Positions 1 through 64,000 of a DNA stretch of 64,000 nucleotides are shown one piece after another (within the stretch, counting starts at the first letter, position 1; each line of letters opens with the position of its first letter). Below the pieces are notes generated by a model, which had not been told where the DNA came from, ran no database searches, and was given only the letters and a program-made list of their open reading frames with translations. The stretch lies in assembly GCA_010015585.1 (NCBI GenBank), contig ML975149.1; one strand, written 5' to 3'. The position numbers were made by a program, and so were the translations under genes. Origin of the DNA: Eremomyces bilateralis CBS 781.70 (taxonomy: Eukaryota).

Positions 1-562
1 ACATGCATCAGCGGTATCAACAGGTATCCTCCACCTCATATGAACTCCGCTTGCCATGAAATAAATCCATCGTGCTGGGTATAAAACAACTGTACAAGAA
101 CAGAATTCCTCACCCTCTACCAACTCAACTGCTCCTGAACTCCATATGCACCTCAATTACTACCCTCACCCATCCATCGTTACCAACACGACCTCCAACC
201 TTCAGATAACCCGCGAGAAGAGCCTTCCACCCATCCCCCACACCCTGCCCCCTCTTTCACATAATCTCACACTTCAAAACCCTCCTCCTCCTCTTCCTCT
301 TAGGGCCCACCCCAGCCCGGCCCCCCATCAATCCCCCGGCCTCCCCCTCCCTCAACACCGCCTGCCTCCAATCTGACGCCCCATCCGACTCCTGTCGCCC
401 CTCACCATCCTCCCGTTCAATCCCCGCTGCGTCGAGCATCTCGTCGCGGTCGCTCGGGTGCCCGTGGCGGGTGAAGGCGCGGGGGATGGTCATGGGTGGG
501 GGGAAGGGGGAGCCGGAGGACGATGGGGGGGACGGGAAACGGGTTTCTTCTCGCGGTAATTG

Positions 563-2542
563 TCACCTGTGGCCTCTTTCGCGGGGCCGGGTTTGGTGGT
601 GGTAGGTTGGGGGGGTGTCGTCGTAGGCGATGCGGATTTCGTCGCTGTGGCGGGAGGGGTCGAGGTCAGGTGGGTGGTCGTGGGATCGTGGGTGCGACTT
701 GGGGCTGGTGTCGTGGTAGCCTGTGACGGCGTGGTGGATGGGGGTGGACTCGGGGCTGATGCTGCCTTGCTTCGTGTGGCGTAGGGAGCGCTGGCGGCCG
801 GATGACGGGGGTGTGTTCGGGAGTGGTTTATCGATTGGGCTCGGCCCGACCGGAGTCTTTGGGCTCGGTCCAGCAGGTGTGCGAGCGCTGGGAGTGCGTT
901 TGTGGGAGTGTGCGGGTGTGCGTGTCGTAGTGGAGCTTGTTCGGGTTGTCGCCGGAGATGTTCGTTGTGGGGTTGTAGAAGGAGGGGACACACGTCTTGA
1001 GGCTGTTCGTGATGGAGGACTTCCAGAAGAGCGACGGCGGAGTCTGGTTGTGGTGGATTGGGGTGATCGTTTCGAATCAGAGGGTTGTCGGGCGTGCCGG
1101 GGTTGTGTGGATGCCTGTGAGGTAGGGTAAATCGGCATGGGAATTGATGGTACTCCCACTGGCCGGGCGGTGGGCGGAATGTATGTGTAGGCATAGGACG
1201 CTGACACAACAGGGTCGTGCAGTGGACCAGAAGGTCGCGGATGACGCATAGACGGGAGTTGAACGGCAGCTGTTCGTGCTGGGCTTTCTGCAGTAGTGTC
1301 TCGCCTTGGAGAAGGTTTGGTGGTCACTGGAGCAGCCCGTGGTGATTCCCGAGACCGCGCTGGTGATGGCTGACTCGTTTGCGGCACCACGGGCTGTTGC
1401 ACTGCTCGTTCCGGTGTCGATTCTAGTGGCGTATGCTCTGATCTTGCAGTGCGCTCATTCTTTTTCCCTTTCCCTTGCGGCGTTCGCTGTTCTTCGCCCT
1501 CTGCATCTGGTTGGGGTGTCGGCTGCTCGCCAGGCGCAACTCGTCTCATCACGCCGCCGAGTAAGCCGACCAACCCTGCAACAACCTCAAACTCGGTGTC
1601 CGTCAACCCTTCGTCGGCGCGATATACCTCCCTAACCGCTCCTCGTGCGAGTCGCTTGGCCCCATCATAATCATGGGCGACATCCCACAAGAACGCGGAA
1701 TGCTCCAACGCGACCGAAAGTCGAAGGGGATGGGAGCCGGGAAGGAGAGTTGTGGATAGACTCGTCGCATGTGCGAATAGCGATGTTGTGGTCGGTATGT
1801 AGTTCAGAGCTGGAAGGATGAACGAGCTAGGATGTGGAGGAAGCGGTGAAAATCCCGGTGGTAGCCCTGGTGGCAATTGAGTTCGAGCTACTGAGCTTGG
1901 CCCCGCACCCGAAGTTGGAGTCGGAACCAGACCCGTGTTCTCGGGGCGTAGGGGAGTAATATTGGAGTATGGATTGGTGATATACGAGGCTTCCGACGTG
2001 ATGCTCGGGATTGGGTCTCGCAACTTCGTGCGCCCTTGACCATTGTTGGGAGAGTTGTCCTGAGTCGGGCCTCCAGATTTCCGTTTCTGGCCCGTGCTCG
2101 GCGTTCTTCCCTCCAAGGCCCCAGATCCAGTCCCTTGTGCTGTTGGCTTGCTTCCGGAGCCGGGCGAAGATCCTCCACCAATTGATGTCACTGGTGGATT
2201 GTTATGGAAGAGGCAAAAGATATGGTAGAAGCTTGCGCGTAGCTTTGCTGCTAGGACGCGTAATTCCGCACTATGATCTGCACGCTCGACGTACGGGAGT
2301 ACGCCGACCTCGAGGGTTGCAAGACCTTCGCGGCTTAACCACAAAATGTGATGGTAAAGGTTCAAGCTCTTGGTGTCTCGAGATGTGTCCAAGCGACGCA
2401 ACTTCCGGGCGCGGAACAATCGCCGAGAAAGGAGAACGGAGAGACCGAGGATTTGGTAGAGGGACGAGGAGAGGAGCGCATGGGACTGAGATAGCGCCGC
2501 GAGTTGGCCGAGATACCTTTGGTCAACATCAGAGGATGCCAT
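563..2542 (-). CDS. Fungal 14-3-3-like domain protein with a long Ser/Pro/Thr-rich tail; possible readthrough extension to 257
   Basis: Single long ORF (563..2629); likely start MASSDVDQRYLG at 2542. Motifs LRVLAAKLRASFYHIFC and LLPGSHPLRLSVALEHSAFLWD resemble 14-3-3 helices (HPIRLGLALNFSVFYYE). Confidence 0.75.
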   Translation of the reverse strand: MASSDVDQRYLGQLAALSQSHALLSSSLYQILGLSVLLSRRLFRARKLRRLDTSRDTKSLNLYHHILWLSREGLATLEVGVLPYVERADHSAELRVLAAKLRASFYHIFCLFHNNPPVTSIGGGSSPGSGSKPTAQGTGSGALEGRTPSTGQKRKSGGPTQDNSPNNGQGRTKLRDPIPSITSEASYITNPYSNITPLRPENTGLVPTPTSGAGPSSVARTQLPPGLPPGFSPLPPHPSSFILPALNYIPTTTSLFAHATSLSTTLLPGSHPLRLSVALEHSAFLWDVAHDYDGAKRLARGAVREVYRADEGLTDTEFEVVAGLVGLLGGVMRRVAPGEQPTPQPDAEGEEQRTPQGKGKKNERTARSEHTPLESTPERAVQQPVVPQTSQPSPARSRESPRAAPVTTKPSPRRDTTAESPARTAAVQLPSMRHPRPSGPLHDPVVSASYAYTYIPPTARPVGVPSIPMPIYPTSQASTQPRHARQPSDSKRSPQSTTTRLRRRSSGSPPSRTASRRVSPPSTTPQRTSPATTRTSSTTTRTPAHSHKRTPSARTPAGPSPKTPVGPSPIDKPLPNTPPSSGRQRSLRHTKQGSISPESTPIHHAVTGYHDTSPKSHPRSHDHPPDLDPSRHSDEIRIAYDDTPPTYHHQTRPRERGHR

Positions 2543-5500
2543 GCCGCAATCGGCTGGATGATGGTCAGCCTTGTCTAAAGTCTCGGCAGATAAAACACAA
2601 GATGGATGAGGTTGCATGTGTGGCGCCATGATGTGAGAGTGAGCACGAGTATCGCTTGAGAATTCGAAGAATGGTGTCTGAGTTTACTGGAACATGGTAT
2701 TGTTGTGGAGAAGAAACGAGTGAGTGAAAGAAGAGCGAAATGCATAGTAAGTGAAATAGATTCACGGTTTGAAGAAATGAAGCTACGATTGTCATGATGC
2801 AACTGAATTCACTCACCATCTGATTTTGGTTCTCGTTACTCTCGCAATTCGTCTTCCACGGGGAGGACTGATTTGCAACCAACTGTTTGCCGGTGTCTTG
2901 TGGTCAAGCTGCCGTGCCGAGATGTTTGCTTTTATCTTCCTCAATGCTATAAGTTCTTGATCCAAGCACTTCGCGGTTTGATGTTTGAGTTCCTCTTTTC
3001 AAACCTCCCGTTAGGGGTTGATGTGCTCACGTCCGTTTCTTGCAGTCTCTCAGAACCTCGTCGCGTTATACCGGTGGCGTCCGATCCAAGCCTCCGGTCA
3101 AGAGTGGTCTGGTCCAAAGGAGTGGAATGATATCAGGACAACTTCTCGTTTCAGAGATGGGTAACTGACAGCTCAATGGCTTAGAAAGGGTATAGAAAGT
3201 GCATTCGGTTATCCGAGAGTCGACAAAGGATGAAAGTTTCCAGCTCTCGATGGTGGCAATGTAGCTTTGGACTTCACAGTGATTTCGGATGCCCAGCAGA
3301 CGATTCTCAAGTACTCGCGAGTCACCTCCGGCTCTCGTAGATCGATCCGGTACCAGTTTCCTTGGATGATGAGCCGGACTCCCCAGCCTCCTAAGCGCAG
3401 GGACTACCTTCGACAGTTTCAGAGACCCAGCGGTACCCGTAGTCAATGAGGAGCGGTCAGCACAGAATCTGGACGAGGTGATCCGACCCGTCGATGCCCC
3501 AATGATCTCGTTGAGATGCTATTTCGCGGTTCCCATTCGCCCACCCCCGTTGCCTTCGGTCCAATCAGGGGTCACGCCGCGTCTGGCTCGGAGATTTCAA
3601 TGCGCCTGCAATTGCGGATGTTTTCCAGAACGGGGCCTCGTGGAGGCTGTCGATGTCTCTATTTAGTTCCTTCGTGTCCGCTTTGCGGAATTCCTTGGGT
3701 TGTGTTGTGCCCCCTCTTGATTGACGCCGGCTTCGTTGGTGCCGGTGATGATGGTGTCGGATGTCAGGCACGGCCCGATGCCACGGTCCTTGTAACGGGA
3801 CGATGGGCGATGTTCCTGTCCACTTGGATAGATGCGAGAAACGGGGATTGAATCATTGCGCTTTGCAAGGAATTCAAGATCGTTCACCTCTATCAATTGG
3901 AACCCCACAAGATCAATCGCAACGGCGATTTCAGACGGGTATGGAAGAGCCTTTATGCTGACTCTTTGATGAGGCGGTGTGGATATGGCCAGAGCTTTCC
4001 GCGCCTCTCACTTCGTCTTTGAATCGTTTCAACGTCACGGTAATTTGCAGGAACCGATCTTTCTTCCTTTTGCATGCTTCGTTTGGCTTGCTGGCCGCTC
4101 AATTTGGCGACTTGTCGTCCATTTGTAGCCTGTGGGGTTGAAATTTGAGGATTCTTTCGTGCCAACGTTCGCTGCAAGCTGCAGGGAGCTCTCGTTCGAT
4201 GACACTGCGGCTGCTGTGCAAATGCTGTGGCTCACAAGCCACCAGTTGGTCTCGCTTCTGCTGTAGAATCAAAATCTCATGAACCAAGTTACAAAGATGA
4301 GCAATATCCTTTGCAAGCTTATTGCAGCACCGCGACGAGTTGACCAAGGTCAATTGTTTTAAGACAGAGAGTTTAGACTTCGCACTCTCGAGCAGCAAGA
4401 CAACAACGAAGAAATGACACACATTCCTCTTCAAAGCCGGGCAGGCCAGACCAGCCGATGAACTGGCAATTATTCTTAGGGAAAAGCTATAGTTACAGGG
4501 TTATGATAGAACCTCTGCATGATTGACACGTAGCCCAGCGTCCTGCAGTCTGATGCAGGACCCAAACCAAGTTGGGGAGTTCACGTTGGATTGCCAATAC
4601 CACAACCCTTTCTGCTTTAAATTGCCCCAGATGACGCTGATGTGTCGCCAGAATCTACCCGCGGTAGGAGGGCTTTCCGGCTCCGCCCTGCGATGGATTG
4701 AGCGTTGGTAGCCTCTTGATCCATCGAGGGATGTTAAGACTTTTGGGCATCCTCGGACTTTGCTCCGCTGGCAAGTGTTTCAGCTCAATTGAGACGAGAA
4801 GGCACGGATCCAGTGGCTTTAGCATTGACTTGAACGTTTCGGGGCTGAGAGTCTGGGGAAGCCAGGCCCCCGCCTGTATCGCCTCGTAATTTGGAGACTC
4901 AACGCCTTGCACACTTTGAGGCTCGAGTATGCCGCCAAAGAAGCGCTAGCCGGGCTTAGTTTGGTGGTGAACAACTCCCAGCGTGCCACGCAACCCTCCA
5001 ACTTCATCAACCTTATGTCGACTTTGAGTACTTGCTGTTAACGTCGCGCTGATGATGACGGTCGTGCCATTGGACCGACTGCCAGGTCATCACTCGAGGC
5101 ATGTTCCTTGTATCAAAATCAACGATGACATGGGACTTCGGTGTGGCCCGTCATCGCCCCACCCCGAACAACCAAAACTCCGTGTCCTGTCGCATGTCAA
5201 TACGCATGCCCGTTTTGCCGTGACGCTTGTGGATTCCTGCAGCATCAATCCGTTTGCTTGGGCTCTTCATACATGGGTGAAGATTACTGAATGGACGGCA
5301 AACAAACGAATTCTGACCCGCGGTACAGCTGCTGGTACCTCATATCATCATCCAGGCACATCTTGCTCTTCAAGTCTTCGTCTTTCGTTTAATTTCGAAG
5401 CCAAAGCGACCATAAACAGTCTTCATCACCAACTTGCCGGGCCGTTTCGGAGATCATCTCCCAAGCAATTTGGATTGGATCCGTCATTTGCTAAACTGGA

Positions 5501-8500
5501 ACAGCCATGGTCTGAAGAATGCAGGCGATGCATCCTTTCCTTACCGCCCAAAAAGGAGAAAGACGGTGAGGCACGTGATCTTATTGAGATTGCTTTTTCG
5601 GTGCAAACTGACGGTTGATATTTCTGAAGAGGAGGATTTTCGATGTTACAGGTAATCTGAGCAAACAGGTTTCCCGTCAATAATGTTGACGTTTGTTTAA
5701 GCTGGTGTCATTCCTTGGTTCCGTTCGCCCTGGAGGACCACCATCTGGCACAACTTTCCAACATCCAAGTCTCTTGCTTCAACGTCTTCTTTGTAGAAAA
5801 GCAGCCATGGAACTGTCAGAAAATGGTTGATCCATTACGTCGTCTTCGGACCTAAATGTCTTGTCATTTCAGCAGCAGAAGTCTAAAATATCCTACTCCC
5901 TGCGTCGGTTTCAGTTTGCTAGTATGTTCTTTTCGCAACGTGTTGTCTCTCGCGAGAATTACATGAAAGGTATCTTCAAACCCAACTACTACCAGGGCTG
6001 CCCGGGCAGAAATGCTAACTCGACCGACACACGCGATGGTAGAATAAAAGAAAAGGACGATTCCTTGGATGCCGCTCTATGCGAAGTTCAAAGGCCTAAG
6101 GTTCGGTGTACCACAGGAACGACATCCTGTACAGAATCTATGAGGAAAGCTTGCACTGCGCATCATCCTCTGCTCGAATCAGACCTTCCTTTATGCCCTC
6201 CAATTCCCGCGGGTCCCAGCCGTGCTTCTACGTCTCCTCCATAAATAGTTATAGTATCTCCTCCTTTCGATATGTCTTTCTCGTGTTTCACACTTGCATA
6301 TTCTATATCCAAGTCAATATAATTACTAGTATAAGTCCATGCTTCAGATGACATTTATGATCATAAACCCGTCCGACAGAGTAATTCCGTCACTCATCTC
6401 ATTCATGTCCACGAATCCTCCAATGAGCCAACGATTTGCGAATCCCCAGTCGGATATCGAAGCCTAACTCCGTTTCATATTAAGCCTTCTACAGAATTTC
6501 CCTTCCACATGAAGAAATCCCTTTGTTAGAGAACTGAAAGGGATTGTTTGGATTCTCTGTGAATACAATCCCGCAAAGATCAGCGGAGCATACCCTGTGC
6601 GATGGCGCACAAAGAAATGTGTGCAGTGACGTCTCAAGAACGAAGTTCCACACGAGATCGAGCGGTTGAAACACAAGTTCATCAACATCATTTCCCATGC
6701 GATCACATCCTGTGTATTGGAGAAATGACGACAATATCAGTCGCCACCATGGCAGACTGATGCAAACCCCGCCACCGCCGCCAAACGCACTTAGATATTC
6801 CCAAACATTCGGAAATGCCAATAGCGTCTATGGCGAGTGCCGCTACATGAGCATCGACCATCGGCTAGCGCTTAAGTCACCTCTGCTCTCCGCCGAGCCC
6901 CCTCCTACCCCTTACCTTTATCGCCACACCGCTAGTCGCAGGAAATAGCAAAAATAGCACATCAGCCAGCGAGCCGACAACCGTTGGGAACCAAATCCAA
7001 AAATACCCGATAGGTGCTTTGTCATTTGCGGTTACAATGGCTACTTCATTACAGGAGCGGATCGACGTTCATCGTACTGGATGATCAGCGCAATGCGCTG
7101 GCTATTTAGGCTGAAGATTTACCTTGCCGCCGCGTGTGGGACGTGGAAAACTCGACAATGGGTATGTGAGACTCGTAAATATGGGTTTGGTGGTTTCTTT
7201 TAGGCGGTGTGCAACGTATTTGGTCGAGGCCAGATAGTACGCGGTCTGACAACCCAGTACAACCTTACCTCAGCGCATCGACAGAACCTACCACGACAGC
7301 AAATTCCATGAGGTCATTTTCCAGTGGACCTGGGGTAAGTTTGCTGCCCATAACTGCGAGGTCTGCCCTTGGTCAATCTCTGATGAAATGTGGCTAGCAA
7401 TTTCGCCAGCCATGTTGAACACAATTTCCCGTCTCCTGATCATCAGGCGGGATCCACATGAACAAGTCCTGCAGAAATCTTGTCGTGTTATTTGTTTCTG
7501 TGAAGATTTCTTGCACCAGTCTCCCCGTATCCTTCTCATTTCGTTCTTCCGGGGAATCATTTGCCACTCTATGACCAAAAGTCAATGTTCTTATCTTGTC
7601 CTTCTGTGGCTTAGGGAGTTATTAGAAGGATCCTAGTTGCGCTTTGCCCTCGATCAAGCAAATACTATAAGCGTGTTATCTATCAACAGCCTATTATGCC
7701 AAGCTCAACGTTATCATGTCAACCCCTATCGCCCCGACGCCTCAGAATGGGCTTGGGAGCTTAGATGCCTTTATCAGCGAAGTCAGAGCAGTTAATGGAA
7801 GCACTTATAAAACCCCAGAAAATGGAAGGCCAGGTAGGGTAACTAGATGGACGCCAACCTGTAGAAATGGTGTCAAGTTGAGCAAAGCTATATTGTCCCC
7901 CGCATGCTCACAACTATTTAAGCATCTATCCATCTCTCAATTCATCCTCTTTTCTTTTTTTTTCTTACACTAAAATCATCTACCTCTATCTCCACCTCAC
8001 CGCTTGTGTTGTTACTTGCGCGAGAACAAAATAGGTAAGTTTCGGAGGATGGAACGCCGGCTCAGTGCAGTCCACTCCTTGTATACCTGGGAGAAACACA
8101 TCCAAGGTGACAACGAACATTGTTGCCGGCTCCCTCGGTCTTTTGGAATAAAGTCCGCCAATATACCAGCACTTAATAACAAAAGAACAAAAGGCATATT
8201 AATTCAAGCAGCACTAGCACCCCGGCCAAGTACTTTCTCAGTGGCGGTCTGGCAATTTTCCTTTGTCCGTTCCTTCCCTACAACCATCGCGAGCCTTCGC
8301 ATCCTCTTCTTGCCCAGCACGGGCAAACGGGGTCATGTCGTTCCAAATGGGTGGACAGAGTTCACCAAATGCCAAAAACCTCTCTCCCACTTCAAATGCT
8401 TTATTCCTTGCTTATAACTCACTCAGCATTGGTATCTCCAAGATAGAGTTTGACACTCCGAAATACCGACGAGCAGCACTGTCGTCAAGGAGCTTCAAGG

Positions 8501-8526
8501 CCAGCCCTGCATCTATCTTCACATGC

Positions 8527-8832
8527 ATGCCTCTGACCAATCGTTCATTCGGATGCAATGTCCACATTTATAATGCCAATAATCCCAATACTATGCCTAG
8601 CGGCTTGGTTCTCACTACCGGGGCTATCATAAATACGAATGTCCATAACTATATAGTTCCCCCTTTTAAAGGGACGAACTTTCTCAATTCAATTCATCTT
8701 CTTAAAACTATCTACAAGTCAAGCAAATGCCTTTTACCTTGCCTTTATTACAACATTGTTACACAAAGGAGGGTAGTTCAGGATCTACTTCTTAACGAAT
8801 CTAGCACAGATTTTGAAGGCTTCAGCACATAA
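8527..8832 (+). pseudogene. Possible RIP-degenerate relic of a fungal HNH-nuclease-family gene (N-terminal part only)
   Basis: MPLTNRSFGCNVHIYNANNPNTMPSGLVLTTG resembles the recalled N-terminus RSxGRDVHIYDxxDPxxVLGGLxLTNG, with D>N and G>S changes typical of G>A mutation. No HNH core was recognised. Confidence 0.3.
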
Positions 8833-9689
8833 CGTTTGGGATCTGGGTGTGTCTATTGACGTTGCGACGCTATCTCATGGTCGTTCTCTAGGCTTTTGTT
8901 TGTCTCCGTGCCTTCTGCTGGATGGGAAACTGGGACAGCACATCCAAATAATTCGTAGAACCAGTCTGCCCAGTCTCAAGTGCGACTCGTAGCGCTCGCC
9001 ATTGGCACCCCGAAGACAGGGCCAAGAGGCCCATAATTTGCTCAAAGAGAAATATCAGGGTCAGCAGCCTATCAATAGAAACGCCGAACAAGAAATTAAC
9101 GTGGAGCAGATAGAGGATGCCTTCGACGTGTTCGCAATATTGCACAAGATCAGCTTCGACTGCTACGAGTCTTTTCGAGGCCACCGCGACCGCCAAGGCG
9201 GTGGGCAACTGGATAATGGAACAGTGTCTATCGGGAGGAATCCTTTGAATCTGGTGGCACTGGTTCTCACAAGACCAAGACTCCAGTCTATCAGCGCAAG
9301 AGGTAGGGTTGTTGACAGATAGAGGGTGAGTGATTGAAGACTAGTAGTATTATTGCTGGCATCTAGCATTATAGAGCTCGAGGTAACAAACACAGCCCTA
9401 GAAGAACATAAAGCCAAAACGGCCGATCTTCGCCACCAGTTGGAGCTATCCCTCCCCCAGCTGAAGCGCAGAGCAACGATATTCTGGGGATGGTTTCGAA
9501 TTCCAACACTAGCTAACTTCAATCAGATTGTCACCACTTGGATCTGCTCAGATTCGATTCACGATACATCGGGATGAATACACGGGATCCAGCAGATTCA
9601 GGCTACTTCATGCTGCCCTACAATGTTTATGGACACAACATTTCATTACCTTGGCAGTCCACTTCAGGGACCACTGGGGTTTCGTGTTT

Positions 9690-10654
9690 CTTCGACCAGC
9701 CACTCAAAATGGGGTGTCTACGCCCGCCCACTGATTTTTACAGTGAGAGTCCTCAGCCGCTTCAAACGCAAGGCTCCAAGCATGCCAGAGTTTAATGCCT
9801 ATTTGTAACGAGCAATACGGTATTCTGTATGAAGAACTAGTAGCAATGGCACTGATTTAGCAACATCTCATATTCTCCAGCCCCTTGACGTCGCTTGCTT
9901 TCCCCCCCCGAAGACCAGATATCACCAGCAATAATCCCTTCTCAGCTCCCTTGATGATGCTGCTGAGATCAAAATCATAATTTTATAGATATATATAATA
10001 AGTTAAGATCCCAGGCACTGGATGTACGCAACATTTGTTCCAGATTCGCGGGGACCGGAATAGTTCCGTTTATCAAGGCTAAAGTATTAATAAATAGCAC
10101 CCAATTGAATGCCAACCATGATATTATTATACGGCCTACTACACCCGAACCTCATCCTGAATATATATTCCATACACCGCAAGACCTTAATTAAGATAGT
10201 CTACGAGCAAAAATTTGATGATTTGACGGCAAGGAGTATCAGGGGGTTCGAGGGGAAGGTTGCAAAATCTCTCAGCGCAAAGAATGCGAAAATTGCAGAG
10301 CTCGAAGCAGAGGATTTATTCTCCGAAAAGCTGTTGATGAACTATTAGGGGGGACTTAGGGCAAAGAGAGAAAAAGAGTCCTAGTAAATCTAAACGAGCG
10401 ATTCGCAACAATTGATCAAATTGTTGCGGCTCAAGACAAGGCCAGAGGAGTCAGCAATGGCGGCAAAACGCCGCATATTTAATGCGGAAGAGACATCATG
10501 ACAAACTTGAGCAGACTGGTGTTAAATCGCTTTGCTCCCAATTTCAGTTAAATTTAAGTAGAAATAATATGGTGGTGGATTTATCGCGAAAGTTCTACAA
10601 TTCTATGTTGGAAGACAGAAGCTTTGGGGTGGCTGGTGAACGGGTGCCTTGTCC
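9690..10654 (+). mobile_element. Internally deleted, degenerate Fot1/pogo-like (Tc1/mariner superfamily) DNA transposon
   Basis: TSHILQPLDVACF (QPLD catalytic motif) at 9863; QALDVRNICSRFAGTGIVPF at about 10012-10071; NERFATIDQIVAAQD near 10393. Short inverted match accagccac(t/cc)caaa at about 9695 vs 10623-10638; the right end is followed by TA. Many stops and frameshifts. Confidence 0.75.
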
Positions 10655-11482
10655 TAAGTAATTATTGGGGGAAAGGGAAGAGGCGATTTCATAGGTAAGG
10701 AGGAAGGAGCGACCCTCGGACTCGGCACACTCGGACATTATACATCAGTACGTCAGCATTCAGATTCCTCCTTTCAATCAGTCAATCACTCAAAGCAACA
10801 CCTGGACACACTCGAAGCATGATGGCCGAGTTTCCTGGTCAAAATAGAGGGGAAAAGTCGAAGCCAAAGCCATCTGCATACCGCTCTGAATCAGCCGACA
10901 AAAACGAGACGCCAATTCTGAACCGCCAAATGTATCGGTCTCGAACTCGCAAGCGCTAGCTCTAGTGGATGTATATAGAATATAGCATTCAACATCGTAG
11001 AACATGATGATTATGATTATCTTTTTAGTGCTGTGGCTCAACAAATCGCGGATCTGGATACCCATCTGGCTTTATATCAGGTGGCTCACTGCACGGGAAC
11101 CTGTTGCGGACACAACCATGGCCAATTGCAGATTGCGCGGTGTAATAGCTGGATAACCGAAGTAAGCAGCACTCGGGGGCTGGGGGAGATTCAAGGTCGA
11201 TAACCATGCAAAGAAACTGTGAAAATCGTACCCATCCTTAAGTTCCGTGATGATAAAGGAACTGGAGTCGTTCAAGGCTTGAAGCTATGGAGTGCGCCAC
11301 AGCCGACGCACCCCTGTCCAACCTAACTTCCGCAGTTTGCCCGCATCTCCAAATCACCTCAAGATCACGAATTGATACAACGGACTTTCTCCCCTTCGCA
11401 AAGTCTATATGATGACTATATCCACGCTATCCTAATCCTACCCAAACCACTTAACCACATCGCCCCTACAAACTCTCCCACA

Positions 11483-12128
11483 ATGCCAAGCGACGCGCCG
11501 ATGCCGTCCTCATTCGACGAGAATGAGTATGTCCCCCATTCTCGTCACCTCTCCCTCTACCCCCCATCCCTCCATAACCATTCCCTCAACTAACCCCCCC
11601 CACAGGGACTTCTACAACGAATCCCGCGCCGACAAACTTCTCCGCCTCCTCAAACAAGACCCCCTCGTCCCCCTCGGCTGCGCCCTCACCTGCTTCGCGC
11701 TGTACGGCGCCGCCTCCTCCCTCCGCCGCGGCGACTCTGCGCGCGCGAACATCATGTTCCGACGGCGGATCTACGCGCAGGGGTTCACGCTGTTCGCGGC
11801 GGTGGCGGGGTCGTATTACTGGGCAGACGACCGGACGAAGCGGCAGCAGTACGCGAAGTTGCAGGAGGAGCGGGCGGGGAAGGAGAAGCATGATAGGTGG
11901 ATTAGGGAGTTGGAGGCGAGGGAGGAGGAGGAGAAGGAGGAGAGGGAGAGGGTGAGGGGGGGGAGGAGGCAGGGGGAGGGGGAGAGGAGGAGGGAGATGG
12001 TGAAGGGGGTGAGGGGGGAGGTGGATGGGGGTAAGAAGGAGGTGGAGACGAGTAAGAGTGTGTTAGAGGAGTGTGAGATGAGGAGGTTGAGTGTGGTGGA
12101 AGCGGTGAAGGAGATGTTGGGGAGATGA
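11483..12128 (+). CDS. RCF1: Respiratory supercomplex factor 1 (HIG1 domain); exons 11483-11526 and 11606-12128
   Basis: Spliced protein MPSDAPMPSSFDENEDFYNE...DPLVPLGCALT...MFRRRIYAQGFT; GTATGT...CTAAC...CAG intron. Confidence 0.92.
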
Positions 12129-12581
12129 GCATGGTCGATCAGCCGGGGCCATCGGGGGGATTGTATATATACTGTGAAACACCCTCCTCACTGTTTAGGC
12201 GTTTGGGGCATACAGGGCACCGGATGGGGTACCATGACTCTATCGAAAGTCCGGACACACGTCCGCTGAACCGGAATAATGAAAATCATCAAATATTAAG
12301 ATGGTTTATCAATATGAAAATCATGCACCGCCAGTGCCTCCCAAAAAACACCGTGCAAGCCGCAAAGGCGCCTTGTGCGACTCCCTATACTACAAGAACA
12401 ATGCTGTGCGATCGCCGCACCTAGGGTGACCGAGCAGGCGTTGGGGATCGCGACCCGCGAGATGGGATCTCGCCGTCCACCTGTCCTGCCCTGTACACCA
12501 TTCAAGAGTCGATCGCGCGCGTCCGTCTCCGTCATACACCCGCTTCTATTGTCCCTGCAACAATACTCCAACAGTCCAACC

Positions 12582-13461
12582 CTAACAATTACACCCCTGC
12601 CCACCCTGCGTGTTCGCCGCCTCCGGCCGCAAGTCCACACCAGGTCTTTGCGCCGACCGGATATTCCGCGGGCCGGCCTGATCCAGCGGTAGCTTCTTCG
12701 CGATGGCGGTGAACAGCTCGCTCACGTTTTCGGAGGTCTTGGCGGAGGTTTCGAAGAAGAGGAGGCCGGCTTCCTTGGCGTAGGCTTCGGCTTCCTGGGT
12801 GTGGATGGCGCGCTTGTCGGGGCTCTCGGTCACGAGGTCGAGTTTGTTGCCGGCGAGGGCGATGATGATATTTTCGTTGGCTTGGCGTTGGAGCTCCTTG
12901 ACCCAGGATTTGGCTTTGTCTAGTGAGGACTGATGGGGAGTTAGCGTTAGGAGAAGGGAGGGGGAATAGGGGATAGCGTACGGCTTGGGTGATATCGTAG
13001 ACGACGACGGCGCAGTTGGCATTTCGGTAGTACATGGGAGCGAGAGACTTATAACGTTCTTGACCGGCTGTGTCCCATATCTCGAATTTGACCGTGGTGT
13101 TCTCATCCAAAGCGATGGTCTGTGTCAGGAAAGCGGCGCCAATGGTCGATTCTCGGTAGTCGTCGAATTGGTCCTGAAATGATAGGTTAACTTCATGCCA
13201 TGGACCGGGCTACGAGTGTGTATGGACATACTTTAACAAATCTAAGGACAAGTGAACTCTATCGTGATGTACATTAGCTATGACGGAGCTCAGATCAATG
13301 AACGCCGGCACCAACCTTTCCGACCGCTGATTCACCTAGACAACACATTAGCCTCCTGATATCCCGTACGGAAGAAACAGCAGCATACCTAGGAGAACAA
13401 GCTTGAACTGAGCGAACCGCGAGCCGCCAGGGCGGGCGCCAGGTTGGATCCGTGCCGCCAT
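12582..13461 (-). CDS. Rab5-family endosomal GTPase (Ypt52/RabB-like); exons 13461-13389, 13335-13316, 13258-13232, 13173-12982, 12929-12582
   Basis: [60 protein letters not shown]-terminal CNC prenylation motif; all introns GT-AG and frame-consistent. Confidence 0.95.
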
Positions 13462-13781
13462 CAGGCAGACGATCGGTGACTTCGGGGAGGAGAGGGGCGG
13501 AGAGAGACGATTCGCAAGGCGTCGAGAGATAGATCCGGGTAGATATTAATTCAGGGGTGGTTTCGGTGGCAGATGGTGGGGATGGGGTGGATTTGGTGGA
13601 AGGGAGATGGAGCGGATGGATGGTTGATGGTGGTAAGAGTGGACAATTGACATGGAGGATTGAGGTGGAGGCTTGGAGGCTTGGACATGCCCACGCGTGA
13701 CGAAGTACAGCCAGACCGCCGAATGTTGGGCCGTACCGCCACAACACCGCCACATTATATTTGCAGGGTTTATTACGTTAA

Positions 13782-13819
13782 TGTCACGTGACAGAAAATA
13801 ATTACGCCACATCACGTGA
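13782..13819. promoter_or_regulatory. Paired E-box (CACGTG) palindromes in the Rab5/SAC1 divergent promoter
   Basis: TGTCACGTGACA (13782-13793) and TCACGTGA (13812-13819) lie between the divergent ATGs at 13461 and 14125. Confidence 0.5.
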
Positions 13820-14124
13820 GATTGACTGCAACTGCAGTGGCTGGTGAAATCTAACCCGACCCTGACGCCAGAGATGGACAGATGTTATTGTTATTTGCTC
13901 CCACGTCTCGAAGAATTATGATTGATATGTGTTGATAAACTTGATATATGGACTACCATGGATCTTCCATAACCAATATTGAAGTAATTTGAGTCTCATT
14001 GGCTGATCCCCTGCACTGTACTTCTTGTTTACACTACCCAGTGCTTTGTCCAATTCACCGTTGACATCACACACCTGTCCATCCCTCGTTGTGCCAACCG
14101 ACCCAACAGCCCACGATATCCCCC

Positions 14125-16268
14125 ATGGCTCCTCTCCTCCCATTCAGGGACATCAATGTCCATGTTTCAGGCTCCCACTACTCCTTCCTCTCCCCCTCCT
14201 CCCCGAATTCACCAACCCTCGTCGTGGACCGTCCGTCCGGCGACCTACGGCTGCACGATGGCAAGCTGCTCGGAGCACGGCGCATATCGAGCATCGCTGG
14301 CATCTTAGGCATCATCCGGCTCCGACTCGACAAATACATCGTCGTCATCTCGAAGGCGCGACCGGTCGGACGGATCCGGGGTCATATGACCTACAAAGTT
14401 CAGGAGACCGAGCTCCTCCCTTTGCGCGAACGACCGTTGCATGATCATGACGAGGATACATATGTAGCGTTGCTCAAGTCAATGCTGAAAACGGGACCTA
14501 TGTACTTCTCCTACTCAATCGACATTACGAACAGCTTCCAGAGACAGGGACAGGCGGATCTGGCTTTGCCACTGTGGAAACGCGCAGACGATCGGTTCTT
14601 CTGGAATCGATTCATTCAGTCGGACCTGATAGACTTGCGATCCGGTCTGGCAACCACCGCTGGATACCGCCATTCTCAAGGACCGCAACCGGGAGCCGAT
14701 CCTTACATTTTGCCGGTTATCTTTGGAGTCTTGGAAATTCGACCCACGACGATTAAGACTACACCGCTCACATACATCTTGATCACGAGAAGATCACGAC
14801 ATCGAGCAGGTACGAGGTATTTCTCCCGAGGGATAGACGAAGAAGGTCATGTTTCAAATTTCAATGAGACCGAACAAACGATCGTTTTGAACGACAGTGG
14901 CAATGGCGGATTCGGCGGGAGACTCGGATCGGACAACAAGGAAATGCAGGTTTTGTCATATGTCCAGACGAGAGGCAGCGTCCCCGTCTACTGGGCGGAG
15001 ATCAACACGTTGAAATACATACCGAAGCTCCAGGTTCGCCCGATCGAGAGTTCCGTGCGCTCGGCGAAGTTGCACTTTGACGAGCAGATCCAGACGTACG
15101 GTGACAACTATCTGGTCAACCTGGTGAATCAAAAAGGGCGAGAAATTCGAATCAAAGAAGCCTATGAGCAACTGGTCAAGATCGTCGTCTCTAGCCCAAG
15201 GGAAGGCGTCGAAGCTGATAAGATCACCGACGAGAAATTGCACGTTATCGAGCCGAAGAAGGAGAAGTCGAAATATGATCGACTCCATTATGTCTATTTT
15301 GACTTCCATAACGAGACCAAGGGCCTTCGCTGGCATCGTGCACAACTCCTGCTTCAGCAATTGGAACAGGGACTCCGGGCGGACGGCTACTTCCGCGGCG
15401 TGGACTATCCAGGCGATGCCGACGGCCGAATGGAAGTCCGCAACCGGCAGACGGGCGTCGTTCGCACCAACTGCATGGACTGTCTCGACCGGACGAACGT
15501 GGTGCAAAGCATGCTCGGCCGCTACATGCTTACCCGCATGTTGATCGACCTGGGAATTCTCCGCGAAGGCGATGAAATCTCCCAGGAACTGGAATTCGAG
15601 AACCTGTTCCGGAATATTTGGGCGGATAACGCGGATATCGTGTCGAAGGCATACTCTGGCACCGGGGCGCTGAAGACGGATTTCACCCGGACCGGCAACC
15701 GAACGAAGGCAGGCATGGCGCAGGACTTGAGCAACTCGTGCACGCGATACGTGAAGAACAATTTCCTCGACGGCCCGCGACAGGACGCGTACGATCTGTT
15801 CCTGGGAACCTACCTGCCATCCACCGGCGGCGCCGGCAGCAATCTGATCTTCGTCGATCGGCGTCCCCTCTTCATCCAAGCGATGCCGTACTTCCTCGCC
15901 GCGAGCATCTTTTTCGTCCTGGTCGGCTCGTTCGCACGACGGGATACTAGCACCGCCGTCTGGCCGTTCCGGTTGATCATGCTGGTCTTCCTTGGCATTG
16001 GGGCGGCGACGTTCCATTTCATCTGGTCGCATGGGACGCTCTTCGTAAGTCTCCGAGCCCTTTGTAGCGACCGTGTTCCATAGCTAACGACGAACAGGTT
16101 AATTGGCCGAAACTCAACACCCCGCCATACGCGGTCGAGGGATATCAGGATGCATTGGACCGTGTCCGCACGAATCCAATATTGGGCAGCACAGTGGCAC
16201 GGCATGAGAGGGGCAAGAGCATCGCCCGACTCGGCTTCATGGAAGAAGGGAAGAAGCGCATTGAATAG
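14125..16268 (+). CDS. SAC1: Sac1 phosphoinositide (PI4P) phosphatase; exons 14125-16044 and 16098-16268
   Basis: Catalytic RTNCMDCLDRTN, RAGTRYFSRGID, QTRGSVP; two C-terminal TM segments; GTAAGT...GCTAAC...CAG intron. Confidence 0.95.
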
Positions 16269-16807
16269 AGCTATTGTTGGCTGGCGTTTCTGCTCTTCCC
16301 GGAAATATTGCCCGCAATTCTCGATACGACATACCCCCAATTGTTCGTTCATCCCCTTCATCTGTACAATCCAATTAGAGTCCTCAGCATCCTCGTATTC
16401 GATATGGTCGGAGTGATCAGTAATCTGCGGTGTATCATGATTGGAAGAGTCGGCGCGCAGCTCGTGACCCCGCGCGCATTTCGCGTCTTGTATCACCACG
16501 GCTGCAGATTTCATGCCGTTTACGTGACGCGACAATCAGGCAGCGATGGGTCTGGCGGTGAGATGCTGCAGGAAAGGAAATGGATTGGAACATCGAAAGG
16601 TCGAGGGGATGTGAGGGGGCTTTATCGCTGAGAAGTCTGCTCGGGCATAAATATACGACATTTCCCCATTTCAAGTCAATTGAATCGTTCCCATCACCTC
16701 CTCACAAGACTTTCCTCGCGCCAATTCACAATCTAACAACCCTCACTCCACTTCAAGTCGAACCACAATCTACCTCACCCAAGCACAAACTCTCACCCCT
16801 CTCTGAA

Positions 16808-17557
16808 ATGTCTCACCCAACCGATCCCCCAATCGACCCCTCCCGCCGCTGGACCCTCACCGCTAGCCCCTCCTACATCGACGCCCGCAAATCCCTCTTC
16901 CAAGCCGAACTCACCCTCCGCTCCCAAATTGAGCACGTCGCCGCCCTCCGCCGCGCCCTCCCCCCGGGGCCCTTCCTTCCCCCCTACACCTTCACCGAAG
17001 GCCCCCGCGACCTCTCCGCCTCCGGCCCGTTTACCCATCCCACGCTCGCGGACCTAGCGTCCAACGGCCGCAGCCTGGTAATGTACCACATGATGTTCGG
17101 GCCCGACGACGAGAATGTGTGTCCGATGTGCGCGATGTTCGTGGACGGGTTGGAGGGGGCGGTGGGACATTTGGAGGAGCGGGTGAACGTGGTGGTATGT
17201 GCGGCGGCGCCCATTGAGAAAGTTCGAGAGTGGGCGAAGAGGAGGGGGTGGGGGAAGTTGCGGTTCGTGTCGAGTGCGGGAAGTGGGTTTAATCGGGACA
17301 TGGGGACGGAGGTGGAGAGGGAGGGNNNNNNNNNNGAGAGGGAGGGGGGGAGGATGGGGCAGGATGCGGGGGTGTCGGTGTTCCAGGGGGAGGAGGAGGG
17401 GGTGAGGCATTTGTATATGCAGAAGGGGGATTTTGGGCCGGGGGTGGAGAGGGGGTTAGATTTGTTGTGTCCGGTTTATAATGTGTTTGATTTGGTGCCG
17501 GAGGGGAGGGGGAATTGGTATGCTGGGAATGAGTACATGATGCGATCTGGTGTGTAG
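16808..17557 (+). CDS. DUF899 family thioredoxin-like protein (contains a 10-N gap at 17326-17335)
   Basis: VAALRRALPPG, LVMYHMMFGP, CPMC, KRRGW..LRFVSS...FNRD, FDLVPEGRG are characteristic of DUF899; intronless. Confidence 0.8.
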   Translation: MSHPTDPPIDPSRRWTLTASPSYIDARKSLFQAELTLRSQIEHVAALRRALPPGPFLPPYTFTEGPRDLSASGPFTHPTLADLASNGRSLVMYHMMFGPDDENVCPMCAMFVDGLEGAVGHLEERVNVVVCAAAPIEKVREWAKRRGWGKLRFVSSAGSGFNRDMGTEVEREXXXXEREGGRMGQDAGVSVFQGEEEGVRHLYMQKGDFGPGVERGLDLLCPVYNVFDLVPEGRGNWYAGNEYMMRSGV

Positions 17558-17691
17558 GGGGATGAGATGCTTTTCGACGTTGAGGGCAGTGCGGAGAATG
17601 CAGGAGTGATAATGAGATACGAACCATTGCAGTACTTCATATTCTCTGTGTAGGATTCATCGCGAAAATCTAGGGTAGTGACCTGAAATCA

Positions 17692-18594
17692 TTAAACCAG
17701 TGACAAGCAGTAGATTAACCCCCTTTCCTCCCTTGGAATTTTACTCCGCACACGTAAGCAATTCCGCAAATCCGAAATCCAGCGCCACCTTCTTGCTCGA
17801 CGTTTCGGGGCCGTCAAGTCCAGCAGACTAATACAGAAGTTCTGGGAGAAATTGCTACTACTGTACAAGAATCGATAGATTCCCAGCATCGTCAGTTTAT
17901 TCTCCACTTCCGCCACAACGTGCGACGCTAGAGTGGCTTTGAGCTTGCCGTCGCCGGTTAGGGCGGAGTCCACTCATTTCTGGACTTTCAGCGCGCGTCG
18001 AAGCGCTTCGAGCTCGGTGAATCGGTCCTCGAGTAGTTCGCACAGCGAGACTTGGGGTTCCATATCGGGTTCTGCATCCATTGCGGCGGCTGCCTGATCG
18101 GCCAACTCCCGTTGTGTATTTGGTGAGGCCGGGCTCTCGAAATCCTCTTCTCCGTCCTCGTCCACCTCCTCCCTAGAATCCCCTTCCAACTCATATATCT
18201 GCGAATTGAGATCACATTCACATTCCTCTTCACAGGACTCCGGATCAAAATACCGTTCCTTTTCTTCTGTCGGTTCGTCCAAAAGCGCTGGGTTGATTTC
18301 GTGCTCCTCAACGATAATTGGCAGCCTTTCGCCCATCTTCGCGGGCGAAAGAACAGAGAATGTGTCTTGTTGCTGGACGTCTGCGGGTCCTCCTTATCTC
18401 TTGCCGTCACTAAGGTCTACCTCGATTTCAGGCACTAGAGCCATGCTTGACTCAGTTAACGGCGTATCGACGGTGGTCAGGGTGGGACATTCGTCCGGCA
18501 TCTCGAAGGTTTCTTGCTCGATTCCTGAGAGGATCTCCGAAAGCCCTAGGACGTAGTAGGGGACGGAGGAGATATTGGAAATGGTAGCACCCAT
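17692..18594 (-). pseudogene. Acidic hypothetical protein, one reading frame broken by two in-frame stops
   Basis: ORF-track pieces 18394-18594, 17974-18336 and 17692-17973 are all in the same frame, separated by TAA (18396-18394) and TGA (17976-17974). Confidence 0.45.
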
Positions 18595-19485
18595 TTAGGG
18601 AATATCGGGATCGGAGCCGTTGGGCCAGCTATAATTATTTGTTTTGGCCGGGCGGCTCACAGAGTCGAGTTGGTATTGAAGGGGATTCGGTGGATTTGCA
18701 ATCTAGAGGATTTGCTGTATAGTTGAATGATCTTGAAGGATGGTTCTTAAGGCCACCATCCTCTCTTCTTTGGCATATTATATATATCCCGCCATCTAGA
18801 ACTCCTGCAAAGCCCTTACCCAGATGAAAGAGGATATGTGCCGCGGAGACAGCTCACTGCTCATAATTGAGACCGTCGTAGATAGCAGAGGGTTTCTGAT
18901 AATCTTTCTGGGCCTGGTCTTACCATTTACCAAAGCTCAAACAATGTCGTGATACATGTCCTGGAATCTTCGCTCAGCTTGTGCTCGGAACGATATCTCC
19001 ATACAACAATGAGCAGTCTACCCAAACGGATAGAAGCCACGGCCACACTGTGAGCTCTGTCCTAGATGCTATTTGGAGCCAAGCTGAGATGACTGGGATC
19101 CAGTGACTATTGAGGCACTGGATGGTTCTCAAAAATCAAACGGTGTGTCGGTAATTAGAGCCTGGTGGCATCATGGAATCTCGCCGGACATTGGACACCA
19201 AAGTATTGCGGACATGATTACGCATCACAACACTAATTCAACATGCTAAACGATTGCATACTTTCATGATTGACGGTGTTCAGTTACTGGTAGAATTTAT
19301 TGTAAGAATGGCGAAGACGGTGATGTTGTCCGGCATTGATACGTCGATTGTGGAGCCAGGCATCCTCGGGAAGTTCCGGACGCAGGATGCTCGGCGCTTC
19401 AACTTCATCCCAAGATTTTGTTGCTTCCCCCAAGCTGTTCATCCAATTTACCTGGACATCTCCATCCTTCTCAAAGCAGCTCGTC

Positions 19486-21603
19486 ATGCTGCGCGCCGCT
19501 CTTTTACGGAGTAGAGGAGCTCCATTGAGGGTCCTTGGGAGCGCCCAGGGAGCCCAATGGCAGCCGGTTGCGCAGCGATTTGTTCTCGCTCAGAACTCGG
19601 TATGACCTCGCGGATCACACGAACCAACGCCATCCTAACGAACAGCAGACATCTCGAAGGGCCTTCGCCAGCAAAAATCCTGATGAGACGGTTCTACCTG
19701 GGTCTAAGAGCTCGAAAGCAAGCGTCGAAACGGCGCCTCCGGACCCAAGGCTCTCTCCGGCTAATGGATCGCCCTCCCAACTCGATGGGCAACCTGTCCC
19801 CAGAACACCACCTTCACCTGCCGAAGTGAAAGCTGCTAGATCTCCATCAATCCCCCCGACTCAACCGCCGACTGGCACCGGCACTGCCTCCGTTGCTCCT
19901 CCGATTAAGCCTCGTAAGAAGAGACGCCCGTTGCGTTTCCTCCTGTTGACCGCCCTCCTTTCGGCCCTTGGATATGCTGGCGGTGTCTACTATGCGCTTG
20001 TATCGGACAACTTTCATGATTTCTTCACGGAATACGTCCCGTTCGGCGAAGACGCTGTTGGGTATTTCGAAGAGCGGGAATTCCGGAAACGGTTCCAACC
20101 AGCAGGCTCTCAGCCCCGTCTATATCAGCAAGTGCGTGGTGAGAGTAAGGTCAACATTCCCGAGCGGAGCGGCGTATCTTCCAAATTGGTCGATGAGGCG
20201 ACAAGAAAATCGAGCGATTTGGGAGCCAAGGGCCGGCATATGAGCGCTTTGGAGGATCCATCAGCAGGAAAGTCGAAGCCAGCACCTGCTGCTCCAGTGA
20301 CCCCTGAGGCACAAAAAGCAGCCCCAGAGTCTACATCGCATGCGCTTCTACCTACGGACAATGCCAGTCGGGAGAAAACAATCCCGGCTGCAGAAACACC
20401 CAAAGCCGAGGCTGCGAAACCTGTTCAATTGCCTTTGATTGACCACATCAACATTGAGGGCGCGGAAGAAGCAGTCATTCAAGATGTTGTCAAGGTGGTT
20501 AACGACATCATTGCGGTAGTCAATGCGGACAACGCCACCGGGAAGTATTCTACCACGATCCAAAAGGCCAAGGAATCAATCGCCAAGGTCCGAGAGGACC
20601 TGATTGCAGCGAAGGTGACGACTGAGCGCAACACGGAAGAACAATTGAAAGCGCTGCACTCCGATTTCGACGCTGCAGCCAAGGAGTTCCTCCGACGACA
20701 GGACGAAGCGATCCGGGAGGTCGAAGCCAAATGGCGGGACGAGTACGAGTCCGAGCGTGAACTGCTCAGCAAGAGCTATCAAGACAAACTCCGCTGGGAA
20801 TTGGACATTGCCGAGAAACTCCACGAACAGAAGCTGAAGAACGAGCGTCTCTCACTCGCTATTGGACTGAACGACCAGTTCGCCGAGAGTGTCCGCAGTC
20901 ACGTCGAGAGCGAGCGAAATGGTCGTCTCGGCCGTCTTTCGGAGCTCGAAGCCGATGTCAAAGAACTCGAAAAGCTTACTGGCGAATGGAATTCCGTCGT
21001 CGACTCCAACTTGCAAACCCAGCATCTTATCGTCGCCGTCGAAGCCGTCCGCTCCAACATCGAGAGGGCCGACCGGCCCCGGCCATTCATCAACGAGCTT
21101 GTCGCCCTCAAAGAAGTGGCGAGCAACGATCCGGTCGTGAACGCCGCCATTGCCTCGATCAACCCGGCCGCATACCAGAAGGGTATCCCCACCCCCGCGC
21201 AACTCATCGATCGCTTCCGACGCGTGTCCGCCGAGGTGAGGAAGGCGGCGCTGCTGCCGGAACATGCTGGCGTTGCGAGCCATGTGGCCAGCCTTGCGAT
21301 GAGCAAACTCATGTTCAAGAAGCAGGGACTGCCGGTCGGAGATGATGTGGAGAGCATCTTGACAAGGACGGAGGCCCTTCTCGAGGAGGGAAACCTAGAT
21401 CGGGCCGCGCGTGAGATGAACGGGCTGAAAGGATGGGCGAAGACGTTGAGCAACGATTGGGTTGGGGAGTGCAGAAAGGTGTTGGAAGTGCGACAAGCGC
21501 TTGATGTGAGTACCGGCAATCCCCTTTTAAATATGAGACACTACTGACACATCACCAGGTCATCGCTACGGAAGCCCGATTGAAAAGTTTGCTTGTAGAT
21601 TAG
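19486..21603 (+). CDS. MIC60: MICOS subunit Mic60 (mitofilin); exons 19486-19599, 19646/19649-21505, 21559-21603
   Basis: Mitochondrial presequence MLRAALLRSR; TM segment followed by SDNFHDFFTEYVPFGE; coiled coil; C-terminal GNLDRAAREMNGLKGWAKTLSNDW...RQALDVIATEARL. Confidence 0.93.
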
Positions 21604-21986
21604 GGGTTATGTACAATATCAGCGCGAGAACGAGCGACAATCGGTACACGCCTGGATCAAGTGGATTCTTCTGTACTGTACCTTACGGTTCAATTAGATA
21701 GATGGATTTTGCAGTAACAAAACTTGTACATGTATGAGGCATTGTATATCTTCATCTCCTGCATGGTGATCCATTACACGATGCTCCGTTCGCTTTCCGA
21801 AATGGTTGCCAAGCGGACGGAAGCTCGGAGACTTTCATGTGACATTAGATCTGATGTGAGGCTGAACACCCTGTCTCAGCCTCAGCTCCACATGTCATCA
21901 ACAACCAAGTCAACTTCGACGACACTCAACATTTATCCTGTTTCCTCAAACACTTCCACTTATCCGTCAGCACCACACCAATCACC

Positions 21987-22930
21987 ATGGAAGTTCTCGA
22001 TACCGCCGTCGAGGCCGTCCGCCCATACGTCAAACCCATCACCCACAACCTCCCAACCTTCATCTTCGACGCCGGCACCTCCCTCATCGGGCCCCACTGC
22101 TACAAGACCCTCCTCCTCGACTTCGACCCCTTTCAATCCCCCGAATGCCTCAAACTCGCCACCAGCAAAGCTCTCGGCCTCGCCATCATCGCCTCCTCCT
22201 CCGTCGTCAAGCTCCCGCAGCTGATCAAGCTCGCCAAGTCGCGCTCCGCCGAAGGGCTCTCCTTCACCGCGTACGCGCTCGAGACCGCCGCGTTCATCAT
22301 CACCTGCGCGTATAATGCGCGCAGCGGGAACCCGTTCAGCACGTACGGCGAGAGCGCGTTGATCAGCGTGCAGAACGTGGCGATCGCGACGATGATTTTG
22401 CATTTTAGCGGGAAGAAGCTGGAGGCGCAGGCGTGGTTTGCGGGGGTGGGGTTCGCGGTGTCGGCGTTGCTGGGAAAGGGGGTGGTAGGGGATGAGGCCA
22501 TGGGGTATCTACAGGCGGGGGCGGGGGTGTTGAGTATCGCGAGCAAGGTGCCGCAGATCTGGACGATTTATAAGGAGGGTGGGACAGGGCAGTTGAGCGC
22601 GTTTGCGGTACGTTCGGAAAACGCGACGTGATGCTAGACTAACAGTGTATTTAGGTGTTCATGTACCTGATCGGCTCCTTGTCGAGGGTCTTCACCACAC
22701 TTCAAGAGGTTGATGATCCGATCATCCTCTACGGGTTCATTGCCGGGTTCATTCTGAACGGCATTCTGGCAGTGCAGATGGTTTATTACTGGAATGGGTC
22801 CAGTAAGACGAAGGCCAAAACCACGACGTCCAAAAAGAGGCAGGCTGCAATTAAGGGGAAAGAGCCGGTTCCTGTTGCTTCATCCACGACAACGCGCTCC
22901 AAGGGCACCCCCTCGAGGAGGAAGGCTTAA
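21987..22930 (+). CDS. MPDU1: Mannose-P-dolichol utilization defect 1 (PQ-loop) protein; intron 22608-22654
   Basis: Two PQ motifs (VVKLPQL, SKVPQI), PFSTYGE, TGQLSAFAV, SRVFTTLQEVDD. Confidence 0.9.
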
Positions 22931-25418
22931 TTCATTTTCAGACGCCTCTGATTTTGGTACATTTAATTTAATGGAACTGGTTGCTGACGTTCCTGTAGAC
23001 TAAATGTTTAATACTTCTGATTTACTGATTCACTTGGGTGTCCTTCATGCTTTTTGTCAAATTGGAAAAGAGAACCCAACCTTCGACGATCGAATGGCGC
23101 ATCTCGCAGGACCAACTCGGCTCCATTTCTCAGGCATTCTGCTTTCGCCTGTACTCCAATGCCTCGAGCGCAGCTGTTCGTCTGGAGACCCCTTAGCCAC
23201 CTTGCCGACGAATCTCCCCCCCTCACACATGAAACCGGTCTTGTTCCAATTCTCTGTTCCAAATCGTTTCACAATGTGTTTCAACGAATGTTTCGATCCT
23301 TTCTTGCAGAGGGGAATGCCCATAACTATGTATATCTGCACCAGGAAACCCGTACCATCGAAGTCCAAAACCTCTGCACGTCGATGAGCATACTTAGGAA
23401 TAGGGGACGAACGGTGGGGTGATCGATGACTCTAGGTGGCATGGAAACCACGGGAGAATGGAAAGGGGTCGTTTATTATGGACGCTAGCCACCAACCCAT
23501 CCAAGGGCCATGGCGGTCGAGTATCGGTGTACACTATGTAGATTTGGCCAGTCTGTCCTTCGCATCATCGCCCATGCATTCCATTCATTTTCACAGGAGA
23601 GCCACTGGGTACTTATATTTGTTACGAACACGCGGCCTGCTCTCAGCATTGTATTGACAACAATGATTCGAAACACTAATAACCGTTGGTGACACTAGAA
23701 AAATAACTTCTGTTTCCCCTTTCTGCAAGCCGCAGACCCTCGCCGTTCTCAGCCGTAGTGCATACGCCCTTTGATGTTCTTTCTGACTGGATCTTGTATC
23801 TATCTATGCAGCTGATTGACTCCCAGTTATGATGTGTAGCAAATCCCACGTTTTGTATGGTGAGATGAACTCGTTGATTGAATCAAGTGACTCAGAAACG
23901 CTACCCGTAAGTGCAAATGAAGACACCCGACCATGACGCCAAAGGCATCGTCTCCACGGGTCAGCCATGGCACCAAGACCTCTTGCTACATGCATGCATG
24001 CCCGGTGCTTGATGTTGGGTCGAAATATGCCTGATTAAACATCTGCACAGAAGCAATCGCTAGATACATGCAGGCCCACGCAGCCACTGCCATCCCTTGA
24101 AACTTGTCTGCCGTGGCACTACCTGGCCCTCTGGTGCCTCGCCTACTTTGTGAGGCTCTTTTTTGTTGTGTCGATCTTCAACTTCTTGTTTGCGTTGCTT
24201 CGATCGTTTGCGGCCTTCCTCTATTGATTGTGTCAGGTTAGCTACCTTATGTAGCATACGGAATAGTATTTTTCAACCTACCGTGTCCCCATTGGGCGAT
24301 TCACCAGGACTTCGAGTTTTATCCTGTCCATCACGACTTTGCAGACGGGTTTCCGTTCCTTGACCTAAATCGGTACAGGTGCTCCGTCGGAGATGGTGGT
24401 GCTTATCCTCATCGTCTGGAACACTTCCTCGATAGGGGACACACAATCTAGTGTGTTTTCATCCTTGTTCGCAAGGTCCAGATCACTGGATATCACCAGG
24501 CCTATGGTGTGCTTCGCTCTACATAGGTCCCTAGATTAAATTAGCCTGGGCTTCTTCAGTATTCACAGGCGTATGTCGCAAGAAAAGTTTGGGTGCGCTG
24601 AAGTGGATATAAGAGATGGACGGAGCTTACGAGGAGTTGCCAACTCCTCGCCTGGATATGGGATTCGCTATAGAAACCCCTCTTTATAAACCTATCATAT
24701 CCTACGGACTACAGCTTATCGTAGGCGATCGAGAAGTCCCGGATGGCATTCCGGAACTTCTCGATATGTATAACTTCGTGGTCGTTGATCAAGGATAGGT
24801 CTTTCTTGCCGCTCATTGAGAGAGCATGGTTAGGAAGTGATCCACTGAATGATTGGAGTCTGTGAATAGGCTAGCGAACTGTAGATGTCGTAGAGTAATC
24901 ATGTTGTTCAGGGCCGTGCTGTTTGTGGCCGTGTTGGTCGTTGCCGTCATGTCCATACCGGTGTCGTCCGTATTTCCAACTCCAGGAGTTGATTGCCTGT
25001 CTGCCATCTTCGCTCTTGAATTCGAAAATGAAGCAGACACCAGAGTTCCAAAAATGTCAAATTGGCTTTGCCAGAGCCAGATCTCACTCCAAACAAAACA
25101 TGCATGTGGATTATCTGCTATCTTCCCATTTGATAAACCACATGGCCTCCTCCACATACTGTGGAGGCCTCTCCTGTATCACATGCCTTTCACAATGCCT
25201 CTCCCCATGAAGTTAAGGAAAACTGTACCTCCACAAGGGTAGACTCTGTATTGAGAAAAGAAATATGAATTTATATGATACGCGGCATCGCCTAAATAAT
25301 CTCGAAATGGAGGTCATGTTGGAGGAGGCAAGGTTGGAGTTCAGTCATTTCAGTTGGAAATAGGCAAGTAGAGAAGGCTACACTAGAGGTCAAATGCGAC
25401 CTGGGCTCCACTGATAAC

Positions 25419-25513
25419 NNNNNNNNNNNNNNNNNNNNNNNNNNNNNNNNNNNNNNNNNNNNNNNNNNNNNNNNNNNNNNNNNNNNNNNNNNNNNNNNNN
25501 NNNNNNNNNNNNN
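25419..25513. other. Scaffold gap (run of N)
   Basis: About 95 consecutive n characters. Confidence 0.99.
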
Positions 25514-25577
25514 GCACGTGATGTGCTAAAATGGTTGGGAGTGAGGTGCTGTTGTTCCAGCAGCGAAGTTGTTGTAT

Positions 25578-25615
25578 TGTGTAAGTTGTGTGTAAGTTGT
25601 GTGTAAGTTGTGTGT
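25578..25615 (+). repeat. Tandem 11-bp repeat (TGTGTAAGTTG) x3.5
   Basis: Read directly from the sequence just after the gap. Confidence 0.9.
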
Positions 25616-25756
25616 TCTAGCTGAATGCCTGGTCCCCCGGCCCTACAGATATACGAGAGTCACGGCAAGATTATTAATGCAGTTTGTAGCCTTGGACTCC
25701 TAGAGCTCATGCCTTGGCCTGCGACAACAAGCCATAGTCAAGGTAGAGCATTATAG

Positions 25757-26700
25757 AGACGGCTGGTGAGATTTGTCCCCCGCGCTAGTATTGGTGGAAA
25801 TTTATGGATTAATCAAGCCTAGCGTTCATTACTTATCTTCCCTAATTAGGACAACTTCAACGCTCAATTCATTCTTTCTCTCACAGATCCAAACATGGAG
25901 GATATTGCTCCCCCTCCAGATCGTCTTTACGCTTCCTACGATGAAGCCTACAATGCTCTTAGGATCCATGGTATACAGCATGGCTATAGATTCATACTCA
26001 GGCGGAGCAAACCTCACGATTATAATGTCAAGACACGATATTACTACCAATGCGATCAATTTAGAAAGTATCTGTCAAGAGCAAGGATTCTGAGCAGAAG
26101 CACGCGCAACAGGATGTCCCTTTAAGCTTGTTATCTTCAAGACCAAGCAATCGGAGGATTACGACCAGTAGAAGCTAGAGGTTCAACATAAGCATCATAA
26201 CCACTTTTGATCACTCGATCCTAGTGCGCATAATGTCTGTCGTAGACGTACACCGGCTCAGAAAGATACGGTCACATCAATGAGACATGCCGGGCCTGAC
26301 CGATGCAGATATTGGCCGCAATTCAAAAGGAGGATAAGGATGCACTAATCTCTGCCACTGATATTCGCGGCAAGAGAAAGGCAATCAAATAAAAGCATTT
26401 AAATGGGAGGAGTTCGATCGAGACATTGCTAGACGACCTTTCCTCGCTAGGAGGGGTTTTCGCTGTTAAGAAAGATGCGGACAATCGCGTATAAAGTCTC
26501 TTCTTTGCCCACCAGAAGCAGATCGAGCTACTGCTTGCGAATCCCGATGTCCTGTTGATGGACTGTACGTATAGATAACAGAACCAACAAGTATAAACTT
26601 CCACTGTTACACATGATCGGCTGTACCAATCTGCAAGCCTTCTTCTCTGCAGGCTTCTGCTTCCTCAGTAACGAGACACAAACAGACTATTATTGGGCGC
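25757..26700 (+). mobile_element. Mutator-like (MULE) transposon relic, copy A (5' end plus N-terminal half of the transposase)
   Basis: HGIQHGYRF..RRSK...YYQCDQ...TGCPF...HNH zinc-ribbon/FAR1-like region, then LFFAH...PDVLLMDCTY-RTNKYKLPL...AGFCFLSNETQTDYYWA (MULE domain); multiple stops and frameshifts. Confidence 0.88.
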
Positions 26701-27211
26701 AGAGGCTGAGAGAGTTAGAGGTAGTTACAGCAGTCGTAGCTGGTGCAGATGTAGGATCTGACATGGAAACAGAGGTGACTAGGTGTCGTAGGAGGTTAGC
26801 AAGTTATTGATCCCGAGGTGGAGGAGGAGGCTGGAATTGAGGGACAGAAGGCGGCACACGTTGTTCAAAAGCCGATGGGTCTCTACGAGTTGAAGCCTCG
26901 TTCCTCCTCGGCGCACCTCTTGTTTAAGCAGGAAGCGGCTCGAGGATAGACTAGTATGGCCTTAGAGATAGATGTATTGACTATCCTTGAGAGCATTGTA
27001 GGCTTCTTCATGGGAAGCGTAAAGACAATCTGGAAGGGAGCAATATCCTCCATGTTTGGATCTGTGGAAGAAAGAACGAATTGAGCGTTGAAGTTGTCCT
27101 CAGTTAGGGGAAGATTAGTGATGTATGCTAGGCTTGATTAATCCATTAATTTCCACCGATACTAGCGCGGGAGACAAATCTCAAAATCGGGGGGACAAAT
27201 CTCAGCAGTCT
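26701..27211 (-). mobile_element. Mutator-like relic, copy B (same 5' end, internally deleted, inverted)
   Basis: 26983-27211 is the reverse complement of about 25757-25965 (includes MEDIAP...). It is followed by RGAPRRNEASTRRDPSAFE, typical of fungal MULE transposase C-terminal regions. Confidence 0.8.
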
Positions 27212-27451
27212 TAATCAGAGGTTGAGCTAGCGAAACTAATGTCCGAGTGCATAACACCATCCGCCGCTGGTTGTGTCAACATATTTTGTCACCTTTGAAT
27301 ATAAATCGTGAGGCAATAACATCAGCGTTTATCTTCAAGATCTCTAAGCAGTGCATTCAGTATTACTAATTCAATAGTTGGCAGGGGTAATAAAGGTAGT
27401 GAAGAGTGAAGGAGATGGGTGGGGAGGTCGGGAGGAGGTCAAGAAAACGAA

Positions 27452-30430
27452 TCAAACGGCGAATTTCATTATCAATACTCGACCAGAAGAGTACCCAAAG
27501 CCGACCATGTTACCATGAACAGCAACTTTATCTGACCGGTACTCTGAGGGAAGCCATAGCACCCTCTCGCCATTGTAAAGGACCCATTGCTCCTCGACAT
27601 AGATGGACTGCGGAGAGCATGATCGGGTAGGAGCTAGGCCGCAAGAAGGACCTATACGGAACAATCCCCTATCAGCCTGGAGACATGAACCGTCGTCCGT
27701 AAACCAGAGACTGAAATGCATTGAGCTATTAGTCACTAGCGTCTGTAGTAGCTTCCCGGAGCCGACGTCCCACAGCTTGACCGTTGCGTCGTCAGGATCC
27801 GACGTCAGCATCTTGCCGTCCGGAAAGAAGGTCACGGCCTTTGCGTCGTCAGATACCGACGCCAGCGTCTTGCCGTCCGGAGAGAAGGCCATGGCCCTGA
27901 CCGAGCCCGAATGGCCTTTGAGCGTCTGCAGCGGCTTCCCGGAGCCGGCATCCCACAACTTGACCCTTGCGTCGTGAGATGCCGACGCCAGCGTCTTGCC
28001 GTCCGGAGAGAAGGACACGGCCGAGACAGGGCTAGAATGGCCTTTGAGTGTCTGCAGCGGCTTCCCGGAGCCGGGGTCCCACAGCTTGACCCTTGCGTCG
28101 TAAGATGCCGACGCCAGCGTCTTGCCATCCGGAGAGAAGGCCACGGCCGAGACCCGGCCCGAATGGCCTTTGAGCGTCTGCAGCGGCTTCCCGGAGCCGG
28201 CCTCCCACAGCTTGACCGTTTCATCGTAAGATGCCGACGCTAGTGTCTTGCCGTCCGGAGAGAAGGACACGGCCGAGACCGGGCCCGAATGGCCTTTGAG
28301 CGTCTGCAAGTGTGAACTCCAGTTTTCTGACACCTCGGACACACACGAGATAGAAGTTGGAACTTTATCCGAAAAATTCCTTCTAATAATACTCGTATTC
28401 GGACTAAATATTAGACCAGCGGAATATATTTGTAGCGGTGCTATTTCTAGAACCGGTCGGAAATTGAGAACAAAGCGTGTCGCATCATGTATTAACGCTT
28501 GCAAACTTGACTCAGCTGCCATCTTGTGTTCTTCCGAACTTCTTTCAATCTTAGGCGTAACGCTAGATTGAAAGGTCGATTTGAGCTTGTCATAAAGACT
28601 TTTTAGCTGCTGAACATCTCCTTTTTGCTCATCCTTAGAGGTTAGCTAGTGGTATAGCTAACACGCATTCAAAGCTGCTCACCAAAAATCCCGAATCTAG
28701 CATGTGGACCATAACAACTGCATCTGAAACACGGCCTAACAGTGCAAGTGCTTCAAGCCAATGAAGAAAGTGTTTTCGAAGGAAATTTTCAACGTTGTGG
28801 TAGTCATCAGTGTCTGCATCGCTTCGTTTGTAATGATGAACCCAGAACCTGCATGCGTACTGAACGTGACGTTGAATATGTCCGTCCACTTCGGTTCTCT
28901 CAGCTCGGACATGTCGGCTCCTGGAAGTCAAAGATTGCAAATATCGCGCCGTAAGTGCTGCGACATTACTCGAAGACAGTTCATGTACATCTCACGATGG
29001 ACCAATTTGTCATCGATGTAAAATTGAAAATTCGAGCATCTCTTTCGGTTAAGGAGGAAGTCACGGAACGATGGATGGAGCAAACGGACAGTACTTGACT
29101 CAGCCTCTGGCACATCAAGAACAGAATGCAAATTGGATAAGGTCCGATTCAAAGTCTTGACATCTTTTCCAAGTAGCCTGACAAGGTTTAACACGGATAG
29201 AGGCTCTGGAGAAATGATGATCGGTCCAACAACCTGTCGGAATAGCTCGCGCAACCGTAGAGTTTCTTCTTTGTCGTATTCTCCTCGGATAGAGTTGGTG
29301 AGAACGGTGGTGTATATCTCGTCAAGCTTGTGTGCTGGTTCAATCGTACGGCTGGCTTCATGTAAGAGAAGAGATAATCGGCCCTGCGCAAGCTGGCCGC
29401 CTTGTTCGATGAATCGACAGGCTGTTGCAGCCCAGATGAATAGCCCATCGGAGCTCCGGACTAGAAAAGTGATTGCACTCTCCTCCGACCAGTCAGCCTG
29501 AAGCTGATATTTCCGTCTGATAAGTCCGAGCTTGTTCCTCAAGAAAATAGAAATGTCGCGATCCACAATAGAAGGCTCAATACCATGAAGCACAAAGTCT
29601 TGGTGTTCGTCTTTATGTATTTGATTAAAGCCGTACCGGATCGGAACCTCAGGTCTGCTCGTCAGAAGCACCCGTAGCTGGACAACCTTTAGCGACCGCA
29701 CTTCGGCCAGAAGTTGCAGAATGATCTGAATATCATTCTGATCTTCACACTCATCGAGAGCGTCAATGACAAGGGCATATCTCGACCGACAATCCCTGTC
29801 GTCGAGGTTCGACAAGGGAACAAGAACGAGGTCCTGCCACTGATCGCGGAGAGACTGAGTTGCGATATCGCTGCGCTCCGATATGGCATCGCAAATTTTG
29901 CGCTTTAGACCCGGTATGATATTCGCAAGCTGGAATGCAACGGTTGTAACAAATTTTTCAGCATGTCTAACATCTCCGCCGCCCCGCGAGAAGAAGAAGC
30001 TGGCTCCTAGGGCTTTCTTTGCGGAGTAAGTGGCGGCCACTGTTTGGGCTATTGTAGACTTCCCAGTGCCGGCCAAACCACTCAGCCAAAAGATGCTTTG
30101 TGAGGTTTCGCCATCGACCCAATTGTATATGGCGTGGAGGAGATCGGTACGGGTTCCTGCGAGACAGGTTGGTTCGTGCTCCCGCTTGCGTGTGCTGAAC
30201 GGTGCGTCCACGGAAATGGGTAGGGTCTTCTGAAGTAAATCGTTGAGGTCTATGCTTTCAGTTAATCTGTCATCATCGCAAGTTCTAATGCCGAATTACT
30301 CACTTGAAGTAGACTCGCTGGGGGCAAAATTTAAAGTTCCACCAAGGTTGATACCAGCAAAGCTCTGGCCTCCATCGGTTGCGGACGTATTGTTGATGGC
30401 AAGATGGTGGGGTAAAGGGCCACTAGCCAT
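27452..30430 (-). pseudogene. NLR: N-terminal amyloid-like motif + NACHT + WD40 repeats (NWD/HET-E-like); premature stop and frameshift
   Basis: Exon 30430-30304; intron 30303-30250; CLAGTR, WLSGLAGTGKST (P-loop), LVIDALDEC (Walker B), TSRPE, LLHPSFRDFL; TGA at 28930-28928 plus a frameshift near 28900; intron 28682-28634; WD repeats GHS..V.AV.FSPDGKTLASAS.D..VKLW. Confidence 0.9.
27740..28310 (-). repeat. Near-identical 126-bp (42-aa) WD40 repeat array
   Basis: Three complete units LQTLKGHS..V.AV.FSPDGKTLASAS.D..VKLW..GSGKP plus one truncated/fused pair. Confidence 0.95.
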
Positions 30431-30736
30431 GAGGGGCTATCACCGCTGTTGTTCTGTGACTTTGAAGTTATTCGGCGATGACCTGTTATTCTCTCTTCCG
30501 TTGATATTGGTGTCATGTTCGTTGAGCAAAGTCGTGGTCAAGCTGGCTGGACTAGTGGCGTCAAGATGCTCGGGATTGTTTGCCGCAACCACTCTGTATC
30601 GCCTTATGGATAGCTGAAGTGCAGCCATTCGACCCCCAAATAAATAGAGATCTCTTGCCTCACCCATTGGCCATTCTCTCCTCCTGGTTTCAAATAATCA
30701 ATTCACACTTCTTTTTGACTTTTTCGTTTGAATGTA

Positions 30737-30790
30737 ATGGACCCTCCCAGCATCACCGCCTCAGTAGTGGGAATTGTCGCAAGGTGCCCC
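30737..30790 (+). pseudogene. Stub of a HeLo-like (HELL) effector gene, divergent from the NLR
   Basis: ATGGACCCTCCCAGCATCACCGCCTCAGTAGTGGGAATTGTC = MDPPSITASVVGIV, matching the MDPLSITASVVGI N-terminal helix of HeLo-like domains. Similarity is lost after about 15 codons and the frame stops at 30893-30895. Confidence 0.55.
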
Positions 30791-31525
30791 TTTTCATGTT
30801 TCCAGATCCTGCTTAGTCATCACCATCTCACAAGAATCATCATAGATTGCGTGGGTGATGGGCTGATTGAGCTATCCATCTATCTATCACAATGAAAAGA
30901 GCAAGTGTCACATCAAAGGCTATGACCGGGATGAATTCCCTTGCTGGAGTCAACGGGTTATGACTCTGGGGAGGCAAACTCAAACCTTTAGTCAGTGATG
31001 AGAGGTAGCGTCCCGGGAATGGACCCTAGACATCCATGAGGGCAGCAGCTCCAGCGTTATATAGTTACAAAGAGAATTACTGGTGGCGGTTGATATTCTA
31101 CTTCTCGGTGGAAAGCCCCAACTTGATCTGCAAGCACACGGTGCCCAGACGCCATGCCTCCATATTTGAAGTAGAGACGATGAACAAGGCGAAGGCAACA
31201 TGGATAGAGATAGTCGAATTCAGTTTCTATTTATACAGAGAGTGCAATGAAACAAAAACATATAATGCCGTATCCTCTAGGTTCACTCCCTGCTACAGCC
31301 TCTTCGACTGTGGATAATTGGGCGCCTATGGACACCGAGTCCTCCTCTCCTGCACAGTGGTTTCCCACGTCACTGCAGGAGTCTCTCGGGTCTCTTCTCC
31401 ACCTCAATCACAATGAAGAACTCCAAAGAAAAAAACAATAACGCCGATATATTCGTACAAGCGCGTTATGAATGCAAGAAGAGATCAACTCCGGCCAAAC
31501 GGATCATGCTGCATGGTGGAGCATG

Positions 31526-33005
31526 CTACTGATCGTCATCGTTGTGCGGCGGGTAAGGAGAGTTGCTGGCGTACCCTCCCGGATATTGGTACTGGGACTG
31601 AGCCCGACCAGCGCCGCCATTCCCGTTGCCGTACATCGGCTGCGACCCTTGTTGGCTGGCTCTGGTGAAACTGTCGAAGCCTTGCTGAGCCGCAGTGGTG
31701 TTCGAATGTCCTTGAGGTGGCAGGGGTGGGAGGCCCCAGGAGTAGGCGGAGAATTGCGGAGCCGCGTTACTATCGCTCGCTGTATGGAGCCTTTGGTACG
31801 CTGGTGGCAGGGACTGGAAGCCGGGCTGATAGCTAGACAGCGGGTCATTCCTCGGGCGCGGCACATGTCGACCAACTGGCTCCTCATCAACGGATGTCGA
31901 CCGATTCCGTTTCAGAGTGTTGGGGTAGCTGGTGGAGTCAGCAGGGCCGCCGTTGGTGAAGGGAGATGCAGTCTGCGGAGAACAGCCCGCCAGCGCTGGT
32001 TGGGAGGGAGCAGGGCTGTTGCTTGAAGTGGCCCTCTGAGAGCCGCCCCTCTTCCTCCCATTCGTAACGCCGGCGACAGCAGTCCCGGCTTGTAGGATCC
32101 ACGCTTTCTTCTTGTTTCCTTGCGCGTTCTGCAACTTGGCCTGTTTCCATAATCAGATACTAGTTGCCAATAATAAAGCGCAGAAGCTTACCTTTAGATA
32201 TCCAATCGGGCCTTGGACAATCAGTGGGATCTTGTACCCGTCCATGATATCCTTGCACGTCGCCTTCATTTCCTAGACATGTGTTAGTGAAGGACAAGAA
32301 AACAATCATAATGGCTTACCACCATGGCATTCACGATTTCCTCGAGACGACGGGAACACATAAGGTCTGTGTCCTCCTTGCTCGCCTTGACCAAGTCGTC
32401 GGGGATGATGATGCCGTTGCCATTTCCACCACGATGGTACTTAATGACCTCGTCCTAGGACCAGTTAGACTCTCAATCACGCTCCGCAAGATCGTACCCC
32501 TCGAAAGGCTGATGGGCATGAAGGAAGTCAAGTATTCATAGTCACTTACGAACAGCTGGAAACAGCGAGCGTGAACATCCTCCACTCGGTATCCAGTCTC
32601 GGCAACTTTCTTGTACGTGTGCGAGGATTTCCCATCCTTCGCGTCATCCAAATTGTAGTAAGCCTCGATCAGACTCCGAACATGCTGCAGCATCTGCAGC
32701 TCCACGCCGACGCGGTCGTCGGCGTCTGCCTGGACAGACGTGGTCCGCGCCATTGTGTTGTTGAGATGGGCCAGCGCATCTGCCACGGTGGTGTATCTTA
32801 GTGGAATTTGTCCGGCTAGGTTCACCGGGCCTGGTGCAGCATTGTTGGGAGGCAACGCGGATGCGGGCCCGCGATTGGGAAGGCCGGTAAGCGAGCTTGC
32901 GCTCGCGTTCCCGTTCATGATTTGCATTGGAGGGAAGGGAGGCAGGTGAGAGTTCTGAGAGACCTGGTTGTTGGCGAATGGATTCTGAGGATGGTTTCCT
33001 GACAT
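31526..33005 (-). CDS. Hypothetical protein, 4 exons (about 33005-32550, 32454-32320, 32272-32192, 32140-31526)
   Basis: Three GTAAG-type donors with branch sites and YAG acceptors give a continuous frame (...CFQLF|DEVIKYH...NAMV|EMKATCKDI...GYLK|AKLQNAQGNKKK...); low-complexity ends. Confidence 0.7.
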
Positions 33006-34716
33006 GGCTGTGGGAATATCCGTAGGTCGCAGCGTGTTTTCGTTACTGGTAGGAATAAGAAGTCAGACTGGCTATAACAAGAGTCAGGGGATTGGACAGT
33101 ATTTGGATAGAGATTATCAGTTAATCAAAGAAGATGTAGAATATTGTAATGGTCGAGATCAAGTCCAATGAAAGATGGGTGCGAAGCGAACGCTGTTGGT
33201 ATAGAGGAGAAGAAGTCCGTGAAAGTGGAGGAGAGGAGTGAGTTTATATGTGGGGGTAACGGACCTCGACGACACATGCGGGTCCAAGCATGGCTCACCC
33301 GATTAACCCCCCATGGATTCACAATGTCAGTATTCCACGCAGCCACCCCTTTTACGGAACAGGACGCCCGTGACGAGCCATCACGTTGTCACTGGTTGAC
33401 TCCTCCTTATCACGAAGGCGATCAAGCATCCCTGGAGCCGGCCTGCAACGGCCCTATGCATCTCGGGAGATCGTCCGCCGATCCCGCAGAGCCGCGCTTG
33501 GCAGGGCTCAAACAAGATCTCTCGTGATAGCAGCAGCAAGGCTTCGACGGCTCACGCCTCACAGCAATCCTTCTCTTGGATATTCCATGCGAACGAAACA
33601 GAGCTTGCGGTGAATGGCCTCGGCGACGACCACCCAATGGCGACAGCAGGGGTCACCGTTTGCTGCGCAGCACATGATTTCTGGTTCTATCCTCCGAGCA
33701 CGGTTCCGATTCTGGTCACTCGAACCGATGAACACGATCGCGCGTCTGCTCCACAACAATGCGGTCGACAAGGCACAACATGGATGCGATGATAGATTCA
33801 CCAAGCCCGTGGTACCATTAACTCGCCCAGGAGGTTCCTCTTCCTGTTTGGAATACACGGCAGGTGATCGTTGTGGCCCCCAACACGAACCGGTCGACTC
33901 TGGGAACTTCCGAATTCGGTCGGGTATATCCGGCAACAACACGATAAGTACATGATATGACTCAAAGGGACAAACAACAAGGAGAGAAACAACCAGGATC
34001 GGAATGCAGAAAGCAGAACATGACGTTATACGGTCTTCAACTTCTTCAACTGCCCCCGCACCAAACTGTCCGCCGAGGACGCTCAGACATCGCGGCTGTC
34101 ATAAGACGATATACGGCTCTCGAGAAATGATTATACGACGACAACTGATCAACTATACCGTTTTACTCAGTGTTCAAAGAACGATTCTCGCGTAACCCTT
34201 TAGGGCTATCGCACCGAGGGGTTCCGCAAGCACCAGCACAGCCGCGGCTTCTTCAAAAACATATGAGGACTCAAAAGGGGAAACAAAATCCCACCGACGG
34301 CGACAGGTCACGGCCATTATGAAAGGGGTAGCAGCGACACGTTGCCCGAAGACACTTACCACGTTCCGAGCAAGCGGGAGGAGACGCCGAGGCTCTATTC
34401 AGTGCCATAGCCGCACCTCTGGACGGGATCGCAATTAATTGACCGACAAGGTCTGCCATTAACATGGTACGCTTGGATGGCAAGAGCCCGCCAGGGGGAG
34501 GAGGGACACCATATCCATTGGAAGGGACATCCTTTGCTGAGACAACCCGACCAACTTCTCGAACGCGGTGGACCAGACGGGACTGATCGAGAATTCGGAG
34601 GCATGCAAGTTCCGGGAAGGCTCGACCGAAGGTCCAGAAAAATGATAGGTAACATAACCAAACACGGCATCGTCTCGTCTATCAAGAATCACGGCAAACA
34701 ACAAAGACAATAGCAT

Positions 34717-35720
34717 CTAGCTGGACGGGTCCGGGACGAGACTCATAACGAACTCCCACTGGTCCGCGGACACCTTGCTCACGCTCGGAGCCCTCCTGAG
34801 GACTGCGGCTTCCATCTTGGCCAGCGGACCTCCATCCTTCGCGTGGCTTTGCAGTACAGAGAGCGGGACTAGCGCCGGGAATTTTCTAATGAATGAGACT
34901 TTGACGCAGAACCATCGGGGTTTCTCCGGATTGGACTTGGGGTCGAAGTAGGGGTCCTCGGGGTCGAATGCGGAGTCTGGAAGAGCGTTAGGTGAGTCGT
35001 CGTAGGATTGATTTTGTAGAACAATAGTAAAACTTACCATCGACAGTTGCTTCCTCGACAATCTTGCATATTCCGGCGATGCCAGGGACCTTGATATTCG
35101 AGTGGTAGAAAAAGGCAAGTTCCCCTTTCTTCATGCTTTGCATATTGTTGCGGGCTACGAAAGGATTAGCTGACGTCGCAAGATTCACGAATGGCCTACA
35201 TACCGACATAGTTCCTAACGCCAGTCCATGGCTCCGGTTCGATGCAGTCTTTCAAGTCGTCGATAGAAAATTTAACGTCCTTCCCTTTTTCGATCCGGGT
35301 TTCAGGTTCGGCCTTCATCAGCCAATATTTGGGTCGCTCGTCCAGGGCATCGGTGGGCTCTCCGCTCGCCAGATTCGTCTTGCCGGTTACGTTTTTTTCC
35401 TGCTCGGTTACTACATCGTCCTTGGTTTTTGCAGATTCGCGCACTCGTTTCTTCGCAAGTTGTTCTTCACTCCCTAGTTGGGTGGTCGCCTCCTTGTCAT
35501 GGCTCGCTGCTCCGTGCGGCTCTCCTTTTTCGCGGTTGGATCCACGGTTCGTCGTCTTCTTGGGTTTTGCTTTTGCCTTCTGCGCGGATAGAACATCATT
35601 CCGTGCTCTTGATGCTGCTCCTTTGGCAACGGGCTGGCCCTCTGCAGCCGTTCCGATTGTCATCTTCCCGATAACCCTCTCGGCGTCTGTAGGAGATGAT
35701 TTCAGTCGCTCGGAGCGTCG
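34717..35720 (-). CDS. EVE-domain (THYN1-like) protein; 5' end uncertain
   Basis: YWLMKAEPE...KFSIDDL...[29 protein letters not shown]...GIAGI...|[15 protein letters not shown]...PRWFCV; two introns. Confidence 0.85.
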
Positions 35721-37903
35721 TCGAACTTCACATAGGTCAGTGCTGACTTATCGAGATGTTCAACTCGGTACGAAATGGTAAGACGACTGGAAAAGACTGA
35801 TCGAAGAATACACAACTTGAAATGAATGAAATATTTCAAGAGAAGGTCCTTAACTGAAGCCAAGGAGAGCAGGGTCAATCGCCCAGCAACGACGAAAAGC
35901 ATAAGAATCACGGGCCACAATAACCTGACTGAAGTCCGATCAGGCAAGCTTATGACGACGAGCTATATCGACTTGCAGCTGCAAATATCGACAAGCCCGA
36001 CCACCACAAGGTAAATATAAGTATAGAATGCTGTACAATATATGATCTCTGCTCAAAAGTTTCAAATAGTTCAAAAAAGCCATAGATGAAAATGAGAACC
36101 CATAAGGCAAATGATGTATAACCATGTCTCACCTACTGGGCTTGTAAGGAATAACTGGACTTAGATACACTTCTCTCCATGCACATTGAAGAAGGAAAAA
36201 CTTGTCGGGACTCGATTGTTCTTAGGTCATTATCACCCAAGCCCAACACTCTGGGATCACCGGATTCATTAATGGGAACATGTGAACCTCCTCCTACTCA
36301 CCTGGTTGGACCTCATTATCACCATCCTGCTTCCTCTTCCGCGATGTCTCTGTCCCAAGCGCCTGGCCATCCTTCGCCGCTCCATGAGGACGGGGCATTG
36401 TTGGTCAATGGCTTTCGGATATTATCGAAGGGCGGGAATGTCGAGGAGGTCAAGCGATCGAAAAGGTTCGGTGGCCCAGTCTGGTTCGGAGGTAATTCCG
36501 TTGCCAGTCACCAATTCTTGGCTTGTGGGTTTCGGAGATGGGGCTCACGTGGTCCCGTATCGACTTCGAGATTAGGTATCTTGATCCGGATGCGTCGATG
36601 ATATCGAAGGGTCGTAGTGCTCAAATGCGGCTGATTCGAACAATTGTCAGGATAGGCGGGCCCTCTCGAGTGGAGAGCGCATCTGAAAGTGGTCGGAGGA
36701 TCAGTCTCGCGGGGAAAAGGTCGTAGAGTGCCCGGCCGTCAAGGAATCGAACATCGATATGAACCCGTGAATGGGATGATGTTCACAATTCACTCCTCGG
36801 ATTGGTCGACTAGCCAGATCTGTACCGATTTTAGATCTGTTGTGCGCAAGGATCAAGGATTGCACATGGTGCAGGTAACCAAGGAACGGTTGCACGACGC
36901 TATGACTGAACAGGAAGCGTATCCGAATATCTCCCGCTGGGATATCAGACTTCAAATATTCGATGAGGAATTGGATGATAATGTGGGCGAGGGGAGAGTA
37001 ACAGATAGTGGGGATTGGGGGGAAGATGGCCGAAAGAGGTGGAGGTAGAAGTGAGAATCCACAGCCACGGATATTATTAACAACGGGGAGTTGCAACGAC
37101 ATAGATGCATGACTGACATGTCTACCTAGTTGGATCAAGACAAAGGCTCTCTAACTTCTGGAATAGTCCTACACAACGGGCTTTCAGACCGATGCTGGAC
37201 CCCTATTAGAGCTTACCGCGGTCACATGATGGTTCATACGATCGATCACCATTCCCAAGGACGACGAAGACCCATCACAACTACATATCTAGGGGAAGCT
37301 TGGAGTTGCATTGAGCCAGTCTATGGGAGACAACCGTATGGTTTCTTAACAGTTTACCTGTGAAAAGGCACGGTAATGGATATCATGCTGTTCCAACCCA
37401 TTTGATAGAGCAGAATCCTAGTTGGTCTTCACCATTCAACATGGCAGGATGGGGCCGATCTGGGATGGTGACTGATGTCCACCTTGGTAAGCGGATGAAT
37501 TGCGGTGACGGTGTCTTTTTCATACGATGGTAAGGAGCTATGGATATGAGCACTCGTCATGAGAACTGCTTGAACTTCGGCTCTTTTTGGATAGTGTGAA
37601 AGAATACGAACCTTTCATGGCATGGGAACGGAATCATGGGTTTCTCCTCTGATGTTCAGCTCTCACTGCAGAAACCCATGTGAATTGTCCACAAGCATTG
37701 AATCAGCCGGGGGGAGCAAAATTCACATATCCGTGTGATCAGGCGTTAGTCAATGCCAAACCACCACAGCAAACAGGTTGAATACACGCTTGTATTGAAC
37801 TATTCCGCACGAGACCGTGCTCCTATCATATGCACCTTAAACCCACATTGCCATTCCACTTTTCCATCAAAGGCTTCTATCCACCAACATGCGATACCCG
37901 AAT

Positions 37904-38916
37904 CTAGTATCGCAGCTTCTCCCGGCTCAACACGTCGCTGTACTCCTCCAACGGACTCCGGAGGAGCTTGGTCTCCTTCCACAGATTGGGCGTAAGGAAG
38001 CCGTAGGTGTTGCTGACGGCCATGAAGGTGGCCTTGAGGGTGTTCTCGAGCGTCTTGGTTGAGCCGGACGACGCGGTGTAGGCGTCCTGGACACCGGCAA
38101 GTTGGAGGAAGCGCTTGACGGCGGGGGATGCGACGAGGCCGGTACCGCGGGGCGCGGGGATGAGCTAGATGAATATCAGATCCTGACTTCCCAAAAATAA
38201 GTTATAGATTTGTACATACCCTGACGGACACACTGCCACACTTTCCGCTCTCCTTGGTCGGGAGCGAGTGAGGCTCTCCGAGGTTGGTGCCCCAGTAGCC
38301 GCGGCGGATGGGGACGACGCTCAGCTTCGCAATGATGATGGCGGCACGGATAGCGGTAGCGACTTCCTTTGAGGTCTTGATTCCGAGACCGACGTGGCCC
38401 TCGGCGTCGCCGATGACGACGATGGCCTTGAATCGCGTTCGCTGACCGGCACGGGTTTGCTTCTGGACGGGTTTGATCTGTGGTGATTCGCGTCAGCTTG
38501 AGTCCCGCAATTTGACAAAAAAAAAAGTCCATCCATCCATCGCAAATTGCTGCGATGGACCGAGTCTATCCACCAGACTCTCTATCAACAACTCAACCCC
38601 AGCCATCCCCAGAACCATCGACAAAGAGAAAACCACTGAAACTCACCTTCATCACCTCATCCTTCAACTTCGGCAGGAACTGATCCACGATCTGATACTC
38701 TTTGATCGGCAAGCTGTGCAGATAGATCTCCTCGATGCTCTTGATCTTCTGCGCCTTCACCAACCGGCCCAGCTTCGTCACCGGCTGCCATTCCTTCTCC
38801 TCGCTCTTCCCGCCGCGTCGGCCACGGCCGCGTCCACGTCCGCGTCCGCGGTCGCCGCCTCGGCCACGGTCGCCACGGCTACCGAAGCCGCCGCCTCGGG
38901 GTGCTGCGTCGGCCAT
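37904..38916 (-). CDS. RPS2: 40S ribosomal protein uS5; exons 38916-38647, 38477-38220, 38164-37904 (probable 5'UTR intron at about 39064-38966)
   Basis: RGG-rich N-terminus, [45 protein letters not shown]. Confidence 0.97.
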
Positions 38917-39187
38917 GATGATTGGGGTTGTCGAAGGTGGGTGGGGTGTCGGATGTGTGGGAGGCCTGGGATTGGGAGATGGGTTAGCTGGGGGCAATTG
39001 GAGATGGGAAATAATGAATTTGGAGGTCCAAGATGATGATTGGGATATGAGTTGGAAAACGTACCTCGACCGGATCGTGCGAATTGCGGGTGGTTGTGTG
39101 GGAGAAACTTGGTGGATTCACGATGTTCGACACGCAGGGAGCGGGTGGAGGTTCTGTGCGAATGCTCGCTTAGGCCGAAATTTGTGG

Positions 39188-39246
39188 TCACGTGATTTGC
39201 AGCTTTAGACCCCTGTCGCTTTCGAGATCTAGATCAATCACGTGAT
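39188..39246. promoter_or_regulatory. Two TCACGTGA E-box palindromes upstream of RPS2
   Basis: TCACGTGA at 39188-39195 and ATCACGTGAT at 39237-39246. Confidence 0.45.
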
Positions 39247-40368
39247 ATGTTACCTGTGGCTGTGCAGCATAACCAACCCAACACTGTAGGAACATGGATT
39301 TAGCATGATGGAACCTGAACGAGCAATTTGGATGCCCACTCTCCAACGAACATGTCGATCTACGTATTCGATTCCTGAGAAATATATATATTCGTGACAA
39401 ATAATCGAACCCAGTGGAGGAAAGCAGCTCAATATCCGACCACACAACTTACCAGCACCACCCCCCCCTTTACACCCCTCCTTCCACAATCAACCCTCTA
39501 CCAATCCATGTTCACATCACCAGGCCGTCTCCAGGCCGTCTCCAGACTCCTTCGAACTCATTGCATTTAGCTTTCGCATTGCTAGCTCCCCTCCCATCGC
39601 GCCAACCTAACTGACCAGATCCCGATCCCGTGCGTGTCGAGCGTTGCGGATATCTGCAAACTCCAAATGTGTGTCTAAGTAGGTACCCCCAAAAAGAAAC
39701 CGTAGATCCCCCCGTGTACCATCCTACGGCCCGTCCCCGGTCCGGATATCGGGCGCTGCCGGACGCGGCTGGTTGCGATTGCCCGGAAAGTCGGGAAGGG
39801 GGGTTTGGCCGTGTGCCGTACGCGTCGAGGAGGAGAGTTGGACCAACGCCGGATTTTCGCCGAAAAAGAAGGGTTCAACCGCTCGGGGTTGGGTTGGGGG
39901 AAGCATCGAGTGATCTCACCATGGCCGAATCGCCAAGATGTGACGAAATCGGCCCAACGAGAGCCGTGATGGCGATGACTCTACTCGGTGAAAACTGCAA
40001 GCTATTAAAGGAGAAAGGACGGAGCAGAGCGCTGAACGGCGGATGATAAAGCTAAAGAATTCCAAGCGATCTCAACCGAGTCGTGCTACCTCCGACATCT
40101 TTTTAAGGTAGTGTAGTAAATATTCGTAAAGGAAGTGGTTCGTTGGTGGCGTGTCGGCCGACCGATTGCGTGGCCGTTGCGACGTTGTGGAAGAGTGGAG
40201 AAAGGCGAACATGTATAAGTCGATCAGAGGAGATCTCGAATGCTGCCGCATTGCGCGAGGCACAATCGCTCGTCCGCGGTGTTACCCGCGGGAAACATGG
40301 CAGAATAGTCCCGATGATCCGAGATACGGTTGCAGAGGTGCGGGGAAAATAAACGCGGATTGTCGCGA

Positions 40369-42081
40369 TTACACGCTTCGTGGGTTGTATTGGGCAGGCT
40401 ATTCCAGAGTTAGCACCAAATCAAGAGGTTGAAGAGGGAGTGCGTCGCATACCGGACTGTTGAGCATGTTCGCTCGCCGGTTGCGACCTTTTTTAATGTG
40501 GCTTTTCAACGCCGAGGAATCGAGCGGCTTGAGCAGCTCGAAGGAGCAAAGCAACGCGTCGTTGACGGACATGACGGCGCCCCAATTATCGAACTCGCCG
40601 CAGTACTAGAGCAAATTAGATGGTGGAGCAGGTGGAGAGGTTGGGGGACATACATTTGGTGCGGAGAACACCGTGACGAGAATCCTTTCAGTGAAGAACT
40701 CATACCCATCTTCAACCACCATGTGCGCGCGACACACGAGATCGAAATCATGTCGTGCCAGGAACTCCATGATGACCTTCTTCCCAAAACAGTAGCTCAC
40801 CCCCCGCTCATTCGCCTCCCAATCGTTATCCATGTCCGCAGGATCCGACCACAGCAGATCGTTCAGCAAGCCGTAGTCCGGCACGTCGGTGGGACGGGCG
40901 ATCTGTCGGATGTCGTCCATGTGCGACAGGCTGGGCGACAGGCCGCCGTGCACGCAGAAGATCTTCCCGGCGACGATGGCGGCGATGGGGAGTGTGTTGA
41001 AGGTGTCGACAAAGGCCTTCCAGATCTTCACGTTGCAGCGGCGCTTGCACTCGTCATAGAAGCCGTAGACGCGGGTGACGTTGGCACATTCGTGGTTGCC
41101 GCGCAGGAGGAAGAAGTTCTCGGGGAACTTCAGCTTGTAGCAGAGTAATAGCAGGATCGTCTCGAGGCTTTGTTTGCCGCGGTCGACGTAGTCCCCCAGG
41201 AATAGGAAGTTGGCTTCCGGAGGGAACCCGCACATCTCGAACATCCGGATCAGATCCGTGTATTGCCCGTGCACGTCGCCGACGATCTTGACCGGGGCCT
41301 TCAGCTCGAGCAACGCCGGCTGCGACATGAACACCTCGCGCGCCGCCGCGCAGATGGCGAAGATCTCCGCGTTGCGGAGGCAGACGGTCTTGGTGACCTT
41401 CCCGGCATACGCGGCGTCCAGCAGCCGCGAGATCATGTCGTCGAGGTTCAGATCTTTCGCTGCGGACAGCTCCATGGTCGAAGGGGAGCCTTCGTGTTCT
41501 TTGTCGGCCTCCGGGGCGCGCGGGATCGGGGAGTCGGATTTTTCGAGGATCGACGGCTTCGGCAGGGCGGTGGTGGCGTGCGGACGGACGCCTTTCGGCG
41601 GAGCGTCGGACACGAGTTCAACTTCGCCAGATTTCCGCGCAAGTTCGACGTCGTGGTGTCCGTTGTCTATGGAAGTCGACATGGTTGGGGACGGCGGAGG
41701 GAGCGGACCGTCGGCGGCTGCGCGCATCTGGGCGGTGTCCATGGGCTCCGTCTCCGAGGAAACGGAGCTGGGACGACCGGAGCGAGCGCCATTGGATTTG
41801 ATGCTGGCGGCAGATTTCAACGAGGCGGAATCGGATCGATCGACGGCGGCGGAGCCGATGCTGGAAGAAAGTTCGGCGGTGGATCCGCGAGGGCTATCGG
41901 TCTTGTTGACGCCGGGGATCTTGGATCGGAGGGAACTTCGAATGGAGCGAGTGGATTCCTTATCGCTTTTTGCAATGGATGGATAGGAATCAAGCGCCGG
42001 GCTTAGCGCATCATCGCCGTTGGAAGACGAAGGTTTGGGGGAGCTGTCGGACCTGCCCCCTTTGGAAGGCTGATTTCCCAT
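40369..42081 (-). CDS. PPZ1: Ser/Thr protein phosphatase Z (PPZ, PP1-related); exons 42081-40654, 40605-40453, 40398-40369
   Basis: MGNQPSK myristoylation start, Ser-rich N-terminal extension, [32 protein letters not shown]. Confidence 0.93.
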
Positions 42082-44087
42082 GACCAAGGCTCGTATAACC
42101 GGTGTTTGTACCCCTTCGGCGATGGACAGCGGGTGTGATATCCGATGGCGTGTCTTCCGATTGTATGTGGTCTCGTCGGCAACAGAGCGCGGAGAATGTA
42201 TGGGTCAAAGAATGACTGAACGTGAAGAAAGTTGGTTGGGAGGTAGTGCCGGTTGGCCTGTCTCAATCCACAACCACCGTCTCGTTCGGTATTAGGGAGG
42301 TCGGAAGAGTCGCGAGAGAAAGAAGAGGCAATGAGACTCGATCGAGGCTTGCGCAGTGGTTTGTCGCGGGCCAGTCCTCAGATAGGCAGTATGGAGCGAG
42401 GGATCGGGGGTTGGGAAGCGGTCACGATGATGTCGAGCCAGATTCGGTAGTAGTGAAGCAGCTACTGCGTGCCGTTAAATTCCTTGTGCATCCGAAGACT
42501 AAAGCTGTCACGATGTCCAAGCTCGACTCGAAGTCCGGGCGAGGGAATAGAGCGAGTGATGTCCGTATTTACGAGGTTTGGGCAGAAAATGTGTGATAGA
42601 CCACGGCAACTCGCGGGAGGCGACGGGGAGACCGGGGGGCAGCAAGGCAAGCTGGAGGAGATACTGGAGAATCTACGGGGCTCCAAAAGTGCAGATAATT
42701 GGGATGGAAGATGGAAGCCGTCTGGATCGGAGAGGAACTGAGGAGAAGCACTTGATGAGATGGTAACAGTCGAGAGTCGAGTGTTAATGGAGAGAGTTGA
42801 CTAGGGAAGAAAGTTGATGACAGTTGATCGGATCCTCGTTGATCGGCGACGATGAAGAGTTGCTACGGAGGGAAGAATGCTAGCGGCCTTCTCTATCTGG
42901 GGCCAAGACTAAAGGGGAGGGGAAGGGGTTGCTGGCGCTGTTACTGGGTTGTTGGAGTGTTCCGTAGTGATGTGAGGGGCACGCGTCGCCCAATGGACCT
43001 CCCTGCGTGCGTATCGGGGGCAATTCCCTTCCCTAACCCCCTCCTTATCTTACTAAGACATGCGACAGATTGAGCCGCGTGGGGGGGGATGTGCAGGTGA
43101 AGGTGCAGGCGAAGGGGGGGATTGGCGGGACATTGGGGGCTGGGGGTGATATCCGAAGTCCGAAGCAGCTGAACAGCAAGTCGTTCTTTGAAGTCTCTGA
43201 TAACACCAGCTCTCCGATATATCCATCGCAATGGAAAATCCTCCGAAATAAGGACGAGGGTTCAAGACGCTTCTGGGTGGGACAGTGGGAGGCCAAGCAG
43301 CGCCTAGAACGTGGTGTGCTCCCTCCTGGTCAAGCTACCGCTGGAGGTCATCGTCCTGTTCTCGAATGGTTGGGCCAGACTAGAGAGGAGGATAAGATAA
43401 TTTGTCCATGTTATCTGACAACGATAACTCGGGATTCCAAGGATGATAATGAATGCATCCAATCCATATCCTCTCCTTCACCGGTGTGAATGCGCCTAGT
43501 ACAATGGCACATATGTGAAATGGCCAATGTCGGAATGTGGTTTCAAGGAGTTGTCTCTTTATGCATATCTTTCCACCTCGGATGCGAGGATGAACCTGCA
43601 TAAAGAGTTGAAGACATCGATTGAAGGAAATCCATTTCCCTAAAACATATCACAGCCTTCCCTGCCTTAATTCAATGGATTAACAGCCAAAATGGGCTCC
43701 TTGATCAACTCAAGCGGTGGCTTGTGGACCAGGCAGTTAATATAAAGATACGCACCCTGCCAACACAATCGGCAAGTTTTCATCTCCACCTTGATAACCA
43801 ACAATATACAATATCTTCTACCATTTTTTGGGAGTACTAACCATTGGGTTCTAGAGCGATGTTTCCTACTGTCCTACACATTGTTTGGTCTCTAGCAGAG
43901 TCATGGTTCTCAGGGTTCAGACATTCGAGTTATGATTTACGTTAACACTGATTTGCCTCACAACCTGCATGCTTTTTGATCCCCATCTCCCCCAATACAA
44001 GAACAGAAGTCTCCTTCTCATCCTTTCCTTCCTCAATTTAGTCACGTTTCCTCTTTCCTCCCCTTACTATATCTCCATCCAAGCATC

Positions 44088-44642
44088 TCACGCCCCAGCC
44101 GCCGCCGCTGGCGCATCCGTCCCGAACTGCGCCGCCGCCTTATCGAACAACGACGTGATCGCCCCCACCGCCCGCCCCGCAAACTGGCTTGCAATGCTCG
44201 GCAAGTTCCCAATGATCGCCTCCACGTACTTCGTCGTCCCTGCCTGCTGCGCGTCCAACTGCGCCAGCACCTCGTCCACCCGCCCCGACGCCACGATCAC
44301 ATCCTTCTTCAGCAACAGGTCGCTCAGCGTCTTGTTCGCCGCGCCGGTCAGCGCCTGCGAGCCTTCCGCGAGGGCGAGCGCGCCGGACAGCTCCGTCTTG
44401 GGGGAGGCGGCGACCTTGGTGGCGCCGGATTCAAGGGCGGCGACGACGGCTTGGGAAAGGGTGTCCATTTGGTCGAGTTGGGTGGCGACGTTTTCGGCGG
44501 TGAGGGCGACGATCGCGACGTCGAGTTCGTTGAGGGCCGCGGTGATGGCTTTGCCGGTGACGGAGATAGTGTCGGGGTCGCGCTTGACGGGGGAGGCAAG
44601 GGTGAGACCGAGGACGGCGGAGAGGATGGCGAGGAGCTTCAT
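44088..44642 (-). CDS. Secreted HsbA / cell-wall mannoprotein-like protein
   Basis: Signal peptide MKLLAILSAVLGLTLA, SPVKR Kex2 site, Ala/Leu-rich helical body, no Cys; TATAAA about 85 bp upstream. Confidence 0.7.
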   Translation of the reverse strand: MKLLAILSAVLGLTLASPVKRDPDTISVTGKAITAALNELDVAIVALTAENVATQLDQMDTLSQAVVAALESGATKVAASPKTELSGALALAEGSQALTGAANKTLSDLLLKKDVIVASGRVDEVLAQLDAQQAGTTKYVEAIIGNLPSIASQFAGRAVGAITSLFDKAAAQFGTDAPAAAAGA

Positions 44643-46292
44643 GGTGGTGGTTGGTGCAGTGGAGCGAGGGACTGGCTCTGTGGGGGAAGGTCAGTTAGGG
44701 GTTGATGGAAGGGTGGAGTATCTTTACTTTATAAAGAGCGTGGCGCGGAAGCTGGTATCAGATCAGTGGACGAATGCTGGAGGAGTAGTGTTCGGCAATG
44801 ATGCGATCATAGGTGAATTTATATACTTGACTCCCCTCAACGCCCCTCTTCTCCGGCGACTTCCCTTCTCCACGATCTCCGGACCCAAACCTGTCTGATC
44901 GAGCAGAATCACATGCCCCCCTCGTCTATCTCGTCATTTAGCGCAATCAGCCCTCGCTCACGTCGTCATCTTCCCCAAATTGTCCGAAATATTGGTTCGA
45001 TATAAGCCATATTGCTCGCCCTAATTGCTTCCAAGAGCGCCCACTCTTAGTCCTCGTGCTTACTATACACTTCGATATCAATCATTGATCAATGCCGAAT
45101 GTATCTCAAACATCAGACTACTTCGCCCGGCCTTGAGTGCTCGACGTACCCTACTGTTGATGTAATAACAATTCCCCATCCCCTCTTTCCCCAGATGCTA
45201 AGCAAAGCTTGCGCCCCTCAAGCTTTGCAAATGCAGCGATCAGCCAATCGAGTGGGGTATATATATTTGGACCTCCCACTACCCCAGATATTGACCTCGA
45301 AAAGTCCGCTGCGCCGAAAGGAATCCCTCGCCGAAAGACGTTTCATCTGACAATAGACACCATGGAACAAGCCCTCAGATATCATCAATGTAACTTCGCA
45401 TTCTCAGGGCACGCTTCCCTCCACAGGACTATTGGAATCGTGGCATCAGCCACCGGAATGATGTGCTAGCCGAATCAAGTAGTAAAGAGCAATGTCGTCG
45501 AATCTAACTCGACATGCGCGGAGATCCAATAATCGCGTTCGGGACGCCTTGGCGTTTGTGGTTGATTGACGTCCCAATAGCTACAGATTGCGTAAAGTAT
45601 TGGGCGCCAATTAGTAGAATATCGATGGCCTGCACCAATGGCAGAGAAAGGGCCGGAGAATTAGCTGAAGGGTCGAAAAGTTATTACCGCGACTGAATAG
45701 CGACGTATAGTTGAAGTCCTTCATGCTGAGAGCATATCCAGGATCAGGGACTCTTAGAGCGGAGCACAAACCACGAAAGGCCTAGAACGCGATATACGAA
45801 TTTCCAGCGCCCTCCGCAAACGAAGGTTTATATTCATGAGCGAATTTTGTATTAGAATACATTGATCGGCGTCCCAATCGCGCCCCCCCCCCCCCTAGCA
45901 ATAGGGCAAATCCCCGCTAACTAGAAGAGCGATATATACCGACGCCCGGCCCTGCTCTACCCAAGCCCCCCAAGCTCCCCTGAACGATCCGATGCTCATG
46001 TGCGATTGATGAAGCCTCATCACGTCTCCACCGAATTTGGGAAAGGTCCCAAATTCCATGCTGCTCACGTGTCGCGTGCGCCCACCGTCCCGATTCCAAC
46101 CCTCCGACCCCACTCTCTCGAAAAGGAGAGCCGGGCACCATCCGGTCGAACCGCCGCGACCGACCGTCAGCGACTGACCAGCGTTACCGACCGCATATTG
46201 CCCTACCGCGGGATCGCAGCTCATCGCGTCATCATCGTGATCTTCAACAAACCGCCGTCAGCCAAACTTGCGTGAAAAATCGCGGACAAACC

Positions 46293-49200
46293 CTAGAAGC
46301 TTCCCACATCCAGCCACGCCTCCACGAACCCCAGCGCCTTCCCCTGCGGACCGCACATGAAGTCCTCAAACTCGCAGTAGCTGAGCCGCCCCGGGCCGCC
46401 GCGCTCCGCGACTTCGCGGTCGATTTGGTCGAGGTAGGCGAGGCGCTGAAGGCGGGAATCGTCGGGGGGAGATTCGAGGGTGCGCTTGTAGGAGGAGACG
46501 TAGGCATCGTAGGAGGCTTTGGAGACGATGGTGCCTTCGATGGCGTAGAGGGGGTTGGCACTCGTGGGGACGGAGTTGGAGGGGTCGGTGGCGGGTGAGG
46601 GTGGGAGTGGGGCGGCGGTGGCAGCGGTGTCGTCAGGGGGATGGATGGTCGTGGTGGGAGGGATAGGAGGGGTCGGATCGTTGGAGGTGTCTGCGGGCGA
46701 GGTGCTGGCGACCCAGTTGAGGATGTCACCGCTGGAGTTCGGGCGGAATTGCGGCATGGTAGGATCCACGGCGACGACTTCGGGGGTTTCCCGAGGAGGG
46801 AGCTCAACTTCCGTAATCGTGGTTTCTCCTAGATGTGTGTCCTTACTCTTGCCCTTCGATTTTTCACCGGGGCCTGGTTGCTCTGTTGAAGCCTTGTCAG
46901 TGGCTTTTGACGGTGACGAAGATCGTGCAGGTGGTTTGGGGCCGTGGGCAGTGCCGTTTTGAAGTGATGTTGTCCCCTCGCTCTTGTCTTGTTCGACACT
47001 ATTGGGTACCCGGGTTTCAACTCGAACAGGACCATTGGGAGTGCTGGCCTGATCTAAGGATGTTCCTTTATCATCTTCTTTGATTGATGACTTCGATGAC
47101 TCTCCATTGGTGAGTGTATGTGATAGCACAGCGCACCCATTGCCCGAGTGGGCACCCTCCTCATTACCTGGGATGGCCTCGACCCCGTAGCCCGATTTTT
47201 CCAAAAGCTCCTGCAGTGGGGCGTTCAAGATATGTTCCTCCACTTCCAGCACTGCCGACTCGACTTTGCCCTTCCCTTTTTCGTCATTCACTGGCGCCTC
47301 ATCAGTATCCGGGGCTTCGCTCGGCTCATTTTCGTCCGCCTCGTCATCAAACATGTTCGCCATGAAATCCATCGATTCATCCAGTATCCGCTCCCTACGA
47401 TTAACGAACTCGTCAATCTCCTTCCGCCACCGCTGCCGTTCTCCAGCCGATCGGGTCATTTCCAGCGCCAAATTCTCCTTACCGAAAAACAAAGGGTTGA
47501 GAAGCTCGTTCAACCCCTGTTGGGTCACCTGGTACAGCACGTCTTTGCCAAGGTCCTGCTCCGGTTCGGGGATCTCATAGCCACCCCATCTCTCGCCTAA
47601 GGGTCGAGATGACGTCGAGCAATTGGATCGGGTTTCGATTTCCGGATCGTCTCGAAATCGAACTTTCGACGATGAACGGGAATGGGGTGTCATGGGTTGC
47701 GAACCTCCGAGGGCGTCTCCTTGAGGGGGCATATTCTGCGCATACAACCGGGTATCATAATCCCGCAAATCCGTTGAATCGTCCTTAGGTTCCCAATGTA
47801 TGAAGTGGTCGGGTTCCTCCATGCCTTCCTCGACATCCGTATAAAACTCACGACGACGCCAACGTTCTTCTACGATTCGATGTTCCTCCATGACTTCGCG
47901 ATCAATAGGAAATCTCGCCAGATCAATATCATCCCACTCCCATCCATCGAAAATCGGGTCCTCTAAATCTCGCGAGGCGTAGAGGACAGCCGCACGGTGG
48001 TCCGTCTCGATCGTGTCCTCGCGAACGACGGAACTATTTTCATCTTTCTGACTGGGTCGGCCTTGATTCGAGGGGAAATTGATGTCAGTGAAGACCGAGC
48101 TGAGAGGTTGACTGCCTCGTATTATTTCCATATTGGCGGCGAGTGAGACATCTTCTTCGCTAACCAATAGGCAATTCTTTGTAACCTCTCGTTGAATGGC
48201 GTAGTAGGCACGGAACATGCGGAGGAAATCCCTACGACCGATGAAGCCATCCGAGTCCATGTCGTATCCTCTGAAAATCTTTCGAATCTTGCTCGGTGTG
48301 TCCATCTTTTTGTGCAAGGTTTCCAACCCTAGTATGAACTCCTCAAAATCAATCAGTCCATCGCGGTTGGTATCGTAGAAATCGAACAGACGATCGAAAA
48401 TCAAGTTCGGCCGAGGAGGGTTGACAGAAGTACCAGGAACAAAGGCTTTGTCAAATGCTTCCCGATCGATGGCGGCCATGACCTTGCTCGGATCTGATTT
48501 GTGCCTCCGGTTCGCTAGGCATGTAAACTGGTCGTAAAGCGCATCGATCTCGGATCCCTCGTACCACGTCTCCTTCGATAACTTCTTTCGCGCGGCTTTT
48601 GGAATTTGTCGTGGCATGAGCTCGGGTTTCCCGGGTAACATGATCGGCAAGCCTTGCCGCGGAGGACTTAGGTAGGGGATAGGAATCTTGACTTTGAAGA
48701 AAATGTGGGTTTTGTCATGTACTCCCATCGCCTCGCAATCGGTACAAAGGTCGAAGTCCGCGCAGTTTGCACATCGCCATCGGACGCCCCGGATGGGTTT
48801 CACCTCGCAGCTGTTGCACTGGATTCCTCGATGGATGTACCCTTCGTTCTTGGCTTGCTCCTCCGCGATGTAGTACAGCATGCTCTTCAAATTTTGCCCC
48901 TCAACTCTCTGTTCTCTTTGCTCCTCTACCGTTGCCGCGTCGTCCGCTGTGTGAAAGGACATCTCCGTGCCTGCCACAGTCTCCCCAGCCGCGTCTGTTT
49001 GCCCATCCACCTGGGCCGGGTCACTCGGGAAAGGCGGGAGGCGGTCGATGTTGCGGATGAAGATCTGCATGCAGTGACGCGATTGACTTTGGGTCAGACC
49101 ATGCGCTCGTATAAAGTTTATGGCTGCATTGTAACGCCCTTCGCTAACGGCCGAGGGCCATTGTAGGACGCGATAGACATGGACCATTCCCCAGGCGGTA

Positions 49201-49649
49201 TAATACAACTCCCATGCATGTGCCAGAGCATCTTCCGTAGGATCCGGTTGCCCAGCATCTCGAAGACTGTCACGGGCAGAGTCCACCAATGCGCGCCATA
49301 TAGGCGGATTCTCAACACTAAAGTCGACGGTATACTCATGACTTCGGCCGCCTGGAGCGATCAGGAGCTTTGAATTGTCCAGGTACATGAACTCGCCATG
49401 TTCAGTGGTGAAGCGGACATTTAACGGCGGTCTTTGTGACGGGGTGGTGACCCAGGATTGATTATTGGGGGGGGTCGGAATGCTGGTTGGTCGGCGGCGG
49501 CGATGAACGGCGTTGCTTCGTCGAAGTGGAGCGGAAGGAGGGTGTGCTAATGAGTTGTAGATAGCGTAAAGTCCATAGCTCGCAGCCGCTCCGGTTATTA
49601 TGTAGATGATGGGTCGGAATCGAGAAAGCGACTCGTTGGAAGTGGCCAT
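46293..49649 (-). CDS. ZZ-type zinc finger and EF-hand protein with an N-terminal TM anchor
   Basis: HRGIQCNSC...RWRCANCADFDLCTDC...HDKTH (ZZ); DTNRDGLIDFEEF and DMDSDGFIGRRDF (EF-hands); intronless ORF, likely start MATSNE. Confidence 0.9.
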   Translation of the reverse strand: MATSNESLSRFRPIIYIITGAAASYGLYAIYNSLAHPPSAPLRRSNAVHRRRRPTSIPTPPNNQSWVTTPSQRPPLNVRFTTEHGEFMYLDNSKLLIAPGGRSHEYTVDFSVENPPIWRALVDSARDSLRDAGQPDPTEDALAHAWELYYTAWGMVHVYRVLQWPSAVSEGRYNAAINFIRAHGLTQSQSRHCMQIFIRNIDRLPPFPSDPAQVDGQTDAAGETVAGTEMSFHTADDAATVEEQREQRVEGQNLKSMLYYIAEEQAKNEGYIHRGIQCNSCEVKPIRGVRWRCANCADFDLCTDCEAMGVHDKTHIFFKVKIPIPYLSPPRQGLPIMLPGKPELMPRQIPKAARKKLSKETWYEGSEIDALYDQFTCLANRRHKSDPSKVMAAIDREAFDKAFVPGTSVNPPRPNLIFDRLFDFYDTNRDGLIDFEEFILGLETLHKKMDTPSKIRKIFRGYDMDSDGFIGRRDFLRMFRAYYAIQREVTKNCLLVSEEDVSLAANMEIIRGSQPLSSVFTDINFPSNQGRPSQKDENSSVVREDTIETDHRAAVLYASRDLEDPIFDGWEWDDIDLARFPIDREVMEEHRIVEERWRRREFYTDVEEGMEEPDHFIHWEPKDDSTDLRDYDTRLYAQNMPPQGDALGGSQPMTPHSRSSSKVRFRDDPEIETRSNCSTSSRPLGERWGGYEIPEPEQDLGKDVLYQVTQQGLNELLNPLFFGKENLALEMTRSAGERQRWRKEIDEFVNRRERILDESMDFMANMFDDEADENEPSEAPDTDEAPVNDEKGKGKVESAVLEVEEHILNAPLQELLEKSGYGVEAIPGNEEGAHSGNGCAVLSHTLTNGESSKSSIKEDDKGTSLDQASTPNGPVRVETRVPNSVEQDKSEGTTSLQNGTAHGPKPPARSSSPSKATDKASTEQPGPGEKSKGKSKDTHLGETTITEVELPPRETPEVVAVDPTMPQFRPNSSGDILNWVASTSPADTSNDPTPPIPPTTTIHPPDDTAATAAPLPPSPATDPSNSVPTSANPLYAIEGTIVSKASYDAYVSSYKRTLESPPDDSRLQRLAYLDQIDREVAERGGPGRLSYCEFEDFMCGPQGKALGFVEAWLDVGSF

Positions 49650-49930
49650 GTTGTCCGAGAGTAAGGAGCCTTGGATGCTCGCATGTCGGAAGGTTACCTC
49701 ATACACATGTTGAGTTTATAGAAGCCAGGATGCGTAGAAACAATGATCGGTCTCAAACAATAGCTAGTCGTTTCTCTCCGCCAGAGGGATTCAGCGAGAG
49801 TAGGTTCGTATGGGTTATGTGAGAGTATTGACAGTTTTCATGAAGATTATTTACGAGTTACAACACGAAGTCACGTAGTCAGCAGTCACGACGTCGGCGC
49901 AGTTGCGGATCAGGACTGGATCAGGATCGC

Positions 49931-49958
49931 GCCACAAGGCCACAAGGCCACAAGGCCA
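49931..49958 (+). repeat. 8-bp tandem repeat (GCCACAAG) x3.5 upstream of the ZZ/EF-hand gene
   Basis: gccacaaggccacaaggccacaaggcca. Confidence 0.85.
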
Positions 49959-50189
49959 TATCTCTTCCGCCGTCCATACATGTCCGCCTGTCAGTCTGGT
50001 TACTGATATCAGTGGCCTGATTGCTTCCGACTTGCCCTTCTTACCAGCAATTCATTACCATGGTAAGTCTCGAAATTGAGCCGAAGCAATGCAGCCAGCA
50101 GCCTCTGCTCATATTATATGAGAACAAATTCCATGCATGTTAATGTATCGTATGAGTAGTAACTAGCCTACCCAAGTTCCACCCAGACT

Positions 50190-51541
50190 CTAATTTGCCA
50201 GTGGTACCTCGTCAAACTCCTTTTTCATAAACACCTTCAACCTCGCCAACCCCTTTTCCAACGTCTCCGTGTCCGCGACAAACCCAATCCTGACATACCC
50301 AGGGAACTCATCCCCGAAACACCTCCTTCCCGGAGCGAAGAGCACTCCCGCCTTCTCCAAGATCGCCTCGCACAGTTTCTCCGAGTCGACCGCCTTCCCC
50401 TCTCGGTGGAACCTCACAAACGCCGTCGTCCCTGCGACCGGCTTCACCCATTCGCACTCGTCATCAAACTTGATCACGAACCGCTCTAAAATCGCCAGGT
50501 TCGTCTTGGCGAGTTGGATGTTTCGGCTAAGAAGGTGGTGGACAGTGTCGTAGCTGAGCGCGAATGCGGCCACTTGCTCGTCTAGTTGACTCACCGATAT
50601 GGTAGTGTAGTGGCGCGTCCCTGCAATTTTCTCGACTAGTTCTCGGCTGCGGGAGGCGATCCAACCGACTCGTATACCTGCGAGAGCGTAGGCTTTGGAC
50701 ATGGAGCCGGTGGCGATGGCGTTGTCGTAGCCCATTGATAGGATGGATCGGGGGAACTCGGGGTCCATGGGTCCGATGGAATGGAAGGCGGGGCGGTAGA
50801 CCTCGTCAGATAGGATGATTAGGTTGTGCTCCTGGGCTAAGTCGATGACCTGCTGGAGAAGACTTCGTGGCAATACCGCACCGGTGGGGTTATTTGGGTT
50901 ACTATCATATGCTCAGCAGGATGTCCCAACCCTTGCCATTGATGACTCACTTCAAAACCAGGAGTTTTGTGTTTTTCTTGATCAGCCCTTTTAGATCTTC
51001 GATATCCGGGATCCACTTGGCTTCGGCCTTTGCTTTCCACAGATCGACTTCCGCACCCAGCGACGCGGGAACCGAGTATAGCTGTTGATATGTAGGATAA
51101 TGGCAGACCACATGGTCCCCGGGCCCAATCAACGAGTAGAAAACCAGGTGATTCGCGGCGATCGCCCCATTCGTGATCAAGATGTTGTCCTCTGGAAGGG
51201 GGGTGCTGACTTTCGAGGAGTACAGCTTGGCCAAGTTTGACCGCAACGGCGAGGATCCCCGGATCGCTCCATATGTGAGCTTTTGGTTTCGGTCAATCTC
51301 CAATCCGGTTTTGTTCTCGGATAGATCTTGTAGCTCGTTGAGGGATATGGAGGAGCAGCATGTTTCAGCGATGTTGTATTCGCACTTGTTCTCCCACTCG
51401 TCCATCCACTAGCAGGTTGGGTCAGTCAATACATATTGAACAGGGGAACTTGCTGTTTGGGTCTCTAGGGATATGAGAGTTCGTCGAATGCACAATATAG
51501 CTACTTACATCCTCAATTTGGAAAGGTTCAAGCTGAACCAT
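50190..51541 (-). CDS. PLP-dependent aminotransferase class I/II; 3 exons (51541-51509, about 51408-50951, about 50900-50190)
   Basis: MVQLEPFQIED|WMD, NNPNNPTG, SDEVY, GSMSKAYALAGIRVGW (PLP lysine), YVRIGF. Confidence 0.9.
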
Positions 51542-53418
51542 GATGAGACTGGTACTGCAAGCAACCGGCGGAAATGTGAACAATGAACCCTAAAAGATTC
51601 CGACGGAACTCGACTCGACTAGGACAGTGGGACTGAATGATAAGACGACCTGGGATATTCAATGATATTCAATATAGGCCTCTCAGAACCAACCAAAGCA
51701 AGATATTCTTTGACGTCCGTTAAGATTTTATAGTCAGTTGCTTATGGACTTTAACAACCGCAATACGCCCTACAGCTTGACATACGTAGTACGCTGTGCA
51801 GATGGGTATTTTAAACGTATGATTATGATATTTCCGTTCGCACGCATTTGGAAAATGATAGTAATGTTGACAGTATCAAATACGGATAACTACAGGTTGG
51901 AATGTTGTTGAATTCGGGTGGGCCGCTGGCTAGGTTCCTTGTTCGTCTCTCCACCCCAAGTCAAGGCGAGATATCGGGATACCATATCCTACAACGGGTT
52001 TTCTTTTCTTAATATGATTTGGTTCTATCGTGAAGTTTGTCTATAATTTCATGTTGTCCATTAAGCCTAAGATGATTCCGATAGACATGCTCATACTTGT
52101 CCTTCTGTGGTACGCAACCTGTTGCTGAATTGATACTTCCCCATGCATGCGCGCATCTTGTCTCTGGATAGCTCCTCTGCTATATCGTTCAACTACATAT
52201 CTCCACTGACCTGGACCTCACTTTCGGTTCATAACGTACATTCATGAGAATGCTCGTCTACAGCACTGCCTGTTCATGACTATCGCACGAGATTCTCCGG
52301 GACAGGCAACGACTTGCAGCGAAGACTAGCGATTTTCCTTCTTCCGGTGAAGATTTGGGTCAACTCGCCTCAACATCTTTTCTAATTCTTGGATCAAGGC
52401 TATAACGTGGCTCCTGAAAGTGGAGCTCGACTGGCTGCATGACCACTTGTGGTCCAGTCAACTTTCACCGCCATGAAGCTGCGCCGCAGATATCAAAACT
52501 CAGGACGGTCATCCTGACAAGAAGAAACGAAACATTCTCGCGGATTCCGATGACCAATGAGGAGAAGAGGAAATGATGCCGTTCTCCTGTTCCATATCGT
52601 CAGTGACGACCAAATAGCACCATTGCACATTCCGCTCGATCCGGTAGAGGGGCGGAGAACATGGGCAGCCCAGCCGTTCTTCTACGACTGCGCCACATCG
52701 TGACTGGGTGCTACTCATCCAGTTATGCGACCGGAAACCTCTGGTAGGCTGCTGACTCTATGAAGTCGCAGTGACCTGTGGCTGGGTGCAGTATTCAGGC
52801 AAAAGATTCTAGGCTTGTTCTCTCCAAGCGGAGGGTTGAGGTGACGAAAAATCGGAGACCTCTCCTCGAGGCTGGTGCAAGTCGGGAACCCCGCGCTATC
52901 GCTGCATCGTGCCAATGCCTACTACAGTACTTCAGGCTAGCGGGGCCAATGAATTGGGATTTGGGCCCATTACTATCAGCGGACAATGTTGTTGTCGCAA
53001 TATTTAAAGGATGAGGCGTTGCACAGGAATGAGGCGCCCAACAGAGGTCGTCTTGTCGAAACCACTGCTTCTTCATCAAGCACTGGAGGCGTTTTTGTCC
53101 TTCAAATAGCCTCTCCAGCCAACGAACGTGTGGTTATCAAACCCCTGCGAATGCCATGGCGCATGAACAGAATCCTGATGTGTGAGTGAATTTTCTTAGC
53201 TGGTCGAACCAAGAGCCTTAGGGGGCCGAATGGCAGCCTCATGTAGTATCAGCTTCATTTAGCACCAGACTAAGCAGCGCTCATATGCGTGCGAGGCAGC
53301 GAGCATGCACTTAAAAAGGATAGCCTTCCCCGCAAATTTCAGAGGAGCTGGGAATTGGTTCAACAAGACAGGAGGAGATATTCTGAAGCTCGTTAGAGAC
53401 GAGACGATCGCATCAAAC

Positions 53419-55299
53419 ATGACGTTTTACAACAAGCACGTTACCCCTAACGCCACTTATAGGTACGAAATGCTGCCGGAAGGAGAGCACCTGCGGGTCC
53501 TCAAGCTTGAGCCCGGACGAGGCGACGACCCGCTCCTCTGCCATCTGGAAGTCCTGTCTGTGAAAGACGCCTGGCGCAAGTACGAAGCCATCAGCTACGT
53601 CTGGGGAAATCCGGACGACACGCGCTACATTGTGTTGGACGGCCACGAGCTCCCGATCACCACGAGCCTGTATGATGCGCTGAAGCACTTCCGCAACCCC
53701 GAGACGGACGTGACGCTCTGGGCGGACTCGGTGTGCATCCAGCAGTCGAATCCGCCGGAGAAGGGTCGTCAGGTGCAATTGATGGGGAAGATCTACGAAG
53801 GGGCGGCGAGAGTGCGGGTGTGGCTGGGCGTCGACAAGCGCGGCGTTGCGAAAGAGACCATCGAGTTTATGAAGAGCCAGGTGGACGTTGCGCGGAAGTT
53901 GTGCGAAGAGCATGGCGGATTGCGGCAGATCCCAACGCTTCCCGCCGCGGAGAATCCAGTCAGTCAGGATCCGCTGAAGTGGGAGCTTTACAAGGCATTT
54001 ACTGAGTTGCCTTGGTTCATGCGTGTGTGGGTCATTCAAGAGGTGGGCGTCGCCGTCGACGTCGCCATGTACTGGGGCGGAGCCGAACTGCAGTTCAGCG
54101 ACCTCATCAACCTCAACGAGTTCATGTTCTACACCCAGCAGCTTTTCTCGGTCTGCCCCATCGCTTGGCAGCTTCACGATGTGTTCGGCGGCGTGTTCAA
54201 CCACTATCGGAACGCTGAATCGTGGCGCGGACAGCTCATCCCGGACATATCGATCGAAGCGCAACGGCTCTCCCCTTCGTCGAATCTGTTTGGCGTGCTC
54301 ATCCAAGGGTGTCGTCGCAATGTCACCGACCTTCGGGACTATATCTATGCCTTCCTGGCACATCCGCTTGCCTGGAATGGAGACGAGCAGATTGTGAAAG
54401 CAGACTATGAGAAAGAGGTTGAGGACTTGTACTTCGAGGTCTCTGCCAAATTACTGCGATGGCTGGATCCGGGTCGCGCCCTCGCCATGCCCGGCTGCAT
54501 GGGCCTTCGGCAACCGCCAGACCTCGACAGCGACACCCCCTCCTGGGTTATCCGCTGGGAACTCGGTCTACGCATGTCATCTCTCGGCGTGCCTGGTCAC
54601 TGGCACTACGCTGGCGGCACGACCTCCAAACCCCAAGTCACCGTCGACGAGCCCTCCAAATCCCTCAAGCTCTCCGGCATCGTCTTCGACCAAGTCTCCT
54701 GGGCCTCCGAAGTGATCCGCCGCGAGGACGCCGCCATCGACAGCCTGATCGCGGACCCCGAGCGCACCCCCGCCCTCGACTGGATCTGGGCCGACCTGAA
54801 AAACCAACCGTGCCGGTATCCCGAGGACGCGCGCCACGACATGATGACGCTCTCCCTTGTCGCCGGCCGCTATAAACCGGACCAGAAGGCCGAAGACGAT
54901 ATGCCGCACCACCGACGCACCACGCAGAACTACTCGCGCTACATCGAGTTCGCCCGCAAGGCCGCGGCTGCGACCGAGCCGATCCCGGATGAGGGGCAGC
55001 TGAGGGCGGATGCGCGAGATTATGAGGACTCGTACGCGTGGACGGCGCCGGAGCGGCGGTTCTTCGTGACGGAGAAGGGGTTCTATGGGATTGGACCGCC
55101 GCTGATAAAGCCGGAGGATCACGTCGTCGTCGTTCCGGGGCTCATGGTTCCGTATGTGCTGCGACCGACGAAGGTGGAGGATCAATATAAACTGGTTGGA
55201 GTGTGCTATGTGCACGGGGTGATGAGGGGAGAGATTGTCGACGCCAGCGATCCGTTGGGATTGGGTGCTGGAGAAGCGAAGGAGATTGTGATTGTGTAG
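53419..55299 (+). CDS. HET-domain (heterokaryon incompatibility, HET-6-like) protein
   Basis: YEAISYVWG, LWADSVCIQQ..EKGRQVQLMGKIY, WFMRVWVIQE, RRFFVTEKG..GIGP, LVGVCYVHGVMRGE; the ORF opens at 53305, with MTFYNK at 53419 the likely start. Confidence 0.92.
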   Translation: MTFYNKHVTPNATYRYEMLPEGEHLRVLKLEPGRGDDPLLCHLEVLSVKDAWRKYEAISYVWGNPDDTRYIVLDGHELPITTSLYDALKHFRNPETDVTLWADSVCIQQSNPPEKGRQVQLMGKIYEGAARVRVWLGVDKRGVAKETIEFMKSQVDVARKLCEEHGGLRQIPTLPAAENPVSQDPLKWELYKAFTELPWFMRVWVIQEVGVAVDVAMYWGGAELQFSDLINLNEFMFYTQQLFSVCPIAWQLHDVFGGVFNHYRNAESWRGQLIPDISIEAQRLSPSSNLFGVLIQGCRRNVTDLRDYIYAFLAHPLAWNGDEQIVKADYEKEVEDLYFEVSAKLLRWLDPGRALAMPGCMGLRQPPDLDSDTPSWVIRWELGLRMSSLGVPGHWHYAGGTTSKPQVTVDEPSKSLKLSGIVFDQVSWASEVIRREDAAIDSLIADPERTPALDWIWADLKNQPCRYPEDARHDMMTLSLVAGRYKPDQKAEDDMPHHRRTTQNYSRYIEFARKAAAATEPIPDEGQLRADARDYEDSYAWTAPERRFFVTEKGFYGIGPPLIKPEDHVVVVPGLMVPYVLRPTKVEDQYKLVGVCYVHGVMRGEIVDASDPLGLGAGEAKEIVIV

Positions 55300-55963
55300 A
55301 GGAAATGATTAGGATGACGCCGATTATGACTTTGCTGGGGCGTGTTTTATAGTATAGCGAGCTACGGATTACGAAAAGAAAATGACAATAGATTGATTTG
55401 ATTTGGATGGATACATTGGAATTGAAGAGCACCGTTTCTTAGATATTAGGGATAGACATCGTCACGTTCATCTTTCTCGGCCGGAGCGGGAAACCTGAAG
55501 CCGAACCCCCGTTTTACCTCCCTGACGATTGGTGGCTGATGCGCATCCCATGAACTCTATCGTATTGACCAAGACCACATGCATGGCCTCTCAGTTACTC
55601 CATACTCCGGTTCCTAATATCGAATCTGATAACTAGTCATACTTTACTAGGCTACAGCAACCCTCCTATTTCATATTCTCTCCTGTTGAAGTCTTCCTAT
55701 ACATTTAGTAGCTATACTCCTTAAAGATAGCCGACAGACGAGAGACCTGGTAGTTCTTGGTGAAGTCCGGTCCCCGCAATCCCCGTCATCCATCTCCTTC
55801 AGGTACCACCTACAAGTCACGTCCACGAGACACCTTGCCATATGCTGCGAGCTCCAGAGGTTATAATACACATCACACCTGCGACCTACGTCCTTCCGAT
55901 GCCTACGTGAAGCTCCTCCGACTCGGTATCATCTCCCTAACCTATCCCTTCCCCGACCTCACG

Positions 55964-58900
55964 ATGCGGCGACCACTATCGAGCTCGCTGCTCGCCGCCG
56001 CAGCTCTCTCCTTGCTCCCGATAACCTTCGCATCCGCCCAACAAACCTTTGCGAACTTCACTTCGATCGATCTGAGACCCCGGACGGTTTTCGACGATCG
56101 ACCAGAGGACTGTCCGCCGTGCTTCAACTGCAACTTGGACGACTTCACGTGCCACCAGTTCGCCAACTGCTCCAAGGCGAGCGGCAAATGTATCTGTCCA
56201 CCAGGGTTTGGTGGCGACGATTGCAGCACTCCGTTGTGTGGCAGCTTGGCGGATAGAGATCGAGCTCCGCGGGCAGGTGATACGTGCGACTGTAATGACG
56301 GGTGGACGGGCATAAACTGCAACCTGTGCAAAACGGACAATGCATGTAACGCGTTTATGCCAGAGGGCAAGGGTGGCGTATGCTACCAGCAAGGGTTGAT
56401 GGTGAAGGAGAACTACCAGATGTGCGATATTACCAACAAGAAGATCCTACAGCAGTTGAAAGGGAAGGTTCCGCAGGCCACCTTCGCCTGCAACGCGGAC
56501 CGGGAAGAGTGTAACTTTCAGTGTAAGGCCCTTTCTCTGTTGACAGCAATAGACCTCCCACTAACATATGTATAGTTTGGGTGGACGAAAAAGAATCCTT
56601 CTATTGCGCATTGGACACGTGCGTTTGGGATGTTCAAATGGAAGCGAATCGCAACACGACCAAATATACCTGCGAGAACATATCGTGCGCCTGCGTACCA
56701 GGAAGGATGCTCTGCGGTGAATCGGGATCGGTCGATATCGGCGAATTTCTGGAAGAGTCTATCAAGGGACCGGCATCCTTCGCGACCATCGCCACGGAAG
56801 GCGGAAGTAAAGATGATGGAAGCGTGTTCTCCGAACCTGCCATGAACGATCTGATCTCCAGTATTTTCGGCGACAAGAGCATCTTCCTCAGTTGCAATGC
56901 CGGTGAATGTCTCTATAAGACCGAAGTCCCCGGCTACGAGCGACCGATCAAGAAGATCAACACACCGCTCATCGCCGGCATCATCGCTGGATGTGCGCTC
57001 TTTGTCGTCGCTGTCATCCTCCTGGTGTGGTACCTGACGAGACGATCCGCTGCTCGGGGTGGTTACGGTCCCATCCATATCTCCGATGATGAGGAGGACG
57101 AGAACGCCAGGTTGCTTGCGGGTCACAATCCTGCAGGGCTGTATTTCCAGAATGTCTCGTATAGACTGAACGGAAAGCAAATCCTCGCGGGCATTGAAGG
57201 TGCGGTGCATCCGGGACAACTCATGGCGATCATGGGGGCTTCTGGTGCAGGCAAAACGACCTTCCTCGACATTCTTGCGAGAAAGAACAAGCGTGGGGTC
57301 GTGGACGGTGACATCTACGTCAACGGAGAATTTATCCCGGATGATGAATTCAAGAGCGTTATTGGCTTCGTGGACCAAGAAGATACCATGCTGGCAACGC
57401 TGACTGTCCACGAGACCATCCTGGACAGCGCGAAGCTTCGCCTACCAAGGGAGATGAGTGTCCAAGCGAAGGAGCAACGAGTTGAGGATGTTGAAAGGCA
57501 GCTAGGGATTTATCACATCCGCAATCAAATTATCGGCTCCGAGGAGGGCCAACGGGGTATCTCAGGAGGTGAGAAGCGTCGGGTGGGCATTGCTTGCGAA
57601 CTGGTCACCAGTCCCAGCATCCTTTTCCTCGATGAGCCAACTTCTGGACTTGATGCATACAATGCCTTCAATGTTGTGGAATGTCTGGTCAATCTGGTCA
57701 GGAATTATAACCGAACCGTCGTCTTTACCATCCATCAACCACGGTCCAACATCGTGGCCCTCTTCGATCAACTCGTCCTCCTCGCCCGAGGCCGCATGGT
57801 CTACTCTGGCCCCCTCCCCAGCTGTCAATCGTACTTCGACAGCCTCGGCTTCAGTTGTCCCCCGGGCTTCAACATCGCCGATTACCTCGTCGACCTCACC
57901 ATGCACGCTGGAACGCCCCATACCCCAATCGACGAAGATTCCTCCCTCTTCGCCGCACCGTTGGGCCTGCGCACCTCCGCCAGCAGTGCCATCGCCGTCA
58001 AATCCATCCCGAGCGTCTCCAATCTCTCCAACCACGACGATCCCTCGCCCGCCAGCCCCTCCGAAGAGCGCCGATCACTCCTCCGCCCCTCCGAAGAGCG
58101 CCAATCTCTCCTCCGTCCCAAAGGCAAGCGCCGCACCTCCATCCGCGCCCTCCAAGAACGCCAGCTCTTCACCCGCAAGAAACAGCGAGCCGACGACGTC
58201 GCGAGCACCCCGCGCACCGACGACGAAGGATCCATGGCCGATCCGAACGAGGAACCCCAGCAATGGCTCCGCCTATCCAAACAGCATGGCCTTCCGCCCC
58301 CGCAGATCCTCGATGATCCAGACCACCTTCCACCCCCGGCGAGCGGCGGCACCGGCACGAACCTCGACATGCTAGTCGCCAGCTTCACGTCGTCCGACGT
58401 CGCCGCGGCGCTGCACGAGGACATCTACGCGGCGATCGACTCCGCCACCGCGGCGAACACGCCTACCGCGGACGGCGCGCTCACGCCCAATGGCAGCGGG
58501 CTCGGCTACGCCAAAATCAAGGGGTTCCGCAAGGTCGGGTATCTAGGTCAGACGGCGATCCTGTCTGTGCGCACGTGGCGCAACCTCTACCGCAACCCGA
58601 TGCTGATGCTCACGCACTACGCCATAGCCATCGTGCTGGCCGTGTTCCTCGGGTTCCTCTTCTACGGGCTCACCGACGACATCAAAGGGTTCCAAAACCG
58701 GCTCGGGCTGTTCTTCTTCCTGCTTGCGCTCTTCGGGTTCAGCACGCTGACGACGCTCACCGTCTTCCACCCGGAGCGGCTGCTCTTCGTCCGCGAGCGC
58801 GCCAAGGGGTACTACTACCCGATCTCGTACTTCACCGCCAAGGTCATCTTCGACATCGTGCCGCTGCGACTGATCCCGCCGCTGATCATGGGCGCCATCG

Positions 58901-59423
58901 TGTATCCGATGACGGGCCTGGTGCCGCAGTGGGCCGAGTTCTTGCGGTTCATCTTGTTCCTCGTGCTGTTCAACCTCGCCGCCGCGGCCATGTGTCTGTT
59001 CATCGGCGTCATCATCCACAATCCGGGCGTGGCGAACTTGATCGGGAGCTTGGTGATGTTGTTTAGTTTATTGTTTGGTGGATTTTTGCTGAATCATGAG
59101 ACGATCCCGGGGGCCTTGCGGTGGTTGCAATCCGTAAGTTCTCCCACTTCATACTTACACATTTTCGAGTCTAACTCTATCTCTAGCTCTCGATATTCCA
59201 CTATGGCTTCGAAGGACTCATCGTCAACGAAGTCGTCACGCTCAGCCTCGTCGATCATAAATATGGTCTAGACATCGAAGTGCCAGGCGCGGCCATCCTC
59301 AGCTCCTTTGGATTCAACACCCAGGCACTCTGGGACGATTGTATTGGCTTGGCCGTAATATGTGGGGCGTTCATCGTCGTCACGTATCTGGCCATGCATG
59401 TGATGCTGATCGAGAAGAGATAA
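55964..59423 (+). CDS. ADP1: ABCG half-transporter with an N-terminal EGF-like Cys-rich ectodomain; introns 56523-56575 and 59134-59186
   Basis: Signal peptide, [48 protein letters not shown]2 membrane domain. Confidence 0.93.
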
Positions 59424-59741
59424 TCGGATGATCGTTTGAGCATGCAGATGTCTGGACGTGTTGGTTTTGGATAGACTACATCGCGAGCTAGGACCGAGGC
59501 GGTCATTGTATATATATATACCTAGATCTTGCTCGTGCTGGATGTACCGGCTTTTTTGGTCCAGTTCACTTCAAATACATGATTACACAGCTTCAATGCT
59601 ACCGTATTGCATTCATAAACAAACATCCTGCTTAAACTGCTAAGGGAACAAACTGCGCAAAAACCCAACATATCTCGCTCAACCCGCTCCTACGCATCAT
59701 CTAAGAAGAGAATCGTTAAAATCCGTCAAGCCCACCATCAC

Positions 59742-61291
59742 CTACATCTTCTTATCCAACTTCTTCAAAAACCGGCCCACCCCTTTTTCCACCCGCCCAA
59801 ACCCCTGCTCCAGCCTCCCCGTCGCTGCCGGCTGTCCTGGCCCTGGCTTCGCCGGTTGTCCCGCCGCGAGCTGCGCGTACCCACTGTGTCCGTCCCCCGC
59901 CATATCTGCCTCGGTCGGCCGGTAGAGCTGCTGATGCACCATGCCCGGCTGGGTAGCATAGCCTGGCGCTGTAGGTTGTTGCTGTGGTTGCTGCTGCTGG
60001 GGAATATAGCCTGGGGAGAAGGGTTGAGGAGGCTGTTGGGGTGCGTAGCCTGCTGGGGTGGGGGGAGCGGGGGCGGGGGCGGGGGTGTAGTTGGCGTATT
60101 GTGAGGCGGGAGGTTGGGGTTGAGCGGGAGGGGAGGTGGGTTGGGAGGCGTAGAGGTGGGCATTTGGGTCGACGACGGGTTGTTGCGGTGGGGGAGCGAA
60201 GGAGAGGGAGGTGGGTGGGGTTGGTTGGGGAGGGGTGGGGGTGCCGAAGCTGCCGGCGGTGTTGGTTCGCTGAACGCCGATCGCGGAGGGCGGGCCGGGT
60301 ATGTATGGTTGTTGGGGGTATCCTCCAGGCTGCGGGGCGGGGCCAGCGCCGTGCTCCGTGATTGCAGCGGCCACCAGGCCAGTGCCAGTCTCCGCATCTG
60401 GAGGCGGGGGGGTCTTCTCGCGGTGTGCAATAGGCTCAGGAGCAGCTGGTGCGGCGGGATTGTATGCCATGGGAGTATAGTTCGGCGTGGCGCTATCTAC
60501 TGCAGGAGTTGTTGCAGGGCTCACTGGAGTTGCTGCAGGTGCAGGCGCAGGGGCAGGGACGGGCGTCACAGGCATAGGGCTGGAATGCGTCTGCGTCGTG
60601 CTGACATCTCCACTGGGTTGGAATGGCTTCGTCACCGCTAACTTCTCCAGATTTTGGACAACCGGGCTCATGGTATCCTGGTGTTCGGGATGGATGGGGG
60701 CCGGCGCATCTTTTAGGACCAGTTGATGCTCTTGGAGGACCCTCTTAAGGGAATCCAAAAACAGCGTAGCATCTTCGGTGGTCCAGAAATAGATGTCCAA
60801 GGTGTGGATCTTATACATGTACTTATTTTCGTTGCGTAAGTCATACGTGGGAAGATGCCATTGCGAGAGATCTTGCTGGGGACTAAGCGACGGCCTGCCA
60901 TTCGGAGTCGGACGCCCATGGACAGTGATCGTGAACAGATTGGGGTGTTTGTACGAGTACTCGATATGGGACGTGTCAAAATCTGATCCGTTTTAGCCTC
61001 CAGATCTTGATAGAACCACATTGTGCATCTTACACCCTTGAAATGCGTCTTGATCCGGAGTGCCCGCATGGTTTGCTATCTCAACTCGACCCCGCCGTTG
61101 GAGAGCGTCATGGTACAAGTATACGTAGGAGGACCGGTCGAAACGGTGCTGAAGGGGCTTGGAGGATGGAGCATTGAAATAGTAATGGATGTCTGCGAAT
61201 CTATGCACAGTCAGGGCCAGCTTCAAACACGGGTTCCAGGCGTGGGCGCTTACAATGTGAGTAGCGATACTTCGCCCTGAAGGAGTGGCAT
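59742..61291 (-). CDS. Conserved fungal hypothetical protein with a Pro/Gln-rich C-terminal half; 3 exons
   Basis: Spliced MPLLQGEVSLLTL|FADIHYYF...HRFDRSSYVYLY...QDAFQG|YFD...DIYFWT; canonical introns at about 61253-61201 and 61033-60983. Confidence 0.75.
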
Positions 61292-61906
61292 ATTGAGAGC
61301 GCTGTCAGCAGAACTACTGGCGAACGACTCGCGGCTGTGATAACAACAAGGCAAAGACTTCCTAGAACGCTCGACAGCAAAGACTACAAACTTCAAGCTT
61401 CAACAGCAGGACGAGACAGCAAGCGGTATTTACTCGAGATATATTTAGGATCAGCGGCGCCTCGTCATGAATCCGCCAAGCTGCGAAGGGTTAGTCAGCG
61501 CTTGCGGAGATGACAGCCCACCAATCACAGCGTGACCCAAGTATTCGGGATTCTGGGGTCTTATTGCCTTGAAGCCTCAGACATACACTGCACAAGTAGT
61601 GGAGCCTCGGACATTAAGAAGTTGGGAGGTTGTCGCGCCTCAGGCAATGAGGCACCACATCAACCTCGAAATCTTTCCCAAGCTCCATCAATTCTATCCA
61701 CTATCATGCAATTCCACAACCAGTCCATCCTTTACTCCTACGTCGCATTCCGATCCGCCATTGCATTCATGTGCAGAACCGATTAAAAGACTATTCACAC
61801 AACCAGTCCATCGTGATCCAAGCCGTAGCGACCGAACCATCAATCTCGCCCCATTGAGGGCTTCACCTCCACCTCGTCCATCCTCGACAGCCCCCATCTC
61901 CACACT

Positions 61907-62494
61907 ATGTCCCTCGTCAACCTCGCCCACGTCTGCTCCCACCTCCAAAATGCCTCCAAAGCCCGCCTCGGCCTCACCTCAATACCGATGTCGAAGCTCC
62001 ATCTGAAACTCTGCCTGGCACTCCAACACCAAGGCATGGTGTCATCAGTCGACGTCGCCGGCACCAATCCCCCCGTCTCCCCCCAGTGGATGAACCCCGA
62101 CCACGACGTCCTGGGCCACCAGACCGCCAACCCGACCACTCTGCAACTCCAGCCCTGGCGAGCGTATCCCGACCCCGCGGCGGCAAGCGAGCCGGCGCAG
62201 TTTAAGTATGAGGTGCCGGAGAATCCGGCGCAGCGGAGGATATGGCTAGGGTTGAAGTACTGGAGTAACCGGCCGGTACTGTCACAGATGCACCTGATCA
62301 GCAAACCATCGCGGCGGTTGTCGATGGGGTGGAAGGAGATTGGGATCTTGACGAGAGGGTTGCGGCAGGGGTATGTGAAGGGCGTGCAGACGCCGGGGGA
62401 GCTGATATTCGTGGGGACGGATATTGGGATTATGGAGGCGAGGGAATGTGTGGAGCGGAAGGTGGGAGGATTGCTGCTCTGTAGGGCATCATGA
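61907..62494 (+). CDS. MRPS8: Mitochondrial ribosomal protein uS8m
   Basis: LAHVCSHLQNASKARLG, RRIWLGLKYW, ISKPSRR, GIMEAREC..RKVGG.LLCR. Confidence 0.93.
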   Translation: MSLVNLAHVCSHLQNASKARLGLTSIPMSKLHLKLCLALQHQGMVSSVDVAGTNPPVSPQWMNPDHDVLGHQTANPTTLQLQPWRAYPDPAAASEPAQFKYEVPENPAQRRIWLGLKYWSNRPVLSQMHLISKPSRRLSMGWKEIGILTRGLRQGYVKGVQTPGELIFVGTDIGIMEARECVERKVGGLLLCRAS

Positions 62495-62673
62495 TCCGTT
62501 TGCTTGCGGAATGCATTGCGGGGATGCGAACGTCCCTCTGTATCATATAATTGTATACTTTGCACCTTGCGGAGCTTGGGCAGATTGAAGGGTTGGTACA
62601 TCAGGCCAGACGATGGCGCAGAGCAGTCCGTCTGGTGTCACTCACCTCGATCCGATCTCAAATCAACAAGATC

Positions 62674-64000
62674 TTATGAAACTTTATTCCTGCCTTCTAC
62701 GTCCGCTTGCCGCTTTTGTTCCTCTTTCTCTCCATTCCTCTTCGCTTCTCTATCTAACTCCTTCCGTCTCCATGATCCGCCCCATGTCTTGACAATCAAT
62801 AGCGCCGGCACGCACGCGAACCAAATCACCCCAAGGACCGTGCTCGTCCACCCGATTCCCATCGCCTGGTGCATCGGCACGACCACCGCCGACGCAACAG
62901 CGCCCAAGCTGCATCGGACGAGGTTATTCGCCGCGGTGGCCGTGGCCGGCTTCTTCGGGAAGAGGTCCACCGTGAGGATATTGATGCAGTTAGCGCCAGC
63001 CGAGATGCAGTACCCCAAAATAAACAAAATCACAATCGTGGCGGCGACGTGGACTTCCTGATCAAGAACCCAGCCCAGGGCAATGACGCTGATGGAGCCC
63101 ATGCAAAACGCGGGAATAGCGACCTCCAGCCTCACGGCTTCTAAGGGGAAGTCGCGCGTGTTCTGATGGCGGTTCTTCGCGAGCGGCACGCCGAGTTGGC
63201 GGGCGTGACGGCGGTAATTCCAGTCGAGAATACGGCCGTTGGTGGCGGCACAGATGATTCCGGCGGCACCTACTGGGATATACAGTAGGGACACTTGGAT
63301 GGTGTTGAAGCCATACGCAGCGTGGGCGACGGATGGCAGGAAGCTAGCCACACCGTAGTAGCACGCCATGAGCAATCCGTTGGCAATGAGGAGGATGGAG
63401 GCTTCTTTGTTGCGGAGGACCATGAGGGTCTTCAGAGGGTTGGGGAAGCGCATCTTGCGGGCAGGCGGCTGATAGTGCTGTTGCTCGTCCTGATCATCTC
63501 CTTTCCGACGAAGCCTCCTTTGCTTCCACCAGGCATAGAGGGATACATTCAACGCCGGCGGCGGTATCGATCCGTTTCCAACGAGTTTCCGGTTGGTTTC
63601 AGGGAAGAAGAAAAGCAGCGGCACCGCAACGATGGCTGCCGTGATGAACAAGAACCAGAAAACCGAGTGCCACCCAAGATATTGTGACAGGAGGCCACCG
63701 ATGACAGGACCCAGAGTTGGTCCAACCATTGGACCAATGGTCGAATAGGCAACATAAGACCCTCGTTCTGCCGACGTGACTATGTCCGCGGCGACCGCAT
63801 ATGACAACGCGATGGTGCCGCTGCTTCCCGCGCTCTGGAGACAGCGGAGAACCAACAGTGCAGCATAGTTGTTTTGGAGCGCCAGTGCTATATTAGCTGT
63901 CATAAACACGATAAAGCAGATCATATACGCGGGTCTACGGCCCGCATCGTCAGAAAACGTGCCCACGAAGGTCGGCGCTAACCCTTGGAGGATCTGCCAT
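62674..64000 (-). CDS. MFS multidrug transporter, DHA1/Qdr-like (5' end outside the window)
   Basis: SDDAGRRP, LRCLQSAGSS, ADIVTSAERG, GPTLGPVIGG, PET, NNLVRC; multiple TM helices. Confidence 0.9.
   Translation of the reverse strand, partial: WQILQGLAPTFVGTFSDDAGRRPAYMICFIVFMTANIALALQNNYAALLVLRCLQSAGSSGTIALSYAVAADIVTSAERGSYVAYSTIGPMVGPTLGPVIGGLLSQYLGWHSVFWFLFITAAIVAVPLLFFFPETNRKLVGNGSIPPPALNVSLYAWWKQRRLRRKGDDQDEQQHYQPPARKMRFPNPLKTLMVLRNKEASILLIANGLLMACYYGVASFLPSVAHAAYGFNTIQVSLLYIPVGAAGIICAATNGRILDWNYRRHARQLGVPLAKNRHQNTRDFPLEAVRLEVAIPAFCMGSISVIALGWVLDQEVHVAATIVILFILGYCISAGANCINILTVDLFPKKPATATAANNLVRCSLGAVASAVVVPMHQAMGIGWTSTVLGVIWFACVPALLIVKTWGGSWRRKELDREAKRNGEKEEQKRQADVEGRNKVS

Follow-up and report, generated by a model that had tools for sequence, protein, structure and literature searches.

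Does the product of a 14-3-3-like gene end at the first stop codon of its reading frame, or is this stop passed by some ribosomes to yield a second, lipid-anchored isoform? The question is raised by a minus-strand locus near the start of a 64,000-nucleotide stretch of DNA from Eremomyces bilateralis CBS 781.70 (contig ML975149.1), which was analysed as a whole and is referred to here as the window. Comparison with orthologous loci makes it likely that this gene uses a conserved programmed stop-codon readthrough and that its extended isoform carries a predicted prenylation tail. From the sequences we infer the readthrough itself, its frequency, the prenylation of the tail and the role of the tail in localisation.

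Gene Structure and Protein Family

The 5′ end of the gene was defined with assembled contigs from X1, a single run labelled 'RNA?' that may be the source material of the assembly. We took X1 to contain RNA because the spliced GT..AG joint of an intron in the 5′ leader is seen in it: a contig joins 2553 directly to 2817, with CT..AC ends on the plus strand. This intron (2554–2816, minus strand, 263 nt) runs from GTGAGT through a CTGAC branch site to CAG and follows an untranslated 5′ exon (at least 2817–3000, minus strand), which is covered by contig over 2817–3000 and ends in ...CAGATG at 2817. The spliced contig has a depth of 461.5, and the unspliced one 36; transcript levels and ends are not readable from such contigs, which also lose rare spliced forms. 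Because the first ATG of the naive long open reading frame (2629) lies within the intron, and because the N-terminus MASSDVDQ at 2542 is common to 12 of 12 aligned orthologs, the real start is at 2542, and the main coding sequence (566–2542, minus strand) specifies a product of 659 residues.

The main product consists of an N-terminal 14-3-3-like domain of ∼340 residues and a long tail rich in Ser, Thr, Pro and Arg that ends in ...RPRERGHR. Against PF00244, the window protein scores 23.2 bits (cut-off 33.2) over residues 282–346 only. Many orthologs have a precomputed PF00244 match, and when solved 14-3-3 chains were compared with a profile of 13 orthologs, the match was confined to about residues 150–226 (E = 1e-7). 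By eye, an AYDDTPP-like C-terminal motif lies shortly before the window stop, as in distant orthologs.

The First Stop Codon and the In-Frame Extension

The preliminary description placed the end of this gene at AGG TGA CAA TTA, followed by a frame open for 101 codons, and both statements are borne out. On the minus strand, AGG (568–566) precedes TGA (565–563), CAA (562–560) and TTA (559–557), the frame is open from 562 to 260 up to a TGA at 259–257, and the peptide strings quoted for it are all found. The CAATTA directly 3′ of the proposed leaky stop (557–562) fits CARYYA. The extension (260–562, minus strand), which would be made only when the first TGA is decoded, is the only stop-free sense frame of this region. 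It ends in ...GPKRKRRRRVLK (307–272) followed by CEIM (271–260), in which Cys occupies 271–269, Glu and Ile follow, and Met occupies 262–260, and then by the second stop (257–259), the end of the extended isoform. The basic run and the CaaX box thus form a tail at 260–307, and the last 16 residues of the extended protein are GPKRKRRRRVLKCEIM.

The first ∼85 codons of the extension probably encode a disordered linker with no detectable relatives. The 101-residue extension alone gave 0 matches among 1.84 billion representative proteins, and protein searches with region 540–790 of the read-through protein found no homologues. Codon usage in the extension favours frame 0 (score +0.09 versus −0.50 and −0.24 in the other frames), a preference that is weak and due in part to the stops in the other frames. 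For the 131 nt past the stop, the predicted folding is not better than that of shuffled sequences (z = +1.0).

How unusual such an arrangement is can be judged within the window. Among its 22 stop-to-stop open reading frames of at least 250 codons, two have a frame that stays open for at least 101 codons beyond the stop, and five have TGA with C as the next base. When the 3′ region was simulated 20,000 times with a first-order Markov model, 1.9% of the runs stayed open for at least 101 codons, a CaaX-like box closed the frame in 0.125%, and the two coincided in 0.005%. The window sequence by itself is therefore unusual and only suggestive, and the decisive weight comes from the orthologs.

Conservation of the Extension in Orthologous Loci

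We examined 80 metagenomic orthologous loci, 13 of which ran off their contig, leaving 67 with a readable first stop. Five of these 67 loci (L005, L008, L062, L064 and L065; four distinct), referred to as group A, have R-TGA-CGG at the stop and an open in-frame extension of 57–69 codons ending in LRCEIM-stop, compared with LKCEIM in the window, so that C-E-I-M followed by a stop is found in the window and five other loci. Group B comprises 17 Pleosporales-like loci, nine distinct ones of which were analysed. The sequences analysed in detail number 14, namely the window and 13 others from groups A and B. The first stop is TGA in the window and in 22 of 22 group A and B loci; a sense codon at this position, which would have pointed to a strain-specific mutation or a sequencing error, was not seen.

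In the window and group A alike, the tail contains G-P, basic residues and L-[KR]-C-E-I-M-stop. Its basic run differs from one sequence to another (KRKRRRR, GLRGRRSR, RRRPSGR), whereas all five sequences have L-[KR]-C-E-I-M at their very end. Synonymous differences between the group A and window tails include Leu TTG/CTG, Cys TGT/TGC and Arg AGG/CGC, and the second stop is either TGA or TAG in the orthologs; GAGATTATG of the tail is identical in five of five sequences. No similarity to group A could be detected in the middle of the window extension, so that what is conserved in the window itself is the frame and the last ∼16 codons.

Within group A, L005 and L008 are separated by one 9-nt gap and differ at 7, 12 and 18 of 66 first, second and third codon positions, with a pN/pS of 0.43 in frame 0 versus 1.86 and 0.94 in the other frames. 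Similarly, L062 and L064 are separated by one 15-nt gap and differ at 6, 5 and 11 of 57, with a pN/pS of 0.30 versus 1.39 and 1.27. Frame 0 has the lowest pN/pS in five of five group A pairs, and the codon-position differences of the group (13/17/29) give a modest signal (p = 0.03). A protein search with the extension region of L008 gave no homologues. The group A extensions contain no Met other than the final residue, which excludes independent initiation at an AUG.

The group B stop is TGA-CTAG or TGA-CTCG, except for CAATCA in L023, and is followed by an extension of 43–59 codons with the motif RKMEVQW..EA..LP..S.STP, different from that of group A. The coding signature is strong here: four independent close pairs differ by 29/15/93 at the three codon positions (chi-square p = 4e-17), and in 35 of 36 pairs, which are not independent of each other, pN/pS is lower in frame 0 than in the other frames. 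No group B extension contains any Cys, so the extensions of this family are not all for anchoring. A common origin of the CaaX-type and Pleosporales-type extensions was considered and rejected (hhalign probability 0.1%), and the likenesses seen by eye between the two types (LRP..S.SP and EA.VL) were dropped given this result.

Across both groups, the extension evolves like protein-coding sequence, and the constraint stops at the second stop. Sense frame 0 is the only stop-free frame in all 14 extensions, the other five frames, antisense included, having stops in some sequences. The pN/pS of frame 0 is 0.07–0.6, and indels in close pairs are multiples of three. Conservation at the protein level begins at the first codon past the TGA, and DNA identity past the second stop is 16%–41%. 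Percent identities over the last 150 nt of the coding sequence, the extension and the 150 nt past the second stop are 67/78/38 for L005–L008, 74/80/30 for L062–L064, 59/80/40 for L040–L047 and 69/84/20 for L007–L015. The check proposed beforehand, an alignment of orthologs, thus reveals a stop that is conserved, a downstream frame that is open and changes with a synonymous bias and, in group A, a CaaX box at the end; group A conserves both the extension and the CaaX box, whose lack in orthologs would have spoken against the proposal.

Context of the Stop Codon

The base directly after TGA is C in 14 of 14 sequences, and the contexts found at this homologous stop are CAATTA, CAATCA, CGG, CTAG and CTCG. 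UGA CU(A)(G) is a described leaky class (PMC4207609), as are UGA CGG, UGA CUA and CARYYA (PMC4132726), and all 14 contexts fall in the leaky classes described in these two reports. The CARYYA signal emphasised in the preliminary description is present in the window; it is not conserved, L023 being the only one of the 13 further sequences of groups A and B to have it. Instead of this hexamer, the sequences conserve a TGA with C as its next base, set in one or another of the known leaky contexts (CGG, CUAG, CUCG or CAAUYA). No conserved RNA structure was found after the stop (group B consensus energy −0.19 kcal/mol), and readthrough efficiency would therefore depend on the short context alone.

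X1 Contigs and Alternative Explanations

Two X1 contigs cross the stop, at 456–587 (depth 194) and 558–654 (depth 353), close to the gene-body depth of 461.5. Both have 0 differences from the window, the TGA included, and both are unspliced. Further coverage extends over 383–471 and 1–242, with 243–382 at low summed depth only. The contigs cover the TGA and the extension, and neither of two outcomes foreseen as contrary to readthrough, polyadenylation before position 257 or removal of the stop by splicing at AG|GTGACA, was seen; indeed, the X1 contigs contain no joint near the stop of any kind.

Splicing nevertheless deserves consideration, since it is also used at the 3′ end of this family; AG|GTGACA would then be a poor donor, the CaaX tail a downstream exon, and recoding unnecessary. 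In a sister subclade (L009, L022, L054 and L066), the first in-frame stop sits in a canonical intron (G|GTACGT ... GCTGAT ... TAG) of 100–149 nt, with lengths of differing phase, followed by a conserved final exon whose motif occurs in one annotated ortholog, P0095. Furthermore, the window, group A and four of nine group B sequences have a GTGAC that overlaps the stop. However, GT is absent at the stop in the other five group B sequences, and when donor, branch site and acceptor were scanned for together, candidates turned up in 0 of 5 sequences of the window and group A and only twice in the nine group B sequences, both times frame-breaking and non-shared. The usual fungal donor has G at +5, which GTGACA lacks. 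The contigs are unspliced across the stop at near gene-body depth while the 5′ intron is spliced, and protein-level conservation starts with the first codon after TGA. A stop-removing intron in the window and in groups A and B was accordingly rejected on the unspliced contigs and the intron scan, with the reservation that contigs are blind to rare isoforms. An antisense gene is excluded by stops in every antisense frame in some sequences and, for group A, a start codon of its own by the lack of internal Met; overall, we regard splicing as very unlikely. The protein constraint past the stop does not itself tell how the stop is passed, and the extension could be translated through stage-specific A-to-I editing of UGA to UGG or by a lineage-specific suppressor tRNA instead of near-cognate readthrough. 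Stop-loss editing does occur during sexual development of some filamentous ascomycetes, but the fungal editing reported prefers U before the edited A, where the present stop has G. The X1 contigs have A in the TGA with no variant listed, and leaky contexts at 14 of 14 stops are something that editing would not need, so that this route also has a low probability.

Chance or non-coding conservation would require that a G+C-rich, low-complexity 3′ untranslated region happens to be open in frame and that the tail is an RNA element or a coincidence. Several observations lend this some substance: the two long extensions among 22 long open reading frames of the window, the basic run being a purine repeat that encodes Lys/Arg in one frame out of three, an extension with no protein homologues, and the identity of GAGATTATG in all five sequences. 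They are outweighed by synonymous changes in the tail, including a three-letter swap of an Arg codon, by indels in multiples of three with third positions changing most, by a frame free of stops in all 14 sequences, against five others that are interrupted in some, by the fall of similarity at the second stop and by the lack of conserved RNA structure, and we consider such an origin extremely improbable. A different kind of objection accepts readthrough and questions the anchor, taking the tail for a nuclear localisation signal or CEIM for some other C-terminal motif. PKRKRRRR resembles a classical monopartite nuclear signal, and the group B extension does without Cys. Yet the invariant part of the tail is L-[KR]-C-E-I-M at the exact C-terminus, whereas the basic run varies, and the pattern recognised by farnesyltransferase is just this one, with Cys as the fourth residue from the end, Ile at a2 and Met at X. 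This possibility is unlikely, if less readily dismissed than a chance origin, and a readthrough-dependent lipid anchor is the reading we prefer.

A Model for the Extended Isoform

According to the readthrough model, most ribosomes would stop at UGA 565–563 and release a soluble 659-residue protein consisting of the 14-3-3-like domain and a disordered tail. The UGA stands in what is predicted to be a weak termination context (UGA-C, here UGA CAA UUA), and we therefore propose that a minority of ribosomes decode it with a near-cognate tRNA. These ribosomes would add 101 codons, as far as UGA 259–257, mostly a variable linker, with GPKRKRRRRVLKCEIM supplying the basic run and the CaaX box. The Cys would then be expected to be farnesylated, -EIM removed and the new C-terminus carboxyl-methylated, and the lipid together with the basic run would hold a minor fraction of the protein at negatively charged membranes, much as in K-Ras4B. 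In the described rules of farnesyltransferase, a1 is barely selected, a2 is an uncharged hydrophobic residue and Met is accepted at X, and CEIM is among the test substrates made in the same study (PMC3017772). The putative box CEIM fits these rules, its Met being one of the residues at X (M, S, Q, A or C) that direct farnesylation.

Discussion

Taking the groups together, the balance tips slightly towards a broader picture in which one 14-3-3-like gene has kept a leaky UGA across much of the Dothideomycetes, with lineage-specific tails behind it (a polybasic farnesylation box in the lineage of the window and its relatives, the unrelated conserved peptide RKMEVQW... in Pleosporales), while a third lineage splices to a C-terminal module. 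If true, this would be the first evolutionarily conserved lipid-anchored isoform made by readthrough in any organism, and the rate of readthrough would set how much of a phospho-binding scaffold is cytosolic and how much is at the membrane. The established cases of functional readthrough in fungi mostly concern hidden peroxisomal signals; a conserved prenylation box added in this way would widen the principle to include lipid anchoring. It would also offer a clean test case, since the isoform hinges on one stop codon and one Cys. The CEIM tail and the group B motif are absent from all 120 annotated orthologs among the matches listed; because annotation ends the family at the first stop, including in well-studied plant-associated Pleosporales, this class of isoform is invisible in current proteomes. 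Furthermore, because UGA CGG, UGA CUAG/CUCG and UGA CAAUYA occur at one homologous stop, the family provides a natural series for relating context to readthrough level. In the CC-licensed PMC and bioRxiv literature, we found no conserved or tested readthrough-dependent CaaX box and no link of readthrough to a fungal 14-3-3-like gene; PMC11616006 was considered as a prior description and set aside, as the relevant terms stand in unrelated places there.

The predicted tail is best compared with that of K-Ras4B, which is targeted to membranes by a polybasic region and a farnesylated CVIM. Both have a Lys/Arg run directly before a C-a-I-M box at the extreme C-terminus. Unlike K-Ras4B, the present protein has Glu at a1 and no GTPase domain, its tail lies behind a stop codon and its prenylation is a prediction.

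As a mode of expression, the proposed readthrough resembles that giving rise to peroxisomal isoforms of Ustilago Pgk1, Tpi1, Art1 and Rpe1 and of human LDHB and MDH1 (Stiebler et al., 2014, PMC4207609; Schueren et al., 2014, PMC4359377). As far as these cases are described there, the common features are a conserved UGA, a short leaky context of the UGA CU(A)(G) type, a conserved in-frame extension and, as a prediction in the present case, a short targeting signal at the C-terminus as the working part of that extension and a minor isoform for a second location. The differences are that the signal here is a basic run with a CaaX box and not PTS1, that the extension spans 57–101 codons, that the contexts include UGA CGG and UGA CAAUUA, that the protein is a 14-3-3-like scaffold and not an enzyme, and that readthrough of the present gene is a prediction from sequence. 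The TMV-type context, stop-CARYYA and in yeast CARNBA (Loughran et al., 2014, PMC4132726), recurs exactly in the UGA CAA UUA of the window and, in L023, as CAA UCA. In contrast to TMV, this is a cellular gene, and of the 13 further sequences of groups A and B, 12 lack the hexamer; CARYYA here is thus one of several putatively interchangeable leaky contexts. Readthrough that can append a CaaX box has precedents in genome-wide screens, with a predicted prenylation signal in one Drosophila readthrough extension (Dunn et al., 2013, PMC3840789) and a predicted CVLC in that of Arabidopsis MT1C (bioRxiv 10.1101/2021.11.09.467898). As presented in the passages concerned, the Drosophila and Arabidopsis cases are predictor matches in a single species, with neither conservation nor function demonstrated, whereas the present family retains stop, frame and CaaX box across diverged lineages, together with a coding signature.

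Gene model and product

The minus-strand long ORF of the window, which encodes a 14-3-3-like protein, has the 3′ end AGG TGA (565-563) CAA TTA, and its frame continues for 101 open codons to the C-terminus ...GPKRKRRRRVLKCEIM and a second stop, TGA 259-257; the ORF end and open codons reported in the preliminary description are both present in the sequence. Contigs matching the window from the one public sequencing run that contains it, labelled 'RNA?' (X1), join 2553 to 2817, omitting 263 nt (2554-2816, minus strand) with GT..AG ends, donor GTGAGT and branch site CTGAC, an intron in the 5′ leader with a contig depth of 461.5 spliced versus 36 unspliced. Because these contigs skip 2554-2816, the first ATG of the long ORF (2629) falls within the intron. 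ATG 2542 is the true start and yields the N-terminus MASSDVDQ, common to 12 of 12 aligned orthologs. The exon upstream of the intron ends with ATG (2819-2817), which once spliced is out of frame with the 2542 start and could open a short upstream ORF that overlaps it. At 2564, 23 letters of sequencing adapter form a loose end on one X1 contig, and some X1 contig ends are thus library artefacts.

The main product (659 aa) consists of an N-terminal domain of ~340 aa, distantly 14-3-3-like, and a long tail rich in Ser/Thr/Pro/Arg. Pfam PF00244 scores 23.2 bits against it, below the 33.2 cut-off, and an ortholog profile matches solved 14-3-3 chains only over ~residues 150-226 (E=1e-7).

The window sequence by itself goes only mildly beyond chance. 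The window has 22 stop-to-stop ORFs that are 250 codons or longer; in two of them the frame stays open for 101 or more codons past the stop, and five end in TGA-C. In Markov simulations of the 3′ region, 1.9% of runs kept 101 or more codons open, 0.125% finished in a CaaX-like end and 0.005% did both. Codon usage of the extension favours frame 0 weakly, and protein searches detected no relatives of it. Elsewhere, on the plus strand, a 672-codon ORF stops at ~16081-16083 (TAG CTAACG) with the frame open for 110 codons more; since CTAAC is the fungal branch-site consensus, an intron is more likely there than readthrough.

Extensions behind the stop in orthologs

A protein search found 289 relatives; the 120 listed are '14-3-3 proteins' from Dothideomycetes, 450-660 aa long. 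None of these 120 annotated orthologs has a CaaX box as its C-terminus, and none contains CEIM or the Pleosporales-type extension motif; every annotation therefore ends at this stop, and a sense codon in its place, an outcome raised earlier as an argument against readthrough, was not seen in any of the 120. Arg directly precedes the stop in 72 of the 120 listed proteins (P0001-P0120), which could reflect a last-codon effect on termination or an AG|GT splice-site remnant.

At the DNA level, 80 orthologous loci were taken from metagenome contigs, and from the last tblastn match of each the reading frame was followed up to its first stop and then on to the second; 13 ran off the contig, leaving 67 readable. 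Five of these (group A) have R-TGA-CGG followed by an open in-frame extension: L005 (69 codons), L008 (66), L062 (62), and the nearly identical L064 and L065 (57 each). Their C-termini before the second stop read ...RSRGLRCEIM, ...RSRVLRCEIM, ...PSGRLRCEIM and ...GSGRLRCEIM, and differences in the tail are synonymous (Leu TTG/CTG, Cys TGT/TGC, Arg AGG/CGC), the second stop being TGA or TAG. The proposed ortholog comparison recovered the stop, open frame and terminal CaaX in all five loci, with synonymous change between the tails. Group A is only 48-50% identical to the window protein in the conserved N-terminal domain, and the window extension aligns convincingly with theirs only over the last ~16 codons. 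With the near-duplicate L065 left out, frame 0 has the lowest pN/pS in five of five pairs. L005-L008 (one 9-nt gap) differ at codon positions 7/12/18 of 66, with pN/pS of 0.43 in frame 0 and 1.86 and 0.94 in frames 1 and 2; L062-L064 (one 15-nt gap) differ at 6/5/11 of 57, with 0.30 versus 1.39 and 1.27. The pooled differences, 13/17/29, give a modest p=0.03. Met occurs in group A extensions only as the final residue, so these are not separate AUG-started ORFs.

In a further 17 Pleosporales-like loci (group B) the frame continues for 43-59 codons past the stop and bears the motif L-x-x-x-G...R-[KR]-[ML]-[DE]-V-[QE]-W...E-A...L-P...S-x-S-T-P (in short, RKMEVQW..EA..LP..S.STP), their TGA being followed by CTAG in most, CTCG in L007, L018 and L034, and CAATCA in L023. 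Nine distinct sequences were analysed (L003, L007, L015, L018, L023, L034, L038, L040, L047), leaving out eight near-duplicates (L016, L039, L041-L043, L045, L053, L055). Frame 0 has the lowest pN/pS in 35 of 36 non-independent pairs, the exception being the poorly aligned L040-L015. In four independent close pairs the codon-position differences are 29/15/93 (p=4e-17), those of L040-L047 alone being 4/1/25 with a pN/pS of 0.07, and the invariant Val uses all four Val codons. Group B extensions contain neither Cys nor a CaaX box, and profile comparison found no relation to group A (probability 0.1%). At the homologous stop, the group B readthrough extension is thus strongly constrained and of another type than the CaaX one.

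Across the 14 distinct extensions (the window, four of group A, nine of group B), sense frame 0 alone lacks stops throughout; every other sense or antisense frame has stops in some. The extensions are at least as conserved as the main-ORF end, and similarity collapses past the second stop. DNA identity in the last 150 nt of CDS, the extension and the 150 nt after the second stop is 67%, 78% and 38% for L005-L008, 74%, 80% and 30% for L062-L064, 59%, 80% and 40% for L040-L047, and 69%, 84% and 20% for L007-L015. A conserved RNA structure 3′ of the stop was not found.

Splicing as an alternative to readthrough

The first stop might instead be removed by splicing. Indeed, this happens to be the arrangement in one subclade (L009, L022, L054, L066), where the first in-frame stop lies within a canonical intron (G|GTACGT ... 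GCTGAT ... TAG, 100-149 nt, lengths differing in phase) followed by a conserved final exon (RRRA[IV]LRALE...), a motif also present in one annotated ortholog, P0095; annotated or predicted subclade proteins with the C-terminus ...EGYVRPRQ[QH] therefore probably represent truncated models that retain the intron. For the window and groups A and B, however, the evidence points the other way. A donor/branch/acceptor scan gave no candidate in the window or group A (0/5) and two in the nine group B sequences, non-shared and frame-breaking; GT at the stop is absent in five of those nine, and protein-level conservation starts with the first codon after TGA. Furthermore, X1 contigs from the source fungus itself, in which the 5′ intron is spliced, run unspliced over 456-587 and 558-654 with 0 differences and no joint across the TGA, contrary to the suggested removal via AG|GTGACA, although X1 is a single run labelled 'RNA?', available as contigs and perhaps from the same material as the assembly, in which rare isoforms would be missed. 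Further contigs at 383-471 and 1-242 place the extension within the transcript.

At the homologous site, L032 (2440-2463) has a 24-nt collapsed-intron-like piece (GTGAGT ... TTGAT ... AATAG) with an in-frame TGA, too short for a normal intron; the 144-codon in-frame extension after it carries the subclade's C-terminal motif. In L037 and L076/L077 this motif lies in frame behind a TGA without a following C.

Proposed decoding of the stop and predicted fate of the tail

The extensions of groups A and B are very probably translated, and for the window gene readthrough yielding a prenylated isoform is likely. The first stop is TGA followed by C in 14 of 14 sequences, and each full context belongs to a class described as leaky: UGA CU(A)(G), demonstrated in both fungi and human cells (PMC4207609); UGA CGG and UGA CUA, known from viruses (PMC4132726); and CARYYA, or CARNBA in yeast (PMC4132726). 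The CARYYA signal emphasised in the preliminary description is present in the window but is one interchangeable context rather than the conserved element. Fungi are described as having no selenocysteine machinery (PMC4207609), and the best reading is that a minority of ribosomes would decode UGA by near-cognate tRNA pairing.

A basic run combined with a farnesyl group directs membrane targeting in K-Ras4B. The CEIM tail, with Ile at a2, fits the rules of farnesyltransferase, which barely selects a1, takes a hydrophobic, uncharged a2 and accepts Met at X; CEIM itself was made as a test substrate (PMC3017772). Farnesylation of CEIM next to the basic run is thus predicted, and the extended form would be targeted to membranes in the K-Ras4B manner.

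Distribution and relation to known readthrough

A quick tree (LG+G4, 72 rows) places group B among named Pleosporales, L018 adjoining Parastagonospora and L007 adjoining Macroventuria. The window, on a long branch (0.99), pairs weakly with Lineolata (80) within a clade (92) shared with Venturiales-like sequences and with group A (99), support being SH-aLRT only. If this placement holds, the CaaX extension would be older than the split and would be expected behind Venturiales and Lineolata stops.

In the CC-licensed PMC and bioRxiv literature, we found nothing on readthrough in this fungal 14-3-3-like family and no conserved or tested case of readthrough prenylation. Prenylation signals in readthrough extensions do appear as predictor hits of genome-wide screens, one in Drosophila (PMC3840789) and one in Arabidopsis MT1C (bioRxiv 10.1101/2021.11.09.467898). 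The window case would thus be a form of functional translational readthrough, apparently new in adding a conserved CaaX tail.

Follow-up and report, generated by a model that had tools for sequence, protein, structure and literature searches.

The window analysed here, a 64 kb stretch of the genome of Eremomyces bilateralis CBS 781.70, carries on its minus strand an NLR gene whose first exon (30430..30304, minus strand) is 127 nt long. Read directly from the ATG at 30430, this exon comprises 42 codons plus one base and translates as MASGPLPHHLAINNTSATDGGQSFAGINLGGTLNFAPSESTS, which holds the whole N-terminal extension of the protein. TGA TAG stands in frame immediately 5′ of the ATG, and an initiator methionine occupies the matching place in the related loci L001 and L003 and in the proteins P0003 and P0004. 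Intron 1 (30303..30250, minus strand; 54 nt, GTGAGT...TTAACTG...CATAG) has a length divisible by three and, when read unspliced, contributes an in-frame TAA at 30298..30296; the homologous intron in L003 shifts the frame and contains a stop. Exon 2 begins at 30249 and continues in frame as ...S-N-LNDLLQKTLP... into the NACHT region.

The splicing was examined using run X1, which is recorded only as 'RNA? (a guess)' and was used only for what its contigs bridge; we treated it as cDNA because two of its joints are exact GT..AG joints. A 2634-letter contig omits exactly 30250..30303 (CT..AC ends on the plus strand; joint 30249->30304), while a second contig omits 28633..28681. Over the 42 residues the public protein P0001 (897 aa, a hypothetical protein from Eremomyces bilateralis CBS 781.70) matches at 100 % identity, and its junction is the same. 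The direct reading, P0001 and the X1 joint thus confirm a first exon of 127 nt spliced in frame to NACHT, as an earlier note on this DNA had claimed. That note had also described the exon as missed, which is true of a plain ORF list but not of the public annotation, as the exon is already part of the P0001 model. Pfam places PF24883 (NPHP3_N/NACHT, 2.5e-32) directly after the 42 residues and returns no family within them at E<=1; we therefore agree with the earlier note that no HET, HeLo, PNP or SesB domain precedes NACHT.

The remainder of the gene is damaged. From 30249 to 28931 (28931..30249, minus strand), exon 2 encodes the NPHP3_N/NACHT NTPase with its P-loop GLAGTGKST (PF24883 as above; PF05729, 6e-09) and part of the helical region, and it then meets a nonsense codon, TGA, after ...RRDICNL (28930..28928, minus strand), where L001, L002 and L003 have GGA or CGA. 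Thirty nucleotides away is a 1-bp deletion that shifts the frame (28899/28898, minus strand; GAGCTGAG-AGAA vs GAGCTGAGCAGAA in L001, L002 and L003). Further downstream are a 49-nt intron (28681..28633, minus strand; GTGAGC..TAAG, joint 28632->28682 in run X1) and the last exon (27452..28632, minus strand), which encodes a WD40 array (five Pfam stretches; PF00400, 6.1e-58) and a stop codon and lies 3′ of the premature stop. NACHT and WD40 are thus both present in the DNA but not in one frame, with the TGA and the 1-bp deletion between them. Both lesions are also in the RNA, as the X1 contig over 28682..29237 shows 0 differences and no gap. By RIP indices, the locus bears no sign of repeat-induced point mutation.

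The public model deals with this interval by means of an 'intron' at 28814..28995 (182 nt, minus strand), which skips both lesions together with ~60 residues conserved in the relatives; P0001 accordingly reads ...DDKLVHHTDDYHNV..., whereas the relatives retain REMYMNC...QYACRFWVYHY. The spliced X1 contig passes straight through 28814..28995. The 182-nt intron of the public model therefore hides two inactivating lesions and is unsupported by the contig, although a minor isoform removing the same stretch may be compatible with the contigs. Such an isoform, minor or regulated, would be the basis for a cassette that is still functional, with an 897-aa r0-NACHT-WD40 receptor whose r0 motif (described below) would act in trans on an HRAM2 effector encoded elsewhere in the genome. 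The modelled intron does have GT..AG borders, its removal restores the frame, the gene is transcribed with its two other introns spliced, the r0 exon is intact, and suspected signalling between non-adjacent genes is reported in PMC9815663. We nevertheless consider this unlikely, as the spliced contig shows no skip and the stretch to be removed codes for residues conserved in all relatives. P0001 was, in addition, the only E. bilateralis protein met in the motif and effector searches, a point of little weight since those searches depend on shared words.

On the opposite strand, divergent from the NLR gene, lies the relic of a HeLo-like (PF17111) effector gene (30737..30892, plus strand). It begins MDPPSITASVVGIV..., passes into decayed sequence and stops after 52 codons, with no r1/r2 pseudo-repeats; about 16–35 codons of the effector N-terminus are recognisable. 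tblastn with the effectors P0045-P0050 matched the window only at the relic (11–14 identities over the first 13–17 residues), with the P0050 alignment reaching 30859 (E 0.005), and a whole-effector profile likewise matched the window only at 30719..30892 (E 0.052). A profile of the effector C-terminus run against 2256 six-frame segments of the 64 kb found nothing better than E 1.3, Pfam gave no match to the 52-aa relic, and the effector pieces of L002 and L003 returned nothing below E 0.5 against the window (tblastn). Signalling from the NLR to an adjacent effector, which the earlier note cited as known for nwd2/het-S, cannot hold here as it does there, given an effector reduced to a relic and an NLR with a stop and a frameshift in its RNA. 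An adjacent effector with two pseudo-repeats is absent from the window, but occurs in L003 with P0044 and in published pairs; adjacency of the cognate effector is common, not obligatory (98/155).

The part of exon 1 that links the NLR to such effectors is a 21-residue unit, residues 8–28 (30347..30409, minus strand; HHLAINNTSATDGGQSFAGIN), a putative HET-s-related amyloid motif. These residues share 16/21 identities with two r0s in the supplement of PMC4518210 (rows Aspfu1 and Lopmy1) and 13–15/21 with three further r0s printed there, one of which (Aaoar1) is identical to residues 8–28 of P0038, itself among the proteins of the motif family. In a 27-sequence alignment F24 is invariant and Q22, G26, N28 and G31 are conserved at >=90 %; G26 is motif position 19 when residues 8–28 are numbered 1–21, in the register in which the published r0s are printed. 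Over the 21-residue core, the window and L003 differ with pN 0.061 and pS 0.494, a substitution pattern indicating that the motif is under purifying selection. The earlier note had left its reading dependent on whether the motif is kept at homologous NLR N-termini, and by both measures it is.

HRAM motifs were recognised by hydrophobic residues at positions 5, 8, 10, 16 and 18, which here read I, T, A, S and A (3/5 hydrophobic). T and S at positions 8 and 16 count against the assignment. Among the published r0s of the matching set, however, position 8 is likewise T or I and position 16 is S, T or I, so that the departure is shared by the family. An HRAM r0 was further taken to occur once, at the N-terminus of an NLR, with few D, E and K residues and relatively more S and H. 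The unit at residues 8–28 occurs once and is followed by NACHT; D19 is its sole charged residue, and H and S are each present twice. Neither a six-frame regular-expression search nor the r0 profile run over 2256 six-frame segments of the window found a second copy outside exon 1 (next best E 1.7).

A HMMER search of 1.84 billion representatives with a 3-sequence profile retrieved 29 proteins (E<=1e-3), which, together with the low pN, marks the motif as no chance string. Short first-exon ORFs of 43–136 aa make up 28 of these; the other, P0024, a 1281-aa repeat protein, was taken as spurious. No effector was among the 29. A word-based search of longer proteins with the 27-sequence profile gave 24 matches, and all 10 of those exceeding 400 aa bear NACHT or NB-ARC, with no effector among them. 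P0041 (NACHT-WD40, NOD 24 % identical) and P0042 (NACHT-ANK, NOD unalignable) share 12–13/21 r0 identities with the window, and P0043 (NB-ARC, NOD unalignable) is a weaker match at 9/21. Judged by these alignments, the motif recurs on three NLR architectures, NACHT-WD40, NACHT-ANK and NB-ARC.

The Pfam families HET-s_218-289, Ses_B and NACHT_sigma match neither the 42 residues nor the 27 family members, on which Pfam at E<=10 finds only two unrelated weak matches (POU2AF2 and MICSWaP), and the motif profile has 0 matches at E<=10 among PDB sequences. This lack of any Pfam or PDB sequence match, along with the abundance of G, N, S and T in the stretch, would suit a low-complexity leader that neither forms amyloid nor signals and resembles HRAM in composition only. 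Such a leader would hardly be conserved position by position across NLRs with unrelated NOD domains, show pN well below pS or share 16/21 identities with the r0s of published NLR/effector pairs, and we consider it very improbable; the comparison with the effector repeats, which follows, also speaks against it.

The link between r0 and effectors was reached through the neighbouring gene of L003 and the supplement of PMC4518210, whose r0s come from NLRs adjoining HeLo-like proteins with two C-terminal pseudo-repeats. The effector pseudo-repeats read TGQKIKGVKATNNSSALAGFI (r1) and IDQDISDVTADNWS.A.AGVI (r2), and in the effectors of the matching PMC4518210 rows position 3 of r1/r2 is Q and position 19 is G, the loop is 8 residues long and the tail is of the aromatic/GG type. 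The r0-family profile matches r1 (5.8–8.1 bits) and, more weakly, r2, in register, in P0044, P0045, P0046 and P0050. Composition-preserving shuffles equalled the real score in 0, 0, 3 and 0 of 3000 cases, respectively, and the best of 57 control windows reached 1.5 bits. In absolute terms the r0-to-r1 similarity is weak (6–12 bits, 5/21 identities), too weak for database-scale detection. The motif thus does match an effector C-terminus, the second point on which the earlier note had made its reading depend. Its HRAM-like reading is borne out by the 16/21 identities with published r0s, and the pattern that it had given, I-x4-A-T-D/N-x5-A-G, occurs literally in published r1. Taken together, these comparisons support the assignment of the exon-1 motif to the HRAM r0s of an already published class.

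From position 3 and from Table 1 of PMC4518210, the rows of its supplement being unlabelled, we infer that this r0 set belongs to subgroup HRAM2. HRAM2 was recognised by r1/r2 that have Q at position 3 but not at 16 or 18; in the published rows as well as in P0044-P0046 and P0050, r1 reads TGQ... and r2 IDQ..., with A and A at positions 16 and 18, while r0 itself has L at position 3. Aspergillus fumigatus, a source of such rows, is listed with HRAM2 only (PMC4518210, Table 1). The same paper notes a trend for HRAM2 r0 to lie closer to r1 than to r2, and the r0 profile here agrees. The label NLR34 of PMC9815663 was also considered for this r0; NLR34 is mostly from Fusarium and Tuber. E. bilateralis is absent from the readable supplements searched (PMC4518210, PMC9815663), and in those of PMC9815663 neither the organism nor the accessions nor the motif words occur. 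Among the listed papers that contain the term 'HRAM2', none is, by its title or abstract, an experimental study of this subgroup.

The layout of the cassette can be seen in relatives. In L003 the same r0 is accompanied by a piece of a divergent PF17111 gene (30.8 bits against a cut-off of 27.2); this piece is 99 % identical to P0044, at the C-terminus of which r1/r2 are present. The r0 of L002 is another one, and the divergent PF17111 gene there encodes two repeats that match it. L002 and the window share 83 % DNA identity downstream of a point just inside exon 2, whereas upstream of this shared part L002 has a different r0 (..QHISDVSINNDSQAAVGIF..) and a different PF17111 effector, the r2 of which matches that r0. 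One tentative interpretation, less likely than not, is that the r0 exon and the divergent HeLo-like effector form a single exchangeable cassette, joined to the rest of the NLR at the short intron after exon 1, and that in the window receptor and executioner have decayed together, possibly because an r0-NACHT product lacking WD40 and independent of ligand made the effector costly to keep.

We consider it probable, at roughly three in four, that the window preserves what is left of an nwd2/het-S-type amyloid signalling cassette of two genes, with a NWD2-like NLR bearing an HRAM2 r0, and that the cassette has decayed. By analogy with the HET-S/NWD2 paradigm, ligand binding to the WD40 array of intact relatives would lead to NACHT oligomerisation, upon which the r0 units would cluster and fold into a beta-solenoid-like amyloid nucleus. 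This nucleus would template r1 and r2 at the C-terminus of the HeLo-like protein encoded by the divergent neighbour, and the templated protein would act as a membrane-damaging cell-death executioner. At the present locus the NLR message appears to be transcribed and spliced, but beyond residue 482 it is interrupted by a nonsense codon and shifted out of frame, so at most a WD40-less r0-NACHT protein would be made. This copy of the cassette looks defunct. The sequence and RNA comparisons show the exon and intron, the identity of the motif to published r0s and its conservation, the effector relic, and the two lesions in both DNA and RNA; amyloid folding, templating and loss of function are what we infer.

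The truncated product (482 aa, r0 and NACHT with no WD40) could instead be made and be active, either seeding amyloid independently of ligand or serving as a decoy. PMC4344463 describes a WD-repeat-less NWD2 that, strongly expressed in yeast, bypasses the ligand requirement, and the NLR transcript is found here at contig depths similar to those of its neighbours. Such a product would, however, have no visible target, since only a relic lies next door and the 64 kb show no r1/r2. Its premature stop also lies upstream of a spliced intron, a position that usually marks a message for decay, and two lesions 30 nt apart resemble neutral decay. Activity of the truncated protein is thus unlikely, slightly more so than a rescuing splice isoform, and we retain the decayed cassette as the preferred reading.

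On that reading, the locus opens no new kind of system and is a new, probably decayed member of a known one. It adds a Dothideomycete (Eremomycetales) instance to the published class of NLR/effector amyloid signalling, and, as a natural case of both partners decaying together, may help to ask how costly cell-death cassettes get lost. Lesions hidden in a public gene model matter for counts of NLR repertoires, and the r0 set on three NLR architectures is a ready alignment for the HRAM2 subgroup.

The closest known counterparts are the HRAM2 NLR/HeLo-like pairs of Daskalov, Dyrka & Saupe 2015 (PMC4518210), for example Aspfu1 (r0 HQVSINNTSATDGGQTFAGVN), Lopmy1, Clagr3, Aaoar1 and Ophdi1. Their r0s share 13–16/21 identities with that of the window and, as here, occur only once, at the N-terminal end of a NACHT NLR, in a divergent gene layout; their effector family is the one whose start, MDPLSITAS.VGI..., survives beside the window NLR. 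The window departs from those pairs in that its effector survives as a relic lacking r1/r2 and its NLR reading frame is interrupted.

The earlier note had suggested scans for HRAM, PP, sigma and PUASM, of which only HRAM fits the motif. FNT1/HELLF (HRAM5) and PNT1/HELLP (PP) share the same logic, in which an N-terminal NLR motif templates a HeLo-like protein. HRAM5 has Q at position 16, where the window family has S (r0) or A (r1/r2). The PP core NxGxQxGxN is absent, and the regular expression N.G.Q.[GN], run in six frames, misses exon 1 (DGGQSFAGIN). PUASM and sigma are likewise short G/Q/N-rich motifs at NLR N-termini; FxGxGxQxxGxGxF of PUASM, a motif that goes with PNP_UDP effectors, is absent from the 42 residues and the paired effectors are PF17111 rather than PNP_UDP, while the sigma motif spans ~40 residues and its Pfam models (NACHT_sigma, Ses_B) give, as noted, no match.

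With NWD2/HET-S of Podospora anserina (HRAM1) the window shares a NACHT-WD40 receptor, a 21-residue r0 as sole N-terminal module and adjacent, divergent genes. The two differ in their motifs, with N at position 3 in HET-s and Q at position 3 in r1/r2 of the window family, and in their effectors, HeLo (PF14479) in HET-S and HeLo-like (PF17111) in the window family. PMC4344463 describes nwd2 as a pseudogene in all wild het-s strains, so that a pseudogene on the NLR side is common to both systems. In Podospora, however, the effector side persists as the het-s prion, whereas in the window the effector is the more degraded partner.

The NLR, a NACHT-WD40 receptor on the minus strand, opens with a 127-nt first exon (30430..30304) whose ATG lies at 30430 and which, by direct reading, encodes MASGPLPHHLAINNTSATDGGQSFAGINLGGTLNFAPSESTS; a TGA and a TAG are found in frame immediately 5′ of this ATG. 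A 54-nt intron follows (30303..30250, minus strand), bounded by GTGAGT (5′) and CATAG (3′) and containing a branch-like TTAAC, and exon 2 continues in frame from 30249 on the minus strand into the NACHT region; an unspliced reading of intron 1 meets a TAA within it. The 42 residues of exon 1 returned no Pfam family at E≤1, and NPHP3_N/NACHT (2.5e-32 and 6e-09) begins immediately after them; hence, a HET, HeLo, PNP or SesB domain is absent, as the earlier note had proposed. The last exon encodes five WD40 stretches (Pfam, 6.1e-58). P0001, the public 897-aa model of this gene ('hypothetical protein', Eremomyces bilateralis CBS 781.70), starts with the same 42 residues (100 % identity) and has the same exon 1 junction. 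The description of a short first exon spliced in frame to the NACHT domain is therefore upheld by direct reading, by the P0001 junction and by a matching skip in the sequencing run X1; the claim that the exon had been missed holds for the ORF track but not for the public annotation, where P0001 already includes it. A methionine occupies the same start position in the relatives L001 and L003 and in the proteins P0003 and P0004, and in L003 the homologous intron shifts the frame and holds a stop.

Run X1, the single public run covering the stretch, is recorded only as a guessed RNA run. We took it as cDNA on account of two exact skips in its contigs (30250..30303 and 28633..28681), each bounded by GT..AG in the minus-strand sense. 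The contig bridging intron 1 comprises 83 letters of exon 2 and then stays collinear with the genomic sequence from 30304 to past 31600; within it, exon 1 has no additional exon spliced on at its upstream side, though a contig spanning two genes is no proof of a single transcript. Further contigs match the NACHT region at 95–99 %, their differences falling in clusters (29627–29732 and 30071–30115), so at least one close paralogue of the NLR is probably expressed in E. bilateralis.

A profile built from three N-termini matched 29 proteins among 1.84 billion cluster representatives (E≤1e-3). All but one are motif-bearing ORFs of 43–136 aa (28/29), most of which look like first exons called by intron-blind gene finders; the remaining match, a 1281-aa repeat protein, was regarded as spurious. 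The motif is conserved in a 27-sequence alignment (consensus M.S..LPH.L.I.GTSATDGGQ.FAGINLGTINYA): F24 does not vary at all, and conservation is at least 90 % for Q22, G26, N28 and G31. When longer proteins were searched by shared words, 24 matches came back, and those exceeding 400 aa are all NLRs (10/10). They include NACHT-WD40 proteins of Aaosphaeria arxii (P0038), Cladonia borealis (P0035) and Delitschia confertaspora (P0041), a NACHT-ANK protein (P0042) and an NB-ARC protein (P0043). The 21-residue core (r0, residues 8–28, HHLAINNTSATDGGQSFAGIN) keeps 12–13/21 positions on P0041, whose NOD is 24 % identical, and on P0042, whose NOD is unalignable, with a weaker 9/21 on P0043 (NOD likewise unalignable); comparing the window core with that of L003 gives a pN of 0.061 and a pS of 0.494. 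Judged by these comparisons, r0 behaves as a shuffled, selected signalling module and not as a chance leader. Separately, the 79-aa first-exon ORF P0015 carries two tandem r0-like units (..IADASATDGSQNLSGINYGT.. and ..LNITGTSTMGGAQGFSGINYGT..). The usual M-S-x-x-LP start stands ahead of the second unit, and the tandem may reflect either duplication of r0 or a pseudo-copy lying upstream of it.

Several amyloid motif families were considered for exon 1. The core NxGxQxGxN of the PP motif and the FxGxGxQxxGxGxF of PUASM, as defined in the accessible text of PMC9815663, are both absent. The sigma motif spans some 40 residues, and its Pfam models were unmatched by the window peptide and 27 family members; the HET-s_218-289 Pfam model likewise matched neither. 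According to the available text of PMC4518210, PF11558 matches only 38/155 double-repeat proteins. A motif profile search of PDB sequences returned nothing at E≤10.

The link between the window r0 and an effector comes from gene neighbours in relatives. L003, whose N-terminus is the same as that of the window, has a divergent gene piece ~160 nt upstream that scores 30.8 bits against PF17111 (cut-off 27.2; 'HeLo-like' in papers, PigL_N in current Pfam) and is 99 % identical to P0044. The P0044 homologues P0045, P0046 and P0050 are HeLo-like proteins of 271–332 aa with two C-terminal pseudo-repeats, r1 (TGQKI[KN]G[VI]KATNNSSAL[AT]GFI) and r2 (I[DN]QDISDV[ST].DNWS[VI]AVAGVI), with 8 residues between them and a tail containing W/GG after r2. 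The effector copy of L003 (L003:2–289, minus strand, and protein P0044), which adjoins an NLR with a window-type r0, looks damaged too: two parts present in P0045, P0046 and P0050 are missing, the N-terminal helix MDPLSITAS.. and the segment DRWKIGLFG..RIKTF, and its r2 has R in place of the position-19 Gly of the others (..SVAVARVIKN..).

The r1 and r2 repeats of P0045, P0046 and P0050 are given as motif 1 and motif 2 of HRAMs (HET-s-related amyloid motifs) in the supplement of Daskalov, Dyrka & Saupe 2015 (PMC4518210). Among the supplement rows compared here, the window r0 is identical to the adjacent-NLR r0 at 16/21 positions for Aspfu1 (HQVSINNTSATDGGQTFAGVN), 16/21 for Lopmy1 (DHLAIHNTSATEGSQTFAGIN), 15/21 for Clagr3 (RHLHIQGTSASDGSQSFAGIN), 14/21 for Aaoar1 (HSLNIHGISATDGAQIFAGIN, identical to P0038 residues 8–28) and 13/21 for Ophdi1 (RSLYVHGTSATNGGQSFAGLN). 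In the numbering of that paper, it has G at 19 and I, T, A, S and A at 5, 8, 10, 16 and 18; with one charged residue and two histidines, it agrees with the description there of r0 units as poor in charge and rich in S and H. The r0-family profile matched r1 of four effectors at 5.8–8.1 bits and r2 more weakly, in register (shuffles reaching the real score: 0, 0, 3 and 0 of 3000; highest score among 57 control windows of these effectors: 1.5 bits), and a closer likeness of r0 to r1 than to r2 is the trend reported for HRAM2 (PMC4518210). Reading the exon 1 motif as an HRAM was thus correct, and the pattern given in the earlier note, I-x4-A-T-D/N-x5-A-G, is literally r1 of this effector family. 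As for class, r1 and r2 carry Q at position 3 and lack it at 16 and 18, the mark of HRAM2, which is also the only group listed for Aspergillus fumigatus, the source of two such rows (PMC4518210, in the portions available); we infer that the window r0 family belongs to HRAM2, a label that the supplement rows do not themselves carry. Literature searches under the term HRAM2 found no experimental work, and the organism and its accessions are absent from the text-readable supplements of PMC9815663.

Beside the NLR, a plus-strand ORF beginning MDPPSITASVVGIV starts at 30737, ~306 nt upstream of the NLR start. It shares 11–14 identities over its first 13–17 residues with the MDPLSITAS[IV]VGIT start of P0045–P0050; the P0050 alignment reaches 30859 with an insertion (E 0.005 in the six-frame window), and a stop closes the ORF after 52 codons. 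This ORF was the only match of a whole-effector profile (E 0.052), a profile of the effector C-terminus gave no match with an E below 1.3 in the 64 kb (2256 six-frame segments), and only ~630 nt remain before the next gene; the executioner gene here is therefore a stump without r1/r2. Motif and effector searches, which depend on shared words and so give weak evidence, returned no E. bilateralis protein besides P0001, and an unlinked HRAM2 effector or a second r0-bearing NLR may lie elsewhere in the genome. Just 3′ of the relic, a small ORF (30871–30960, plus strand, ending ..SKAMTGMNSLAGVNGL*) allows an HRAM register by eye (K9, A10, L17, A18, G19) and scores only 3.8 bits with the r0 profile (E 5.6, among 16 listed matches from 2256 segments); it may be the last trace of a repeat, or chance.

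The NLR itself carries two lesions on the minus strand relative to L001, L002 and L003: a nonsense codon (TGA, 28930..28928; GGA or CGA in the relatives) and a 1-base loss between 28899 and 28898. A run X1 contig spans 28682..29237 with zero differences and zero gaps; as its 49-nt intron is removed, it derives from processed RNA, and both lesions are therefore real and in the message. P0001 restores the frame by calling 28995..28814 (minus strand, 182 nt) an intron, deleting ~60 residues conserved in all relatives. The spliced contig reads through this segment, a rare isoform being still compatible with the contigs, and the protein described by P0001 is thus probably never produced. On the sequence as it stands, residue 482 is the last to be translated, which would yield r0 and NACHT but no WD40 sensor. 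No RIP-like dinucleotide bias was detected at the locus. By self-matches, the WD40 units at 27738–28308 (minus strand) share ~80–90 % DNA identity and one is shortened (..DDAKAVTFFPDGKMLTSDPDDATVKLWD..); highly similar WD40 repeats also occur in nwd-type genes. The assembly has N runs at 17326–17335 (10 bases) and 25419–25513 (95 bases).

The metagenomic relative L002 has an NLR body 83 % DNA-identical to the window from 30209 downward, with a different first exon (..ITQHISDVSINNDSQAAVGIFYG..) and a different divergent PF17111 gene (9e-08, 47-nt intron), suggesting that the r0 exon and the effector were swapped as one unit. Here (L002:803–2201), the effector lies at ~1647..803 on the minus strand and the NLR starts at 2028 on the plus strand; the effector C-terminus has two repeats (QTIRGINTEDSEVRLGM.. 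and QQSITDVTSKNKSKVTIGIW), and r0 and r2 have 8/21 positions in common, in register, by eye.

Under the NWD2/HET-S paradigm (PMC4344463; PMC9815663, as far as accessible), the WD40 array of an intact relative would sense a ligand, NACHT oligomerisation would gather the r0 units into a beta-solenoid-like nucleus, and this would template r1/r2 of the neighbouring HeLo-like protein, leading to membrane damage. For the window, the module, its kinship and its context are seen directly, and the steps from ligand to membrane are presumed by analogy. At this locus the pathway has probably lost both executioner and sensor. Motifs of this class, paired with the same effector family, have been in the literature since 2015 (PMC4518210); what is new, if modest, is a member from the Eremomycetales, the decay seen in it and a gene model by which that decay is hidden. 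Loss of the effector may have come first, with drift of the NLR after it, or the effector may have become costly once the NLR was truncated and ligand-independent; in the sections available of PMC4344463, NWD2 without WD repeats is ligand-independent when strongly expressed in yeast. The same source offers a precedent for decay on the NLR side, reporting that nwd2 is a pseudogene in every wild het-s strain of Podospora.
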